DNA from: an uncultured candidate division Zixibacteria bacterium
GTDB taxonomy: Bacteria; Zixibacteria; MSB-5A5; GN15; FEB-12
DNA: 64,000 bases
Assembly (NCBI GenBank): GCA_963806185.1
Contig: CAWDXE010000007.1
Location: forward strand, 384,001-448,000
Reading direction: 5' to 3'
In this document: positions 1 through 64,000 of the stretch, piece by piece
How positions within the stretch are numbered: position 1 is the first letter of the stretch
Layout: the number at the start of each line of letters is the position of its first letter
Notes under the pieces: generated by a model
What the model was told of the DNA's origin: nothing
What the model saw: only the letters and a program-made list of their open reading frames with translations
Database searches by the model: none
Program-made: the position numbers and the translations under genes

Positions 1-56
1 TTTTGGTTGTTTGAAGGCATTACGAAGCTGTTTGAACCTTTGCGGAGGATGAAAAG

Positions 57-389
57 ATGAGCAAACCGATAGATGTCACCGACGAATCATTCGAAAAAGA
101 AGTGATTCAATCCGACCGTCCAGTCATCGTGGATTTCTGGGCCACTTGGTGCGGCCCGTGCAAAATGATTGCGCCTATTCTGGAGGAAGTCGCTCGCGAT
201 ATGGGCGACCGCGTAAAAATCACCAAGCTCGATGTCGATTCGAACAATAGAACCGCCGGCAAATACAACATCATGTCGATCCCGTCATTGCTGTTTTTCC
301 GCAACGGCCAGGTGGTGGATCAGGTCATTGGCGCGATTCCCAAAGCCCAGATTGTCCAGCGTCTCGAAAAAGTGCTGACCGCCGTCTGA
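57..389 (+). CDS. trxA: Thioredoxin
   Basis: 110 aa with the WCGPC active site and the SIPSL cis-Pro motif. Confidence 0.97.
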   Translation: MSKPIDVTDESFEKEVIQSDRPVIVDFWATWCGPCKMIAPILEEVARDMGDRVKITKLDVDSNNRTAGKYNIMSIPSLLFFRNGQVVDQVIGAIPKAQIVQRLEKVLTAV

Positions 390-403
390 TTCTGAACCCT
401 CAT

Positions 404-432
404 GGCCAGGCTCAACACTTCCTGGCCTTTTT
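404..432 (+). terminator. Intrinsic terminator after trxA
   Basis: GGCCAGG-loop-CCTGGCC followed by TTTTT. Confidence 0.75.
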
Positions 433-484
433 ATTGGCGTCAGGACCCTCTCGGGACGGTCAACCGGCTCTGCCATCTCTTTAC

Positions 485-513
485 GGAACTTTTCGACCCG
501 CCCCATTCTTACA
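485..513 (+). promoter_or_regulatory. Possible ECF (sigmaE-like) promoter upstream of the mini-selenoprotein
   Basis: GGAACTTT-N16-TTACA, resembling GGAACTTT-N15-GTACA upstream of the ECF sigma gene at 10013. Confidence 0.35.
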
Positions 514-580
514 GAGATGGGCTCCTTCGGGAGCTCCGTGAAACAGGCGGAATGACCGACAATCAGCACTGGAACAACCG

Positions 581-766
581 ATGGATTTTTACGACATACT
601 CTTTCTCCTGGCCTTTGTGGTGGCTTGGCTCCTGTTGGTCACCAAGGTGTTGCCTCGTTTCGGCGTCGGCACCTGAGTGACTCGAGATTGCCGGCTCCCG
701 GTGGGAGAGATCAAAAAGAAATCTGAGGCCCCGGAATCGCCCGATTCGCCGCCCAAAGCGAATTAA
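581..766 (+). CDS. Putative small membrane selenoprotein (61 aa, TM helix plus U-x-x-x-C)
   Basis: MDFYDILFLLAFVVAWLLLVTKVLPRFGVGT-UGA(674-676)-VTRDCRLPVGEIKKKSEAPESPDSPPKAN-TAA. Hydrophobic helix, Cys four codons after the UGA, and a downstream hairpin. Absent from the ORF track. Confidence 0.7.
677..712 (+). promoter_or_regulatory. Bacterial SECIS-like hairpin
   Basis: CTCCC-GGT-GGGAG at 695-707 with a G-rich apical loop about 24 nt after the UGA, plus possible lower pairing GAT(686-688)/ATC(710-712). Confidence 0.55.
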
Positions 767-830
767 GTCGTCATAACTTCCGGTAAACAGCGACTGGTCT
801 TTGCCGATATACCGTATAATAATGGGCACT

Positions 831-1691
831 ATGCGTAATCAATGGGACAACAGAGCGACCTCCGGCGGCGGTCTGCAGATCGGCCCGGGTGCGCTGTCGC
901 CGTTCATCAAAGTGATGATGATCGTCAACGCGATTGTCTTCCTGCTGCAATACATCCTGCCCCGCTATGCCAACTTCGATATCACCGGGCTGTTCGGTCT
1001 CGTACCCGCCATGTTCTGGGGGCATTTTCCGGCCTACATCTTCCAAGCCTTTACCTACATGTTCCTGCATGGTGGATTCGGCCACATCTTCTTCAATCTT
1101 TTCGCTCTCTGGATGTTTGGTACCGAGATTGAGTACGCCTGGGGCAGCCGGTCATTCGGCCGGTTTTACATCATCTGCGGTCTGGCTGGCGCGCTTCTGA
1201 CCCTGCTCGTCTACCCGCATCAACAAGTGGTCACTATCGGTGCGTCGGGCGCCATCTACGGTGTGCTGGTCGCCTATTGGCTGATGTTCCCCAATCGCGA
1301 TCTCTATTTTTATTTCCTTGTTCCCGTCAAAGTGAAATACGCCATCCCCGGCATGATGATTCTCGGCTACATCTTGAGTGTGACCGGCGGCTCCAATGTC
1401 GCGCACATGGCCCATCTCGGCGGTGCGGCTTGCGGCCTCATATATCTCAAGCTCGATTGGCGCTGGATGCGGCTGGGCGGAAAGCTAAAAGGCTTGCGTT
1501 ACCGCCGTCAAATGGCTAAGCTGGAGAAACGCCGCGAGGCCGCTGCGGATACGATGAAGCGGGTCGACGAAATCCTCGACAAGATCAACGAGGTCGGCAT
1601 AGAAAACCTGAGCAAAAGTGATCGCAAGTTCCTCGAAGACGCGGCTTCCAACTTGCGGCAGGAAAAGGATAGAGCGAGCAACCAGGGGTAA
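831..1691 (+). CDS. Rhomboid family intramembrane serine protease with C-terminal soluble domain
   Basis: FLHGGFGHIFFN, GASG catalytic Ser and AHMAHLGG motifs. C-terminal VDEILDKI...GIENLS tail. Start may be 822 or 831. Confidence 0.93.
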   Translation: MRNQWDNRATSGGGLQIGPGALSPFIKVMMIVNAIVFLLQYILPRYANFDITGLFGLVPAMFWGHFPAYIFQAFTYMFLHGGFGHIFFNLFALWMFGTEIEYAWGSRSFGRFYIICGLAGALLTLLVYPHQQVVTIGASGAIYGVLVAYWLMFPNRDLYFYFLVPVKVKYAIPGMMILGYILSVTGGSNVAHMAHLGGAACGLIYLKLDWRWMRLGGKLKGLRYRRQMAKLEKRREAAADTMKRVDEILDKINEVGIENLSKSDRKFLEDAASNLRQEKDRASNQG

Positions 1692-1697
1692 CACCAG

Positions 1698-2906
1698 ATG
1701 CGCAAGCGGATTCTGATCGCCGAGGCCGGCGACACCGTCCGACAGGCGGCCGAAACGGTCCTCAGACAGCACGGCTTTGAAGTCATCTCCGTCCCGAGCG
1801 CCGAAAAAGCGCGCGAGGTTCTGAATTTCGCCCGTCCCGACCTCCTGCTGGTGGGGGGCTCCCTTCAGACCGCCGACCAGCGCCTCTTTTATGATCGCTT
1901 GCATCACGATCCCAAAACCTCCAGTCTTCCCATGCTGGTCCTTGAACCGTCCGATAAGAAGTCACTCGACTGGCCGGGCGAACTGGTCGTCCACCAACCG
2001 ATCGACCCGAAAGAGCTGATCGACAAAGTTACTACGTTTGTTGCCCACTCGGCCGCTCGCAGCCAGCCGGTGCGCAAGGAAGAATCTCCCATCGGCGGCA
2101 CTGACGTATCGGACGCCTTCCTGGATGAGGCTCTCGGCCTTGACAAACTCGACGTTACCAAGTCGGAAATGTTTGACGGGACAACCAAGATTCGCAAAGG
2201 GCCGAAGGTTACCAAGGACGCCACCATCGGCTATGAACATTCGGTTGAGGAAGACCTCTCCGACTCGTCGCGCGTTGAATCACTTGTCATCCGCGATGAC
2301 AAGGGTGAAATCCACCATCACCCGGCGGGTCCCCAGCCGCCTGTTAACACCAATTCCACCGGCTCGCTCGAAATCATGAAAGACCAGTACGGTCTCACCG
2401 ACCCGGCCGCCTTTAAGCAGAGCCAAGCCCAGCAGCAGGACGCCGATCACGATTACAATTGGTTCGTAAACGCGATGCGCGAGGAGAACACACAGGGCGG
2501 CAAACCGAAGCCGGCGAGTGATTCGTCCCGCATCGCCGTTACCAAGACGTCGGCGTTGGTCGATCCGGTCACGCCGGGACCTGGCGGCGCCGCTGCGGCC
2601 AAACGCACTGAGGGAGTCGAGAAGTTCATCGACGAGTTTAAGAAAGAGATAGAACAACTCCGCTCCAACGACGTCGAGCCGCTCAGTTCCGTGCTCCCGC
2701 CGGGGACCACGGCTCCATCCGAAAAGCAACTGCCCTGGGAAGAGAAGCTGGAGAAGCTCTCCGGTGAGGAAATCGACCTGTTCACCAGGGAATTTGCGCA
2801 TGAACTGGGTGACCGGATCGCCGAACGAATCATCGCTAAAATCGACAGCGACAAGCTTCTCCAAATGCTGAAAGACGAAATCCTCGCCCGCGCTCGAAAA
2901 AAATGA
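1698..2906 (+). CDS. Atypical receiver-domain protein with long low-complexity linker and helical C-terminus
   Basis: N-terminal REC pattern (RILIAEAG...PDLLLVG) lacking the phospho-acceptor Asp. Confidence 0.75.
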   Translation: MRKRILIAEAGDTVRQAAETVLRQHGFEVISVPSAEKAREVLNFARPDLLLVGGSLQTADQRLFYDRLHHDPKTSSLPMLVLEPSDKKSLDWPGELVVHQPIDPKELIDKVTTFVAHSAARSQPVRKEESPIGGTDVSDAFLDEALGLDKLDVTKSEMFDGTTKIRKGPKVTKDATIGYEHSVEEDLSDSSRVESLVIRDDKGEIHHHPAGPQPPVNTNSTGSLEIMKDQYGLTDPAAFKQSQAQQQDADHDYNWFVNAMREENTQGGKPKPASDSSRIAVTKTSALVDPVTPGPGGAAAAKRTEGVEKFIDEFKKEIEQLRSNDVEPLSSVLPPGTTAPSEKQLPWEEKLEKLSGEEIDLFTREFAHELGDRIAERIIAKIDSDKLLQMLKDEILARARKK

Positions 2907-2976
2907 ACCGGGCTCGTCGCCGATTGTATACCCATGAACTGCGCTCATCCTCTAGTCATAGGACAGGCTAATATCC

Positions 2977-3723
2977 GTGTTTGAACAACCTACTGTTGGT
3001 ATCGGTACCGCCATTCTCGCCGGGCTGCTCTCCTTTCTTTCCCCCTGCGTCCTGCCGCTGATTCCCGGCTACCTGTCGTTTATCTCCGGCGTCTCGATGG
3101 ATGATCTGCAGCGTCGCGACCGCTCCAGCGCCCTCACCGGTCGCTTGTTTATCAATACTTTGTTCTTTGTGCTGGGCTTTTCCCTCGTTTTTGTCCTGCT
3201 CGGCGCGACCGCTTCGAGTCTCGGTAAGTTCCTCACCGAAAATCTCTCCCTTTTCAACAAGATTGCCGGCGTGCTGGTCTTCTTGTTTGGCCTGCACGTG
3301 GCGGGTGTATTTCGAGTCAAGGCGCTCAACTACGAGAAGCGTTTTCATCTCGACACCTCCAAACGTCGCGGCCTGCTTGGTTCGTCCCTGATCGGCATTG
3401 CCTTTGCCTTTGGCTGGACTCCCTGTATCGGGCCGATTCTCGGATCAATTCTCGTGCTCGCCGGTCAACAGGCCAGCGTCAATCAAGGCATATTGCTCCT
3501 GTTGTTCTATTCCGCCGGCCTCGGTATTCCGTTCATTATCACCGCCGTTTTGTTCAGCTACCTGATTGGCACTTTCAGTTTTGTCAAGCGCCATTTCCAC
3601 GCGATTGAGATTATTTCAGGCGTCCTGCTCATGATCATCGGCGTGCTCATCTTCTTCAACCTCCTCCAGAGCATTTCGACCTGGATTCTGAATCTTTTCC
3701 CGGCCCTGCAGAATATCGGCTGA
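2977..3723 (+). CDS. ccdA: Cytochrome c biogenesis / disulfide transporter CcdA
   Basis: LSFLSPCVLPLIPGY and FAFGWTPCIGPILG motifs, six TM segments, GTG start. Confidence 0.93.
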   Translation: MFEQPTVGIGTAILAGLLSFLSPCVLPLIPGYLSFISGVSMDDLQRRDRSSALTGRLFINTLFFVLGFSLVFVLLGATASSLGKFLTENLSLFNKIAGVLVFLFGLHVAGVFRVKALNYEKRFHLDTSKRRGLLGSSLIGIAFAFGWTPCIGPILGSILVLAGQQASVNQGILLLLFYSAGLGIPFIITAVLFSYLIGTFSFVKRHFHAIEIISGVLLMIIGVLIFFNLLQSISTWILNLFPALQNIG

Positions 3724-3824
3724 TCGTCGCTTTCAGTGGTAAATCTTGCCGGCCCGTCTTGACTCTGCGCGGGCCGTCTTTTTATATTCGTCACACATAC
3801 ACTCGTTGATATGAGCGCAGGAAT

Positions 3825-4571
3825 ATGGCGTCCAAAAAGAAACTGCAATCGGCGATCGCAATCTGCATACAGGAACCCACCGAAGACGGCTCCTCCATGG
3901 ATCTCGGCATCATCAAGGGAGACGATCTGCGCTTTCTGCATCAGGCGTTCATTACCGATACCATTATCAGCGCGCTGGCGGTCGATGCCGACGTGCGCGC
4001 GTATTACATCGACGCACCGGATCGCAAACGCTTTGTCAAGATTATCACCGAATATCTCAGCAACAAGCTGACCGGCGAGAAACTCGAACACTTCCAGCAC
4101 CGCTACGCCGGTATTGAACTGCCCAAGGAAGGGTGGGGGAGTCGCATCGAGACCGCCTTCAAGGATTGTTTCGCGCAGGGGTATACCAACGTTCTGGTGC
4201 TGGGCAGCCGCACGCCGACCGTCACGCCGCATCAGATGAAGACCGCTCTCAAGATGCTCAAGGAGAGCGATGCGGTCTTCGGCCCGACCCCCGAGGGGCG
4301 ATATTATGCCATCGGCATGTCCGGCGCCTGTAAGGTCAACCTGTCCGAATTCGACTGGAAGTCGGCCAGCATCTATCACGACGTGTCCGGGGCGTTCACG
4401 CAGGAAGGCTTGAGCTGGGCGGAGCTGGAAATCTGGTATGCGGTCGAAGGCCCCGATGAACTCGAGTTCCTGGCCCGGGATATCAATCAATTCCGCTTTG
4501 AGGGTGACGAAGCAACCGCCCACGAAACCGAGAAGGTCATGGAGCGGATCATCGCCCGCCTGGAGATGTAA
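3825..4571 (+). CDS. DUF2064/TIGR04282-like (CofC-like nucleotidyltransferase fold) protein
   Basis: WGSRIETAF...VLVLGSRTP...AVFGPTPEGRYYAIG matches the family pattern G-R..AF...IGSDxP...GPxxDGGYYLIG. Confidence 0.75.
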   Translation: MASKKKLQSAIAICIQEPTEDGSSMDLGIIKGDDLRFLHQAFITDTIISALAVDADVRAYYIDAPDRKRFVKIITEYLSNKLTGEKLEHFQHRYAGIELPKEGWGSRIETAFKDCFAQGYTNVLVLGSRTPTVTPHQMKTALKMLKESDAVFGPTPEGRYYAIGMSGACKVNLSEFDWKSASIYHDVSGAFTQEGLSWAELEIWYAVEGPDELEFLARDINQFRFEGDEATAHETEKVMERIIARLEM

Positions 4572-4576
4572 CCGGC

Positions 4577-5311
4577 ATGGAACGACAACTGCAGCGGTTG
4601 AGCTGGCTGACGGTCCAGCAGATGGTCCCGAAGACCATCGATACCGTCATTCTCCCGGTCGGTACGGTCGAGGCCCACGGTTCATCGTGCCTCGGCACCG
4701 ATAATTTCATCCCCGAGACCATTGCGCAGGGAATCGCCGACCGTCTCAATGCCCTCGTCGCGCCTACCTTGAATTACGGGATCACCCGCTCGCTCTACCG
4801 GTACAACGGCGGTTCGACTATCTCGCCGGCCCTGTACGAGAAGTTTGTGGGTGAGATTCTCGACTCCCTGGCCAACAACGGCTTTCATCATATCATCGTG
4901 ATGAACGGCCATGGCGGCAACAACGCCGCGCTGAAGTCGGCCGCCATGGATTTCCATCAGCGCAAGTCGCGCAATATCGCCGTTATTCACTGGTGGGAAC
5001 TGTGCGACAAGATGACCGAGGATTTCTTTGGCCATCCGGGCGGACACGCCGGCACCGATGAAACCGCGATAATACAGGCGCTCGACCCCGCTCTGGCCGG
5101 TCAGGCCCAGTATGACCCGAAACTGGCCTGGTATTTTCGTCCCGGAGCCGATATTTACCCCGTTCCCGGTTCGATTCTCCTGTATACCGAAGGGCAGGGG
5201 CATCCGAATTACAATCTCGAACAGGCCAAGGCCTATCGCGAGAAAGTCATCGCCACCGTCGGCGACTTTGCCGCTACCGTTATCGATCGCTGGCGCATGT
5301 TTGGCTTGTAG
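4577..5311 (+). CDS. Creatininase / creatinine amidohydrolase family protein
   Basis: LPVGTVEAHG..LGTD, NGHGGN and GHAGTDET motifs. Confidence 0.92.
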   Translation: MERQLQRLSWLTVQQMVPKTIDTVILPVGTVEAHGSSCLGTDNFIPETIAQGIADRLNALVAPTLNYGITRSLYRYNGGSTISPALYEKFVGEILDSLANNGFHHIIVMNGHGGNNAALKSAAMDFHQRKSRNIAVIHWWELCDKMTEDFFGHPGGHAGTDETAIIQALDPALAGQAQYDPKLAWYFRPGADIYPVPGSILLYTEGQGHPNYNLEQAKAYREKVIATVGDFAATVIDRWRMFGL

Positions 5312-5386
5312 ACTCTGGAATGCTTAGACGGTGACTGCCAGTTAAGTCAGCCACCGCCAACCGTCCTCTGCGGGGACGTGTGAGAC

Positions 5387-6232
5387 TTAGAAATGGTCGA
5401 CATAGGTCATGCGGACTTCACGCGTGAACGTGGTCGATTCCCGCCGGTTGACCGCCAGATCCTTCAGGATCAACTCCAGTTCGAAATTATTCGTAAAAAG
5501 CCACTTCACCGACATGTTTAAGTAGCCGCGCCCCTTGCCGGCAAAGACATCAGGTTCGCCATTCGGCAGCGTGCCCCGATTGTCATCGAGCCCGAAATCA
5601 TACTCGATGAGAAACGCAGCGTTGTAATCAAACGTCGCGTCGAAACCGAGGAAGAAATTGACGTCGCTCTCCTCGTCGACGTCGCTCTCCATAGAATAAT
5701 TAATCCCAGCGTGCCAGCTCGATGTCCAGCGGTAGAAATAGACTCCTCGGCTGGCCACGGCAAAGAAACCGGGCGACTTGAAGGTGTACCGTTTGTAATC
5801 ATTGTTGTACGCGCCTGCCCCCTGATCACAATACCCGACCGAAACCGCCGGGAAATACTGGAGCTCGTCAATCAAACGGAACTTGCCGCAGAAGCCCACT
5901 CTGGGGTTCCAGTTGGGTGTCCGGGCCGAAATGACATCCTCGCCGCCGTACGAAACGCCAATCTGCAGGCGGTTGGATAAGCCGATATTGGTGTACCCCA
6001 ATCCGCCGCCGTTGGGATAAATGCGCAACCCCATATCGAAATACCCGCGCGGCAGCGTGCCGGCCGTGGGCCGGTCAACGAGAAACCGGGGCGGGACGTC
6101 GTACAGTGTGTACGGCTTCGTGCGAAAATCACGATTTCCCGAGTTGACGGTGTCGCGCGGATTGCGCTGTTGTGACCAGGCGGAACCGGCCACCACTACC
6201 AACACCAGCGCTATGGTTATTGCCCTTTTCAT
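5387..6232 (-). CDS. Secreted, probable outer-membrane beta-barrel protein (YjbH-domain-like)
   Basis: Signal peptide, DRPTAGTL motif, alternating beta-strand pattern and terminal Phe. Confidence 0.6.
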   Translation of the reverse strand: MKRAITIALVLVVVAGSAWSQQRNPRDTVNSGNRDFRTKPYTLYDVPPRFLVDRPTAGTLPRGYFDMGLRIYPNGGGLGYTNIGLSNRLQIGVSYGGEDVISARTPNWNPRVGFCGKFRLIDELQYFPAVSVGYCDQGAGAYNNDYKRYTFKSPGFFAVASRGVYFYRWTSSWHAGINYSMESDVDEESDVNFFLGFDATFDYNAAFLIEYDFGLDDNRGTLPNGEPDVFAGKGRGYLNMSVKWLFTNNFELELILKDLAVNRRESTTFTREVRMTYVDHF

Positions 6233-6364
6233 CGTACCAAATCCAACTACTTTCGGTGTGCCACTTTTGACGAGTATAGGCCGGGCTGGTTTGCACTGTC
6301 AAAATAAAAACGGGATGGAAGAATGCGACGGGAATTGGACGCTCGGCCGGTGAGGCCGTTTCAG

Positions 6365-7222
6365 TCAGCGAGGAGCGCCGACCAGATTCCAGAAATACTC
6401 GGTCAGTTGGTGGGTTATCGGGCCGGCGGCGAACTCAATCGCCGAACCTGCCTCTTCGATGAGCGCTACCCCCACTACCAGCTTGAGCGAGCTGGAGATG
6501 AAGACCTCGTCCGCCGTGTCGCTGAGGGCGGACAGCGTGGTGTTCGCTTCTTCCACGCCGTACCCGAGTTCAGCGGCGGCTTTCATAACGTTGGCTCGCG
6601 TTACCCCTTCCAGACAACCGGCCGTCAGGGGAGGGGTGAAGACGCTCTTGTCGTGCACCCAGAAGATGTTGGCCGACGATACCTCGGCCACGTTGCCGAC
6701 CTCGTTGAGCAACAGCGCATCGTCGAACCCCTTCAGTTTCGCCTCGCGCAGGGCGGCGGCATGAATGGCGTACGACGTTGTCTTGATGCGGCGGAAGACC
6801 GATTCCTGATCGACTCGAAATGGCGCTGTCAGCAGCCGAAACGGTTTGCGCGGCAGCGTGTGCGGGGCCGCGCTGATGACCACCTGAGGTTCGCCCGGCA
6901 GGCCGGTCCATCGCGCCGCTTCGCCCGAGGTGATCGTCAGGCGAATCTGTTTGACCGGCGCCAAATGGCGGCGAGCCATACCCACAATCCATTCGACCAG
7001 AGTCTCATCGGAAACGGGAATGGTCATCCGGGTGAGCGCCGCGCCGTCGTGCAAACGCTTGAGGTGACCTGGCACAAAGATGATCCTGTCACCGACCGCT
7101 AGAAACGTCTCAAACAGCCCTTCGGCGTAAAGGAACGCGTTGTCGAAGACGGAGACTTTGGCTTCGTCGCGGGTGACAAAACGCCCGTTGATGCTGGTGT
7201 GGGTTTCGAATTCAGGCGTCAT
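6365..7222 (-). CDS. Aminotransferase class IV (PabC/IlvE-like, probable 4-amino-4-deoxychorismate lyase)
   Basis: LYAEGLFET, HLKRL, IKT, EVSSANIF and LEGVTR motifs. Start overlaps the pabB stop (TGATG). Confidence 0.88.
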   Translation of the reverse strand: MTPEFETHTSINGRFVTRDEAKVSVFDNAFLYAEGLFETFLAVGDRIIFVPGHLKRLHDGAALTRMTIPVSDETLVEWIVGMARRHLAPVKQIRLTITSGEAARWTGLPGEPQVVISAAPHTLPRKPFRLLTAPFRVDQESVFRRIKTTSYAIHAAALREAKLKGFDDALLLNEVGNVAEVSSANIFWVHDKSVFTPPLTAGCLEGVTRANVMKAAAELGYGVEEANTTLSALSDTADEVFISSSLKLVVGVALIEEAGSAIEFAAGPITHQLTEYFWNLVGAPR

Positions 7223-8529
7223 CAGACGTTTATCCCCAACGCCCCGAACAGATTGCGGGCCTTGAGCAGCATTTCCTCGTATTCGCGCTCCGGCACGCTG
7301 TCGGCGACGATGCCGCACCCCGCGTGAAGCGTGTAGGCGTCCTCGGTGTGCATGATCGTGCGGATGGCGATGTTGAACTCGGCCTTGTCGCGCGAGATGT
7401 ACCCGATACAGCCGGTGTAGAGGTCGCGCGGGCAGGGCTCAATCTGAGCGAGAATTTCCACCGCCCGGCGTTTGGGCGCACCGGTGATCGACCCGCCGGG
7501 GAAGAGGGCGGCGAAGATATCGTCGTAGGATAAGCCGGGGCGCAACGTAGCCGAGATATCGCTCACCAGATGAATGAGCGACGAGAAGATTTCAGTGCGA
7601 AAGAGCGAATCGACCCTGACTGTGCCCGTCCGGGCGATCCTGCCCAGGTCGTTGCGCAGCAGATCGACAATCATGAGCAGCTCGGCGCGGTCTTTCTCGG
7701 AATGAAGCAAGGCTTCGGCACGCTCCTGATCCTCTTTGGGTGACCGGCCGCGCGCGCTCGTACCTTTAATCGGACAGGTGGTGATTCGATCCTGCTCGCG
7801 GTAGAACATGCGCTCGGGCGAGGAGGACAGTACCTGGCGATCACCAAAGTTCAGGAAGGCCCCATACGGAGACGGATTGAGCTGTCGCAGACGATTGTAT
7901 ACCGACCAAGGGGCGACCGGCGCGGGGATTTCAAACCGGCAGGTCAAGTTCGCCTGATAGATGTCGCCTTCGTGGATATGGTCCTTGACCCGGCGAACGG
8001 CGTCGATGTACGCGTCCTTGGTGAACGATTCCCGGTGCGGCGGTGGCGTGGCGATGGTGCTGTTGCCGCTCGTGTCGATGGCCGGATGCTCGGCCAGCCA
8101 CTCGCGTGGCACCGGCTCGACGAAGCGTGCGTTGTCATGGTCGAATACGGCCACCTGATCGTAGAGGCAGAAGTGCGCGTCGGGCCAGGCGGTCTGGGCG
8201 GCCGGGCGAGGAAGCTGCACGAATGGGTACATTCCCTCGTAGCTGACATACCCGATGGCGAAGAGGCCGTCGTTGATGAAATCGGTCAGGTGGCGATAGA
8301 ACCTTTCGCCCCGCAATTTGGCCGATTCGACCCCTCCTGAGATGAGCAGCCACTCACGGTCGTACAGCACCACCTCGGCAACCGGGGCACAAGCCAAAAT
8401 CGAGTACCGCCCCCGGTCGGCGTACCGCAGGGTGGAATCCAGCCAGACGGCACCGGGCAGAGAGGCCAGGTGCGCGAACACAAGCTCGGGCGTGACCGGC
8501 ACGACCGGTTTTGGGGTGATTCGCGGCAT
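7222..8529 (-). CDS. pabB: Aminodeoxychorismate synthase component I
   Basis: GDIYQANL, SSSPERM, PIKGT, AELLMIVDLLRNDLG and FPGGSITGAPK motifs. Confidence 0.9.
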   Translation of the reverse strand: MPRITPKPVVPVTPELVFAHLASLPGAVWLDSTLRYADRGRYSILACAPVAEVVLYDREWLLISGGVESAKLRGERFYRHLTDFINDGLFAIGYVSYEGMYPFVQLPRPAAQTAWPDAHFCLYDQVAVFDHDNARFVEPVPREWLAEHPAIDTSGNSTIATPPPHRESFTKDAYIDAVRRVKDHIHEGDIYQANLTCRFEIPAPVAPWSVYNRLRQLNPSPYGAFLNFGDRQVLSSSPERMFYREQDRITTCPIKGTSARGRSPKEDQERAEALLHSEKDRAELLMIVDLLRNDLGRIARTGTVRVDSLFRTEIFSSLIHLVSDISATLRPGLSYDDIFAALFPGGSITGAPKRRAVEILAQIEPCPRDLYTGCIGYISRDKAEFNIAIRTIMHTEDAYTLHAGCGIVADSVPEREYEEMLLKARNLFGALGINV

Positions 8530-8599
8530 GGTAGACAAAAGCTATGTCGCCGGAGCGCAATGTCAAGCATAGTCATATCTCGATAAGTCTGACCTTCAT

Positions 8600-8634
8600 T
8601 TGACAGGAGGGCTCAACACCGGTTTATTGGACCG
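8600..8634 (+). promoter_or_regulatory. Sigma70-type promoter for a probable leaderless transcript
   Basis: TTGACA-N17-TTTATT-N6-GTG start. A divergent TTGACA-N16-TAGCTT on the minus strand (8566-8539) precedes pabB. Confidence 0.55.
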
Positions 8635-9855
8635 GTGGAATCGGTCAAACTGCTGGTGGTCTTCATCCTGATCGTCGTTGCGTTGCGGCGCAAATTGTCG
8701 GTTGGGCCCACGCTGTTTCTGGCCGGTCTTTTCGCCGCCCTGCTCTATCAGGTCTCAGTGGCTAGTCTGCTCGAGGGGTACTGGAATCTGATCAAGTCGG
8801 CCCGCTTTCTGTCTATCACCGGTGTCATCCTGCTGGTCACAACGCTTGGTACCCTGCTCAAGGAACTCGGCTACCTTCAGCGTCTGGCCGACGCCTGCAC
8901 AGGGCTGATCGGCGGCAAGCGGACGGCCGCCGTAATCATGCCGCCGCTGGTGGGGCTGATGCCGATGCCGGGCGGGGCGCTTCTATCGGCGCCGCTGGTG
9001 GAGAGTGTGCTCGACGATCCGAAGTATTCCGCCGAATTCAAGACCGCAACGAACTACTGGTTTCGCCACATTGTCGAGTTCTCCTGGCCGGTGTATCCGG
9101 GGCTCATTCTCACCGAGGCCGTGACCGGCCTGCCGATCGGCAGTGTCGCATTACTTCAATTTCCGCTTACGGTCGGCATGCTCATTATCGGGCTTTTCTT
9201 CTTCGCCCGGCAGATTGACGGTAACGACTCGGCTCGCCACTCGCTCTGGACCACCGCGAAGGGGATTGCCTACACCATCTGGCCGATTGCGCTGGCCATC
9301 GCCATTTACGGTGTCTTTCGCATTGATCTGTCGCTGGCGGTGCTGATTGCGGTGATCGTGTTGATCGCCTTCGTTCGTCCACGGAAAGAGATCCTGACGC
9401 TTGCGGTCAAACATGGCCTGTCGTTCAAGCTGATCTTCCTGACCTTTGGTATCCTGTCGTTCCAGACAGTGCTTGAATTGTCGGGGGCGATCAATTCGAT
9501 TCCACGGCTCTCGACCCAGATCGGCCTTCCGCCGGAGCTGATCATCTTCCTGGTCTGTTTTTCGACGGGGCTCCTGACAGGAATGGTGGCCGCGTTTGTC
9601 GGCCTGGGGTATACCCTTCTGGCCGGTTTCCTGTACCAGCCTCTGATATCGCCCGGGAACATCCTGATTGCCTACTTGTCGGGTTACCTCGGAATGATGC
9701 TTTCGCCAACCCATCTCTGTCTGATTCTGACCACCGAGTACTTTGAGGCGAATCTGGGTTTGGTGTATAGGCGACTGGCCATACCGCTCGCCTTGTTTGT
9801 GGTATTCGGGGGGCTGCTGGTCGCTTCACCGTGGCCGAGATTATTTATTAGGTAA
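8635..9855 (+). CDS. DUF401 family membrane protein (ion-transporter-superfamily-like)
   Basis: GLMPMPGGALLSAP, NYWFRH..E..WPVYPG and MLSPTHLCL motifs, polytopic. Confidence 0.85.
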   Translation: MESVKLLVVFILIVVALRRKLSVGPTLFLAGLFAALLYQVSVASLLEGYWNLIKSARFLSITGVILLVTTLGTLLKELGYLQRLADACTGLIGGKRTAAVIMPPLVGLMPMPGGALLSAPLVESVLDDPKYSAEFKTATNYWFRHIVEFSWPVYPGLILTEAVTGLPIGSVALLQFPLTVGMLIIGLFFFARQIDGNDSARHSLWTTAKGIAYTIWPIALAIAIYGVFRIDLSLAVLIAVIVLIAFVRPRKEILTLAVKHGLSFKLIFLTFGILSFQTVLELSGAINSIPRLSTQIGLPPELIIFLVCFSTGLLTGMVAAFVGLGYTLLAGFLYQPLISPGNILIAYLSGYLGMMLSPTHLCLILTTEYFEANLGLVYRRLAIPLALFVVFGGLLVASPWPRLFIR

Positions 9856-10012
9856 CAAATTGTGATACAGTAGATTACTGGAGATTGCTCATAATTCACT
9901 TTAATTTCGGGAATTATGTGGCGCGTTTTGGGTAGATGAAACAAGAGGGTAGAACTATCCGTAAGCGGTGGTTGTTTAGTACTTGAAAGCTTGACCAGAG
10001 CCTTCGAAGGCT

Positions 10013-10042
10013 GGAACTTTGCAGCGAAGTCTGGAGTACAAA
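10013..10042 (+). promoter_or_regulatory. ECF sigmaE-like autoregulatory promoter
   Basis: GGAACTT-N16-GTACAAA directly upstream of the sigma gene, close to the known sigmaE consensus GGAACTT-N16-GTCAAA. Confidence 0.55.
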
Positions 10043-10045
10043 GCC

Positions 10046-10681
10046 ATGAACGAGAACGGTCGTAAGACGAAGAGTGGTATGTCGAAAGAGACAGAGAAAG
10101 ACATCGATTTCGAGCTTATGCGGGGTATTCAGAACGGCGACATGGTCGCGTTCAATACCTTGGTGGGCCGGTATAAAGATCGCTTGATGAACGTGATCGG
10201 ACGCATGCTGTCGTCGACCGAAGAAGCCGAGGACATCGTGCAGGAGACATTCGTGCGCGTCTACCAGCATCGTCAGTCGTTTAACTTCCAGCACTGTTTT
10301 TCGACCTGGATTTACACGATCTGTCTGAACCTGGCGCGGAACGAATTGCGGAAGCGGAAGAAGTTCAAATTTTACGATATATCCGAGATGCAGGGGAATG
10401 AGGCCGAGTTTGCGGTCGAGCCGAAAGTGCCGACCCGTCTGCCGGAGGCCATCAACGCCGCCATCAAGGATTTGCCGGAGAAGTATCGCGTCGCTTTCAT
10501 CCTGCGCGACGTACAAGAGATGCCGTATGAAGAAGTAGCCCAGGTTCTCGGAGTACCCCTGGGGACAGTGAAGTCGCGCGTCAATCGGGCGCGCCTCATT
10601 CTTCGCGGAAAGTTGGAGCCAAGAATGGAGGAATACCATGCGTTGTCAAAAAATACGCTCCTTGCTGTCAGCGTATTGTAA
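10046..10681 (+). CDS. ECF RNA polymerase sigma factor (RpoE/SigW-like)
   Basis: AEDIVQETF, FSTWIYTI and YEEVAQVLGVPLGTVKSRVNRAR. Start may be 10046 or 10079. Confidence 0.95.
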   Translation: MNENGRKTKSGMSKETEKDIDFELMRGIQNGDMVAFNTLVGRYKDRLMNVIGRMLSSTEEAEDIVQETFVRVYQHRQSFNFQHCFSTWIYTICLNLARNELRKRKKFKFYDISEMQGNEAEFAVEPKVPTRLPEAINAAIKDLPEKYRVAFILRDVQEMPYEEVAQVLGVPLGTVKSRVNRARLILRGKLEPRMEEYHALSKNTLLAVSVL

Positions 10682-11327
10682 TGACGAGCTGGTTGGTCAC
10701 AAACAGTTAAAGATTCGTGAACATCTGTCGGTTTGTCCGGCCTGTCGCAAAGAGGAAAGCGTGTATCGCTCCCTGGCGCAGGCGAGTAAAGTGACTCCTC
10801 AGTTAAGCACGACATCTGACTTTAACGCCCGCCTGCTCGAGCGAATCGCTCAGGAACGCTTTGCGGAGACCCGCACGAAAGCGTACATGCCCAAGGCCGC
10901 TCCGCTGGTACAGTGGCGGCACGTGGTGCCGGCGCTCTCGATGGTGGCGGCGGTGTTGCTGGTGGCGTTTGTCTGGTTGCCCTCGGGTCAGTTGACGCCC
11001 GGCTCGGCGAATATGCAATACAGTCAGAATGACGATTACATCACCGCCCAGCCGGTGAACAATCCGAATATGACCGCCAATCTGCGGCACAACTGGTCGT
11101 TGGACGGCCAGATGGCGCAGACGGAACGATTCAGTCGCTTGTCCAATTCACTTACCAATATGAATGGCTTCGGTAACTTGTACCTGACGACCGCGCTGAG
11201 CCGTCAATCGCGCGAGATGTGTCCGCGGTTGCCGCATGGAATCGTCTTTTACCGGATCAAGCCGGTTATCCGGTCGTACAATCAGCCCGGTGAAACCAAC
11301 GTCAAGGAGGATCAGCGAGTTTACTAA
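10638..11327 (+). CDS. Zinc-finger (zf-HC2/ZAS) membrane anti-sigma factor
   Basis: MRC...HLSVCPAC (HxxxCxxC) with a single TM helix, overlapping the sigma gene. Confidence 0.9.
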   Translation: MRCQKIRSLLSAYCNDELVGHKQLKIREHLSVCPACRKEESVYRSLAQASKVTPQLSTTSDFNARLLERIAQERFAETRTKAYMPKAAPLVQWRHVVPALSMVAAVLLVAFVWLPSGQLTPGSANMQYSQNDDYITAQPVNNPNMTANLRHNWSLDGQMAQTERFSRLSNSLTNMNGFGNLYLTTALSRQSREMCPRLPHGIVFYRIKPVIRSYNQPGETNVKEDQRVY

Positions 11328-12505
11328 TGTTAACGTCTTCTTCGAAGACCGCCAAAGTGATCGTATTTACGCTCGGCTTGGCGGTTTTCTTTTCCGCTCC
11401 GCTCACCGCATCTGATGATCCGCTCAACTCCCTGGAAGCGAGCTTGGGGGATCTCGTCTATACGGTGTCGCGCTCTGTGGTAACCATCGAGTCGTCGCGC
11501 TCGGTGCCGTCGAGTGCCTTTGGCATGCCGGCCGGGGGCGCACTGGAAAGTCACGTGGCATCGGGCCTGGTCATTGACGACGGTCTGGTGGTAGCCGCCG
11601 CTTCGTCGATCTACGGCCACGATCGCTATTCCGTTTCCTTTGACAATAAGACGGTCGCCGCATCACTGGTCGGTATCGACTATGTCAACGAGGTGGCCCT
11701 CCTCAAGCCGGCGATTGCAGTCGGGGTGTCGGCCAGGTTCTCCGATCGTCGCGCCTGCGCCGGGCAAATGGTCGTCTCGCTGGGAAATTCCTTCGGTCTC
11801 AGGGCGTCGCCGTCGCTCGGCTTTTGCGCCGGAATCCGCGATGACGGGAACACGCAGTTCAGTATCCCGACCGGTTCCTGCGGCTATGGCGGGGGAATCT
11901 TCTCCCTGGGCGGAGAGCTGCTTGGCATGATCATCGACAACGTCGGCCAGACCGATCGCGTCTCCGTCGCCGTGCCGGCTTACCGGCTGGCTGAAATCGT
12001 CGACTACCTAAAGACCCACGGCGATCGCCGGGCTGGATTCATCGGCGTGGCGACCAGTGAAATTGAAGTCTCTCCGGCGATGGAGTTCAATTCGTCAAAC
12101 ATTTTGACAACGGCGGGACAGCGGCCCGGCGCGATGGTCGTCGACCGGGGGCTTATGATCACCCAGACTCTGCCGGGGTCGCCGGCCGAACGGAGCGGTC
12201 TGGTACCGGGTGATGTCATTTTGGCGATCGGCAATCAGAAAGTGACGACCTCCGTCGATCTGGCCGCCATCATTGGTCGGTCGACACCGGGCGATCGGGT
12301 GTCCTTTGATCTCGTCCGACACAACAGCCACCTCGTGATACCGGTGCAGATCGGGGCGAGAATATCGAGTCAGCCGTGGACCGATCCACAGGCCGGAAAC
12401 CGGGGGACTGTCTCCAATCGGGTGGCCGATTCGTTGTTTCAGGCGCTCGGACGGCTGAAAGACGAAGTTTCTCGTCTCGAATCAAGACTCAATTCCCTCC
12501 ACTAA
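11327..12505 (+). CDS. HtrA/DegP-like trypsin-fold plus PDZ protein, catalytic triad apparently lost
   Basis: Signal peptide, SVVTI, ASGLVI and VVSLGNSFGL motifs, PDZ PGSPAERSGLVPGDVI. Triad positions read AASS, NEVALL and GYGGG. Confidence 0.85.
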   Translation: MLTSSSKTAKVIVFTLGLAVFFSAPLTASDDPLNSLEASLGDLVYTVSRSVVTIESSRSVPSSAFGMPAGGALESHVASGLVIDDGLVVAAASSIYGHDRYSVSFDNKTVAASLVGIDYVNEVALLKPAIAVGVSARFSDRRACAGQMVVSLGNSFGLRASPSLGFCAGIRDDGNTQFSIPTGSCGYGGGIFSLGGELLGMIIDNVGQTDRVSVAVPAYRLAEIVDYLKTHGDRRAGFIGVATSEIEVSPAMEFNSSNILTTAGQRPGAMVVDRGLMITQTLPGSPAERSGLVPGDVILAIGNQKVTTSVDLAAIIGRSTPGDRVSFDLVRHNSHLVIPVQIGARISSQPWTDPQAGNRGTVSNRVADSLFQALGRLKDEVSRLESRLNSLH

Positions 12506-12578
12506 AATTGAAATTGCTCCCGCTATTGCATCGGCGTAGATTCGAACGATGAGTTCCGGCGTTGACGTCTCGCAGTTC
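12504..12578 (+). repeat. Diverged direct repeat copy A (promoter plus first 10 codons of the CMD gene)
   Basis: 65/75 identical to 13405-13479 by manual alignment. Confidence 0.9.
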
Positions 12579-12658
12579 AGCGCTGCCCTCAAAGCCGGGC
12601 TCTCTCTGGTTGGGCCGTGACCTAACTCACTTAGAACTATTGGTGAAAGTTGAGTTCA

Positions 12659-13168
12659 ATGGTGAGATTTTGGAATTTAGTGCACTACTTCGTTTACCGA
12701 GGTGTCTATAGGTTTCACTTATTGTCCAGAATGATCAATCCGATTAGACTCCTCCATCAATTACCTATCCAAAAGCGGCTCTATGCAAAAAAAGGAATTG
12801 ATGTCAACTATGAGATAGACCAGGTTTGGAAGAGGCCTGAATCGGGATTAGCCACTATTTTTGCCGGTGGCGCTATGCATGGGCTTTTGATACTGATATG
12901 TCTCGGTTCTGGTTGTCTGTATCTCGCTGTCCGTAGGGAAACACCCGGCACTGACATATACCCGTTTCTCATTACGGGTGCTATCACCTTTGGTGTGAAC
13001 CATCTTGTGTTATTCAGGCAGGACAAGTATCTCGATTATTTCAGGAAGTTTGAGAAGATGGAAGGGACCGAACGGAGGAAATGGGCTTGGTTAACATTGG
13101 CGGTTATAATTGGCATCGTGTCTTTCGGTCTCGGTAGTTTGGTTCTGATGGTTTACCGCCTGCACTGA
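12659..13168 (+). CDS. AT-rich hypothetical membrane protein (inserted)
   Basis: ORF 12650-13168 with about three hydrophobic segments. Visibly more AT-rich than the flanking genes and lies between the direct repeats. Confidence 0.7.
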   Translation: MVRFWNLVHYFVYRGVYRFHLLSRMINPIRLLHQLPIQKRLYAKKGIDVNYEIDQVWKRPESGLATIFAGGAMHGLLILICLGSGCLYLAVRRETPGTDIYPFLITGAITFGVNHLVLFRQDKYLDYFRKFEKMEGTERRKWAWLTLAVIIGIVSFGLGSLVLMVYRLH

Positions 13169-13404
13169 CCTTGCCGTGAATCGGTGCCAATGTCTAAGGT
13201 TGGATCTTGCGGCCGTCATTTGAGCAGGTGGGCCCCCAATTGAACCAAATTCTGCCGCTCGAATTTGTTCCGAGCTCTTCCTGGGGTGTCTTCTCGCTGT
13301 GCGCCCCAAGTGGGCGACCTGCCACTGGTGACTTTCCGAGAACAGCATTCCAACAGTATCTCTACTACCGAGTCTTCTACTTGACGGGGGCTTGCGTTTA
13401 CACC

Positions 13405-13479
13405 AAAATTGAAATTGCTACCACTCTGTTGTCGGCGTAGATTCGAACGATGAGTTCCGGATTTGACGTCTTGCAGTTC
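13405..13479 (+). repeat. Direct repeat copy B (native promoter and start of the CMD gene)
   Basis: Contains TTGCTA-N17-TAGATT-N6-ATG and matches 12504-12578. Confidence 0.9.
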
Positions 13480-14124
13480 GGTGAGGCAATCACCCGCTAT
13501 CAGGCAGATCGCCAACCGGTGTGTGCCTTTCGGCGGCTGGCCTGGTATGCAGCGGCGGTGGCATCCGCCGATGATACGCTTATGGGTCAGACCATCCGGG
13601 TGGCCCGTGAGGCCGGGGTGGAGCGGGCGGCACTGTACGAAATCGTGCTACAGTCCTATCTGTTTGTCGGCTTTCCGCGCATGTTGATTGCCGCCGAGCA
13701 TCTGGATTCCGTTTGGCCATCCGATGCCGTCATGCCGGGCGGAGATTATGATCCGCACGATTCGCTGGCGAAGCGTCGGGTGCGGGGTGAGGAAATGTGC
13801 CGGCGGGTCTACGCCGGTTCTTACCAGTTGTTGAGAGCGAGGGTGCAGTCGTTTGCTCCGCAGATCTGGGCGTGGATGATCGAGGAAGGGTACGGCAAAG
13901 TGCTGTCCCGGCCGCAGCTTGACGCGGCCACGCGCGAGCTTTGTACGGTGGCGGTCCTGATGGTTGATCTCATGCCGAGGCAACTGCATTCGCACATGCG
14001 GGGAGCATTGAATGTCGGGGCGACGGAAGAAAACCTGCGCACGGTGGTAGAAGACTTAAAGCCGGCGACAGCCGACGGGTATCGCACGGCCATGGACATA
14101 TTGGCCCGATTGGGGCGCACCTGA
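13450..14124 (+). CDS. Carboxymuconolactone decarboxylase (CMD/AhpD-like) family protein
   Basis: LYEIVLQSYLFVGFPR and EGYGKVLSRPQLDAATRELCTVAVL...QLHSHMRGALNVGAT motifs. Confidence 0.88.
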   Translation: MSSGFDVLQFGEAITRYQADRQPVCAFRRLAWYAAAVASADDTLMGQTIRVAREAGVERAALYEIVLQSYLFVGFPRMLIAAEHLDSVWPSDAVMPGGDYDPHDSLAKRRVRGEEMCRRVYAGSYQLLRARVQSFAPQIWAWMIEEGYGKVLSRPQLDAATRELCTVAVLMVDLMPRQLHSHMRGALNVGATEENLRTVVEDLKPATADGYRTAMDILARLGRT

Positions 14125-17100
14125 TGCGCGTCTGGAAAATCATTCTGCTGAGTTTTCTGGGGTTGACGCTGGTCATCTCGGCGGTGGCCTATGTCTACCT
14201 GTTCAAGCAGAATGGTCTTGAGCGGATAGTCGCCGGACAGGTCAACAAACTGCTCGGTGCGACCGGACCGGTCAAAGTGGAGATCGGGCATATCGAGGGG
14301 GACGTCTTCCACGGCATCTCACTTCATGACGTTACGTTGAGCTGGGCAGATTCCGCCAATGCGTTTCCGATTGCCCGGGTGCGCCATCTGGGAGTGGGGT
14401 ATTCGTTCGCCAATATCTGGAACGAGAAATGGGTGCTGGCGCATCTGGCTGTCGATAGCGCTGTCATCCTGCTAAGAGTGGACAGCGCCGGGAATGTCTA
14501 TCCGCACCTGGCAAAGAAGGCGCCCGACGGTGGTCCGGGTCAGCCGAGAGAACTCCCCTACATGGCGATTAATTCGCTTCTACTGAGCAATCTCACGCTG
14601 GTGGTCGAGCGGCCGCACGACACACTGGTGATTGACAGCCTGTCGGCGGTGGCCTCGGTGCAGATAGAGGGTAACACGTATTCGATCAACTTACAGCAAT
14701 TGTCGCTGGTATCGCCCCTGTTGCCCCAGCGATTGACCAATCTGTCGGCGCAAATCACCTACGCGGGCAAACAAATCACCGTCAAGAATCTGGCCCTGCA
14801 GTCGGGTGCGACGGCCATCAAGGCTGACGGCATCTTCAATCTTGGCGCACGAAGCGGTCATGTGGAAACATCCTTGCGCGGAATCGACCTCTCCCAGCTC
14901 AAGCAGTATGGCGGTCCTTCGTTATCCGGAACGGTAAATTTGACTGGCTCTCTCGACCTCGATTCGACGGGTCTGGGCGGCGAAGCCACGCTGGCGGGGA
15001 GCCTGCAGATTGCGTCGTTTGACAATCTGTATACGAAATTTCGCCTCGGCTTTGCCAGCCGGCGGCTGGAGATGGACACGTTGTACGGGTCGGTGCTGGG
15101 CGGGTGCCTGGTTGACGGCCGCGGGCAAATTGATTTCAGCGGGCCGATGGAGAAATACGGACTGCAGGCGAAGATCAGCAATTTCAATCTCGAGCATCTG
15201 GTGCACAATAGTTTCATGTCGAATCTGAATGGAAACTTCACGCTGGCCGGCGAATCATTCCGCACGAAGACGCTGAAGTTAAATCTCTCGACCGAATTGT
15301 ACGAATCATCCTTCGATCAATATCCCATCCAAGCGGCGGCGGGCGACCTGCTCATTACCGCCGATTCGATCAGTTTCCTTGATGCCTTCGAAGTCAGCTA
15401 TTACGAGAATCACTTTACGGCGACGGGCCGGATCGATTACCGGAATGGCATCGCGCTGGCAGTCGACGCCGACCTGCCGCGATTGTCGTATTACCAGGAT
15501 ATGTATTTCATCAAGCGACCGGCGGGACGACTGCGGGCCAACGTGCACTTCGTCGGAGAGACGAAAGATCCCGATCTGGTCGCCACAGCGTCGTCGGACT
15601 CACTCTGGATCAACGACATCTTCACGACGAACGCAGACGCGAGCTTGTCGATCGAACATTTCTTCAAGAATCGGAATGGGACAGTGAACGTTCGTTTCCT
15701 GAACGGCGCGGCGTGGGGGATACCGTACGATACGATGTCGTCGAGCTTTGCCGTCGACACCGGTAACGTGCAACTCGATACCGTGTTCGTGCACGGCGCG
15801 TACGGGGCGGTGTCGGCCAACGGCGACGTCGCGATTGGCGGCGACACCATTCAGGCGCGGCTCGATTCTGTCTGGGTGACGTTGTTCGACCGCAAGTTTG
15901 TCAATATGGCGCCGGTGACATTTGGACTGGATGACTCATCGCTCATCCTTCAGAATGTGGAGATCGGCGCGCAGGGATCAAAATACTCAACGCGCGGTAA
16001 GGCTGGGTACGACGGTTCGCTCGGGCTGACACTCGAAGCCCGGCACATCCTGATGTCACCCTGGCTGCACATGGCCAAGGAGGCGGTCGACTACGACGGC
16101 GACCTGTCGTGCCGCATCGGCGTTGCGGGGACGATGTCGGCGCCGAAGATCAGTGTCCAGGCGGAGGTGGACTCGCTTACCTTCAAGGAACTGGAACTGG
16201 GCAATTTGACGATTCTGGCTCATTATCAGGACCGGATGATGCGGATCGACAGCATGGTCGTGCTTTCCGATCCGGGGATTTATCGGGTAGACGGCACGTT
16301 CCATACCGATCTGTCGTTTGGCAACGGCGTCGTGGAACGACTGCCGAACGAGCCGATGGATTTGCACCTCGTCGCGACCGACAGCCGGTTTGACCTGGTG
16401 AGTCTCCTGCTGCCGTCGGTGGAGGATATGCAGGGGAAGCTCACCTCGGACGTCCGACTGTCCGGCACGCCGCGCGAGCCGCATCTCGAGGGACAGGCGC
16501 TGCTCAAGGAAGGCCGGCTCAAATACTTCGATATAGCCGACACCGTGTTTACCGACTCGGCGCTCGTCACCATGCACGACAATCAGATCGTTATCTCCAA
16601 GGTGGAGGTGTGGGTCAAAGACAAACATCGGCGCGAGGGTAAGAGCTACGCATATATCGAGGGTGCGCTGACGGTCAAGACGCTGGACAGTCTGTATTAC
16701 GATGTCGATGTGAGTCTGCCGAAGGAATTTCCGTTCAATTACGAACTGGAGGACATAAGCGGCGCGGCCGAGGGTGATCTGCATATCGAGGGGATGACGC
16801 CGCCGACGGTGTCAGGGGATTTGCTGGTGACCTCGGCCCGGTACGAAGTGGAATTTGCCAAGGTGAACGAGGGGTCGCCGATCATGTCGCTGTTGTTCGC
16901 CGACAAGAGCTGGGATCTCAATCTGAATATCGATATTCTGTCCAACTACTGGATTAAGAACGAGGATATCGACGCCGAGTTTGCCGGATCGATCAATATG
17001 GTACGCGAGAACGGCACCTACCGATTTGCCGGCGAGATGGAAATTCTGCGCGGGAAGGGCTTTTTGTTCGACAAGACATTTCGTCTCGAGCCGGACAGCC

Positions 17101-17666
17101 GGGTAATCTTCGAAGATATCGAACAACTTAATCCACGGCTGGACATTATCGCGTACACGCGGGTGCCGGGGGCGCGCCGCACCGACAACACGCCGACCGA
17201 AGAACTCGAATTGGGCGTGCATGTCACGGGGACACTCGAACTGCCGGAGATCAATCCGGTTGAGGGGTCGTCGTTCAGCCAGGAGGACATCCTGCCGCTG
17301 ATCGTGGCGAATTACTACTCATCAGACACGGCGACCGCGCGAAGCGGCATCGAGCAACGGGTGACCGACCTGGTGTCATCGCAGGTATCGCAGATCGGTA
17401 CGCGGCAGTTGAACCGGATCGGCGTGGAGACGTTTGAAATCGACCCAACGTACGGCGGGGAATTTGATCCGAAGCGAACGCAGGTCACGCTGGGCTTTTA
17501 CACGGCGCCTCGGCTTTACGTGTTTGGTCGGTCGCCGGTGGATTTCCGAAGCGGCACGCAGGAAGTTGGATTTGAGTATCGGATCGACAAGGGGCTGCTG
17601 CTGGAAGGGCGGCGGGACGAACTGGAATTGTACCACGTCAACCTGCGGTGGCACCTGGAGTTCTGA
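14124..17666 (+). CDS. tamB: Translocation and assembly module TamB-like protein
   Basis: 1180 aa, N-terminal anchor, beta-taco repeats and C-terminal NPRLDI...VTGTLELPEI region. Coupled to an Omp85 gene. Confidence 0.82.
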   Translation: MRVWKIILLSFLGLTLVISAVAYVYLFKQNGLERIVAGQVNKLLGATGPVKVEIGHIEGDVFHGISLHDVTLSWADSANAFPIARVRHLGVGYSFANIWNEKWVLAHLAVDSAVILLRVDSAGNVYPHLAKKAPDGGPGQPRELPYMAINSLLLSNLTLVVERPHDTLVIDSLSAVASVQIEGNTYSINLQQLSLVSPLLPQRLTNLSAQITYAGKQITVKNLALQSGATAIKADGIFNLGARSGHVETSLRGIDLSQLKQYGGPSLSGTVNLTGSLDLDSTGLGGEATLAGSLQIASFDNLYTKFRLGFASRRLEMDTLYGSVLGGCLVDGRGQIDFSGPMEKYGLQAKISNFNLEHLVHNSFMSNLNGNFTLAGESFRTKTLKLNLSTELYESSFDQYPIQAAAGDLLITADSISFLDAFEVSYYENHFTATGRIDYRNGIALAVDADLPRLSYYQDMYFIKRPAGRLRANVHFVGETKDPDLVATASSDSLWINDIFTTNADASLSIEHFFKNRNGTVNVRFLNGAAWGIPYDTMSSSFAVDTGNVQLDTVFVHGAYGAVSANGDVAIGGDTIQARLDSVWVTLFDRKFVNMAPVTFGLDDSSLILQNVEIGAQGSKYSTRGKAGYDGSLGLTLEARHILMSPWLHMAKEAVDYDGDLSCRIGVAGTMSAPKISVQAEVDSLTFKELELGNLTILAHYQDRMMRIDSMVVLSDPGIYRVDGTFHTDLSFGNGVVERLPNEPMDLHLVATDSRFDLVSLLLPSVEDMQGKLTSDVRLSGTPREPHLEGQALLKEGRLKYFDIADTVFTDSALVTMHDNQIVISKVEVWVKDKHRREGKSYAYIEGALTVKTLDSLYYDVDVSLPKEFPFNYELEDISGAAEGDLHIEGMTPPTVSGDLLVTSARYEVEFAKVNEGSPIMSLLFADKSWDLNLNIDILSNYWIKNEDIDAEFAGSINMVRENGTYRFAGEMEILRGKGFLFDKTFRLEPDSRVIFEDIEQLNPRLDIIAYTRVPGARRTDNTPTEELELGVHVTGTLELPEINPVEGSSFSQEDILPLIVANYYSSDTATARSGIEQRVTDLVSSQVSQIGTRQLNRIGVETFEIDPTYGGEFDPKRTQVTLGFYTAPRLYVFGRSPVDFRSGTQEVGFEYRIDKGLLLEGRRDELELYHVNLRWHLEF

Positions 17667-19591
17667 TGAAGCATCGAATTGCACTACTCCTCGCACTGAT
17701 CTTCGCAGCGTCGATCGCCAGCGGAGCCTCGGGCCCCGATCGGGAGATGCTCAAGTGGATATCGAGGCGTCCGCCCATCAAGAAAATTGTCATCGAAGGG
17801 AATACGCATTTCACCGATGGCCAGATTAAGGGGAGGATGTACTCGAAGGAGCGGAATCTCTGGCGGGCAATCAAAGGCGACCGGCGCAGCAAGGTCCAGC
17901 GGGAGAATTTCGGGCGCGACACGCTGGAAGTACAGTATCTGTATCTGACGGCCGGATTTCTAAATGTGAAGGTGCACCATCAGTACCAGATGATCGGGAA
18001 GGATTCGTCGGCGCAGATTACGCTGACGATCATTGAGGGGCCGCAACTGTTCTACGGCGAGCGAAAGGTGACGGGAGATTATCCCGGCCAGTACGCGTTT
18101 CAGATCAACAAGATTGCGCAATCGCTCAAAGAGGGTGCGCCGATCAATCCGTTCGAAATCCGGAAGGCGGAGTTCGACATGAAAACGCACCTGGCAAACG
18201 GTGGGCATCCGTACGCGACGGTGCAGTCGCAGATCGACACGACCAGAGCGCAGGCGCGCACCCCGGTGACGTTTGTGGTATACGGCGATTCGCTGGTGCA
18301 TTTTGGCAATGTGAACATTACGGGAACGAGCAATTTCCCCGAGTACACGGCGCGGCGCGAGTTGAAAATTGCTCCGGGGGCGGTGTATCGGCGACAGGAT
18401 TTGATCGACTCGCAGCGGCGGCTGTTTGAATCGGGATATTTCTCAACGCTGCAGCTACGGCAGTCGCCGAATCCGACCAACCGGCTCGCGCCTGATTTTG
18501 AATTGCGGGTGCGCGAGCGAAAGCCGCACTACTTCAGCTTTAATACCGGTGCCGGGCAATCGGAGGTGAGGGATCTGCAATGGGACGTCGCGGGAGCATT
18601 CGGCAAGCGAAACTTGTTTGGCTCGCGACAGACCGAACTGTCGGCCAAATACTCGTTCAGCGTGGGGCGTGATTCACGACTCATCAAGCATGAATACCAG
18701 TTGAGCTACACCGAGCCGTGGCTTTTGGGCGTGCGGATGCCCCTTTCGTTGTCGGCCAAGTGGCAGCCGCCGCTCAAGCACGAGGTGCAGGATTTCAAAG
18801 TCAGTTCCTGGTCGCTGGCGGCCGAGAACGTCAAATGGTTCGGCACGAGGATGCGGACGACGCTGGGGTTTGAATACCAGTCGGTGGAAATCAGCGGCGT
18901 GGCGCCGGAGTTGGAAGAGATTTTGCGGCTGCAGGAAAAGATAGCCGTGCGCCGGCGGCTTTACGGAGAAATACGCCGGGACAGTCGCGACAATATTTTC
19001 GTGCCGCTGCGCGGGGCATTGATTACCATGTCGGCCGATTACTACGGCGGCTTTCTGGGCGGGGACGACAATTTCTACAAGCTGCAGGCGTCGTGGGCAA
19101 AATATACGGCTGTCTGGCCGGGGTGGATTTCGGCCAACCGGATAAAAATCGGATGGGCGAAGCCGTTCGGCAAATCGGCCATCGTGCCGCTCGACGAGGC
19201 GCTCTATTTGGGCGGCGCGAACAGTGTGCGCGGGTTCAAGGAGAACAGCCTGGGGCCGAAGGATCCGAATGGCGAGCCGCTGGGGGCGCGTTATCAACTC
19301 ATTTTCAACCAGGAATTCCGCTGGAAGACTCTGCCGGTGCTGGAGGCGCTGCCCATGATCGGGGGGTTGTTCGAGGAACTCCCGCTCTGGCAATCGATCT
19401 TTCTGGACGTGGGGAACGGGTTTAACTCACTCGACGACCTCCATTTCAAGGATTTTGCGTACAGTTACGGCACCGGCGTGCAGATTCTGTCACCGGCCGG
19501 GCCGATCAGGCTCGACTATGCGCGAGTCATTCCCACCGAGCGATTCGGGTTTACGGATCGCTGGCACTTTACTATATTGTACGCGTTCTAA
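17666..19591 (+). CDS. Omp85 family outer-membrane assembly protein (TamA/BamA-like, about 3 POTRA)
   Basis: POTRA patterns (IVIEGN, LFESGYFS), YLGGANSVRGF and SPAGPIRLDYA...F C-terminus. Confidence 0.92.
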   Translation: MKHRIALLLALIFAASIASGASGPDREMLKWISRRPPIKKIVIEGNTHFTDGQIKGRMYSKERNLWRAIKGDRRSKVQRENFGRDTLEVQYLYLTAGFLNVKVHHQYQMIGKDSSAQITLTIIEGPQLFYGERKVTGDYPGQYAFQINKIAQSLKEGAPINPFEIRKAEFDMKTHLANGGHPYATVQSQIDTTRAQARTPVTFVVYGDSLVHFGNVNITGTSNFPEYTARRELKIAPGAVYRRQDLIDSQRRLFESGYFSTLQLRQSPNPTNRLAPDFELRVRERKPHYFSFNTGAGQSEVRDLQWDVAGAFGKRNLFGSRQTELSAKYSFSVGRDSRLIKHEYQLSYTEPWLLGVRMPLSLSAKWQPPLKHEVQDFKVSSWSLAAENVKWFGTRMRTTLGFEYQSVEISGVAPELEEILRLQEKIAVRRRLYGEIRRDSRDNIFVPLRGALITMSADYYGGFLGGDDNFYKLQASWAKYTAVWPGWISANRIKIGWAKPFGKSAIVPLDEALYLGGANSVRGFKENSLGPKDPNGEPLGARYQLIFNQEFRWKTLPVLEALPMIGGLFEELPLWQSIFLDVGNGFNSLDDLHFKDFAYSYGTGVQILSPAGPIRLDYARVIPTERFGFTDRWHFTILYAF

Positions 19592-19664
19592 GAACAATGC
19601 AGACTGTGCCGACCTTTTTTTGGGCTCGGCGTAAGAAATGTCTCCGGACCAGGGAATTGGAGCT

Positions 19665-20837
19665 ATGAAGCAGATATATCTTGATCATAATGCCACGACG
19701 CCGGTTGATCCGGAAGTAGTGGAGGCAATGCTGCCGTATTTCGGCATGACCTTTGGCAATGCCTCGTCGGCCCACGGCTACGGGCGTAACGCCAAGGTGG
19801 CGCTGGAGAATTCGCGCGAGCAAATCGCCGCGTTCATCAACTGCGAACCGCAGGAATTATATTTCACGTCGGGCGGAACCGAGTCGGACAACCTGGCGAT
19901 CTTCGGTGCGGCCTATCAGGGGCGGAAGCGGCGCAATCATATCATCGTCGGTGCCACCGAACATCACGCCGTGCTCGAGCCGGCGGAACATCTGCATCAT
20001 ACCGAAGGATTCGAATTGGATTTGCTGCCGGTGTCCGCGGAAGGATTCCCGCAAGTTGACCGCCTGCAGGCGCTCGTGAAGGATACCACGTCGATCGTTT
20101 CGGTCATGCACGCCAACAACGAGAATGGCGCGATAGCCGACCTGGAGGCGATCGGCCGGATCGCCCACGAGAAAGAGGCGCTGGTGCACACCGATGCTGT
20201 GCAGTCGGTGGGAAAGATACCGGTGGACGTGCGCAAACTGGACATTGATATGATGTCGCTGACGGGGCACAAGATTTACGGCCCGAAAGGGGCCGGGGCG
20301 CTGTACATCCGTCAGGGGATCAAGCTCTCGCCGCTGTTTTACGGCGGTTCTCACGAGAAGAAACGTCGGCCCGGGACGGAGAATGTCGCCGGGGTAGTTG
20401 GCTTTGCGAAGGCGCTGGAGATTGCCCGGCGGCGAATGAACGATGATTTCACCAGGATTTCGGAACTGGCCGACTATTTCGCTGACAAGGTGCTGGCGTC
20501 GATACCGGACACGCGCTTTAACGGGCCACGCAAAAATCGTATTCCGCAGACGGTGAATATTTCGTTTGCCGGAATCGAGAGCGAGTCGATTCTTCTGTCG
20601 CTGGATCTTCTCGGCGTGGCGGTGTCGAGCGGCTCGGCCTGTACGTCGGGTGCGACCGAACCGTCGCACGTTCTGACGGCAATGGGTATTCCGAAGGTAA
20701 TCGCGCAGGGGGCGATCAGGTTTTCGCTGGGGCGGTCGACCACGAAGGAGCAATTGGATTACGTCATCGGGCAGTTGCCGGCGATCGTCGAGCGGTTGCG
20801 GGCTCTGTCGCCGATTTACGGTCAAAGCAAAGCCTAG
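19665..20837 (+). CDS. iscS: Cysteine desulfurase (IscS/NifS type)
   Basis: IYLDHNATTP, FTSGGTESDN, HTDAVQ, GHKIYGPKG and SSGSACTS motifs. Confidence 0.95.
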   Translation: MKQIYLDHNATTPVDPEVVEAMLPYFGMTFGNASSAHGYGRNAKVALENSREQIAAFINCEPQELYFTSGGTESDNLAIFGAAYQGRKRRNHIIVGATEHHAVLEPAEHLHHTEGFELDLLPVSAEGFPQVDRLQALVKDTTSIVSVMHANNENGAIADLEAIGRIAHEKEALVHTDAVQSVGKIPVDVRKLDIDMMSLTGHKIYGPKGAGALYIRQGIKLSPLFYGGSHEKKRRPGTENVAGVVGFAKALEIARRRMNDDFTRISELADYFADKVLASIPDTRFNGPRKNRIPQTVNISFAGIESESILLSLDLLGVAVSSGSACTSGATEPSHVLTAMGIPKVIAQGAIRFSLGRSTTKEQLDYVIGQLPAIVERLRALSPIYGQSKA

Positions 20838-20863
20838 GCAGGCGAAACAGAACGGACTATATT

Positions 20864-20889
20864 ACGGGCCGTTCCACGGCCCGTTTTTG
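20864..20889 (+). terminator. Hairpin / intrinsic terminator between iscS and mnmA
   Basis: ACGGGCCGT-TCC-ACGGCCCGT followed by T run. Confidence 0.65.
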
Positions 20890-20900
20890 TTGGATTGCAT

Positions 20901-21989
20901 ATGTCAGCCAAACGCGTATTGGTAGCCATGTCGGGAGGAGTCGATTCGTCGGTCACCGCCCTGCTGCTCAAGGAGCAGGGGTACGAGGTGGTCGGCGCTC
21001 ACATGAAGTTGTGGGATTATGTCGAGGTGGGGGCGGACATCTACAAGGATGGCCGTTGCTGCACGATTGATTCGATCACCGACTGCCGATTTGTTTGCGA
21101 CGCCATCGGGGCGCCGTTCTATGTGCTCAATCTTTCGGCGCATTTCCGCGATAAGGTGATCGGCAATTTCGTCGAGGAGTATGAGGCGGGAAGGACGCCC
21201 AATCCGTGCGTGCGGTGCAATTCCGAGGTAAAGTGGGATGAGTTTCTTCGCAAGGCGATCGAGGTCGGGTGCGACTATATCGCGACCGGCCATTACGCCT
21301 TTGTGGAGAAGAACAATAACGGCCGGTGGCAGATTCGCAAGGGAGTCGACGGGACGCGCGATCAATCGTACGTGCTGTGGGGATTGTCGCAGGAGGCGCT
21401 GTCGCGGACGCTCATGCCGCTGGGTGGACTGCGCAAGACGGAAGTACGGGAGATTGCCCGCAAATACAACCTGCGCACGGCCGAAAAGGCGGAGTCGCGC
21501 GAGATCTGCTTTGTGGTCGACAACGATTATCATCGCTTTCTCAAAGAGTACGAGGAACGGCGCGGACGGCAATTTGCGACGGGGGAGATTGTTCATGAAA
21601 ACGGGATGGTGATCGGGAAGCATGAGGGGACAGCGTTTTACACGATCGGTCAGCGCAAGGGGCTGGGGATCACCTGGCCGACGCCGCTCTATGTGCAGGA
21701 GATTGATGTCGCCCACAACCGGGTGGTCGTGGGGGATAATGACCGGCTGTTTCGAGACGAGCTGGTGGCGGAGCAGATCAACTGGGTGGGGGGCAACTCG
21801 CATACAGAGCCGTATCGGGCAGAGGTGAAGATACGGTATCTCCATCAGCCGGCCTGGGCGGAGTTAACGCCCTTGACTCCGCAAAGTGTCCACGTTAGGT
21901 TTACCGACAAGCAGCGCGCCATCACGCCCGGGCAGACGGTCGTGTTTTACGATGGCGACGTCCTCCTCGGCGGCGGGCTGATTCAGTAG
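20901..21989 (+). CDS. mnmA: tRNA 2-thiouridine(34) synthase MnmA
   Basis: [38 protein letters not shown] and AITPGQ motifs. Confidence 0.97.
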
Positions 21990-22017
21990 CGAACACTTCT
22001 TTGGGAAGGGACGGGCC

Positions 22018-22696
22018 ATGCCTGAAGCAAGATTTTTGGGACACTCATGCGTGCTGTTGAACGACGGTCGGCAGCAGATCATCATTGATCCGTATATCAC
22101 GGGCAATCCGAAAGCGCCGGTTAAGGCACAGGATATCAAAGTCGATTACGTGCTGGTGACGCACGGTCACGGCGACCACCTGGGCGACGCGGTAGAGATC
22201 GCCAAGCGAAATGACGCGACTATCATCGCGAATTTTGAGTTGGCCAAGTACTGCGAACGCAAGGGGGCGAAGGTGCACGCCATGCACATCGGCGGATCTC
22301 GCCCGTTTACGTTTGGACGGGTGAAGCTGACGATTGCTCACCATGGCGGTGGGGCGGGAGAACACGCCGACATTTACACCGGGCCGCCGGTGGGGTTTTT
22401 GGTGGAAATCGACGGCAAGAGGGTATACCATTCCGGCGATACCGGGCTGTTCTACGATATGAAATTGATCGGCGAAATGAATCCGATCGACCTGGCGTTC
22501 CTGCCGATTGGTGACAACTTCACGATGGGCATTGTTGACGCGGCCAAGGCGGTGGAGTTTCTTGCGGCCGAAGACGGTTGTGCCGTTACATTATGATACA
22601 TTTCCGCTGATAGCGGCGAATGTCGATGACTTTGCCGCTCGCGTCAAGGATGCCAAGGTGGTCATACTGAAGCCGGGCGAGTCGGTTAAGTTTTAG
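22018..22696 (+). CDS. UPF0173 metal-dependent hydrolase (metallo-beta-lactamase fold), one frameshift near 22562
   Basis: THGHGDH, YHSGDT and [10 protein letters not shown] motifs. The C-terminus ([16 protein letters not shown]) continues in another frame. Confidence 0.9.
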
Positions 22697-22773
22697 ACTC
22701 GAGATCATGCTAAATTCGACAATCAAGTTGGCCGGTTGGTATAAGTGGATATGAGCAAGCAAAAGGAGAGGCA

Positions 22774-25620
22774 GTGAAGTCGTTTCTAAAGATAGCCGCG
22801 TGGGTGGGCGGCATCATCGTTGCATTGATTATTGTCGCCGTCGTGGCGCTCAAGATTTTCTTCCCGGTTGAAAAAGCGCGCCAGATGGCGGTCGAAAAGG
22901 GAACGGCGATGCTGGGTCGCCCGGTGCAGATTGAATCGCTGGATGTCTCTGTCTGGGGTGGGATCGGATTGAAGCTGAATAAGGTCAGCATCGGCAATCA
23001 GGCGGGATTCGACCAGACCGATCAATTCCTGGCGGCGGAGCATATCGAATTGAAACTGCGACTCCTGCCATTGTTGTCCAAGCGGGTGGAGGTTTCGAAA
23101 CTGATCATCGAGCGACCGACTATAGCGATGATCAAGACGAAGGACGGCGCCAATAACTATACCTTCCCCAAGGCGGATTCGGCCGCGCCGGAAGTGGCAC
23201 AAAGTCTGCCGGCGGAGGCCAAGCCGGCGGCGGTGACGATATCGTTTGACGAGGTGTCGATCAACGGCGGGTCGGTGCGGTATGTTGACGACAGCGGCGG
23301 CATGTCGATCCGGGCAGTGAATCTGGGTATGAAAACGTCGGTCGATAATCCGAGGGCGGGGCTCTATCAGTCCAAGGGGAAGCTGACGATTGATACATTG
23401 CTGGTAGTGACCGATGAACCAATGCGGCCGCTGGCGGTGGGGCTGGATTACGACGCCGGGTTCGACATGACGGCCAAGTTGCTTTCGATCGGCAAGGGGG
23501 ATCTGGATGTCAACGGACTTAAGTTCAATGTGACCGGTCTCGTGCATATGCCGGATTCACATATGACGGCCAACGTCAACGTGAAGTCGGATCAGATACG
23601 TGCGGTGGACCTTTTCAATTTGATGTCAGATAAACAACGGCAGATGATTGCCGACTTCACGATCAACGGCGACTTTGCTCTGAATGCCGACGTCATGTAC
23701 GCCGACACAACCGAACCGGCGACGCTGGGGTACAGCGGTAATGCCACGATAACGAATCTGACCATGGCCAAGAAGGGATTGGACGGTGACCTGAACATCG
23801 GCAAGGCGATGGTCGATTTCGAAACTGATCGGGTGCGCGTGGTTATCGAGGATGGCAGTTTCAACAACGAACCGCTCAAGGGACAGTTGATTGTCGAGGA
23901 TTTTGCGAACCCGCGAATCCAGGGACAGCTCGCGGGGAGTTTGGATCTGGTGTTCCTGCAACCCTTTCTTCCGGCGCAGTCGGAACATCAAGTGACGGGG
24001 AAATCGCGGTTTGACGTGAAGTTCAACGGCGTCATGAAGGACGTGGCCAATCTGGACTTCTCCGGCACGATCGCGATTGACTCCGGAACGTACCGTTCGA
24101 AAGTCGTGCCTGAGCCGATCGAGGCGTTTTCGATTGACGCCTACTTTGACCGAAAGCTGGTCAATCTGCGGCAGTTTGCGGCGCGGTTTCCGTCAGGGAA
24201 TATCAGTTTCATCGGCCGGATCGACAATCTGGTTCCGTACATGATGGCCGATTCGACGCAGGCGGCGGCTGTGCCGCTGGCGATCGACGGCGCGATCGCG
24301 GGGAACATGAAGCTGGGGATGCTTCAGCCGCTCCTCCCCAAGAAGGGGGGGCCACAGCTCAATGGCGACATCGCCGTTGACATGAAACTGGCAGGGACGG
24401 TGACCGATCCGCAGGGGTTCAAGCCGCGCGGAACGATCACGATTGCGAATGCGTCGTACACTGATTCGCTCTTGCCCGAACCGATCACCAACTTCTCCAC
24501 GAAAATGACGATTTCTCCGGATACCATTGGCATCGACGGTATGAAGGTGAAGTTTGTTTCGAGCGACGCGGAATTCGACGGCAAGCTGGCTGACCCGTTC
24601 CCGTACTTGTTGCCGTTGTCGAAGATCGACCGGAGCAACATGAAGAAGCCGATGTTTGTGTTTACGCTAAAATCGCACCGGTTTGATGCGGACAAGCTTT
24701 TTCCGGAGGTGGTGCCGGGTTCGGAGGAAGCGGCGGCCCAGCCGGTTGATTCGGTGTCGATGGTGATGCTGCCGGATATCGACGGACGGGGGACGTTTTC
24801 CTGCGAAACGATGATTTACAGTAAGGTCGAGTTCACCAATATCGTCGGCAAGATGAAGATCGCGAATCGGAAGATCGAGTGTTACGACGCAACCGGAAAA
24901 GTCTACACCGGGTCGGTAGCGGGGACGTCGACGATTGATTTGAACAATCTGGAGCGGCCGACATATGCGGGCGAATTCACGGCGTCGCAGATCGAGGCGA
25001 ATGATTTCATTTCACGGTTTTCGAAATTCGGCGGATTCGTGTACGGGAAACTTGATCTGAAAGGGAACTACGCGGCGGCGGGGACGGAGCCGGACGTATT
25101 TCTTAAGAGTCTTTCGATGAACGGCGACGGCGGCGTGAGCAGCGGCAAGTTGATGGCGAGCGGCCAACTGTTCTCACTCCTCCAGGGCCTGGCGGAGAAA
25201 TCGGGGAAGAAGTTTGACGCGGAGCAGCCGCTAAGGAGTTTGTCGACGCTCATCAGGATTGAGGACGGCAAGGTGAAACTGAATAATTTGAAAATGACGC
25301 TGGCGAATATCGGGGATGTCGAGATTGGCGGGTATTACGGTTTTGACGGCGGCCTGCAGTACACCGGCACGGTGCTGTTGACGCAAGAGTTGAGCCAAAG
25401 CCTGATCGGCAAGGGGGGACTGGTGGGATCGCTGGCCGGAGCGTTGTCAAACAAGCAGACCCAGCGGATTCCGCTGCCGATCACGGTGGCCGGGACGATG
25501 ACGAGTCCGGCGTTTAAGATCGACTACAACGCGGCGGCGGCCAAGGTTGGGGAATCGTTGAAGGAATCAACCAAGGATAAGGTGCAGAATCTGCTGGAGG
25601 GGCTGAAAAAGAAGCCGTAG
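22774..25620 (+). CDS. AsmA family protein
   Basis: 948 aa, N-terminal TM anchor, LGRPVQI, LRLLPLLSKRVEV, DGANNY and C-terminal IPLPITVAGTMTSPAF. Confidence 0.85.
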   Translation: MKSFLKIAAWVGGIIVALIIVAVVALKIFFPVEKARQMAVEKGTAMLGRPVQIESLDVSVWGGIGLKLNKVSIGNQAGFDQTDQFLAAEHIELKLRLLPLLSKRVEVSKLIIERPTIAMIKTKDGANNYTFPKADSAAPEVAQSLPAEAKPAAVTISFDEVSINGGSVRYVDDSGGMSIRAVNLGMKTSVDNPRAGLYQSKGKLTIDTLLVVTDEPMRPLAVGLDYDAGFDMTAKLLSIGKGDLDVNGLKFNVTGLVHMPDSHMTANVNVKSDQIRAVDLFNLMSDKQRQMIADFTINGDFALNADVMYADTTEPATLGYSGNATITNLTMAKKGLDGDLNIGKAMVDFETDRVRVVIEDGSFNNEPLKGQLIVEDFANPRIQGQLAGSLDLVFLQPFLPAQSEHQVTGKSRFDVKFNGVMKDVANLDFSGTIAIDSGTYRSKVVPEPIEAFSIDAYFDRKLVNLRQFAARFPSGNISFIGRIDNLVPYMMADSTQAAAVPLAIDGAIAGNMKLGMLQPLLPKKGGPQLNGDIAVDMKLAGTVTDPQGFKPRGTITIANASYTDSLLPEPITNFSTKMTISPDTIGIDGMKVKFVSSDAEFDGKLADPFPYLLPLSKIDRSNMKKPMFVFTLKSHRFDADKLFPEVVPGSEEAAAQPVDSVSMVMLPDIDGRGTFSCETMIYSKVEFTNIVGKMKIANRKIECYDATGKVYTGSVAGTSTIDLNNLERPTYAGEFTASQIEANDFISRFSKFGGFVYGKLDLKGNYAAAGTEPDVFLKSLSMNGDGGVSSGKLMASGQLFSLLQGLAEKSGKKFDAEQPLRSLSTLIRIEDGKVKLNNLKMTLANIGDVEIGGYYGFDGGLQYTGTVLLTQELSQSLIGKGGLVGSLAGALSNKQTQRIPLPITVAGTMTSPAFKIDYNAAAAKVGESLKESTKDKVQNLLEGLKKKP

Positions 25621-25642
25621 AGAAGACTGGGCAATCGATTGC

Positions 25643-25690
25643 AGTCCGGTATGTCACTGTCATTTGGTGACATACCGGACTATTTTTTTT
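25643..25690 (+). terminator. Long hairpin terminator after asmA
   Basis: AGTCCGGTATGTCAC-N9-GTGACATACCGGACT followed by a T run. Confidence 0.8.
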
Positions 25691-25876
25691 GTGTTACGGT
25701 GATTTGCAGTGAAACTGTTTCACCGGGCAGAGCGAAGTGAAACAAGAGAGGGCAAGAATCGAGCCGCAAAGCGGGATTCGCAATAAACAGATGAGGAAAT
25801 TTGCCGATGTACTTATAAGGGAGATAATGAGATGCCAACCGGGTTGAGGGCTGCGCCCACGACCTAACCATACGGA

Positions 25877-27811
25877 ATGACGATGATCATGGAACGTACC
25901 TCTTCAACCACGCCAGCCGAGGTCGCGCGCATAACACGCTGTGCGGTCTGCAAAATCGATCTCAAACGACGATTCACTTATATCGACGATCACACCGAAG
26001 AGCTTCTTCAGGCCACACGCGAAGAGTTGTTCGGGAAGCCGTTTGTCGACAGTCTTGATCCGACGGATCAGCCGGCGCTGAACGAATTGTTCGCCCGGTA
26101 CAGCCGGTATGAAGCGACGTTTGACGCGATACGCGTGACGCTGGTCGGCAAAGCGGGATTGCGGACGCCGGTGAAAATAATCGTGTCGATGAATTTCATC
26201 GGGGGAAGCCCGGTCAATTATCAGATCGTGATCAATCCGGAGGAGGCGAGCGCGCCGCTTGCGGGAGCGCAGGCGAATTACGATCACGAGTCGTTACTGG
26301 CGATGCTGACGACGCTGGTGCAGACCGGGGAGAATCCGGACTGGCACACGCTGGCGCCGGTTCTACGCGAATTGGCGGGTGTTCCGGCAGTGCAGGTATA
26401 CCGGGCAGTCGGAAAAGAGATCACTTGTCTGGCGAAGTCGGCGACGGCCCAGGCGCCGGTGGACCAGGGGGAGCTGATTGATTCGATCATAGCCGGGGCG
26501 GCAGCTGAAGAATTTTTGGGGAATCTGGGTGACGTGCAGGCGATGCTGCCGGACGATGAACTGCTCACGGAGATTGCGCGGGGCGACGGCGAGCGGTGGA
26601 TATTCCGTTTTCGGTTCGACGCTCATGACAACGCTCAGCGGGCGGCAGCGAAGCAGCAGGTGGACGTGGCGATCGGGATCATTCGGCGGCTGACGGCGAT
26701 TCACGGGCCGTCGGTGGCGACCGTTCTCTCCGCGCCGGACTGGACGCCGATTCTCAACTTGTTTGACCGGGCCGGTCTGGGCGCGGCGTGCGTGGCGAAA
26801 GACGGGCAGATTTCCGGGGTCAACAGGGCGTTTGCAAATTTGTTCGATCATCGTCCGCCGACCGGGTTCATCGGCGACATGGTGGCACGATTGTCGGACT
26901 GCAACTCGGCGGATACGCTCGAGTCGGTAGATACGCTGTTGCGGCTGGCGCACCAGGAAGGGACGATCGTTCATCCGGTCATGGTGGAGCTGCCCGCGGG
27001 TATTTCGGCGCGGATGCTGCTGCACCGTCAGCCGAGCCCCGACGGGGCGCCGTTCCTGTGGGTGTTGCTGGCGCCGGTGATGATCCGTGATGACAGCGGC
27101 ACACCGGCCTGCGTGGAACAGCGGTTCCTGAGCGACGCTCTGCAGGCGGTGACATCGTCAATCGAAGCGGCGGGCACGTCTACGGATAAGCTAGTGCATG
27201 AATATTGCGGCGAGTTGACGCGGGAGGGGAACTTCTACCTGACCGTGCTGGGGAATCATCTCTTGAAACTGCGCGGCATGATGGCGGATCTCGGCCAGAC
27301 CGTGGTGTTGACGGCCGAAACAGAAGAGATGCAGACATGCGACCTGAAGGTGGTGGTCGATACGGTGGTGCAGGAAGTACAGTCGTTATTCCCGGAAACG
27401 GTCATTACCACGAATTACACAGAGCTGCCGAAGATCATTACGGCGCGGAACAAGTTGACGGCGGTCATTCGGAACCTGATGCTCAACAGCGTCAAGTTCG
27501 CGCCGGGTCAGAAGGTGACGATATCAATCAGCGTACGAGCCGAAGGGGGGAAATGGCTGCTGGTGATTTCAGATGATGGAACGGGAATCCCGACCAAATA
27601 TCTGAATCGGATCAGCGAGCCGTTTTACCGCGTCCCGACGCAGAAGAGCCCGGCGATACCGGGGCATGGAACCGGTCTGGCGATGACGAGGCAGCTCATC
27701 TACGCGTCGGGCGGCGAGTTATCAGTGGCGTCGGAAGAGGGTCAGGGGACGCAGGTGACGATCACGCTGCCTCAATTGGTGCAGATCGGCGGGGGACCCG
27801 ATGAGGCCTAG
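25877..27811 (+). CDS. PAS-domain sensor kinase-like protein with intact HATPase but no H-box histidine
   Basis: N-terminal PAS. N (NLMLNSVKF), G1 (DDGTGI), F and G2 (GHGTGLA) boxes present. DHp region reads ALQAVTSSIEAA. Confidence 0.85.
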   Translation: MTMIMERTSSTTPAEVARITRCAVCKIDLKRRFTYIDDHTEELLQATREELFGKPFVDSLDPTDQPALNELFARYSRYEATFDAIRVTLVGKAGLRTPVKIIVSMNFIGGSPVNYQIVINPEEASAPLAGAQANYDHESLLAMLTTLVQTGENPDWHTLAPVLRELAGVPAVQVYRAVGKEITCLAKSATAQAPVDQGELIDSIIAGAAAEEFLGNLGDVQAMLPDDELLTEIARGDGERWIFRFRFDAHDNAQRAAAKQQVDVAIGIIRRLTAIHGPSVATVLSAPDWTPILNLFDRAGLGAACVAKDGQISGVNRAFANLFDHRPPTGFIGDMVARLSDCNSADTLESVDTLLRLAHQEGTIVHPVMVELPAGISARMLLHRQPSPDGAPFLWVLLAPVMIRDDSGTPACVEQRFLSDALQAVTSSIEAAGTSTDKLVHEYCGELTREGNFYLTVLGNHLLKLRGMMADLGQTVVLTAETEEMQTCDLKVVVDTVVQEVQSLFPETVITTNYTELPKIITARNKLTAVIRNLMLNSVKFAPGQKVTISISVRAEGGKWLLVISDDGTGIPTKYLNRISEPFYRVPTQKSPAIPGHGTGLAMTRQLIYASGGELSVASEEGQGTQVTITLPQLVQIGGGPDEA

Positions 27812-28472
27812 TCTGCGCATCCTGCTCTTGAACCAGAATCGGTATGTATCGCTTCTGATCGAGCGGGAGTTGTCGCGCGTGTTATCCGGAGTGGTGATCA
27901 CCAAGTTTGCGGACGTCCGCTCGGCGGTGGAAGAACTCTCGATCAGCCGGTATCACGCGGTGGTGGTCGATCTGGACACCGTGCAGGCGTCGTCGGCACC
28001 GGGACGTGACGACCTGATCGGCTCGGTCGAGGAAGACCTGCCTATCATACTGCTGGTATCGCCGGAGGCAAAGCCGGAGACACTGGATGTGCTGGGTGAG
28101 GTGGATATCGTGCGCAAGGAGCGGAATTTTCAGGTGCAAATCCCGGACCTGATTATCGAGGTCATCCGCCGGCGCGAAGAAGAGTTGGCACGCGGGCTTG
28201 CGCGGCCGGTCTCGGAGAACAGTGACTCACTGTTGCGGATCATCACCAATACGTTGTCGCACGAGATCAATAACCCGTTGATGACGATCCTGGGGTCGAC
28301 GGAGCTTCTGCTGGAGCGTCGGGACTTGTCGGATCGGGAGCTAATCGACAAGCTCCAGATGATTCATGACTCGGCGCAACGGATTCAGACGCGGTTGACG
28401 AATCTGGCCAATTTGTTTTATCCGAATCTTCGTAACTCCAGTTCTGGCTATCTGATAACTACTCAAAAATAG
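27801..28472 (+). CDS. Receiver plus HisKA (DHp) protein lacking an ATPase domain
   Basis: REC (AVVVDLD, PIILL, VRK) followed by LSHEINNPLMTILG. The protein ends shortly after the DHp helices. Confidence 0.85.
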   Translation: MRPSLRILLLNQNRYVSLLIERELSRVLSGVVITKFADVRSAVEELSISRYHAVVVDLDTVQASSAPGRDDLIGSVEEDLPIILLVSPEAKPETLDVLGEVDIVRKERNFQVQIPDLIIEVIRRREEELARGLARPVSENSDSLLRIITNTLSHEINNPLMTILGSTELLLERRDLSDRELIDKLQMIHDSAQRIQTRLTNLANLFYPNLRNSSSGYLITTQK

Positions 28473-28563
28473 ACTCCGAATTGGCTGTGCCGTCCAGAAA
28501 CTGATTGACAAGCGGGGGGGCGGCTTGTTCTTTGTGCCAATCTCAGCGAGGGATTTTTGTAGT

Positions 28564-29439
28564 ATGATGTCAATGACCGGTTTCGGCAGGGCCGAGATCA
28601 AAAGCACGCTTGGCCGACTAACTGTCGAGATAACAAGCGTTAACAACAGATTTCTGGAAACCAGCGTCAGGCTGCCCCGGCAGTTTGCGTCGCTTGAGGC
28701 ACAGGTCCGCGAATTGACCACCAGCATGGTGGAGCGGGGCAAGGTGACATTATATATAAGTCACGAGATGCCCGACGACGCGGCTGCCAGTTCGCATATT
28801 AATGTTCACGCGGCCAGAAGCTTCACCAAGCAATTACGGCAGCTCAAGAAGGAGCTGAAATTGACCGGCAACGTTTCGTTGACCGATCTGCTGGTTCTGC
28901 CCGACGTGATTAAGCCGGCATCGGAAGAAATCAATCCGGAAGAGGCCTGGCCGCCGCTCAAGGAAGTGGTAACCAAGGCGCTCAAGAATCTGGTGACGAT
29001 GCGCGGTCGCGAAGGGAAGGCGATGGCCAAGGACATGGCCGATCGGCTCGACTCGCTGGACAGCATCGTGAAACAGATTCAGGAGAAGACCATCGGGGCG
29101 GTGGACTACTACCGAGATAAACTAACGAAGCGGATAAACGAATTGATGGAATCGCCGGCGCGGGACTCGGTGCGACTGGAAGAAGAAATCGCGATTTTTG
29201 CGGAGCGGACGGACATTGCCGAAGAGTTGATGCGCTTTGGCAGTCACTGCGAGCAGTATCGCGAAGCGCTGAAGCAGTCGGAAGCGTCGGGCCGAAAGCT
29301 CAATTTCATCCTGCAGGAAATGAATCGCGAGGCGAACACGATCGGTTCGAAGAGTGTGGATTTCGCGATCGCCTCGCTGGTCATATCGTTAAAAGAAGAG
29401 ATCGAACGACTCCGGGAACTCGTCCAGAATGTCGAGTAA
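28564..29439 (+). CDS. yicC: YicC/YloC family endoribonuclease
   Basis: SMTGFGR, SVNNRFLE, GRKLNFILQEMNREANTIGSK and RELVQNVE motifs. Confidence 0.95.
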   Translation: MMSMTGFGRAEIKSTLGRLTVEITSVNNRFLETSVRLPRQFASLEAQVRELTTSMVERGKVTLYISHEMPDDAAASSHINVHAARSFTKQLRQLKKELKLTGNVSLTDLLVLPDVIKPASEEINPEEAWPPLKEVVTKALKNLVTMRGREGKAMAKDMADRLDSLDSIVKQIQEKTIGAVDYYRDKLTKRINELMESPARDSVRLEEEIAIFAERTDIAEELMRFGSHCEQYREALKQSEASGRKLNFILQEMNREANTIGSKSVDFAIASLVISLKEEIERLRELVQNVE

Positions 29440-30088
29440 ACAGCATCGCGCGCCGATTTCCCTGACGCGGCAGAAGGGGATTCTCGTCATTATCTCGTCG
29501 CCGTCGGGCGGCGGGAAAACATCAATTTGCCGTCGCCTTCTTTCCCCCAGGCGCCGTCGAGACGGATGGCAGTTCTCAATATCGTACACGACGCGTCCAC
29601 CGCGCAGCACTGAACGTAACGGACGCGAGTATGTGTTTGTGACGGAGGCGAAGTTTCGCGATTTGGTGAGCGAGAATTTCTTCGCCGAGCACTGTACTGT
29701 TCATTTGTGGCAGTACGGCACGCCACGCAAGCCGCTGGAGCAGGTGCGCAGTCGGGGCGGGGTGATGGTTTTGGATGTGGACGTACAGGGGGCGGGAAAA
29801 CTGTATAAGGAATATCCTGATGCGGCGATGATTTTTATTTTGCCGCCGTCAGCGAATGTCCTTAAAGAGCGCCTTCGCAAGCGGGGGACGGAGCGAGCGG
29901 CTCAGCGGAAGTTGCGGTTGGAGAACGCGCTGTCGGAGATGAGGTCGTTCCGGTCGTACGGATTTAAGTATGTTGTTGTCAATGAGACACTTGAGTCTGC
30001 CGCAGACGAGGTTTTGAGTATTATAACGGCCCATCAGTGCCGGATAGAACAGCTTGATCCGGAACAAATACGAAAGATAACGGGTTAA
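29429..30088 (+). CDS. gmk: Guanylate kinase
   Basis: SSPSGGGKTS, SISYTTRPPR..E.NGREY, YGT and LDVDVQGA motifs. Confidence 0.96.
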   Translation: MSSKQHRAPISLTRQKGILVIISSPSGGGKTSICRRLLSPRRRRDGWQFSISYTTRPPRSTERNGREYVFVTEAKFRDLVSENFFAEHCTVHLWQYGTPRKPLEQVRSRGGVMVLDVDVQGAGKLYKEYPDAAMIFILPPSANVLKERLRKRGTERAAQRKLRLENALSEMRSFRSYGFKYVVVNETLESAADEVLSIITAHQCRIEQLDPEQIRKITG

Positions 30089-30116
30089 CGCGGTTGCCTG
30101 AAGAAAGGATGAACCC

Positions 30117-30347
30117 ATGGGATATTTTCCTCTCGATCCGCTGGATCGTGTGACACGAAATCGGTATGAGGCGGTGATCGTTGCCGCACAGCATGCCCGG
30201 CGGCTTAACGCACAGAGACTGGCGAAGTTACGTCAGTTGGAGGAAGAGGTGCCGACGTTTGATATCGACGGTCGCAAGATGACCGCGGTGGCGCTGCGCG
30301 AGTTGATGGAGGGTAAAGTAAAGGTCAAACGCGCCGATACCGAGTAA
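30117..30347 (+). CDS. rpoZ: RNA polymerase omega subunit
   Basis: NRYEAVIVAAQHARRL...VALRELMEGKV, in the conserved gmk-rpoZ position. Confidence 0.9.
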   Translation: MGYFPLDPLDRVTRNRYEAVIVAAQHARRLNAQRLAKLRQLEEEVPTFDIDGRKMTAVALRELMEGKVKVKRADTE

Positions 30348-30380
30348 CACAATTCACAGACCCATGGCATAGGAAAACAC

Positions 30381-32681
30381 ATGGCCAAAAATCTGGTCGT
30401 AGTCGAGTCGCCCGCAAAATCAAAGACCCTCACACGCTTTTTGGGCAAAGACTACGATGTTTTCTCCACGCTGGGGCATGTCGTTGATCTTCCCAAATCC
30501 AAGCTGGGTGTGGATCCGGAAAACGACTTCACCCCCGAATATATTGTCATCGAAGGCAAGGAAAAGATCCTCAAAGAGCTGAAGGCGGCGGTCAAGAAAG
30601 CCACCACTGTTTTTCTGGCTCCTGACCCTGACCGCGAAGGGGAGGCTATTGCCTGGCACGTGGCTAATTCCCTGAAGGGGACGAAAGCCGAAATCGTGCG
30701 GGTGACGTTTAATGAAATCACCAAGACGGCGGTGACGCACGCCATCGCCAGCCCCCGCAAGATTGATATGAATCTGGTGAACGCGCAGCAGGCGCGGCGA
30801 ATTCTCGACCGCCTGGTGGGGTATATCGTGTCGCCGATTCTGTGGAAGACGGTGGCGCGGAATCTGTCGGCGGGGCGGGTGCAGTCGGTAGCGCTGCGGC
30901 TGGTCTGCGAGCGCGAAGAAGAGATTGCGAATTTTGTTGCCCAGGAATACTGGAATATCGCGGTCGAACTGGCCAACAAGAAGAACGAATCGTTCACGGC
31001 CCAGTTGGTGAAGATCGACGGCAAGACGGTCGTGCGGGCCGGTGAAGAGGGGCCGAAGAAGATGACCATCAGCTCGAAGGCGCAGGCTGATGAGATTCTG
31101 GCCCAGATCAAGAAGGAAAAGTTTGAGGTCGCGGAGCTTCGGGAGACCGAACGAATCCGCAGACCGTCGGCGCCGTTTATCACCTCGACCCTCCAGCAGG
31201 AAGCGGCGAAGGTGTATGGTTTTTCGCCCAGCGTGACGATGTCGATCGCCCAGAAGTTGTACGAAGGGATCGAGGTCGGCAAAGAGGGGGCGACCGGTTT
31301 AATCACCTACATGCGTACCGACTCGACCCGCGTCGCCGACGAGGCGATGAACGCGGTCCGGAAGCATATTAATGATGAATTCGGCAAGAAATACCTGCCG
31401 GGGCATCCGAATCAGTACGGAAAGAAGAAGAACGCGCAGGACGCGCACGAAGCGATCCGTCCGTCGTATGTCGAACTGACGCCGGCGAAGGTGAAAAAGC
31501 ACCTGACGCCGCAGCAGTACAAGCTGTACTCGCTGATCTGGAACCGGTTTGTCGCGTCGCAGATGAACGACGCGAAGTACGCGGTGGAGACGGTCGACAT
31601 CAAGGCGGGTGAGTTCCTTTTCCGGGCATCGGCCCAGCAGCTGGTTTTTGACGGTTTCCTGAAGGTGTATCACGAGGCGAACGAGCAGGATGAAAACGGG
31701 AACGGCTTCAAAGAGGCCGATCATCTTCCGACGCTGACCGAAGGGGAACTGCTCAAGATGCTGGGATTGAACCCGACGCAGTCGTTCACCAAGCCGCCGG
31801 CCAGGTATTCGGAGGCGATGCTGGTGAAACGGTTGGAGTCCGACGGGATCGGGCGGCCGTCGACGTACGCCGCGATTATCACGACACTCAAAGACCGCAA
31901 ATATGTCGAACTGAAAGAGAAGAAGTTATCGCCGACCGAACTGGGTGTGGCGGTGAACAAGATATTGGTCGAGCATTTCCCGAAACTTTTCAATGTGGCG
32001 TTTACGGCCAACATGGAAAAGGAACTTGACCTGGTCGAAGACGGAACGGACGAGTGGGTGAAGGTCGTCAATGATTTTTACCAGCCGTTTATCAAGACGA
32101 TCGAAAAGGTGAAGGGGAAAACCAAGGCGATCAAGAAGCAGTTGACCGAGGTCACCGATATCAAGTGCGAGAAGTGCGGCGAGCCGATGGTGATCAAGTG
32201 GGGGCGCAACGGGCGTTTCCTGGCTTGCTCGGCGTTTCCCAACTGCAAGAGCACGAAGCCGCTTCCGGAAGAAGAGGCGAAGAGCAAGACCGACGAGGTG
32301 TGCGAGAAGTGCGGATCGCCGATGGTGATCAAGTCGGGGCGGTTTGGGCGGTTTATGGCCTGTTCCGGGTATCCGGCGTGCAAGAACACCAAGCCGGTGA
32401 CGCTGGGGGTGGCCTGTCCGAAGCCGGGGTGCGGCGGCAAGGTGCTGGAGAAGCAGACCAAGTCGCGCCGGCCGTTCTATGGGTGTACCAATTATCCGAA
32501 GTGCGACTTTGCGTCGTGGGATAAGCCGGTCGCCAAGGTGTGTCCGATCTGTCAGAGTCCGTATATGCTGCAGAAGGTATCGAAGGCGAAGGGAGATTAC
32601 CTGAAGTGCCCGTCGTGCAAGCATGAGATCGGGGAGCAGAGCGCGCCGACCGAGGAGGTCGTGGAGCCGACGAGTCATTGA
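30381..32681 (+). CDS. topA: DNA topoisomerase I with C-terminal zinc ribbons
   Basis: LVVVESPAK, DPDREGEAIAWH, SAGRVQS and LITYMRTDS motifs, plus several C4 zinc fingers. Confidence 0.98.
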   Translation: MAKNLVVVESPAKSKTLTRFLGKDYDVFSTLGHVVDLPKSKLGVDPENDFTPEYIVIEGKEKILKELKAAVKKATTVFLAPDPDREGEAIAWHVANSLKGTKAEIVRVTFNEITKTAVTHAIASPRKIDMNLVNAQQARRILDRLVGYIVSPILWKTVARNLSAGRVQSVALRLVCEREEEIANFVAQEYWNIAVELANKKNESFTAQLVKIDGKTVVRAGEEGPKKMTISSKAQADEILAQIKKEKFEVAELRETERIRRPSAPFITSTLQQEAAKVYGFSPSVTMSIAQKLYEGIEVGKEGATGLITYMRTDSTRVADEAMNAVRKHINDEFGKKYLPGHPNQYGKKKNAQDAHEAIRPSYVELTPAKVKKHLTPQQYKLYSLIWNRFVASQMNDAKYAVETVDIKAGEFLFRASAQQLVFDGFLKVYHEANEQDENGNGFKEADHLPTLTEGELLKMLGLNPTQSFTKPPARYSEAMLVKRLESDGIGRPSTYAAIITTLKDRKYVELKEKKLSPTELGVAVNKILVEHFPKLFNVAFTANMEKELDLVEDGTDEWVKVVNDFYQPFIKTIEKVKGKTKAIKKQLTEVTDIKCEKCGEPMVIKWGRNGRFLACSAFPNCKSTKPLPEEEAKSKTDEVCEKCGSPMVIKSGRFGRFMACSGYPACKNTKPVTLGVACPKPGCGGKVLEKQTKSRRPFYGCTNYPKCDFASWDKPVAKVCPICQSPYMLQKVSKAKGDYLKCPSCKHEIGEQSAPTEEVVEPTSH

Positions 32682-32707
32682 GTTGACATAGTACATAGTC
32701 GGAAATA

Positions 32708-32747
32708 GAGCCGCCGGTTGATTTGGATTGACCGGCGGTTTTGATTT
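32708..32747 (+). terminator. Terminator after topA
   Basis: GAGCCGCCGGTTGAT-TTGG-ATTGACCGGCGGTTT hairpin with G-U pairs and a T tail. Confidence 0.65.
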
Positions 32748-32783
32748 GGGTAGCGTGGGGGGGGAAATTGGGGTCGATAGGCT

Positions 32784-33224
32784 ATGCGTATTTTCATAGT
32801 TCTCGTTTTGCTCGTTGGATTGTCACTTGCCTGTTCGTCAACCGGTGAACGAACTTCAAAGGAGCTACAGAAGATCGACAAAGTAGTGATGCACTACTTC
32901 TTCTCTTGGTCAGCAGAGACCTATAGGCGACAGATCTGCGATGACCTGCGAGGCAAGTCTGATTCGATAGTTATTCGCGACTCCACTTCGGTTGACCGAT
33001 TGGTCAAGGCCTTTGAAGGTGCCAGGCTTATTCCACGGACGGAATTCGATGGCATCGATGTCCGTATTTGCTGCCAGTATCGCAATTTGGCAGACAGCGT
33101 GATCCACGAGTTGTCATTCGAGTATCCGCCATTGATGGCGGTGGATGGCCGTGTGTACGAGAGGGAGCCGCAACTCTTTGAGCTTGTTGTATCGTTTCTC
33201 CCGACAGGGTATGTTAACAACTGA
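32784..33224 (+). CDS. Hypothetical lipoprotein
   Basis: Signal peptide with lipobox SLAC. Codon usage looks atypical for the window. Confidence 0.7.
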   Translation: MRIFIVLVLLVGLSLACSSTGERTSKELQKIDKVVMHYFFSWSAETYRRQICDDLRGKSDSIVIRDSTSVDRLVKAFEGARLIPRTEFDGIDVRICCQYRNLADSVIHELSFEYPPLMAVDGRVYEREPQLFELVVSFLPTGYVNN

Positions 33225-33344
33225 TTCAGCCGGAGTTGGCTGCGACTTGCGAGAGTCGGTAAAGGCCGTGGGGAATGGGTGAAGGGTTTTGCCCTGTGGG
33301 AGTAAGATTGCCGTGCGAATTTGCGCAGGGAGTGAAGAATAGAG

Positions 33345-34443
33345 CGTCAGGATCGCCCGCTAAGAAGCGGGGATCCTGACCTACAAGAGACCGGACTGAC
33401 GAAGTGAGGGTTCAGTGGGTTGGGTCGGCAAAATATTCGGTGTTGTGCCCAAGGAGGAAAGAGACGGCATTCGTCTCAATCGCGAGCAACCCTTCTGGGA
33501 AGTCGACGGTACTAAGGATGCAGCAGCTGTCTTTCGAGCCCTTCATGATTTACTGCCTGAGGGCTCAATTCTGTATCTCGAGGACGGTTTCCCTGATAAA
33601 TCTATTCGAGCGTTCTTTGATCGTTACGCCATCCCGGAGCAGGCTCATGTCGCCTTGGGCACAATGTGGCGAAGTACTAACAGAATTCATGTGCCAGCTA
33701 CAAGGGAAACTCTGACCGAGCTAGCCACGTTGGCTGAGCATCATGCGGCGCCTGAACTAGCGATTCATTTTCATGTGTATAAGGACGGCAAAATGCTGCT
33801 GGAGTGGTACGACGGGTTCTTTACTGATCCGATGTATCTCGACAGCAGCCTCTCGGAGTCAGCGATCGCGACGTTTGCGAACGCGCTAGGGGTTCAGTAT
33901 CGACGGGTTGAATTGTAGCTCGGGTTATGAGCACTACAAGTGATTGATCTTTGCGCTCATAGCCCGAGCTACTCGAAAAAAGCAGAAAGATTGCCACGGC
34001 TCGAAGCGAGCCTCGCAATGACGGGAACGCGAGTTAGGTGAACATCGAGATGCTGAAGGCCGATAGGAATCGGCTTCAGCATGACAAGTAGAGTGACGAA
34101 GCGAGCCTCGCAATGACGAGAAGGACGAGGGCGAGTGTCTTGATGACGCGTTGTCGGAGAGTTTGACCCATGGATTCTGGCACCTGCGCTCTGGTGCGTT
34201 GCACCTTCGCTTCGGCGCCAGAATGACAATGTATGAGAGTGTTCTTGCTCCTTCTCGCTTCAGGGAGAGGGTTGGGGTGAGGGCCGGGAGACGAGAAGAC
34301 CGTCAGGTCACACGCCGCTAAGAAGCGTCGCAGGACCTGACGGAACATGGGTTGTCGGGTTTCTCCGCGAGCTGATGCTCGCTCCGGAACCCGACCTACA
34401 GAGCTGAAAGATTGCCACGGCTCGAAGCGAGCCTCGCAATGAC
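33345..34443. repeat. Mosaic cluster 1 of REP-like palindromes (GTAG- and CGTC-type), surrounding one hypothetical gene
   Basis: GTCAGGATC...GATCCTGAC-CTAC at 33346-33384. Inverted repeat 33915-33972. Identical 38-bp GAAAGATTGCCACGGCTCGAAGCGAGCCTCGCAATGAC at 33985 and 34406. A 100-bp unit at 34301-34400 is repeated near 38653. Confidence 0.85.
33415..33918 (+). CDS. Hypothetical protein
   Basis: 167-aa ORF with plausible globular composition, flanked by palindromic repeats. Confidence 0.7.
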   Translation: MGWVGKIFGVVPKEERDGIRLNREQPFWEVDGTKDAAAVFRALHDLLPEGSILYLEDGFPDKSIRAFFDRYAIPEQAHVALGTMWRSTNRIHVPATRETLTELATLAEHHAAPELAIHFHVYKDGKMLLEWYDGFFTDPMYLDSSLSESAIATFANALGVQYRRVEL

Positions 34444-34481
34444 GCAACGAGTGTTGACAATTTGAATCGTTGAGGAATAGC

Positions 34482-35396
34482 ATGCTTCGAAAGGCGTTGG
34501 CGGCGTACGAGAAGTATCTGGCGGAGAATCGGCGAAGAGGGGCGCGGACGATCGAGGCGTATCATCGCGATCTCGCGCCATTCGTCGCATTTCTCGAAAA
34601 ACAGTTCGCCGAACATCCGACCATGACACCCAATGATCCGTTAATCCTGCGAATGTACTTGCATCAGCGAGTGCAAGAGAAGGTGGGGAATCGGTCGCTG
34701 GCCAGATTCCTGTCGGCACTCTCGGGATTTCAGAAATATCTCGCCAATGACAAAGCGGCGCAGAAATATCTGTTCGAACTGCCCAAGATCAAGTTTTCGA
34801 AGCGACTGCCGTCGTTTCTGTCCCAGAAAGATGCGATGATGCTTCTCGATGACGCCAAGATGCAGCCGAGGCAGGATCGTTACGCGTTCTGGCGGGATTA
34901 CCTCATGGTGGCGCTCTTATATGTGACCGGCATCCGGCGCGAGGAGTTGGCCGGCATAAAGTTGTCGGACATCGATCTGGGGCGGGGATTGATCACGGTA
35001 ATCGGCAAGGGGAACAAAGAGCGGGTCGTGCCCGTTGGGGAGCAGACGGCGAGCGATATCAGCGAGTATCTGAAAGTGCGCAAGGATCATGTCGAAACGA
35101 CCGGGGCGAAAGCGAATGTGCTGTTGTTGAACCGTCGCGGCGGAGCGCTCACGGTGCGGTCGGTGGACCGGTTGGTAAAAAAGTTCGGGAAAGCGCAGGG
35201 GTTGAATTTTACACCGCACACACTTCGTCATACATTTGCGACACATCTGCTTGAGAATGGGGCGGATTTGTTATTGATTAAGGAAATCCTGGGACATGCG
35301 TCGCTCTCGACCACGCAGAAGTACACGCATGTAACCATAGAATCGATGAAAAAGGCGTATCAGACCGCGCATCCGCGGTCGGGCAGTAAAAAATGA
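34482..35396 (+). CDS. xerC: Tyrosine recombinase XerC
   Basis: [37 protein letters not shown] and [14 protein letters not shown] motifs, adjacent to hslVU. Confidence 0.9.
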
Positions 35397-35938
35397 ACGA
35401 TATGAAAATGCACGCGACGACGATTGTCGGGTTGATTCACAACGGGAAGGCGGCGATAGCAGGCGACGGTCAGATATCGCTGGGGGATACGATTGTGAAA
35501 TCCAAGGCGGTGAAAATCCGAACCCTTCGCAACGGCAAGGTGTTGACCGGGTTTGCCGGGACCGCAGCCGAAGCGCTGGCGCTGTTTGAGTTATTTGAGA
35601 AACGGCTCGACGAGTTCAATGGCAACCTGGCGCGGGCGTCGGTCGAAATGGCCAAGGAGTGGCGAACGGATCGAGGATTGCAGAAGCTCGAAGCGTTGAT
35701 CATTGTGACCGATGGAGAGAAGATTCTGCTGATCAGCGGGACTGGAGACGTGGTCGAGCCGGATGACGGGATAGTGGCGGTGGGGTCGGGGGGATCGTAT
35801 GCGCTGGCGGCGGCGCGGGCGCTCAAATTTGCCAATCCGAGATTGACGGCGGAGAAGATTGCGTCGAAGGCGCTGGAGATAGCGTCGGAAATCTGCGTCT
35901 ACACAAACAATAACATCACGGTGGAATCGATTAAATGA
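35393..35938 (+). CDS. hslV: ATP-dependent protease subunit HslV
   Basis: HATTIV, AGDGQ, GFAG, GSGGSYA and ICVYTN motifs. Confidence 0.97.
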
Positions 35939-37284
35939 ACACGAACGGGCACCTGACACCGAAGGAAATAGTCGAGCATCTGGACAAGCATATCATCGGG
36001 CAGGGCGATGCAAAGAAGGCGGTGGCGATAGCGTTGCGCAACCGGTGGCGGCGGCAGCAAGTGCCGGATGACCTTCGCAGTGAGATCATGCCGAACAATA
36101 TCATCATGATCGGTCCGACCGGAGTAGGGAAGACGGAAATCGCGCGGCGGCTGGCTGATCTGGCGGGGGCGCCGTTTCTGAAGGTGGAAGCCTCTAAATT
36201 CACCGAAGTCGGGTATGTGGGGCGGGATGTCGATTCGATGGTGCGCGACCTGGTGGATATCGGCGTGAACATGGTCAAAGAAGAGCAGGCGGAGATCCAC
36301 GAGAAGCGGGCGCAGCAGTTGGCGACTGAGCGGCTGATTGATCTGGTGTTCAAAACGAAACATGTGGAAGAGACAATCGGGTTTGGACTGACGGAAGGGA
36401 AGCCGACGAGCGAGGATCGGTCGGCGCTTCGCCAGATGGTCAAAGAGGGGAAACTGGACGACGAGATAGTCGAGATCGAGGCGCCGCAGACGCAATTCCC
36501 GGTACTGGAGATCTTTTCGCCGATGGGGATGGAAGAACTGGGCGTGAATTTCCAGGAAGTGTTTTCCGGGCTGATGCCGAAGAAGACGAAGAAGCGGAAG
36601 ATGACGGTGAAGGAGGCGCGCAAGTTCATCATCGGAGAAGAAATCACCAAGCTGGTCAACATGGATGAGGTAATTGGGGAGGCGCTGGAACGGGTGCAGG
36701 AAGTCGGGATCGTGTTTATCGACGAGATTGATAAGATCGTGGGCGACCACAGTAAAGTGGGTCCGGATGTGTCGCGCGAGGGGGTGCAGAGGGATATTCT
36801 TCCGATCATCGAGGGGTCGGGGGTGATGACCAAGTACGGAATGGTGTACACCGACCATGTGCTGTTTATCGCGGCGGGGGCGTTTCACAACGCGCGGCCG
36901 TCGGATCTGATTCCGGAACTTCAGGGGAGATTTCCGATCCGGGTGGAATTGAATTCACTGACGGCGGAGGATTTCGCAAGGATTCTGGTCGAGCCGAAGT
37001 CGGCACTGGTGAAGCAGTATATCGCGCTGATGGCGACGGAGGGGGTGACGATGGAGTTTACCCCGGAGGCAATCAATAGAATAGCCGCCCTCGCCGAGCA
37101 AGTGAACTCCGAGACGGAAAATATCGGGGCGCGGCGCTTGCATACGATTATGACGCGGCTGCTCGAGGAATACATGTTCGAGCCGCCGGTGAAAAAGAAG
37201 AAGTTGACGATCACGGCGGCGCTGGTGGATAAGCGGCTGCACGGGATCATCGAGAACGAAGATTTGAGTCGTTACATATTGTAG
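35935..37284 (+). CDS. hslU: ATP-dependent protease ATPase subunit HslU
   Basis: [32 protein letters not shown] and DLSRYIL C-terminus. Confidence 0.98.
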
Positions 37285-38072
37285 GTGATGGAATCGGCGC
37301 GAGTGAATGAAGTGCGGGAAGGTACTCGATCCGCGGGAAGTCCCCGATCCCAGGGACAAGCTCATGCATATCTTCACGATGCGACCGTAAGAATCACGAG
37401 TTCTATGATTTACGTGGCCCGGATTGATTTTAGAGATGGCGTATTTCTTGCGGATATACTAGCCGCTCGTGCATTTAATTTCCTCCGATTATGTCGTTGA
37501 CGGAGAAGGCCGGCGAGTTCATCACCCTGTTCACATTCATGATGAGTTTGAATCTGTCAGCCTCGATAGCGCATCAGTCACCGTGAGGGAGCGAGCCTCA
37601 GATGGACCCGGCGGGGTTCATATCATTCCGTACTGACAGGGGTCCCTGCTTGCGGCATCGGCTCGTTGTTCGGGAATAGCAGGGTTTATTACTGGATATT
37701 GTGCTTTGCTTGCCGAAGAACTTCAGAGCACTCATAAGTCGCGCTGAATCGAAGAATCAAAGGGGACTGGCAGAATCCCTCGTTGACACCGTAGCAGTAT
37801 GGAGTGTGGCATCTTCTCAATTGTGACTAGGTGGTCGGATATCGTCACCTGAGGGATGAGGATCGAATTTCGAGCGGTAATGCCCTTCGTCCAGTTACAC
37901 ATTGACAAGGAAAATCGACGACAGGCAGTCTTGCCGCCTGAGATCGCTTCTGGAAGAGGGCCGGGCGGTGGTCGTGATCGTGGTTTCCTGGGTTCATAAT
38001 CTGCAGTGCTTAGTGGTATCGGTTATCGGTATTTGGAAGATCATCAGTTGGTTTCGAGAGCACTGACAGGCT

Positions 38073-38156
38073 AAGAAGGTTGACGATCCGGCGGATGGTG
38101 GCAAGCGGCTGCACGGGATCACTGAAAACGAAGATTTGAGTCGTTACATATTGTAG
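38073..38156 (+). repeat. Diverged duplicate of the hslU 3' end
   Basis: 38103-38156 matches 37231-37284 at 51/54. Gapped similarity extends upstream to about 38073/37198. Confidence 0.92.
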
Positions 38157-38184
38157 TATCGCTCCGTTAGAGTGTGGCTGAATG

Positions 38185-38218
38185 ACCGTCGGGTTTTGTA
38201 CCCAGCGGTTTTTTTATT
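38185..38218 (+). terminator. Intrinsic terminator after the duplicated hslU end
   Basis: Imperfect hairpin ACCGTCGGGT-TTTGT-ACCCAGCGGT followed by a T run. Confidence 0.7.
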
Positions 38219-38534
38219 ATCCGGCAGGACGGCCACGGTTCGCCTAGAACGTGGCCGTACCTGTCGGACCGAGCATTGGGCCGGCCCAGGAGGGACGGGT
38301 GGGGGGAGACAATTCAAGCGCTTGAAACAATGGTGTCTCTACAAAAGGGCCCCGATTCCGCATTTTGTAGCGAGTTGGTAGTACGCGTGTGCACGAGTCT
38401 GCAATGATCACATGAGTGGTGTTCAATGGGATGAGAAGAAAGTGTGCAAGGGAGTGGTGAAAATGGGGGGTGGAAAAGATGTTTGAAAACGGTGGGGTTG
38501 CGCAGGGGACGTGGGCCAGACATTGGAATTGCCT

Positions 38535-39440
38535 GGTCAGTCGCCTCTCGTCTGCGCTCGAGGCGGCGCTGCGCGCAGCGTGTTGGTGTTGAGCGGATTC
38601 TATGGGCCCTGACCCTGGCCTTCTCCCAGAAGGGAGAGGGGGAAGCAGAGAGCGTCAGGTCACACGCCGCTAAGTAGCGTGGCAGGACCTAACGGAACGG
38701 GAGCTGTCGGGTTTCTCCGCGAGCTGACGCTCGCTCCGGAACCCGACCTACGGTATTTGGTCAGTCGCCTCTCGTCTGTGCTCGAGGCGGCGATCATAGG
38801 AATGATCGCCGAAGAGAACTGAAAGATTGCCACGACCTCGCTCAGAAGCGAGGTCTCGCAATGACTGGCTTGTGAGTTCAGTGGACACTGAGACCCTGAA
38901 TCATAAGAATGATTCAGGATGACGAGGAGGGGAAGCGAGCCGCGCGATGACTCCCAATTCCCTTCAATCGCACTTCGACTGGCGCTCAGTGCGACGCTTT
39001 GCGATGGCGTAGGTGGGCACGGTGGACATTGAGATGCTGAAGCATGGGAATACTTCAGGATGACGATGGGGGGAGAGTGGCTCAGGATGACGATGGATGG
39101 GGGCGAGATTGGCAAAGAGTCGTTGATGACGATGACGTGCGCAGATGCAGTAATGGGCCCCCGCTCAAGGCGGGGGTGACATTGGGAAAAGGCGGGGGTG
39201 ACATTGGGAAAAGGCGGGGGTGACATTGTGGGGATGCGGGGGTGGCGTCTGAAGGGGAGAGGTGGCGATGGGAAATACGCTGGACCACGCCCCAGCATAA
39301 ATGCTGGGGTACGGTGTGTTACCCACTAACCGAAAGATTGCCACGACCTCGCTCAGAAGCGAGGACTCGCGATGACCGGATTGTGAGTTGAGTGGACCTT
39401 GAGATGCTGAAGCGCGCTAAGATGCGGCTTCAGCATGACA
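38535..39440. repeat. Mosaic cluster 2 of REP-like palindromes
   Basis: TCAGTCGCCTCTCGTCTGyGCTCGAGGCGGCG twice (about 38537 and 38761). CCCTGACCCTGGCCTTCTCCCAGAAGGGAGAGGGG. GAAAGATTGCCACGACCTCGCTCAGAAGCGAGG...ATGAC at 38821 and 39332. GAGATGCTGAAG...TTCAG(C/G)ATGAC units. Confidence 0.85.
39167..39228 (+). repeat. 22-bp tandem repeat (about 2.8 copies)
   Basis: AAGGCGGGGGTGACATTGGGAA at 39167 and 39189, partial at 39211. Confidence 0.9.
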
Positions 39441-39502
39441 ATTCAAATGAGAAGCAACGGGGGGCTTGTGGGAAGTGGAAACGAGTGTATCTTGTCGGCT
39501 CT

Positions 39503-40378
39503 ATGGACGAACGAACAGACAAATTGAACCTGCACTCCCCGCCGAAGTTGTCCCGTGCAGTCCTCAATACGAGACATGAGAATCAGCCCCTGTTCTTCTC
39601 CCATTACGCGGGGAATCACTACTTTAATATGGCGTTTGATGAGTGGATGTACCGCGCGGTTTGCGATACGTCCGGCCTGCTGATTCTTCGGCTCTACACC
39701 TGGGAGGTCGGGACGATCACGTTTGGCTACAACCAGCGTGAGTCCACGGCCTACGATAATGCGCGCGTTGGAGATACGCCGGTGATTCGGCGGGTGACCG
39801 GCGGGCGGGCAGTGTATCATGATCTTTCGGAAATTACCTATTCAGTGGCAGTGAATACGTCGGACGAGCCGGGAAAGCGGGTGGGGAATACGGTGTCAAC
39901 GAGTTCGGCGGCAATTGCAACCGCACTCGCCCGGTTTTTGCAACGTGTTGGGCATCAAGCAGATTATGCACGGCGATCGTCGCCGGAAAACGCCCGGCCG
40001 GAATTTTTCCACAAAGCGCCCTGTTTTGCCTCGAGTGCGATGTACGAATTGCATTCCGAGGGGCGAAAAGTGGTGGCCTCAGCGCAGAAACGTCAGGGGG
40101 ACTGTCTCTTGCAGCATGGGGCGATCAAACTTTACGGTCTGGCGAGTCATCCGGCACTTGATGGGAGAGAAGAAGATACGTCGAAGCCGGGTTGGATAGA
40201 CCGAGTGTCGTTTGTCGAATTGGCGGCGATATTTCGGCAGGAAATGGGATTGGCGCTGGGGTTGGAGGTCGCAGAAAGTGCGCTCATGGGCGAGGAAAGG
40301 GCCTATATCGAAGAGCGGCGAGAGATGATCGTTCGTGGACCGCTTGAGCGACGAGAACTGATTAAACAAACGGCGTAA
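39503..40378 (+). CDS. Lipoate-protein ligase A / octanoyltransferase LipM-like
   Basis: NMAFDE, LRLYTW...ITFGYNQ, RRVTGGRAVYH, PCF, KVVASAQKR and LLQHGAI motifs. True start uncertain. Confidence 0.88.
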   Translation: MDERTDKLNLHSPPKLSRAVLNTRHENQPLFFSHYAGNHYFNMAFDEWMYRAVCDTSGLLILRLYTWEVGTITFGYNQRESTAYDNARVGDTPVIRRVTGGRAVYHDLSEITYSVAVNTSDEPGKRVGNTVSTSSAAIATALARFLQRVGHQADYARRSSPENARPEFFHKAPCFASSAMYELHSEGRKVVASAQKRQGDCLLQHGAIKLYGLASHPALDGREEDTSKPGWIDRVSFVELAAIFRQEMGLALGLEVAESALMGEERAYIEERREMIVRGPLERRELIKQTA

Positions 40379-40674
40379 TTCCATAGTCTTATGGGAGTGA
40401 GGGATGAAGATCTGGGAAAAATCCGCTTGACTTTGGCGGCGAATTGCGAGTACTTTCTGCGCTATGCGTCGGCGGGCGACCGGTGATAACCATCGGTGAA
40501 TGAAAGGGTTGAGCCCGCACGGAGTGAAAGAGGTTGGGAAAATTGATCAGGCTGGCCTCACAGCCATCTTTTTTCCGAGATTGCATACGGAACGAATACA
40601 ACGGGTATACGACTTACCTTGGCAATGCCTGCGAGAACCGGAGTGGCTTGCTTGTCAGTCGAGGAGGAAGAGGT

Positions 40675-43600
40675 ATGAAGCCTAGTTTCACGAAAGGGGC
40701 ACTCAGTCTTTGGGTGGTCATCCTTCTGGTGACGGTGATGATGCCGTGGACGGTGTTCGCCGGCTCACAAGGGCAAATCAAAGGAAAACTAACCGACAAA
40801 GCATCCGGTGAGGGAATTATCGGGGCGTCGGTGGCGGTCGCCAACACCAAGTTCGGCGCCCAGACGGACATGGACGGCAATTTCCAGATTCTTCACCTTG
40901 ATCCGGGCGTGTATACGTTGAAGATCACGCACCTCGATTATAAGGCGATCGAAGTCACGGAAGTTACGGTTCGAGCAGATTTGACCACGGAAGTATCGCA
41001 GAAGCTCGACAAAGGTGTGACCGATATCGGTAAGACGATCACGGTTACCGGCACTCGCGACATCATTGATAAATTCACGACGAGTAACCAAGTCTCCATC
41101 TCGCAGGAGACGATCAAGCATCGCCCCGTTCAGACTGTAGACAACCTCCTCAAGCAGGTGGCGGGCGTGCAGACGACGTCGACGGGCGAAGTATTTGTCC
41201 GCGGCGGCCGTGCCGGTGAAGTCGCGTACATTGTAGATGGTGTGCCGATCGGCGATCCGCTGGGTGGTGTCGGTCGAGCCGGCGCCAACCTCTCGCTGGT
41301 TTCGGGTTCGATTCAGGAAATCCAGATTATTAAGGACGGTTTTGATCCGGAGTACGGCAACGCGCTTGTCGGGTATTGTGAACATTCGTTCACAGACGGG
41401 TTCCAAGGACAACACGCGGTTGAATCTCCAGTACATTACCGACGATCTGGGGACAAAGTCGCTCAACAAGTATTCGCGGAATTACGATTACGCGCGCTTT
41501 TCGATTTCGGGTCCGGATCCGCTGATCAAGGACCGGATTCTTCCGGCGCTGGGTCTGAATTTCCTGAAGGAAAAGGAATTCACCTACTTCCTGTATGCCG
41601 AAGTCGAGAAGGATGACGGCAACTATCAGTTGAACGATTACGATACGCCGGCAACGCGGCGCAACTGGGGAAAATTCAGCCTGCTGGGGATCGACATACC
41701 GGAGCGGTTGAACAACCGGTATTTCTGGAATCTGAACCTGAAATTCCGGCCGCAGCAGAATCTGAAGTTTATCGCGTCGTACAAGCATTCGCTGAGCCAT
41801 GACGTGTTATGGGATTGGAACTATCGGTACTCGTCGGCCAACCTGCCGGTGGCGCGCGACGAGTGGCAGTCGGTGTCGCTTGAAGTCACGCATGCGGTGA
41901 CCAAGGATTTCAACTACGAGGCCGTGTTTTCCTACTATACAAAGGAATACACGCAGAAGCCGGGTGACCCGAACAACCCGGGTGAAGGGCGGGATCCGGA
42001 CCAGATCAATCTGGAAAGCCAGAACGAAGGGTACGACGATCTGAACGACAACGGCCGGTATGACGCGCCGGAGCCGATCATCAATCTGTATCCTGACTCG
42101 GCCAATTATGGTACGGACTACACGGGTCCGGCCTATACGCTGGGTGAAACGATCGTGCGGACCAACCAGCAGGGCGGCGGTCCGTCGACGCTGGAGAATT
42201 TCCGTTTCAACAACAACGGGTATACGGACGACCTGGAGGGCGAGGCGTTTGTCGATTTGAACGGCAACGGCGTCTGGGACCATGGTGACGTGCTTTACGA
42301 TAAGAACAACAACGGGCAATTGGATGGCGATCGGTTGGCGAATGTGAATATTCGCAACACGGAGCCGTATATCGACGGTGACTCGATTCTGGGTGAGCCG
42401 TACACGGACAACAACGCAAACGGCATATACGACCGGGGAATTGACGGTTTCACCATCGGTGTGGAATCGAACAACCAGGACCTGAACCACAACGGAACGT
42501 ATGATGGTCCGAATTCGGCCTGGACGCCGGGGGTACCTTTTATCGATCGCAACGGGAACAGGATTTACGATTACCCGAACAACAAGTATGACATTGGCGA
42601 GCAATACACGGACGTCAACGGCAACGGCAAGCATGACCAGGGCGGCACGAGCACGTTTTTGAGCCCGGGCAGCTACGACGAGGACATGCTGTGGCACCGT
42701 CGCAGAACCAAGACGTTGCGAGGTGAGATCAAGGCGTTTCGCAATCTTGGGCCGCACGAATTGAAGGGCGGATTTGCGTTGACGCACGACGACTACAGCT
42801 ATGAGTATATCCGTCGGCCGTACATTCAGTACATCGGCCGTCCGGACGGCGGCGTGTATCCGGATCGCGGCGCGTTCCGTGATTTCTTCGACTACAGTCC
42901 GTGGAGCGGAACGGTCTATTTCCGCGACAAGCTGGAGTATGGTTCGATGATCGCGTCGCTGGGTATCCGGTGGGATTTCTTCCTGCAGGACACGAAAGAT
43001 CTGGCGTACGTGCTCGACCGCGACGACCAGGGCGGTACGATTCTGGGTGACCGTCAGAAGTTTTCGCCGCGAATCGGGTTCTCGTACCCGATTTCGGACA
43101 AGGCGAAAGTGCACTTCAACTACGGTCACTTCTACCAGCAGCCCTCCTGTACTACATGTACGCGCGCAACACGACGTCAGTGCTGACCAACGACGTTATC
43201 GGCAACTACAACCTGGATTATCAAAAGACGATTCAGTATTCGTTCGGTGTGAAGTACGCCATGACCGAGAATTACTCGGTCGACATGCCGGGGTATTTCA
43301 AGGACGAGTTTGACAAGATCAACAGCGTCCGCATTTTTGATGACGGGACGCAGGTGTATGTCCAGAAGTACATCAACTCGGACTATGGCCGCAGCCGCGG
43401 ATTTGAGTTGACGCTGGAGAAGCGGGGCGGCGGTTATGTCAACGGTCAGGTAAGCTACACGTATGCGTTTGCGTACGGCAAGGCGTCGCAGACGACCGAG
43501 ATCTTCCGCGATCCGGTGGCGTTGGCGAAGGAGCCGTTGTCGGAGTCACCGCTGGATCAACGACATTCGGCACTCGCTCAAGTCGGCCGTCAACGTTTAT

Positions 43601-44022
43601 CATCCCGAGCACGGTGAAGCCGCGGCTTTTCGGTCTGCCGATTCACGAACGGCTGGTCGTTGTCGATCGAGACGGTGATCGAGAGCGGGCGGCCGTTCAC
43701 GCCGGATCGTTCGTATCCGTCGTTGTCGCAGACGGGTCTGGTGAATATCGAGAACAATTCGCTGCGGTATCCGGCGACGGCGGTGTTTGACATACGATTC
43801 CAGAAGGACTTCAGGCTGGTCGGGATCGATTATAGTTTGATTTTCTGGGTCAAGAATTTCTTTGACAGCCGCAACGTGGTAACCGTCTACACGAAGACGG
43901 GCCGTCCGGACACGCAGCAGAATCAGAGTGGGACGGTGATGGCGGGTACTGACTATGATCAGAATCCGTACAACTGGGACTATGGTCGTCAGATCCGGCT
44001 GGGTCTGGAGGTGAGTCTCTAA
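40675..44022 (+). CDS. TonB-dependent receptor with N-terminal carboxypeptidase-regulatory-like domain, several frameshifts
   Basis: RBS GAGGAGG and signal peptide. IKGKLTD..GEGIIGASV, plug FVRGGRAGEVAYIVDG, FDPEYGNA, FSPRIGFSYPIS and C-terminal RQIRLGLEVSL, distributed over several frames. Confidence 0.9.
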
Positions 44023-44058
44023 GCGCGAAGAAACGTTTGTTCGAGATACGAGGTAGAC

Positions 44059-45051
44059 ATGCGGATTGACTATACACGACGCGTCGGCTCGCCACGGAGC
44101 AGGGCAATCGGGCTTATGCTGGCCGGGTGCCTGGCGGTCGGTTTGTTGTGTCGTCGCCGGCTGATGTATCGGCCCAGGCGAAAGTGGGCACGACCGGCGC
44201 ACAGTTCCTCGAACTGGGCGTCTCGGCTCGCGCGATGGGAATGGCGGAGGCCTTTACGGCGGTGGTCAATGATGTCTCGGCCGTCTATTACAATCCGGCC
44301 GGTCTGACGCAGTTGTTGGGGAAAGAGGGGATGGCCACGTACATCAAGATGCCGGCCGACATCGATTACGGCTTTGTGGCCGTGTCGGATTCCCGCTGGA
44401 GCAGGTCGGCGGTGTGCTGGGTATCGGCGTGTCATCGCTCTCAACGGGCAAGATGACCGAGACGACGTATCAGCAGGGTGACTCCGACGGGGACGGGCCG
44501 TGACGTTTTCGGCCAATGATCTGGCGGTGTCGATGAGCTATGGGCGGTACCTGACCGACCGTTTCTCGATCGGTGTCACCGTGCGGTATATCGGCGAATT
44601 TTATCATGACTACTCGTCGAACGGCTGGTCGGCCGATGTCGGGACGAATTACGACACCGGATTTCGGGGTTTCAACATCGCCATGATCATCACGAATTTC
44701 GGGCCGGATATGAAGTTCATCGACAAGGCGTATCCGCTGCCGATCAACTTCAAGTTTGGCGGATCGATCAATCTGGTTCAGGGGGGCGATCATCTGATGG
44801 TACTGGCGGCCGAGGGGCAGCATCCGTCGGACAACCTGGAGAAGTATCAGACGGGTGTTGAATATACGTTTAAGGATCGGTTCAGTCTTCGTGCGGGCAG
44901 CCGGTTCAACTATGACGAAGACGGATTCACGTTTGGCGGCGGCCTTCGCTGGCCATTGGGGCAGGAGAGCGAAATTCGGGTCGATTACGCGTACCAGGAT
45001 TTCGGCATTCTGACTGAGGTCCACCGGTTCACGCTGGCGGTATCGTTCTAA
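44059..45051 (+). CDS. PorV/PorQ family outer-membrane protein, frameshifted
   Basis: KVGTTGAQFLELGVSARAMGMAEAF..V.NDVSAVYYNPAGL, and VDYAYQDFGILTEVHRFTL C-terminus. Confidence 0.88.
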
Positions 45052-45074
45052 GGGAAGAGGAGACAGAGAGGATT

Positions 45075-47270
45075 ATGAACTACAGTAAAGACACTTCCCT
45101 GACGACTCGCAGCCTGCGGATAGTTCCGATCGTTCTGGTCGCCGCGGCGATCATGTTGACGGCGGGATGCTGGACGAAGCGAGTGGACGGGACGAAGACG
45201 GAGAATCAACGGCCGGAAGTCTGGTTTTCGAATGTTCCGGCTGAGGGAGCGAAAACGTCGGTGAACCCGATTATCTACTGGGTCGGACAGGACAAGGACG
45301 GCCAGGTAGTAACGTTCCGATACATAGTCATACGCGAGGCCGATATTGCGGCGGCCGTCAGTGCGACGGTGCCGGTGGATTCGCAGGATGTTCAGCAGTA
45401 TGTGAACACGGTCCTTGCGACGACTTCGGATACGATGTGGACCTACCTGACAGTGAATCCGCTGGAGGGCCAGCCTCAGACGACAAATATAATTCCCATG
45501 CAGGCGGAGATCAGCAATCCGGTTCTGCAATATGTACCGCAGTACGTGTTTGTGCAGGCGTTTGATGACCTGAATGCGTCGTCATCGATCGTTTTCCGCA
45601 AATTCCTTCGCAACGACAACCCGCCGGACACGCGGATGGTCGGGTTTGTGGCGGATCCGGACCGACCGTTTATCAATGCCCCTCGGTCGGGCGGTATAAC
45701 GACCGGCATCCGGCTGCGCTGGGAAGGGGACGACCGGATCGATTATCCGACCGAGCCGCCGCCGTTTGAGTTCGAGTGGCGGATGTACGGTCCGTACACG
45801 GATTCCGTATACAACCTGATTACCTCGAACTTTGTGAAGTCAGTATTCGTGACGAATGACGCGCGCGTATTCGTATTCGGCAGGAATGAGTGGATCAAAA
45901 GGTGCGATACGATACCGAACGGAACCGGCGGTTTTGATATCGAATGCGACTCGACGTTTGTCGACAATATAACGGCGTCGGGCCCGCTGGGGACTTTGGA
46001 CACGTCGCTGCTGGTTGACGATTCCGGTTTCACCAACAACCCTTCGTTTAACAAGATTGTCGACAGTTCGTTTGACGGCGACACGTGGGTGAGTGACGTG
46101 AAGGATTCGTTGTTCGACGTTTTCCGGACCGAACCGTCGCCCGAGACGCAGCAGGCAAAGTTTATATTCTGGGTACGGAGTCGCGACGACGCCAAGGTGC
46201 CCGATTTGACGCCGACGTTTGTGGCGATGGATGTGGTTAACCCGAAGTATGAGCGTGAAGTGCTGGTGGTGTGGATGAATTCGGCGTACACGATCAATCC
46301 GGCGAGGATGGGTTCGGCAAGACATTACTGGTGGAGTGCGGTACGCACCTGGCAGGAGGCGGCCGGATTGCCGCTGGCCTTTGACAGTGCGGTTGACTTT
46401 GTCAATCCAGACAAGCCGACGGGTACGCTGTTGCCATTGAAGGATCTGCTCAGTCACAAGATTGTCGTATTCTACGGCGACGACGTTCAGCCGGGTATTT
46501 TCAAGGCGGTGTCGGTGCAAACCAAGTTGTTCACGGCGATTGACGCCGGGGTGAACGTGTGGATGTGCACGCGAGCGCCATATCTGGGAGGCGAGGACAA
46601 GCCGGGACAATTCGAAGAACCCATGCCACTGAACTACCGGGTGTATTTCGGTGTGCAGGCTCTGACCTATTCCGGCTGGGAGTGGTACTGCAACGGACAG
46701 CATGTTGATCCGCCGCTTCGGATCGAGGATTTCGAGGGCACGTACAGTCTGGATCCGACGAAGTGGCCGGATCTCAAGATTGATACGTCAAAACTGCACT
46801 CGTTGTACGTGTGGAACTATGATTGGGATCCGAGTATTGCCTGTCTGCCGGAAGTCAACTGGTGTGTGCGTACGTTTGACACCGAAGCGATGTACTTGTA
46901 CAAATCCCGGTATGGTGCGTCGCATCCGTTGGGCGAGATGTATTCGTTTAACGGACGTCCGGTGGCTCACCGGTTGAATCGAGGATATTTCCGGACGGCG
47001 CATTCGTTGTTCACGCCGTTGGCGATTAACGACAGCACCGGTGCCGCGACGCAGTGGGTCAACAGCGTATTTGATTATCTGTACGCGCCGTTTAAGACGG
47101 CCACGGCCTTGGCGACCGGTTCACAGGATCGCCAGCCGAACGGGAACGCGCTTCTTTCTGAGGATCAGTACCGGGCCAATTACTGGGAACGTCGTCAGGA
47201 AGGGTGGGATCCGGAAGGTCGGATTCGGTACTACTACGGTCAGCCGGTAACGCCGGAGGTCAAGAAGTAA
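45075..47270 (+). CDS. Large hypothetical lipoprotein with Ig-like modules
   Basis: Lipobox TAGC. Two NxxPET/W.G.D.D...F.V.A.D-type modules. Confidence 0.75.
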   Translation: MNYSKDTSLTTRSLRIVPIVLVAAAIMLTAGCWTKRVDGTKTENQRPEVWFSNVPAEGAKTSVNPIIYWVGQDKDGQVVTFRYIVIREADIAAAVSATVPVDSQDVQQYVNTVLATTSDTMWTYLTVNPLEGQPQTTNIIPMQAEISNPVLQYVPQYVFVQAFDDLNASSSIVFRKFLRNDNPPDTRMVGFVADPDRPFINAPRSGGITTGIRLRWEGDDRIDYPTEPPPFEFEWRMYGPYTDSVYNLITSNFVKSVFVTNDARVFVFGRNEWIKRCDTIPNGTGGFDIECDSTFVDNITASGPLGTLDTSLLVDDSGFTNNPSFNKIVDSSFDGDTWVSDVKDSLFDVFRTEPSPETQQAKFIFWVRSRDDAKVPDLTPTFVAMDVVNPKYEREVLVVWMNSAYTINPARMGSARHYWWSAVRTWQEAAGLPLAFDSAVDFVNPDKPTGTLLPLKDLLSHKIVVFYGDDVQPGIFKAVSVQTKLFTAIDAGVNVWMCTRAPYLGGEDKPGQFEEPMPLNYRVYFGVQALTYSGWEWYCNGQHVDPPLRIEDFEGTYSLDPTKWPDLKIDTSKLHSLYVWNYDWDPSIACLPEVNWCVRTFDTEAMYLYKSRYGASHPLGEMYSFNGRPVAHRLNRGYFRTAHSLFTPLAINDSTGAATQWVNSVFDYLYAPFKTATALATGSQDRQPNGNALLSEDQYRANYWERRQEGWDPEGRIRYYYGQPVTPEVKK

Positions 47271-47297
47271 GACTGGGCTGTTCAAGGGACAGCATAA

Positions 47298-47335
47298 GAC
47301 GGTCGGACCAGTGATGGTCCGGCCGTTTTCTCTTT
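47298..47335 (+). terminator. Terminator between convergent genes
   Basis: ACGGTCGGACCA-GTGA-TGGTCCGGCCGT followed by T-rich tail. Confidence 0.7.
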
Positions 47336-49502
47336 ATTCGTCTCTGAGGAAGTCGTCTTTCGGAAAATTGCGCCGGGCGTAGTCGAGGACGGAATCGGCG
47401 TCGGTGGGATGGCCGAGCAGGCGAAGGCCAGTGGCCAGATTGAGGTAGGCCGGCGAGTAGCCGGGGTCTATGGAGAGGGCGCGGCGGGCAGCGGCGACGG
47501 CGCGATCGGCTTCGCCGGTGACGCCGTAGCTATAGGAGAGCAAATGGAGTGCTTCGGCGCGACGGCGGCTGAACGCGGCGCGGACCTGAGCGTAGTTCGG
47601 GTCGAAGAGGCGGCTGTCGGATTCAATCGGCGGCAGGGCGGCGTCGCCGGCACGAATCAGCAGGCGGCGACACTCGGTTGAATCACCTTTCAGCGCGAAG
47701 GCGTGCGCCGCTTCGAGCAGAAACCTGGGATCGTCGCCCAGGGCGCTGCTGCCGTCACGGACGAAGTCCATCAGATTGTACACGCTGACAGAGGGGGATT
47801 CGCCCGCGATGCGTATCAGCAGAGTCTGGGCAGTGGGGTCGTACGGGCGATACTGCACGGCCTGGATGGCATGGCGGTAGGCAGTGGGGAGATCTTCGCG
47901 AAGGAGATAGAGAGAGGCGAGATTAGCGTACGCCTTGGATCGTTTGGGGTGGAGGCGGAGTTCGGATTCAAGGTGTGTTTGGGCACTGTCGAGGAGGCCG
48001 AGCCGGATGTAGGCGGTGCCGATGGTCAGGTGCAGTTCGGGAAAGGTGGGATCGTACTCGAGGGCGGATTCGCACAGGGCGATGGTCTGGCGGAAGTCGC
48101 CACGAGCATATTGGTAGAGTGCGGCGGAGACGAAATTCTGCACCGAGACCTGGTTGGACAAGGGCATCAGGGGAAGGCACGAGAGAAGTGCTGATGCGAC
48201 GCCGAGCGACGCGGCGATGATTATGGCACGGCTACGGTGGGCGACGAGTTCATAGGTGGCAAAGGCGCCGGCCGAGGCGAGCATGATGAGGTAGGGCATG
48301 ATCGGGAGGCGGAAGCGGCTATTGTAGAAGAAGAAGGCGGAAGCCGCAATGAAAAGCACGACCATCGGCAAGATGAACTTGAGGTGCGGGCAACGGCGCC
48401 AACCATACCAGGCGCCGATGACGGCAAGAGGAAAGATAACCGCGAAGATCAAGGGATTGTATTTGAGGAACGGCACTTCGTCGAAGAACGCAGGAATCAG
48501 GCGGTTGTTGGAGATTTCGCGGTTGGAGACGCTGAAGTAGAGTTTCTTGAGATACAGTTCGACAAATCGCACGGGATGATCGGCGATCCAGGCCCAGGTT
48601 TGTCGGGTCCAATAGGTAGAGATCTCGCCCTGTTTGAGTTTCCGTCCTTCGTCTTGTTCGGCGATGTACGCGATATCATCGAGCCGCCAGTTGTTCCCGA
48701 GCGGATCGGGGAGACGGGCGGTGAGGCCGTCGGCCTCGTCGTTGTTGCCGATGTAGAAGTTGATTCCGCCCTGAGAGGAGACGAGAACCGGGTCACCCGC
48801 GACCACGACGTTGCGGATGAGGGTGAGTCCGACGCAGGCCACCACGCCGAGAAGAAGCATGACGACGTGCCGGAGGCGCAGCCGCCAGGGGAGCGAGTCT
48901 CTCAACAGGAACCAGAGCGGGATGATAAGCAGCGGCAGCACGGTGGGCCGGGTAATGGCGCCGAGACCGAAGGCGAGGCCGGAGAGCAACAGGTCGCGCG
49001 CCTTGTGATCGTCGCGCCATTTGACGAAGAACAAGACGGCAACCTGAAAGAGCAACGTGAAGAGCGGGTCGAGAAGGAGTTCGCCGTCGAAGTAGACAAT
49101 GATCGGCGTGAAGGTTTGAAGGAGAGCGGCAAGCAGGCCGGTGCGGTGGTCGAAGACTCGTCGGCCAATCAGGTAGGTCATCGCTACGGAGCAGACGCCG
49201 AGCAGAGTGCCGAAGAGTCGGGCGGCCCAGAGGGTCGGGCCGAAGAGAGCGTACACCAGAGCAAGCGACCAGACGTAAAACGGGGCGCGGAAGTAGGTGG
49301 TGTCGCCGAAGATATGGCCGTTGGCAATCGCCTGAGCCCAATTGTGATGGTACCAGTTGTCGACGGTGAGCATTGGCCATTCCGGGAGGGAACGGTAGTA
49401 CCAGAGGTAGCCGAGCCTGACGAGCAGGGCGACAATGAGGATGATGGCGATTCCAATCCCAAGGGGGGCTTTAGTTTGGCGGACAGGTGCGGTCATTTGC
49501 AC
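47334..49502 (-). CDS. GT-C (ArnT/PMT-like) glycosyltransferase with C-terminal TPR repeats
   Basis: D..YHHNWAQAI, FRAPFY, GINFYIGNN and SRFRLP motifs, multiple TM segments, TPR-like helices. Confidence 0.85.
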   Translation of the reverse strand: MQMTAPVRQTKAPLGIGIAIILIVALLVRLGYLWYYRSLPEWPMLTVDNWYHHNWAQAIANGHIFGDTTYFRAPFYVWSLALVYALFGPTLWAARLFGTLLGVCSVAMTYLIGRRVFDHRTGLLAALLQTFTPIIVYFDGELLLDPLFTLLFQVAVLFFVKWRDDHKARDLLLSGLAFGLGAITRPTVLPLLIIPLWFLLRDSLPWRLRLRHVVMLLLGVVACVGLTLIRNVVVAGDPVLVSSQGGINFYIGNNDEADGLTARLPDPLGNNWRLDDIAYIAEQDEGRKLKQGEISTYWTRQTWAWIADHPVRFVELYLKKLYFSVSNREISNNRLIPAFFDEVPFLKYNPLIFAVIFPLAVIGAWYGWRRCPHLKFILPMVVLFIAASAFFFYNSRFRLPIMPYLIMLASAGAFATYELVAHRSRAIIIAASLGVASALLSCLPLMPLSNQVSVQNFVSAALYQYARGDFRQTIALCESALEYDPTFPELHLTIGTAYIRLGLLDSAQTHLESELRLHPKRSKAYANLASLYLLREDLPTAYRHAIQAVQYRPYDPTAQTLLIRIAGESPSVSVYNLMDFVRDGSSALGDDPRFLLEAAHAFALKGDSTECRRLLIRAGDAALPPIESDSRLFDPNYAQVRAAFSRRRAEALHLLSYSYGVTGEADRAVAAARRALSIDPGYSPAYLNLATGLRLLGHPTDADSVLDYARRNFPKDDFLRDE

Positions 49503-49725
49503 AGAATATACCCTGTCGGGGGCGGCTATTCACCCACAAATATCGAATTTGAGAACCGGGTTTCGCAGCCAGCCGGCTGATTGCATAATTGGCAATTAGC
49601 TGTCATTGGAAGAGGAAATCGGGACCGCCGTTCTCGATATTCTAACCGGAAGGCAGTCAATAGGTTGTTTTTGGCGCGCTGGTGGGCGGCGAAGCGGTTT
49701 GCACAATCTTAGCGGGCTTATACCA

Positions 49726-49741
49726 CGGCACATCCTTTGCT
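49726..49741 (+). promoter_or_regulatory. Sigma54 (-24/-12) promoter
   Basis: CGGCAC-ATCCT-TTGCT (GG-N10-GC), about 37 nt upstream of the S8 protease start. Confidence 0.7.
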
Positions 49742-49777
49742 CGATCCCCTCTCAAGGGTAACGAGGAAGGATCGGAC

Positions 49778-52666
49778 ATGAACCGCTGGAAAATCATCAC
49801 AGCTTTCTTACTGGCCTTCGGTAGTATGATTCCTGCACAGTTGACCGCCCGGTCGGCGGTGCTGTCGCCGTCGCTCGAACAAGCCATCGCGACGACGTCG
49901 TCGACCGATGCGCAAGTCCCGGTGGTGGTCTTTCTGGAGAATGAGCGGTCGCACACGGCGGTCGGGATGATCGCGCGGGATGAGTCATACAGTCGTGCCC
50001 AGCGAATCGTTGAAGTGACCCGGCGTTTGAAAGCAACGCGCGCGACGAGCGCGGATGCGGTCGAACAATTCCTCAATCAGCATTCGACAACGAAAATTAC
50101 GAAGCGGTGGATCGTAGCCGCGTATGGTGCGACGCTGTCGGTATCGGCGATAGAAGAACTGGCGGAGATGCCGGGGGTGAGTGAGATTTCGATCAATGCG
50201 CCGATCGAAGGAATTGAGCCGGTCGACGTGAGATCGTCGGTGTCGAGCGCGGCCAGCGTTTCGACGGCGCTGCAACAGCTCAATGTACCGGCGCTGTGGC
50301 AAGCCGGGCTCACCGGCAAGGGGCGGTTGGTGTGTTCGTTTGATACGGGCGTGGACGAGGTTCATCCGGCGCTGTCGCCGAAGTGGCGCGGCAATCACGC
50401 GTCGCTGAGTTCGGCCTGGTATTCGCCGATCACTCCGGACACGATTCCATTCGACAAGTCAGGCCACGGATCGCATACGATGGGTATCATGGTAGGGTCG
50501 GTTGACGCGGACAGTTTCGGCGTGGCGCCAGGGGCCGAGTGGATCACGGCCGGAGTCATCGATCAAGGGCGTTCGCTCAGCGTGACGGTGGACGACATCC
50601 TGGGCGCGTTTGAATGGGCGCTTGATCCGGACGGCAATCCGGCGACGACCGACGACGTACCGGACGTCATTCTCAATTCCTGGGGGATTCCGAAGGGCGT
50701 GTTTGCGCCGTGCGACGAGACGTTCTACGCGGCGATTGACAATGTCGAGGCGGCTGGGATCGCGACGATTTTTGCCGCGGGCAACGAAGGGCCAAACGCG
50801 ATGACGATACGCAATCCGGGTGACCGGGCGACGACGCCGATCAACGCGCTGGCCGTGGGGGCGGTGGACGGGGGCAACGTGATAGCGTCCTTCTCGGGAC
50901 GCGGCCCGTCATCGTGCGACACCACGCAGATCAAGCCGGAGCTGGTGGCTCCGGGCGTATCGATTCGGTCGTGTGCGAAAAATGGTGCTTATGCGACCAT
51001 GAGCGGAACGTCGATGGCGGCGCCGTACATCGCGGGCCTGGTGGCGTTGTGCCGGCAGTACAATCCGGACGCGACGGTGGAACAGATAAAGCATGCGCTC
51101 TTGCAGGCGACGACCGACCTGGGACCGGTGGGCGAAGACAATGCTTACGGCAACGGAATCGTAGATGCATCGAAACTGCTCGCCTATCTGCCCGCGCCGG
51201 TGGTGCCCCAGTTCAGCGTAACGGCGGTGACGTTTGACGGCTGCGGTTATGCGCAACCGGGACAGCCGGCGAATTTTCATCTTTCACTGCAGGACAGTCA
51301 AGCGGGCGTGAGCACGGTTCTCGGTCGACTGACGGCAGGGAATCCGTCGGTTGTGTCGATCGAACAGAGTGTGTCGTTGATGAGTTTCGTGGGCGAAGAG
51401 GGAATGAGCGACGACGTGTACCGATTGACGTTTTCGGCTGACCTTGCGCATGGCCAGAAGGAACCGTTCAGGCTGACGATAGAGAGTTTGGATGGGACGG
51501 AGCTCCAGGCGGTGGAGTTCGAAATCACGGTTGGATTGGTGCCGAACGGCGGGCTGGCGATGCACAACGCCGGAGATATTTCGTTCACCGTTTCGGATTT
51601 TGGGCAGTACGGCTTCGCGCCGGGATCAATCTACAATCTGGGGGGCGACGGATTTCGATACAATGGCGGCGCCAACATGCTGTATGAGGCAGGGCTGGTG
51701 ATTTCGCGGGGGAGTGACCTGCTGTCCAATTCGGTCCGCGATTCGGTGGGTGGATTGCGGAAGTCGGATTTTACGCCGCTGGTGACGTTGACGACGGCCG
51801 AGGACGCGGCGATGAGCGGCGTGCACCAGTATGCCCGGTTTTCGGACCGGAGCAGCGCCGAACTCAGCGGGCTGGTGATTTCGCAGCAGACGGTGGATTA
51901 TGCGAAGTCAGAAGACCAGGGAATTATCATGGTGCAGTATTACCTGATCAATACGACGGATCAGAATCTGGAACCGGTATCGTTTGGGTTCATGGCTGAT
52001 TTCGACTTGTCGGCGGCGGGGGATTCGGTCGGATACGATGCGGCGAAGAATCTTTTTTACCAGAGCGGTGATGAGTCTGCCTGGGCAGGGATTGTCGGGC
52101 TGCAGAACGTGGCGTCGTTCAAGACTATCTCCAACGGGTCGTCGAAGATAGGGCTAAGTCGAACAGCGCTGGCCGAAATGATCGCTTCGCCGGTGAGCAG
52201 TATCGCGTCGACGGTGGAGCGGTCAGACGTGGGTGTGCTGGTATCTACCGGTCCGCTGACCATAGCGAGCGGTGATTCGGTGGCTATCACGCTGGCGCTG
52301 GTGGCAGCCGGCGGGAGGGAAGAGCTGAGTCAGCGCGCGGCGCGGGCGCGGACGATTTTTACCACGTCGGGTGTCGCCGATCTGCCGGAAGAGTACTTTT
52401 TGAGTCAGAATTATCCGAATCCGTTTAATCCGCAGACGACGATTCAATACTCTCTTCCGACGGCTGGAGAAGTTCAGCTGGAGGTTTTCAATCTGCTGGG
52501 ACAGCGAGTCAAGACGATTGCCGAAGGGTACCACGCGGCCGGGACGTACACGGTGATGTGGGACGGGACAGACAGTGGAAATAGTGCGGTGGCGAGCGGC
52601 GTGTACTTTTACCGGCTGGTGGCGCCGGGAATATCAGAAGCCCGCAAAATGGTGCTTTTGCACTAA
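49778..52666 (+). CDS. Subtilisin-like S8 serine peptidase (bacillopeptidase F-like) with T9SS/FlgD-Ig C-terminal domain
   Basis: DTG, GHGSHTMG and SGTSMAAP triad. C-terminal LSQNYPNPFNPQT...SGVYFYRL...RKMVLLH. Confidence 0.93.
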   Translation: MNRWKIITAFLLAFGSMIPAQLTARSAVLSPSLEQAIATTSSTDAQVPVVVFLENERSHTAVGMIARDESYSRAQRIVEVTRRLKATRATSADAVEQFLNQHSTTKITKRWIVAAYGATLSVSAIEELAEMPGVSEISINAPIEGIEPVDVRSSVSSAASVSTALQQLNVPALWQAGLTGKGRLVCSFDTGVDEVHPALSPKWRGNHASLSSAWYSPITPDTIPFDKSGHGSHTMGIMVGSVDADSFGVAPGAEWITAGVIDQGRSLSVTVDDILGAFEWALDPDGNPATTDDVPDVILNSWGIPKGVFAPCDETFYAAIDNVEAAGIATIFAAGNEGPNAMTIRNPGDRATTPINALAVGAVDGGNVIASFSGRGPSSCDTTQIKPELVAPGVSIRSCAKNGAYATMSGTSMAAPYIAGLVALCRQYNPDATVEQIKHALLQATTDLGPVGEDNAYGNGIVDASKLLAYLPAPVVPQFSVTAVTFDGCGYAQPGQPANFHLSLQDSQAGVSTVLGRLTAGNPSVVSIEQSVSLMSFVGEEGMSDDVYRLTFSADLAHGQKEPFRLTIESLDGTELQAVEFEITVGLVPNGGLAMHNAGDISFTVSDFGQYGFAPGSIYNLGGDGFRYNGGANMLYEAGLVISRGSDLLSNSVRDSVGGLRKSDFTPLVTLTTAEDAAMSGVHQYARFSDRSSAELSGLVISQQTVDYAKSEDQGIIMVQYYLINTTDQNLEPVSFGFMADFDLSAAGDSVGYDAAKNLFYQSGDESAWAGIVGLQNVASFKTISNGSSKIGLSRTALAEMIASPVSSIASTVERSDVGVLVSTGPLTIASGDSVAITLALVAAGGREELSQRAARARTIFTTSGVADLPEEYFLSQNYPNPFNPQTTIQYSLPTAGEVQLEVFNLLGQRVKTIAEGYHAAGTYTVMWDGTDSGNSAVASGVYFYRLVAPGISEARKMVLLH

Positions 52667-52751
52667 GGGAATCGGCATTATCTTAGAAAGATAACCAGTA
52701 GACTAGTGCCCGAAGAACGGGCGGAAGGGCCATCCAATCAGGAACGTTTCA

Positions 52752-55609
52752 ATGAAAACCTACATGCGTCGAGTAGTCACGTTAGCTGCGGTGGGGGTAT
52801 CCCTGCTAGCGGCAATTGGCGTACAGGCAGTCACGCCCACGGATGAGGCGGTAGCCCAATGGAAGTCGGAAGGGGTTTGGGAGCAGAAAGTTGCCGAGTG
52901 GCAGCAATTCAAGGCGAACGGCGGGTGCAGTCCGAACGAAAACCTCCCGTATAACAGAGCGCGAATGAAGGAACGACTGGCGGCCGGGGTAACGGCCGTT
53001 GACACTGTTTGGGTGCCGGTGATACTGGTGGATTTTCCCGACCTGACCTATGATCAGGCCAGTTATGTGACTCCAGGCGGCCAGACAGTGGTGCAGAGAG
53101 CGGTTGGTACGGCCGGCAAGTTTGATACGCTGTTGTGGTCCCAGGGACTGAACCCGACGGGATCGATGACGGAATTTTACTGGGAGAATTCGTACGGCAA
53201 GATATTTATGCAGGGCGTCGTCATGGGCTGGTACACGATGCCGCATAATTACTCGTACTACGTGGCCGGCGATGATGGTCTGGGGAGCGGGGGGCCGTTG
53301 CTCGCCAAAGATGCAATCAACACGGCCGACGCGGCGGGGAATGATTTTTCGGTATTTGCTGACGCGCAGCAATAATATACCGGGCGTGATTTTGATACAT
53401 GCCGGACCGGGCGCCGAGGCAGGAGCGTATGGCATCTGGTCGCACAAATCATCGCCCGCATTTGGGACGGTATCACCTGACGGCAAGTTTGTCGAGTCGT
53501 ACACGTTGAATCCCGAGGAGCTGGGGGCGGGATTATCGACGGTGGGCGTATTCTGTCACGAGTACGGACACGTGATGGGGTGCCCCGATCTGTATGACAT
53601 CAATTCGGCCAACAGTCCGGACAACGACGGATTGGGGCGGTGGTCGCTGATGGCGGGCGGGAGCTGGAATGGACCGAGCGTCAACGGAGCCGGGCCGGCC
53701 AGTTTTGACGCCTGGTGCAAGAATCTGCTGGGTTTCGTGACGCCAATCGAATTGACGGCCAACATCAAACAGGCGGCCATTCCGTCGTCGCAGGTCAACC
53801 CGGTCAGCTACTGGTTGTGGAATACATCCAAGAATATGGCGGAATACTGGCTGGTGGAGAATCGTCAGAAGAAAGGGCATTTTGATTCGTACCTGCCGGG
53901 TGCGGGTCTCTGCATCTATCATTTTGACGGGGCGGCCTCGAGCAATGACAATCCGGCCCGTCTCAAAGTGGCGCTTGAACAGGCGGACGGCTTATTCAAC
54001 CTGGAATACACCGGCGGCAGCGACGCGGGCGATCCGTTTCCGGGCACGGCAAACAAGCGGAACTGGACTGATCGAACGGTGCCAAGTTCCAGATACAACG
54101 TGACAGATTCGACGTCGCAAGTGGGGGTGTGGAACATCTCTAATGCGGATTCAGTCATGTACGCGGATCTGGACATTCGGTGGTCGCGGCCGTACATCAA
54201 GTTTCTGTCGGCGTCCGATTCCCTGACGTTTTCCGACGCGGCCGGCGGCGACAATGACGGCGTGATGGAACCGGGCGAGACGGTGGCGTTGAACTGCCGT
54301 TTCAAGAACACAATGCTTCTCGCGGGATACGGGCACGTGCACCTGGCGGCCGATAATCCGAATCTGGTCTGGGTGAAGAACGACGTGCGGTCGTCGGCGA
54401 TTTTCAATCCATCCTTCGACCAGTCGCTGCAGGAGCCGATCAGATTCTCATTGCCGAACAATTTCCAAACGTCGGTAGTGACATTCACGATGACGATGTG
54501 GGTGGACTCATCGTTTATGGCGGTCGACAGCGAGTACGTGTTTACGTTTGAATTCGACGAAGGTGCTGGGAAAGACGAATATCCTCGTGGTCGACGATGA
54601 CAACAATCAGTCCAAGAACAGCGTGGGGTACGAGGAGCGGATCGGGGATGCACTGGAGAGGATCCGGGTGCCGTACGACGTGTGGACGAAGTCCAGCGCG
54701 GGATCGCCGGTGACGGGTGATCTGACGCCGTACCGAAACGTGATCTGGATTACGGGGCCGAGCGATACGACGACGGGAGCAAACTACGGTGGCACGCTTA
54801 CCACGCAGGACGTGGCGGCCATGAAGGGGTATCTGGATAATGGCGGCGGGCTTCTGTTGTCGAGTGTGACGGCGGCGCAGCAACTGACGACGCTGGATCT
54901 TTCGTTTTTGACCAGCTATCTGCACTGCGCGGTGGCCAGCTACATCCCGGCGGATGAATTTGCCCAGGAGTTCTGGGGAGTAGGCGGAACGGATGTCGGC
55001 AACGGCACCCGATATCAATTGCTGGGGAATGAGAATCCGTTTTACAGCGGGCCGATCCTGGCGCCGGTTAACGGCGGAGTGCCGGAGTTTATTGGTAAGG
55101 GAGAGCTGTCGGAACTGGGCGGTTCGACATACGGAATTGCCGGGGTCAGCTACTCGGGAAGTTACCAGACGTTGTTCCTGACATTCGGCCTGGACGTGCT
55201 CAACGACGGATTGAGTGGTTCGAACTGGCAGCCGAAAGATACGCTGCTGCTGCGCGCGCTGAATTTCTTTGCGGAAGGACAGGCGACGGGGGTAGACGAT
55301 CCGCACGGCCATGCGCTGCCGTCGGATTTTGCGCTGGCGCAGAATTATCCGAACCCGTTTAACCCGAGCACGACGATCAGCTACACAATCACGGCGAACG
55401 GTCGGCCGGTGCGGGCGACGCTCGAAGTCCTGAACATGCTGGGGCAGCGGGTGACCACGCTGGTGGACAAGACGCAGCCGAGCGGAACGTACACGGTGAC
55501 GTGGAACGGGACGGATAGTCGGGGGAACCGGGTATCCTCGGGGATGTACTTGTACCGACTGATAGCCGGGGAGGAAAGCATGACTAAGAAGATGGTTTTG
55601 CTCAAGTAG
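52752..55609 (+). CDS. M6 family (immune inhibitor A-like) metalloprotease with T9SS C-terminal domain, two frameshifts
   Basis: VILVDFPD, SMTEFYWENSYG, VFCHEYGHVMGCPDLYD, WSLMAGGSW and EYWLVENRQ motifs. C-terminal QNYPNPFNPST...KKMVLLK. Frame breaks near 53370 and 54555. Confidence 0.9.
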
Positions 55610-55635
55610 ATAATGAATTTCAAGTGAGATTTCTG

Positions 55636-55669
55636 ACGGGTCGCCGGAGACGGCGGCCCGTTTTCTATT
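55636..55669 (+). terminator. Terminator after the protease operon
   Basis: GACGGGTCGCCG-GAGA-CGGCGGCCCGTT followed by T-rich tail. Confidence 0.7.
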
Positions 55670-55723
55670 GGTAGACAAGGGGATAGGGGCGAATCTCACT
55701 TGAGAAATTTTTCACGACAGGGC

Positions 55724-55776
55724 TTGACTTTTGTGTTGTAAGACGTATAATTGAAATTGATAATCGATTTCAATTA
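55724..55776 (+). promoter_or_regulatory. Sigma70 promoter with overlapping Fur-type operator
   Basis: TTGACT-N16-TATAAT. Perfect inverted repeat TAATTGAAAT-N9-ATTTCAATTA (55748-55776) containing TGATAATCGATTTCA. Confidence 0.8.
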
Positions 55777-55805
55777 GTCGATACAGTGACTAAGGGAACG
55801 AAGCG

Positions 55806-56246
55806 ATGAAAGAGTTCTTACGCACCAAAGGGTTCAAGATGACGCCGCAGCGGGAGCTGATTTTCCGTTCGTTTTTCGAGCAGGAGAGTCACGTGACGGT
55901 GGATGAGCTTTATGACCGGGTGCGGGAGCTGGACCGTACAGTGGGGTACGCGACGGTCTGGCGGACGTTGAAGCTGATCTGCAAGGTTGGGCTGGCGGCG
56001 GAAGTGAATCTAGGGGACGGGGTCACGCGGTACGACAAGATCACGAGGTATCCGCATGGGCATCTGTACTGTTTGGAATGCAGGACGCTGATAGAGTTTG
56101 ATGCATCGCGGATTATCCGGCAGTTATCGCGGGTAGCGGATGAGCAGAACTTTGAGCCGGAAGGGTACAAGATCGAGGTACAGGGGTACTGTCCGGAGTG
56201 CCGCAAGAAACTGGATGCGAAGGAATATGCCAAGAAGCCGCACTGA
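55806..56246 (+). CDS. fur: Fur family transcriptional regulator
   Basis: KMTPQRELI, HVTVDELY, ATVWRTL, HGHLYCLEC and GYCPEC motifs. Confidence 0.93.
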   Translation: MKEFLRTKGFKMTPQRELIFRSFFEQESHVTVDELYDRVRELDRTVGYATVWRTLKLICKVGLAAEVNLGDGVTRYDKITRYPHGHLYCLECRTLIEFDASRIIRQLSRVADEQNFEPEGYKIEVQGYCPECRKKLDAKEYAKKPH

Positions 56247-56250
56247 GGGA

Positions 56251-56508
56251 ATGGTTCTGGGGAGTGTGGTCATAGCGGTGTTGATCGGTTGCAGTGGGGG
56301 ACCGTCGCTGACCGCGCAACAGGAGCAAGGGAAACGGATCTATGAATCGTTGTGCGACAAGTGCCACAAGCTGCTTCCACCAAAGAATTTTTCGGATGAC
56401 CAGTGGGGAAGCGCGGTACAGAAGTACGGCGTGCCATTGAAATTGAAAACAAACGAGTTGGCGATGCTGACCGCCTATTTGCAGCGCGCCAACGATGCAG
56501 ATTTTTGA
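56251..56508 (+). CDS. Small monoheme c-type cytochrome lipoprotein
   Basis: Lipobox LIGC, GKRIYESLCDKCH (CxxCH) and P...DDQW...V pattern. Confidence 0.8.
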   Translation: MVLGSVVIAVLIGCSGGPSLTAQQEQGKRIYESLCDKCHKLLPPKNFSDDQWGSAVQKYGVPLKLKTNELAMLTAYLQRANDADF

Positions 56509-56519
56509 GGAAGGCAGTA

Positions 56520-56750
56520 ATGACGTATTTAAGCAAGATGTCACCGGGCCAGAGCGGGCGCGTTGTTGGATACACCAAGGACACACCGGTATCACGGCGA
56601 TTGACCGAGCTTGGTTTGATACCGGGTCGATTGTTCAAGTATATGCGGACGGCGCCGCTGCGCGATCCGCTGCAGATTCAATTGGGATCGTCGAGTCTTA
56701 CCCTGCGACATGCCGAGGCCGAATTGGTGACGGTCGAGGTGGAAGAATAG
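56520..56750 (+). CDS. feoA: Ferrous iron transport protein A
   Basis: RRLTELGLIPG...APLRDPLQI...LTLRHAEA. Confidence 0.95.
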   Translation: MTYLSKMSPGQSGRVVGYTKDTPVSRRLTELGLIPGRLFKYMRTAPLRDPLQIQLGSSSLTLRHAEAELVTVEVEE

Positions 56751-56762
56751 CCGAGACAGTAT

Positions 56763-58988
56763 ATGACTATGCCGGCCACATCCAGGCGTAGTGAGGCGAC
56801 GCGTCTGGTTACGGTCGCCGTCTGCGGCAATCCTAATTGCGGCAAAACCACTCTCTTTAATGCCCTTACCGGACTTCGTCAGCGGGTCGCCAACTATCCC
56901 GGTGTAACGGTTGAGAAGACTACCGGCGATCTGGTTATCAGCGAATTCCCCCAGCACAAATTCTCACTCGTCGACATTCCCGGCATGTATTCGTTGGCGT
57001 CGTTTTCGCCCGATGAATACGTGGCGGCGCAGGCGTTATTGGGAACGATTAAAGGGGAACGACCGCCGGACGCGATTGTCTGCGTAGTGGAGGCGACCAA
57101 TCTGGAGCGGAGTCTGTATCTGGTTTTCCAGGTGATGCAGATAGGGCGGCCGGTGGTGCTGGCGCTGAATATGATGGACTTGGCGGAGAAGGAAGGGATG
57201 ACGATTGACGACCGCCGGCTCTCGGAGGTGCTGGGCGTGCCGGTGGTGCCGATTGTAGCGAACCGGGGGCGGGGGATAAAGCGACTCAAGGGAGTGATTG
57301 GCGAGGTGGCGTTGGCGGGGCAGGGGGATGCGCCGAAATCCACTTATGCGCACGAAGTGATCGGCATCGCGACGCGTTTGCGCGAAGCGAGCGACAATGG
57401 CGCAGCGAGCACGGCGGAATACTTGCGAGTGCTGTTCGATCAGAATGGTCCGGCGGAGAAGCTGTTTATGAAGGGGAACGACGCTACAAGGCTGGATACG
57501 CTCAAGCGTTGCCGGCTGGAGGTGATCGAGCGGTTTGGATCGCTGACGGCGGGTGAGACGACAGCGTTGACGAAGCGGGCGGCAGAGGTAGTGCGGCAGA
57601 CAGTGACGCAGACCTCGGCATCCCGGCAGACGGTGACCGAGCGGATGGATGCGATACTTTTGCACCGGATGTTGGGGCCGATCATTCTGGTGTTGATGAT
57701 GGGGCTGATGTTCCAGTCGATTTTTTCGTGGGCGGCGCCGCTGATGGATGCGATTGACGGACTGTTCGGCATGTTGGCGGGGTATGTCGCGGGGTTGATG
57801 ACGGAAGGGCCGCTGCAGTCGCTGGTGGTGAATGGGATCATCGGGGGTGTGGGGTCGGTGCTGATTTTCCTTCCGCAGATTGTGATACTTTTCCTGTTTA
57901 TTGCCCTGCTGGAAGATTCAGGGTATATGCCGAGGGCGGCGTTTTTGGTGGACCGGGCGTTCAGCTGGTGCGGGTTATCGGGGAAGTCGTTCATCCCAAT
58001 GTTGTCGTCGTTCGCCTGTGCGGTGCCGGGGATTATGGCGACTCGGGTGATTGAGGATCGTCGGCTGCGGATATTGACCATGATGGTAGCGCCGCTGATG
58101 AGTTGTTCGGCGCGCCTGCCGGTGTATACGATCATGATAGCAGCGTTCATCCCGGCGGGAGCGGTGCTGGGGGTATTTAATCTTCAAGGGGTGGTGCTGG
58201 CGACGTTGTACCTACTCGGGATATTGGTGGCTGTGGCGATAGCGTATGTCGTGAAAAAGACGGTCGGCAAGACGGAGCGGGGATCGTTCATCATGGAACT
58301 GCCGTCGTACAAGGTGCCGACGTTGAAATCGGTGGTGATGCGGGTGATGAACAGGGCGGTAGCGTTTGTCGTACGGGCGGGGACAGTGATCTTTGCCATC
58401 ACCATTATCATCTGGGCGCTCAGCTATTATCCGAGGTCGAGCGAGATCAGCAATGAGTTTGCGGCCAAGCGCGCGCAGGTGGAGCAGACAGTGACGGCGA
58501 CAGCAGATCGTGACGCGGCGCTGAGTCAACTGGCGCATGAAGAGGCGGGGGCGAATCTCCGGAATTCGTATTTTGGAGCGGCGGGGCGTTTTGTTGAGCC
58601 GGTGTTTGCGCCGCTGGGATGGGACTGGAGGATTACAATGGCGACGCTGGCGTCGTTCCCGGCGCGGGAAGTGATTATTGCGACGCTGGGGACAATTCAC
58701 AACCTGGGGTCGGAGAGCGGCAATGAAGAGAAATCGCTCATCGAGAAGATGCAGGCGGCGACCTGGGAGAGCGGGCCGAAGGTGGGGACGCCGATCTACG
58801 GGCCGGCCGTGGCGCTATCGGTGATGGTATTTTTTGCGCTCTGCTGTCAGTGTGGGGCGACGCTGGTGACGATCCGGCAGGAGTCGGGATCGTGGAAGTA
58901 TCCGATCATTACGTTTGTGTATATGACCTCGATGGCGTATGTCGGGGCGCTGGTAGTGTATCAGGTGTTCAGCCGGATGGGGTGGTAA
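56763..58988 (+). CDS. feoB: Ferrous iron transport protein B
   Basis: GNPNCGKTTLFNALTG, VANYPGVTVE, DIPG, LEDSGYMPR and MSCSARLPVY motifs. Confidence 0.97.
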   Translation: MTMPATSRRSEATRLVTVAVCGNPNCGKTTLFNALTGLRQRVANYPGVTVEKTTGDLVISEFPQHKFSLVDIPGMYSLASFSPDEYVAAQALLGTIKGERPPDAIVCVVEATNLERSLYLVFQVMQIGRPVVLALNMMDLAEKEGMTIDDRRLSEVLGVPVVPIVANRGRGIKRLKGVIGEVALAGQGDAPKSTYAHEVIGIATRLREASDNGAASTAEYLRVLFDQNGPAEKLFMKGNDATRLDTLKRCRLEVIERFGSLTAGETTALTKRAAEVVRQTVTQTSASRQTVTERMDAILLHRMLGPIILVLMMGLMFQSIFSWAAPLMDAIDGLFGMLAGYVAGLMTEGPLQSLVVNGIIGGVGSVLIFLPQIVILFLFIALLEDSGYMPRAAFLVDRAFSWCGLSGKSFIPMLSSFACAVPGIMATRVIEDRRLRILTMMVAPLMSCSARLPVYTIMIAAFIPAGAVLGVFNLQGVVLATLYLLGILVAVAIAYVVKKTVGKTERGSFIMELPSYKVPTLKSVVMRVMNRAVAFVVRAGTVIFAITIIIWALSYYPRSSEISNEFAAKRAQVEQTVTATADRDAALSQLAHEEAGANLRNSYFGAAGRFVEPVFAPLGWDWRITMATLASFPAREVIIATLGTIHNLGSESGNEEKSLIEKMQAATWESGPKVGTPIYGPAVALSVMVFFALCCQCGATLVTIRQESGSWKYPIITFVYMTSMAYVGALVVYQVFSRMGW

Positions 58989-59159
58989 ATGGGAGAGGTT
59001 TGGCAGAATCTGGTGATTCTGATTCTGTTAGCAGGGGCAGGGGCTTACCTGTTGCGGGCGTATTTTCTGCGGCGGAAACAAGGGAGTTGTCCGAATTGCA
59101 AGGTGGGCAAGCTGGCGCAGAAGCGTCAGGATCGTAGCGAGACAATTTCTCGTCGATAG
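58989..59159 (+). CDS. FeoB-associated Cys-rich small membrane protein
   Basis: MGEVWQNLVILILLAGAGAYLLRAYFLRRKQGSCPNCKVG... (56 aa) immediately after the feoB stop. Below the ORF track cutoff. Confidence 0.8.
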   Translation: MGEVWQNLVILILLAGAGAYLLRAYFLRRKQGSCPNCKVGKLAQKRQDRSETISRR

Positions 59160-59198
59160 TTTGACCCGCTGAGGGCGGGTGCCTATATTCAGTTCATC

Positions 59199-60011
59199 AT
59201 GATCAGTTCTGCGCCGGTTCTTTTGGGGCAGTATCGCCCTCTTGATTCGTACCTACATAAACTAGATGCGCGGGCCAAGCTGGCGCCGGTTTTCCTGGTG
59301 CTGGTGCTAAGCCTGTTGACATCATCGCTGACATTTTCGGTTGTCCTGCTGATGGCGCTGTTGGCGGGGCTGGCAACCTCGCGAGTGGGGTGGGAGGTCA
59401 TTGGGCGCAACATGCTGCCAATGGTGCCGCTGGTGGCGATCACGATCGGGTTTCACCTGTTGTTTCCGCCCCAGGGGGAGATCGCGCCGTTTAGGCTGTT
59501 TGGCTGGGAAGTGGTGGGGAGCGGATTGTCGCGGGGGGTCTACTTCTCGCTGCGACTGTTGCTCTTTGTATCTATAGCGTTCCTGGTCACACTGACCACG
59601 TCGCCGTCGGACCTCGCGGAGGCGATCATGAAGGTGCTGCGACCGTTGCGGAAGATCGGCGTGCCGGTGAACGATCTGGGGCTGATTCTGTTTGTGGCGC
59701 TGCGGTTCATACCGGTGTTGTACGAGGAGTTTGTGATCATCCGCAATGCGCAGATACTTCGCGGCGTGCAGTTTGACGGACGGCTGGCGGTGAAGATCAA
59801 GCGAAGTACGGCAATTCTGATTCCGGTGTTTCTGGCGGCGCTCAATCGCGCGGATGAGCTGGCGCTGGCGATTCAGGCGAGGGGGTATCGGAGTGAGGCG
59901 AAGCGGACGTTTTACAGTCGGTCGCGCTTCGGATGGAATGAGACCGTTTTCGTGGTCGTGAGTTGCGGATTGATTCTGGCGTTGTTCCTGGTGACGAAAA
60001 ATCATGGGTGA
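59199..60011 (+). CDS. ecfT: Energy-coupling factor transporter transmembrane component T
   Basis: GQYRPLDSYLHKLDARAKL, LTTSPSDL, ALRFIP, AQILRG and AIQARGY motifs. Confidence 0.93.
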   Translation: MISSAPVLLGQYRPLDSYLHKLDARAKLAPVFLVLVLSLLTSSLTFSVVLLMALLAGLATSRVGWEVIGRNMLPMVPLVAITIGFHLLFPPQGEIAPFRLFGWEVVGSGLSRGVYFSLRLLLFVSIAFLVTLTTSPSDLAEAIMKVLRPLRKIGVPVNDLGLILFVALRFIPVLYEEFVIIRNAQILRGVQFDGRLAVKIKRSTAILIPVFLAALNRADELALAIQARGYRSEAKRTFYSRSRFGWNETVFVVVSCGLILALFLVTKNHG

Positions 60012-60759
60012 AAAGACGGTTCGACTTCTGGTTGAATATGACGGCACGCGGTTCGCCGGGTGGCAGTTGCAGGATGGAGTGGCGACGGTGCAGGGGGAAA
60101 TCACCGAAGCTATTCGCAAAGTTACGGGGGAGACGGTAACACTCCATGGGGCCGGGCGCACGGATGCGGGTGTGCACGCGCTGGGGCAGGTGGCCAGTTT
60201 CAGGATTGACCATCGGCTGGAAGCGGAGAGGTACAAGGAGGCAATCAATTTCCATTTGCCAGAGGGAATCCGAATTCGGTGTGCCAGAGTGGCGGAGGAT
60301 GATTTTCATGCCCGGTTCAGCGCGAAGTGGCGGCGGTATCGGTATCTGGTGTCGATGCAGCAGTCGGTACACTATCGGCGGCAGAGGTGGGAGATTGAAG
60401 AGCCGCTAGAGTATCGACTTCTTGACGAGGCGGCCAAACTAGTGGTGGGGGAGCATGATTTCGCGCCGTTCTGCGTAGTAGCCTCGCGCAAGGAGAGCAA
60501 TATCTGCCGGATCGAGCGGGCGCGGTGGTACAAGTACGGGACGCTCTATTCGTTTGAGATTCGCGGTAACCGGTTTCTCCATGGGATGGTGCGATCTTTG
60601 GTGGGTGCGATGGTGAATGTGGCGACGGTACATCAGGATAACAATGTGCGTAACTTGACATTAGAGCGATTTACGGGTATTATGGCCGAGCCCGGAGAGG
60701 AACGAATCGTTTTCACCGCCCCGGCCTGGGGGCTGTATCTTGTGGCGGTGGGGTACTAA
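60004..60759 (+). CDS. truA: tRNA pseudouridine(38-40) synthase
   Basis: [32 protein letters not shown] and FLHGMVR motifs. Confidence 0.97.
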
Positions 60760-60776
60760 GAGAGAAGGAACTCAGT

Positions 60777-61427
60777 ATGAAGATCTTTATCGATTCAGCC
60801 AATATCAGTGAAATCAAAGCGGCCGAGGAGATGGGGCTGCTCGACGGCGTCACCACCAATCCGTCACTCGCGGCCAAGGAAAAGCGTCCGTATCACGATC
60901 TCCTTAAGGAAATTTGCAGTATCACCGATGGGCCGGTGTCAGCGGAAGTGTTGGCGACCGACTACGACGGGATGATGCGCGAGGCGGAAGTCTACACCAA
61001 GATAGCAAAGAATATCGTCATCAAGATTCCGACGATTCCGATCGGGCTGAAAGCGATCAAGAGCCTGACGGAGCAGGGGGTGCCGACCAACGCGACGCTG
61101 GTGTTTTCGCCGATGCAGGCACTGCTTGTGGCGAAGGCGGGTGCGACGTATGCGTCGCCGTTTGTGGGAAGGCTCGACGACATATCGACCAACGGGATGG
61201 ATTTGATAGGGCAGATCATTCACATTTACGCCAATTATGGATTCGACACCGAGGTGCTGGTGGCGTCGGTGCGCCATCCGATGCACGTGGTCGAAGCGGC
61301 CATGCTCGGCGCGGACGTGGTGACCATCCCGTTTGCGGTAATCAATCAACTGATGAAACATCCGCTGACCGATATCGGGCTGGAGAAGTTCCTGTCCGAT
61401 TATCGCAAGGCGACCGGACAAAAGTAA
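60777..61427 (+). CDS. fsa: Transaldolase / fructose-6-phosphate aldolase family (short type)
   Basis: [29 protein letters not shown] and HPLTDIGL motifs. Confidence 0.93.
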
Positions 61428-62725
61428 ATGATAGCACGATACACTTTGCCCGAGATGGGCGCGATCTGGACGGAAGAGAACAAATTCCGGACCTGGCTGA
61501 CGGTGGAAGTGGAAGCGGCGCGCGCTATGGCGCGGTACAAGATCATTCCGGAGAAGGCATTTCGGGTGATCGAGCGCAAAGCGGATTTTAACGTCAAGCG
61601 GATTGCCAGGATCGAGGCGGAGACGAATCACGACGTGATCGCCTTCCTGACCTCGGTCGGGGAATTCGTGGGGGAAGAGGCAAAGTACATTCATTTCGGG
61701 ATGACGTCGTCGGACGTGCTCGACACGGCGTTGTCGCTGCAGTTGAAGCAGGCATCGGAGATACTCGACAAGAAGATTCTCGACGGCACTGTGCTGAGAT
61801 CAAGCGGTTGGCGAAGAAGTACAAGCGGACGCCGGTAATCGGGCGGACGCACGGCGTGATGGCCGAGCCGACAACAGCAGGATTGAAGTTTGCGGTCTGG
61901 TATACGGAACTTCAGCGGCGCCATACGCAACTCCGTGCGGCGGTGAAGGCGATATCGGCGGGGAAGATTTCGGGGGCGGTGGGAAATTTCGCCAATCTTG
62001 ATCCGAGGGTAGAGGCGGCAGTCTGCAAGAAGCTGGGACTGGAAGCGGCGAAGGTATCGACACAGGTGCTGCAAAGGGACCGTCACGCAGAATTTGTGAC
62101 CTCGATGGCGCTCCTGGCCTCATCGCTGGAGAAATTTGCGACGGAGATTCGGAATCTTCAGCGGACAGAAATCGGAGAGATGGCAGAAGGGTTCACCAAG
62201 GGGCAAAAGGGATCATCGGCGATGCCGCACAAGAAGAACCCGATCACGGCGGAGCGGGTGACGGGGATTGCGCGGCTGTTGCGCGGGTATGCGGTGTCGG
62301 CGATGGAAAATATCGCGTTGTGGCATGAGCGGGACATTGCCCATTCATCGGTGGAGCGGATTATTCTGCCGGACGCGACGATAGTGCTCGATTACGGGCT
62401 GAAGAAATTTATCGATCTTTTGCGCGGGCTGGTCGTAAACGAAAAGCGGATGAAGGAGAATATCTTCTACGGCGGTGGGTTGGTCTTTTCTCAGAGATTG
62501 CTCTTGAAGCTGGCCGGACCGGTAGGATCGCGCGACAAAGCGTATCGGATGGTGCAGCGTCACGCCATGGCGGCACACGAGGGGAGGGGGTTGTTTCGGG
62601 AGTTGATTGCGGGGGATCCGGAGGTGGGGCAGTATCTTTCGAAGGCGGAGATTGACGGGTGTTTTGATTTGGCGTATTACAGCAAGCATGTGGACACAGT
62701 GTTCCGCAGGGTATTTGGCCGATGA
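61428..62725 (+). CDS. purB: Adenylosuccinate lyase, frameshift near 61790
   Basis: HDVIAF, HFGMTSSDVLDT, GRTHGVMAEPTT and GSSAMPHKKNP across two frames. Confidence 0.95.
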
Positions 62726-63414
62726 TTGCCCGAGAGGGTGTAATCTTCATTGTCATTGGATTGGCGCTTACGGTCGCGCTGTTGTATTCGGCGAATCGGG
62801 CGGACAATTCCGTGTTGTTTGTGCTGGCGGTGGTGGCCGGACTACTGACGATATTCACCACCTACTTCTTCCGGGATCCGGAGAGAGAAATTCCACAGGG
62901 GAGTGGAATACTGGTATCGCCCGCGGACGGGAAGGTGCTGGGGGTGGAGACGGTGAGTCATCCCTTTGTCGGAGACAGTGCGGTCAAGGTATCGATCTTT
63001 CTGAATGTGTTTGATGTTCACGTGAATCGGATCCCGGCGGCAGGGACGGTCAGTTATGTGAAATACAATCCGGGGAAGTTCTTTGCGGCGTTCGAGGAGA
63101 AGGCGTCGGAGTTGAACGAGCAGACAGAAATCGGGCTTGAGGCCGATACCGGAGATAAGATCGTATTCAAGCAGATCGCGGGGCTTATTGCCCGGCGGAT
63201 CGTGTGCAAAGTGAAAGCCGGAGATCGGGTGGCGGCAGGAGAGCGGTTCGGTATGATTCGGTTCGGCTCGCGTACGGAGTTGTTTCTTCCCAAGGGATCG
63301 CAGGTGAAGGTCGCGAAGGGCGACCGGGTAGCGGGCGGAGCAAGTGTGATTGGGTTATTGCCGAAAGTAGGATCGACCGCGCTTTTGAAGACGGGAGAAG
63401 AACATGGCCATTAA
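62722..63414 (+). CDS. psd: Phosphatidylserine decarboxylase proenzyme
   Basis: FFRDPER, SPADG, IFLNVFDVHVNR and GMIRFGSR motifs. Confidence 0.95.
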   Translation: MIAREGVIFIVIGLALTVALLYSANRADNSVLFVLAVVAGLLTIFTTYFFRDPEREIPQGSGILVSPADGKVLGVETVSHPFVGDSAVKVSIFLNVFDVHVNRIPAAGTVSYVKYNPGKFFAAFEEKASELNEQTEIGLEADTGDKIVFKQIAGLIARRIVCKVKAGDRVAAGERFGMIRFGSRTELFLPKGSQVKVAKGDRVAGGASVIGLLPKVGSTALLKTGEEHGH

Positions 63415-64000
63415 TCGAGGGTTCTTCCCGGGATCGTTTACGATGGGGAACGTCGTATGCGGTTTTCTATCGATCCTATCGGTTTTTCAGGGACACATCA
63501 CGACGGCGGCGTATTTGATCTTGCTGGCGGCGTTTCTTGATTCGCTCGACGGGAAGGTGGCGCGCCTCAGCGGGACGACCTCGCAGTTTGGCGTCGAGTT
63601 GGATTCGCTGGCCGATTTTCTGTCATTCGGCGTGGCTCCGGCGGTGATTGTGTACTCGGTGAAGCTGAATACGCTCGGTCCGTGGGGGTGGATAATCGCG
63701 GTGGTGTATATCATGGCGGCGGCGTTCCGGCTGGCCCGATTCAATGTGTTGGCAGACACGGAAGAGAAGAAGGATTTTGTAGGTTTGCCGGTGCCGGGGG
63801 CGGCGATGGCGCTGGTTTCGTTTGTGATCCTGTCCTACTACTTGTGGGACGGGTTGAAATACGATGAGCCGCTGGTTTTCATGGTGGTGTTGTTTGCTTT
63901 CCTGATGGTGTCGCAAGTGCATTACGATTCTTTGCCAGACCGCTTTCACAGTCGTCCAGAGAAGATCAAACTTGCTGTCCTGCTTGGGATTACCGCAGTG
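63404..64000 (+). CDS. pssA: CDP-diacylglycerol--serine O-phosphatidyltransferase (truncated by window end)
   Basis: MAINRGFFPGSFTMGN...DSLDGKVAR...FGVELDSLADFLSFGVAP...RLARFN...FVGLPVP. Open to the window edge. Confidence 0.93.
   Translation, partial: MAINRGFFPGSFTMGNVVCGFLSILSVFQGHITTAAYLILLAAFLDSLDGKVARLSGTTSQFGVELDSLADFLSFGVAPAVIVYSVKLNTLGPWGWIIAVVYIMAAAFRLARFNVLADTEEKKDFVGLPVPGAAMALVSFVILSYYLWDGLKYDEPLVFMVVLFAFLMVSQVHYDSLPDRFHSRPEKIKLAVLLGITAV

Follow-up and report, generated by a model that had tools for sequence, protein, structure and literature searches.

SELENOK is a single-pass membrane protein that carries its selenocysteine (Sec) in a disordered segment. SELENOS, likewise single-pass and with its Sec in a disordered segment, binds derlin-1, a member of the rhomboid family, as described in the available part of the source (PMC13524514). 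Proteins built from the YgaP/DUF2892 anchor (PF11127) and rhodanese modules are also small membrane proteins encoded near rhodanese and persulfide-dioxygenase genes, and in the accessible sections of one paper rhodanese and dioxygenase genes mark clusters for sulfide oxidation, which protect against stress from sulfane sulfur (PMC9163753). In addition, a selenoprotein family that matches the gene studied here is already predicted in print under placeholder names, and is uncharacterised. Zhang and Gladyshev listed an 'Unknown' family in 2008 with 15 reads from 9 samples and 0 Cys homologues (PMC2398784), and 14 of those 15 reads carry the present motif in the supplement as available (PMC2398784 Dataset S1). 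Peng (2016) gave 'Unknown (Geobacter lovleyi)' for 5 organisms in the available tables (PMC5029168), an entry taken as the same family through its name alone, and the deep-Sep study of 2025 includes six members in its Data S1 as known selenoproteins and none in its Table S1, within the accessible supplement (PMC12013277).

We analysed a window of 64,000 nucleotides, meaning the whole stretch of DNA, in which a preliminary description had presented a mini-gene as a hidden, unannotated selenoprotein; with placeholder names standing in the tables or supplements of three papers, the family itself is already on record. The published 'Geobacter lovleyi hypothetical' and GOS 'Unknown' entries, in the parts of the supplements available, resemble the window gene in size (50-75 aa), in the helix, in the arrangement W-x8-LP-x-x-G-x-x-T-U and in the downstream Cys, a likeness judged by eye and not by scoring those sequences. 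Moreover, protein P0136, which the own-phylum profile recovered (E 4.4e-7), is nearly identical in sequence to the GOS reads and has Arg in place of Sec. Table 1 (119 families) of a 2026 review and the available part of a 2022 review (PMC9312934) contain no entry under the placeholder name, where another label is possible in both cases, and no function for the family was found in the accessible portions of the selenoprotein literature consulted (PMC2398784, PMC5029168, PMC12013277, PMC9312934, PMC13326102, PMC1976440). Compared with the 2008, 2016 and 2025 listings as available, the present work adds an estimate of about 2,400 genome stretches, forms with Cys at the Sec site, Sec forms that lack the Cys, and an account of topology and gene context; the broad range, the Cys forms and the redox context of the family appear to be unreported in the literature consulted.

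The mini-selenoprotein gene lies at 581..766 on the forward strand. It opens with ATG at 581, crosses an in-frame TGA at 674-676 and closes with TAA at 764-766, giving 61 residues with the predicted Sec at residue 32 (674..676, forward strand); under translation table 11 the same frame appears as two fragments of 31 aa and 29 aa. The reading frame, the hydrophobic helix, the TGA and the open frame beyond it had all been described before and were confirmed in the sequence. The spacing U-xxx-C given earlier was in error, as the Cys (689..691, forward strand) is residue 37, five past Sec32 (U-V-T-R-D-C), that is, UxxxxC. A single transmembrane helix is predicted at 596..652 on the forward strand, at about residues 6-24, on the basis of hydropathy (the best 19-residue Kyte-Doolittle window starts at residue 6, mean 2.7), of charge bias and of an AlphaFold model with a helix at residues 3-28 followed by a tail of low confidence. 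A Pro-x-x-Gly turn, Thr-Sec and a charged tail follow the helix in that order, and the family as a whole can be written W-x8-P-x-x-G-x-x-T-[U/C]-x4-C. The tail past the Cys is likely disordered and likely serves mainly to house the SECIS element. Among members with a usable start, 68 of 76 and 103 of 109 show a net charge that rises across the helix, negative ahead of it and positive past it. Under the positive-inside rule the positively charged flank of a helix faces the cytoplasm, so the protein is likely N-out/C-in with Sec32 on the cytoplasmic side, a topology taken from the charge rule alone.

Database searches placed the protein in no family that has a Pfam or NCBIfam model. The thioredoxin-fold UxxC/CxxU arrangement does not apply, given the x4 spacing and the single helix; Pfam and NCBIfam returned 0 families above the curated cut-off for the window protein, and 51 Sec and 42 Cys members gave scattered weak matches only, the best at E 0.0025 (the Cys members being searched against NCBIfam only). 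A PDB sequence search yielded chance matches only (E 0.17 or worse), a single-sequence protein search found only one relative, truncated, and the ESM Atlas, queried with a Cys homologue, offered one unnamed cluster at 0.88, which is a lead only. With regard to the described systems, the mini-protein could be likened to SELENOS and SELENOK, as far as the available accounts go, in being single-pass, in a Sec placed in a disordered segment, in a Sec-Cys loop outside any thioredoxin fold and, in one lineage, in a possible link to a rhomboid-family protein. Nevertheless, its Sec stands about 7 residues past the helix, whereas that of SELENOS and SELENOK is at the C terminus, its Sec-Cys loop spans 4 residues instead of 13, and its SECIS lies within the ORF, unlike theirs; as set against those accounts, any likeness would be one of design. 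Unlike the YgaP and rhodanese proteins, in whose gene clusters the mini-gene is found (11 and 8 of 80 loci), it shows no PF11127 or rhodanese match and consists of one helix with no folded domain.

Conservation of the UGA was followed within the window's own phylum, where the protein query matched 134 of 285 genomes and a 51-row profile matched 151 of 285. The preliminary description had named homologues ending in TAA or TAG at this position as evidence that would count against it; in the phylum, all 150 listed matches have TGA. Ninety loci were then inspected, namely the 30 best, with the window included, and 60 chosen for spread, and the Sec site was TGA in 88 of the 90. The other two were set aside: L040 scores 4.5 and is probably a false match, and L039 (G044:C32:6562-6711), without TGA, looks frameshifted around the Sec site and may be a pseudogene or an assembly error. 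A stop within 15 codons past the UGA was found in frame in 2 of the 88 loci, compared with 22 and 59 in the other two frames, and outside the phylum in 0 of 111 loci, compared with 50 and 51. The Cys at +5, in turn, is present in 58 of the 88 own-phylum loci, and 23 of the 88 have no Cys within 8 residues of Sec, so that a fixed Sec-Cys pair, as put forward earlier, is not universal and the Cys is dispensable in part of the phylum.

A SECIS-type stem-loop lies within the ORF at 695..707 on the forward strand, where the earlier description had placed a CTCCC-GGT-GGGAG hairpin, and that hairpin was found as described. It has a 5-bp stem and a GGU loop, with GG in the apical loop, located 23 nt past the UGA. 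The bacterial SECIS model, in the available text of its source, calls for a loop of 3-9 nt with G in the first two places, a stem of at least 4 pairs, a spacing of 16-37 nt and an MFE of at most -7.5 (PMC13188914). The window hairpin agrees with this model, the MFE of the region being -10 to -12 kcal/mol, though the MFE fold pairs differently. Taken alone, it is close to chance (z 0.19, -1.00 and -0.35 in three windows), and its significance appears only across homologues. There, a 6-pair stem was 90% paired with 35 two-sided changes, compared with 10.5 in shuffled alignments (0 of 500 shuffles), in a set of 41 of 68 loci picked for an in-register hairpin, which answers the covariation check proposed earlier, and RNAalifold, unprompted, returned a stem overlapping the same hairpin. 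A detector that simplifies the published model, and is not bSECISearch, was positive in 69 of 88 own-phylum loci and in 104 of 111 TGA forms elsewhere; one Cys form of the 9 scored, and among the ordinary TGA stops of the source genome 133 of 1339 did. Synonymous-codon shuffles gave means of 6.2 and 10.0 and maxima of 14 and 18, which indicates that the hairpin is selected at the RNA level. Neither the hairpin nor the downstream segment showed the lack of conservation that had been named as a ground for doubt. In family f2 (L051-L057, L097) the hairpin lies farther downstream, at the limit of the bSECIS model, and a loop at 37 nt was seen in 7 own-phylum loci.

The preliminary description had also asked for the Sec machinery, and selA, selB, selC and selD are all present above curated cut-offs in the source genome, which is 82% complete: selA and an adjacent selB on contig C4, tRNA-Sec on contig C7 (63.1 bits against a cut-off of 47) and, on contig C1, a selD that itself contains an in-frame TGA. 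As selA was found in 264 of the 285 genomes of the phylum, its co-occurrence with the gene tells little here.

Homologues with Cys aligned to the UGA, which had been proposed as a check, were sought and found. On profile A4 the window protein reaches 44.8 bits (A1 versus A4, 99.6%), and the own-phylum profile matched 671 cluster representatives. Of 151 parsed proteins, the site is Cys in 96 and Trp in 17, the Trp being read here as TGA translated through by gene callers, while 27 stop at it. The source names shown among the best 120 of 2,235 matches are all 'hypothetical protein', except for one MGnify length tag. Moreover, a DNA pattern scan of 4 of the 64 parts of a collection of 185,579 species genomes returned 120 loci, from which a total of about 2,400 genome stretches is estimated; the pattern demanded a downstream Cys, so Cys-less forms were invisible to it. 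These loci comprise 111 TGA and 9 Cys forms, all 9 of the latter in Planctomycetota records, and the record titles include Desulfobacterales, Geobacterales, Planctomycetota, Acidobacteriota, KSB1, Armatimonadota, Chloroflexota, Spirochaetes and others. Locus L152, titled Candidatus Kuenenia stuttgartiensis, comes from a 7.4-Mb genome and groups with other planctomycetes, so the label may not fit.

The form of the gene follows the Sec machinery. For 50 of the 120 scan genomes, those with a TGA form have selA in 41 of 41 cases, compared with 4 of 9 for those with a Cys form. In one planctomycete class (sample G335-G530, the class of G294), 62 of 201 genomes sampled carry the gene, 48 of them as the TGA form, and selA was found in 46 of these 48 compared with 1 of the 14 stop-free genomes (13 Cys, 1 Trp), counts that come from related genomes and hence are not independent. 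Across that sample selA was detected in 123 of the 201 genomes, 105 of them above cut-off, which is a high Sec use, although several weaker full-length SelA-like matches may be a paralogue. The two TGA-form exceptions, G463 (L218, G463:C1:3108512) and G426 (L219, G426:C1:32510), keep both TGA and hairpin, and in these genomes no selA and no SelB above cut-off was found, with tRNA-Sec scores being marginal. Since both loci adjoin Cys forms on the tree, and since L219 (TGA) and L220 (TGC, hairpin kept) are identical at 94 of 105 flanking bases, the two genes could have been stranded after loss of the machinery and may represent snapshots of selenoprotein loss. Repeated switching from Sec to Cys is not claimed: the tree needs 7 changes, 3 of them forced by strong branches, yet the AU test does not reject one origin for all Cys forms (p 0.21). 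At L233 (G291:C11) a single contig carries the gene twice, about 10 kb apart, once in the Sec form and once in the Cys form.

Overall, on the evidence of sequence comparison, the UGA is almost certainly recoded as Sec, and the machinery, the UGA conservation, the covarying hairpin and the Cys homologues strongly support the earlier proposal of a membrane-anchored selenoprotein missed by gene callers.

Gene neighbours were then considered as a guide to function. In the window, the gene is preceded by trxA (57..389, forward strand), a thioredoxin with a WCGPC motif that matches TIGR01068 above cut-off, and trxA lies within 1.5 kb upstream in 65 of 68 own-phylum loci. Downstream, all on the forward strand, are a rhomboid protease with DUF6576 (831..1691), a receiver-like domain protein whose domain matches fall below the cut-offs (1698..2906; in 56 of 68 loci) and a CcdA/DsbD-type membrane disulfide reductase (2977..3723; PF02683), ccdA following in 17 of 20 extended own-phylum loci of families f1, f2 and f4 and in 7 of 80 loci elsewhere. 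A 192-bp gap separates trxA from the mini-gene (window 390-580), and in 31 of 88 relatives a gene of about 145 aa, which we take to be CoA-binding/YccU-like, lies within the locus; the window genome is without it here. In the 80 loci from other phyla the neighbours were ArsR (16), Trx/TlpA (15), FmdB zinc ribbon (14), YgaP/DUF2892 (11), ZAS anti-sigma (11), rhodanese or dioxygenase-rhodanese (8) and CcdA (7). At least one of these seven families was near 50 of the 80 loci compared with 20 of 598 control tiles of the source genome, an enrichment that is overstated, as the control is one genome of another phylum and the seeds come from the loci themselves; none of the seven is near 30 of the 80, and the top single family reaches 16 of 80. 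Single neighbours (by Pfam names) include TauE, DsrE, OsmC, peroxiredoxin, rubrerythrin and metal-transport genes.

The product is very likely a 61-residue single-pass membrane selenoprotein, and from its sequence and context we lean towards a role as a redox handle, recycled by thioredoxin, in the homeostasis of thiols and sulfane sulfur. SelB would read the hairpin and insert Sec at the UGA, and the helix would insert N-out/C-in, with the selenol held at the inner membrane face. At the membrane, the selenolate could then accept a sulfane sulfur or an oxidising equivalent; Cys37, where present, would resolve Sec as a selenylsulfide, lineages without the Cys would use an outside thiol, and TrxA would re-reduce the Sec.

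Three of these neighbours, ArsR, the zinc ribbon and ZAS, are as compatible with metal sensing as with sulfur, and a real selenoprotein that binds or senses metals or metalloids, its Sec and Cys chelating Cu, Hg, As or Zn, is a credible if improbable alternative. It would account for ArsR near 16 of the 80 loci, the zinc ribbon near 14 and the ZAS anti-sigma factor near 11, for single neighbours such as a CsoR-type repressor, ArsP-HMA, cation-efflux, ZnuA and a P-type ATPase, and for the extra Cys in some Cys forms. However, Trx/TlpA, CcdA, rhodanese and YgaP neighbours are equally common, trxA adjoins the gene in 65 of the 68 loci of the phylum, and 23 of 88 members offer one chalcogen ligand only.

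The rhomboid gene directly downstream in 58 of the 68 own-phylum loci, considered with the binding of SELENOS to the rhomboid-family derlin-1 in the available account (PMC13524514), would suit a role alongside the adjacent protease in the quality control of membrane proteins. We regard this analogy as unlikely to explain the family, as the rhomboid neighbour is confined to this order, where the gene order is shared by descent, and was found in 0 of 80 loci from other phyla (3-kb flanks) and in none of the tested loci of families f14, f16 and f17.

Outside the Cys and the codons imposed by the SECIS the tail is poorly conserved, and Cys-less versions persist, as would be expected of a selenium-sensing leader that acts on the downstream gene through read-through at the UGA, the peptide itself mattering little. 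Such a role is very unlikely, since Cys forms from genomes lacking selA retain the helix motif and both chalcogen positions, the downstream gene varies freely, and no terminator-like site was found at 330-900. The same stretch gave no promoter-like and no Rfam match. Hardly any credence can be given to the UGA as an ordinary stop of a 31-residue membrane peptide: annotation does end 27 of the 151 parsed proteins at this point, two TGA-form genomes are seemingly without selA and selB, and the window hairpin alone is insignificant, but the site is never TAA or TAG in the 150 listed own-phylum matches, Cys aligns to it, the frame stays open and the hairpin is selected at the RNA level.

Returning to the tethered redox handle, a broader proposal can be made only tentatively, and we consider it possible but doubtful: that this is among the commonest bacterial selenoproteins, in thousands of species yet absent from current catalogues and from HMM libraries, a fold-less tethered selenol shuttling electrons or sulfane sulfur between thioredoxin and CcdA, YgaP/rhodanese or, in one order, the rhomboid protein, as a bacterial counterpart of SELENOS and SELENOK. 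If true, this would show that Sec can serve bacteria in a minimal membrane peptide that has no folded redox domain. A family that stood at 5 organisms in 2016 is now widespread, and because its gene is truncated or 'hypothetical' in the protein records consulted and has no HMM, the selenoproteome counts of many anaerobes and planctomycetes are likely one short. Moreover, the Cys homologues, of which there were 0 in 2008, provide an expressible surrogate, which together with the Sec form in cultured Geobacteraceae makes the function testable.

Finally, the Cys form occurs fused to thioredoxin (P0155, P0012) or to rhodanese (P0156) in a few longer proteins, although these are lone sequences that may be read-through artefacts of gene calling. 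Protein P0157 combines an N-terminal CxxC (CGHC) domain with the mini-protein helix and ends at the Sec site, possibly representing a longer selenoprotein.
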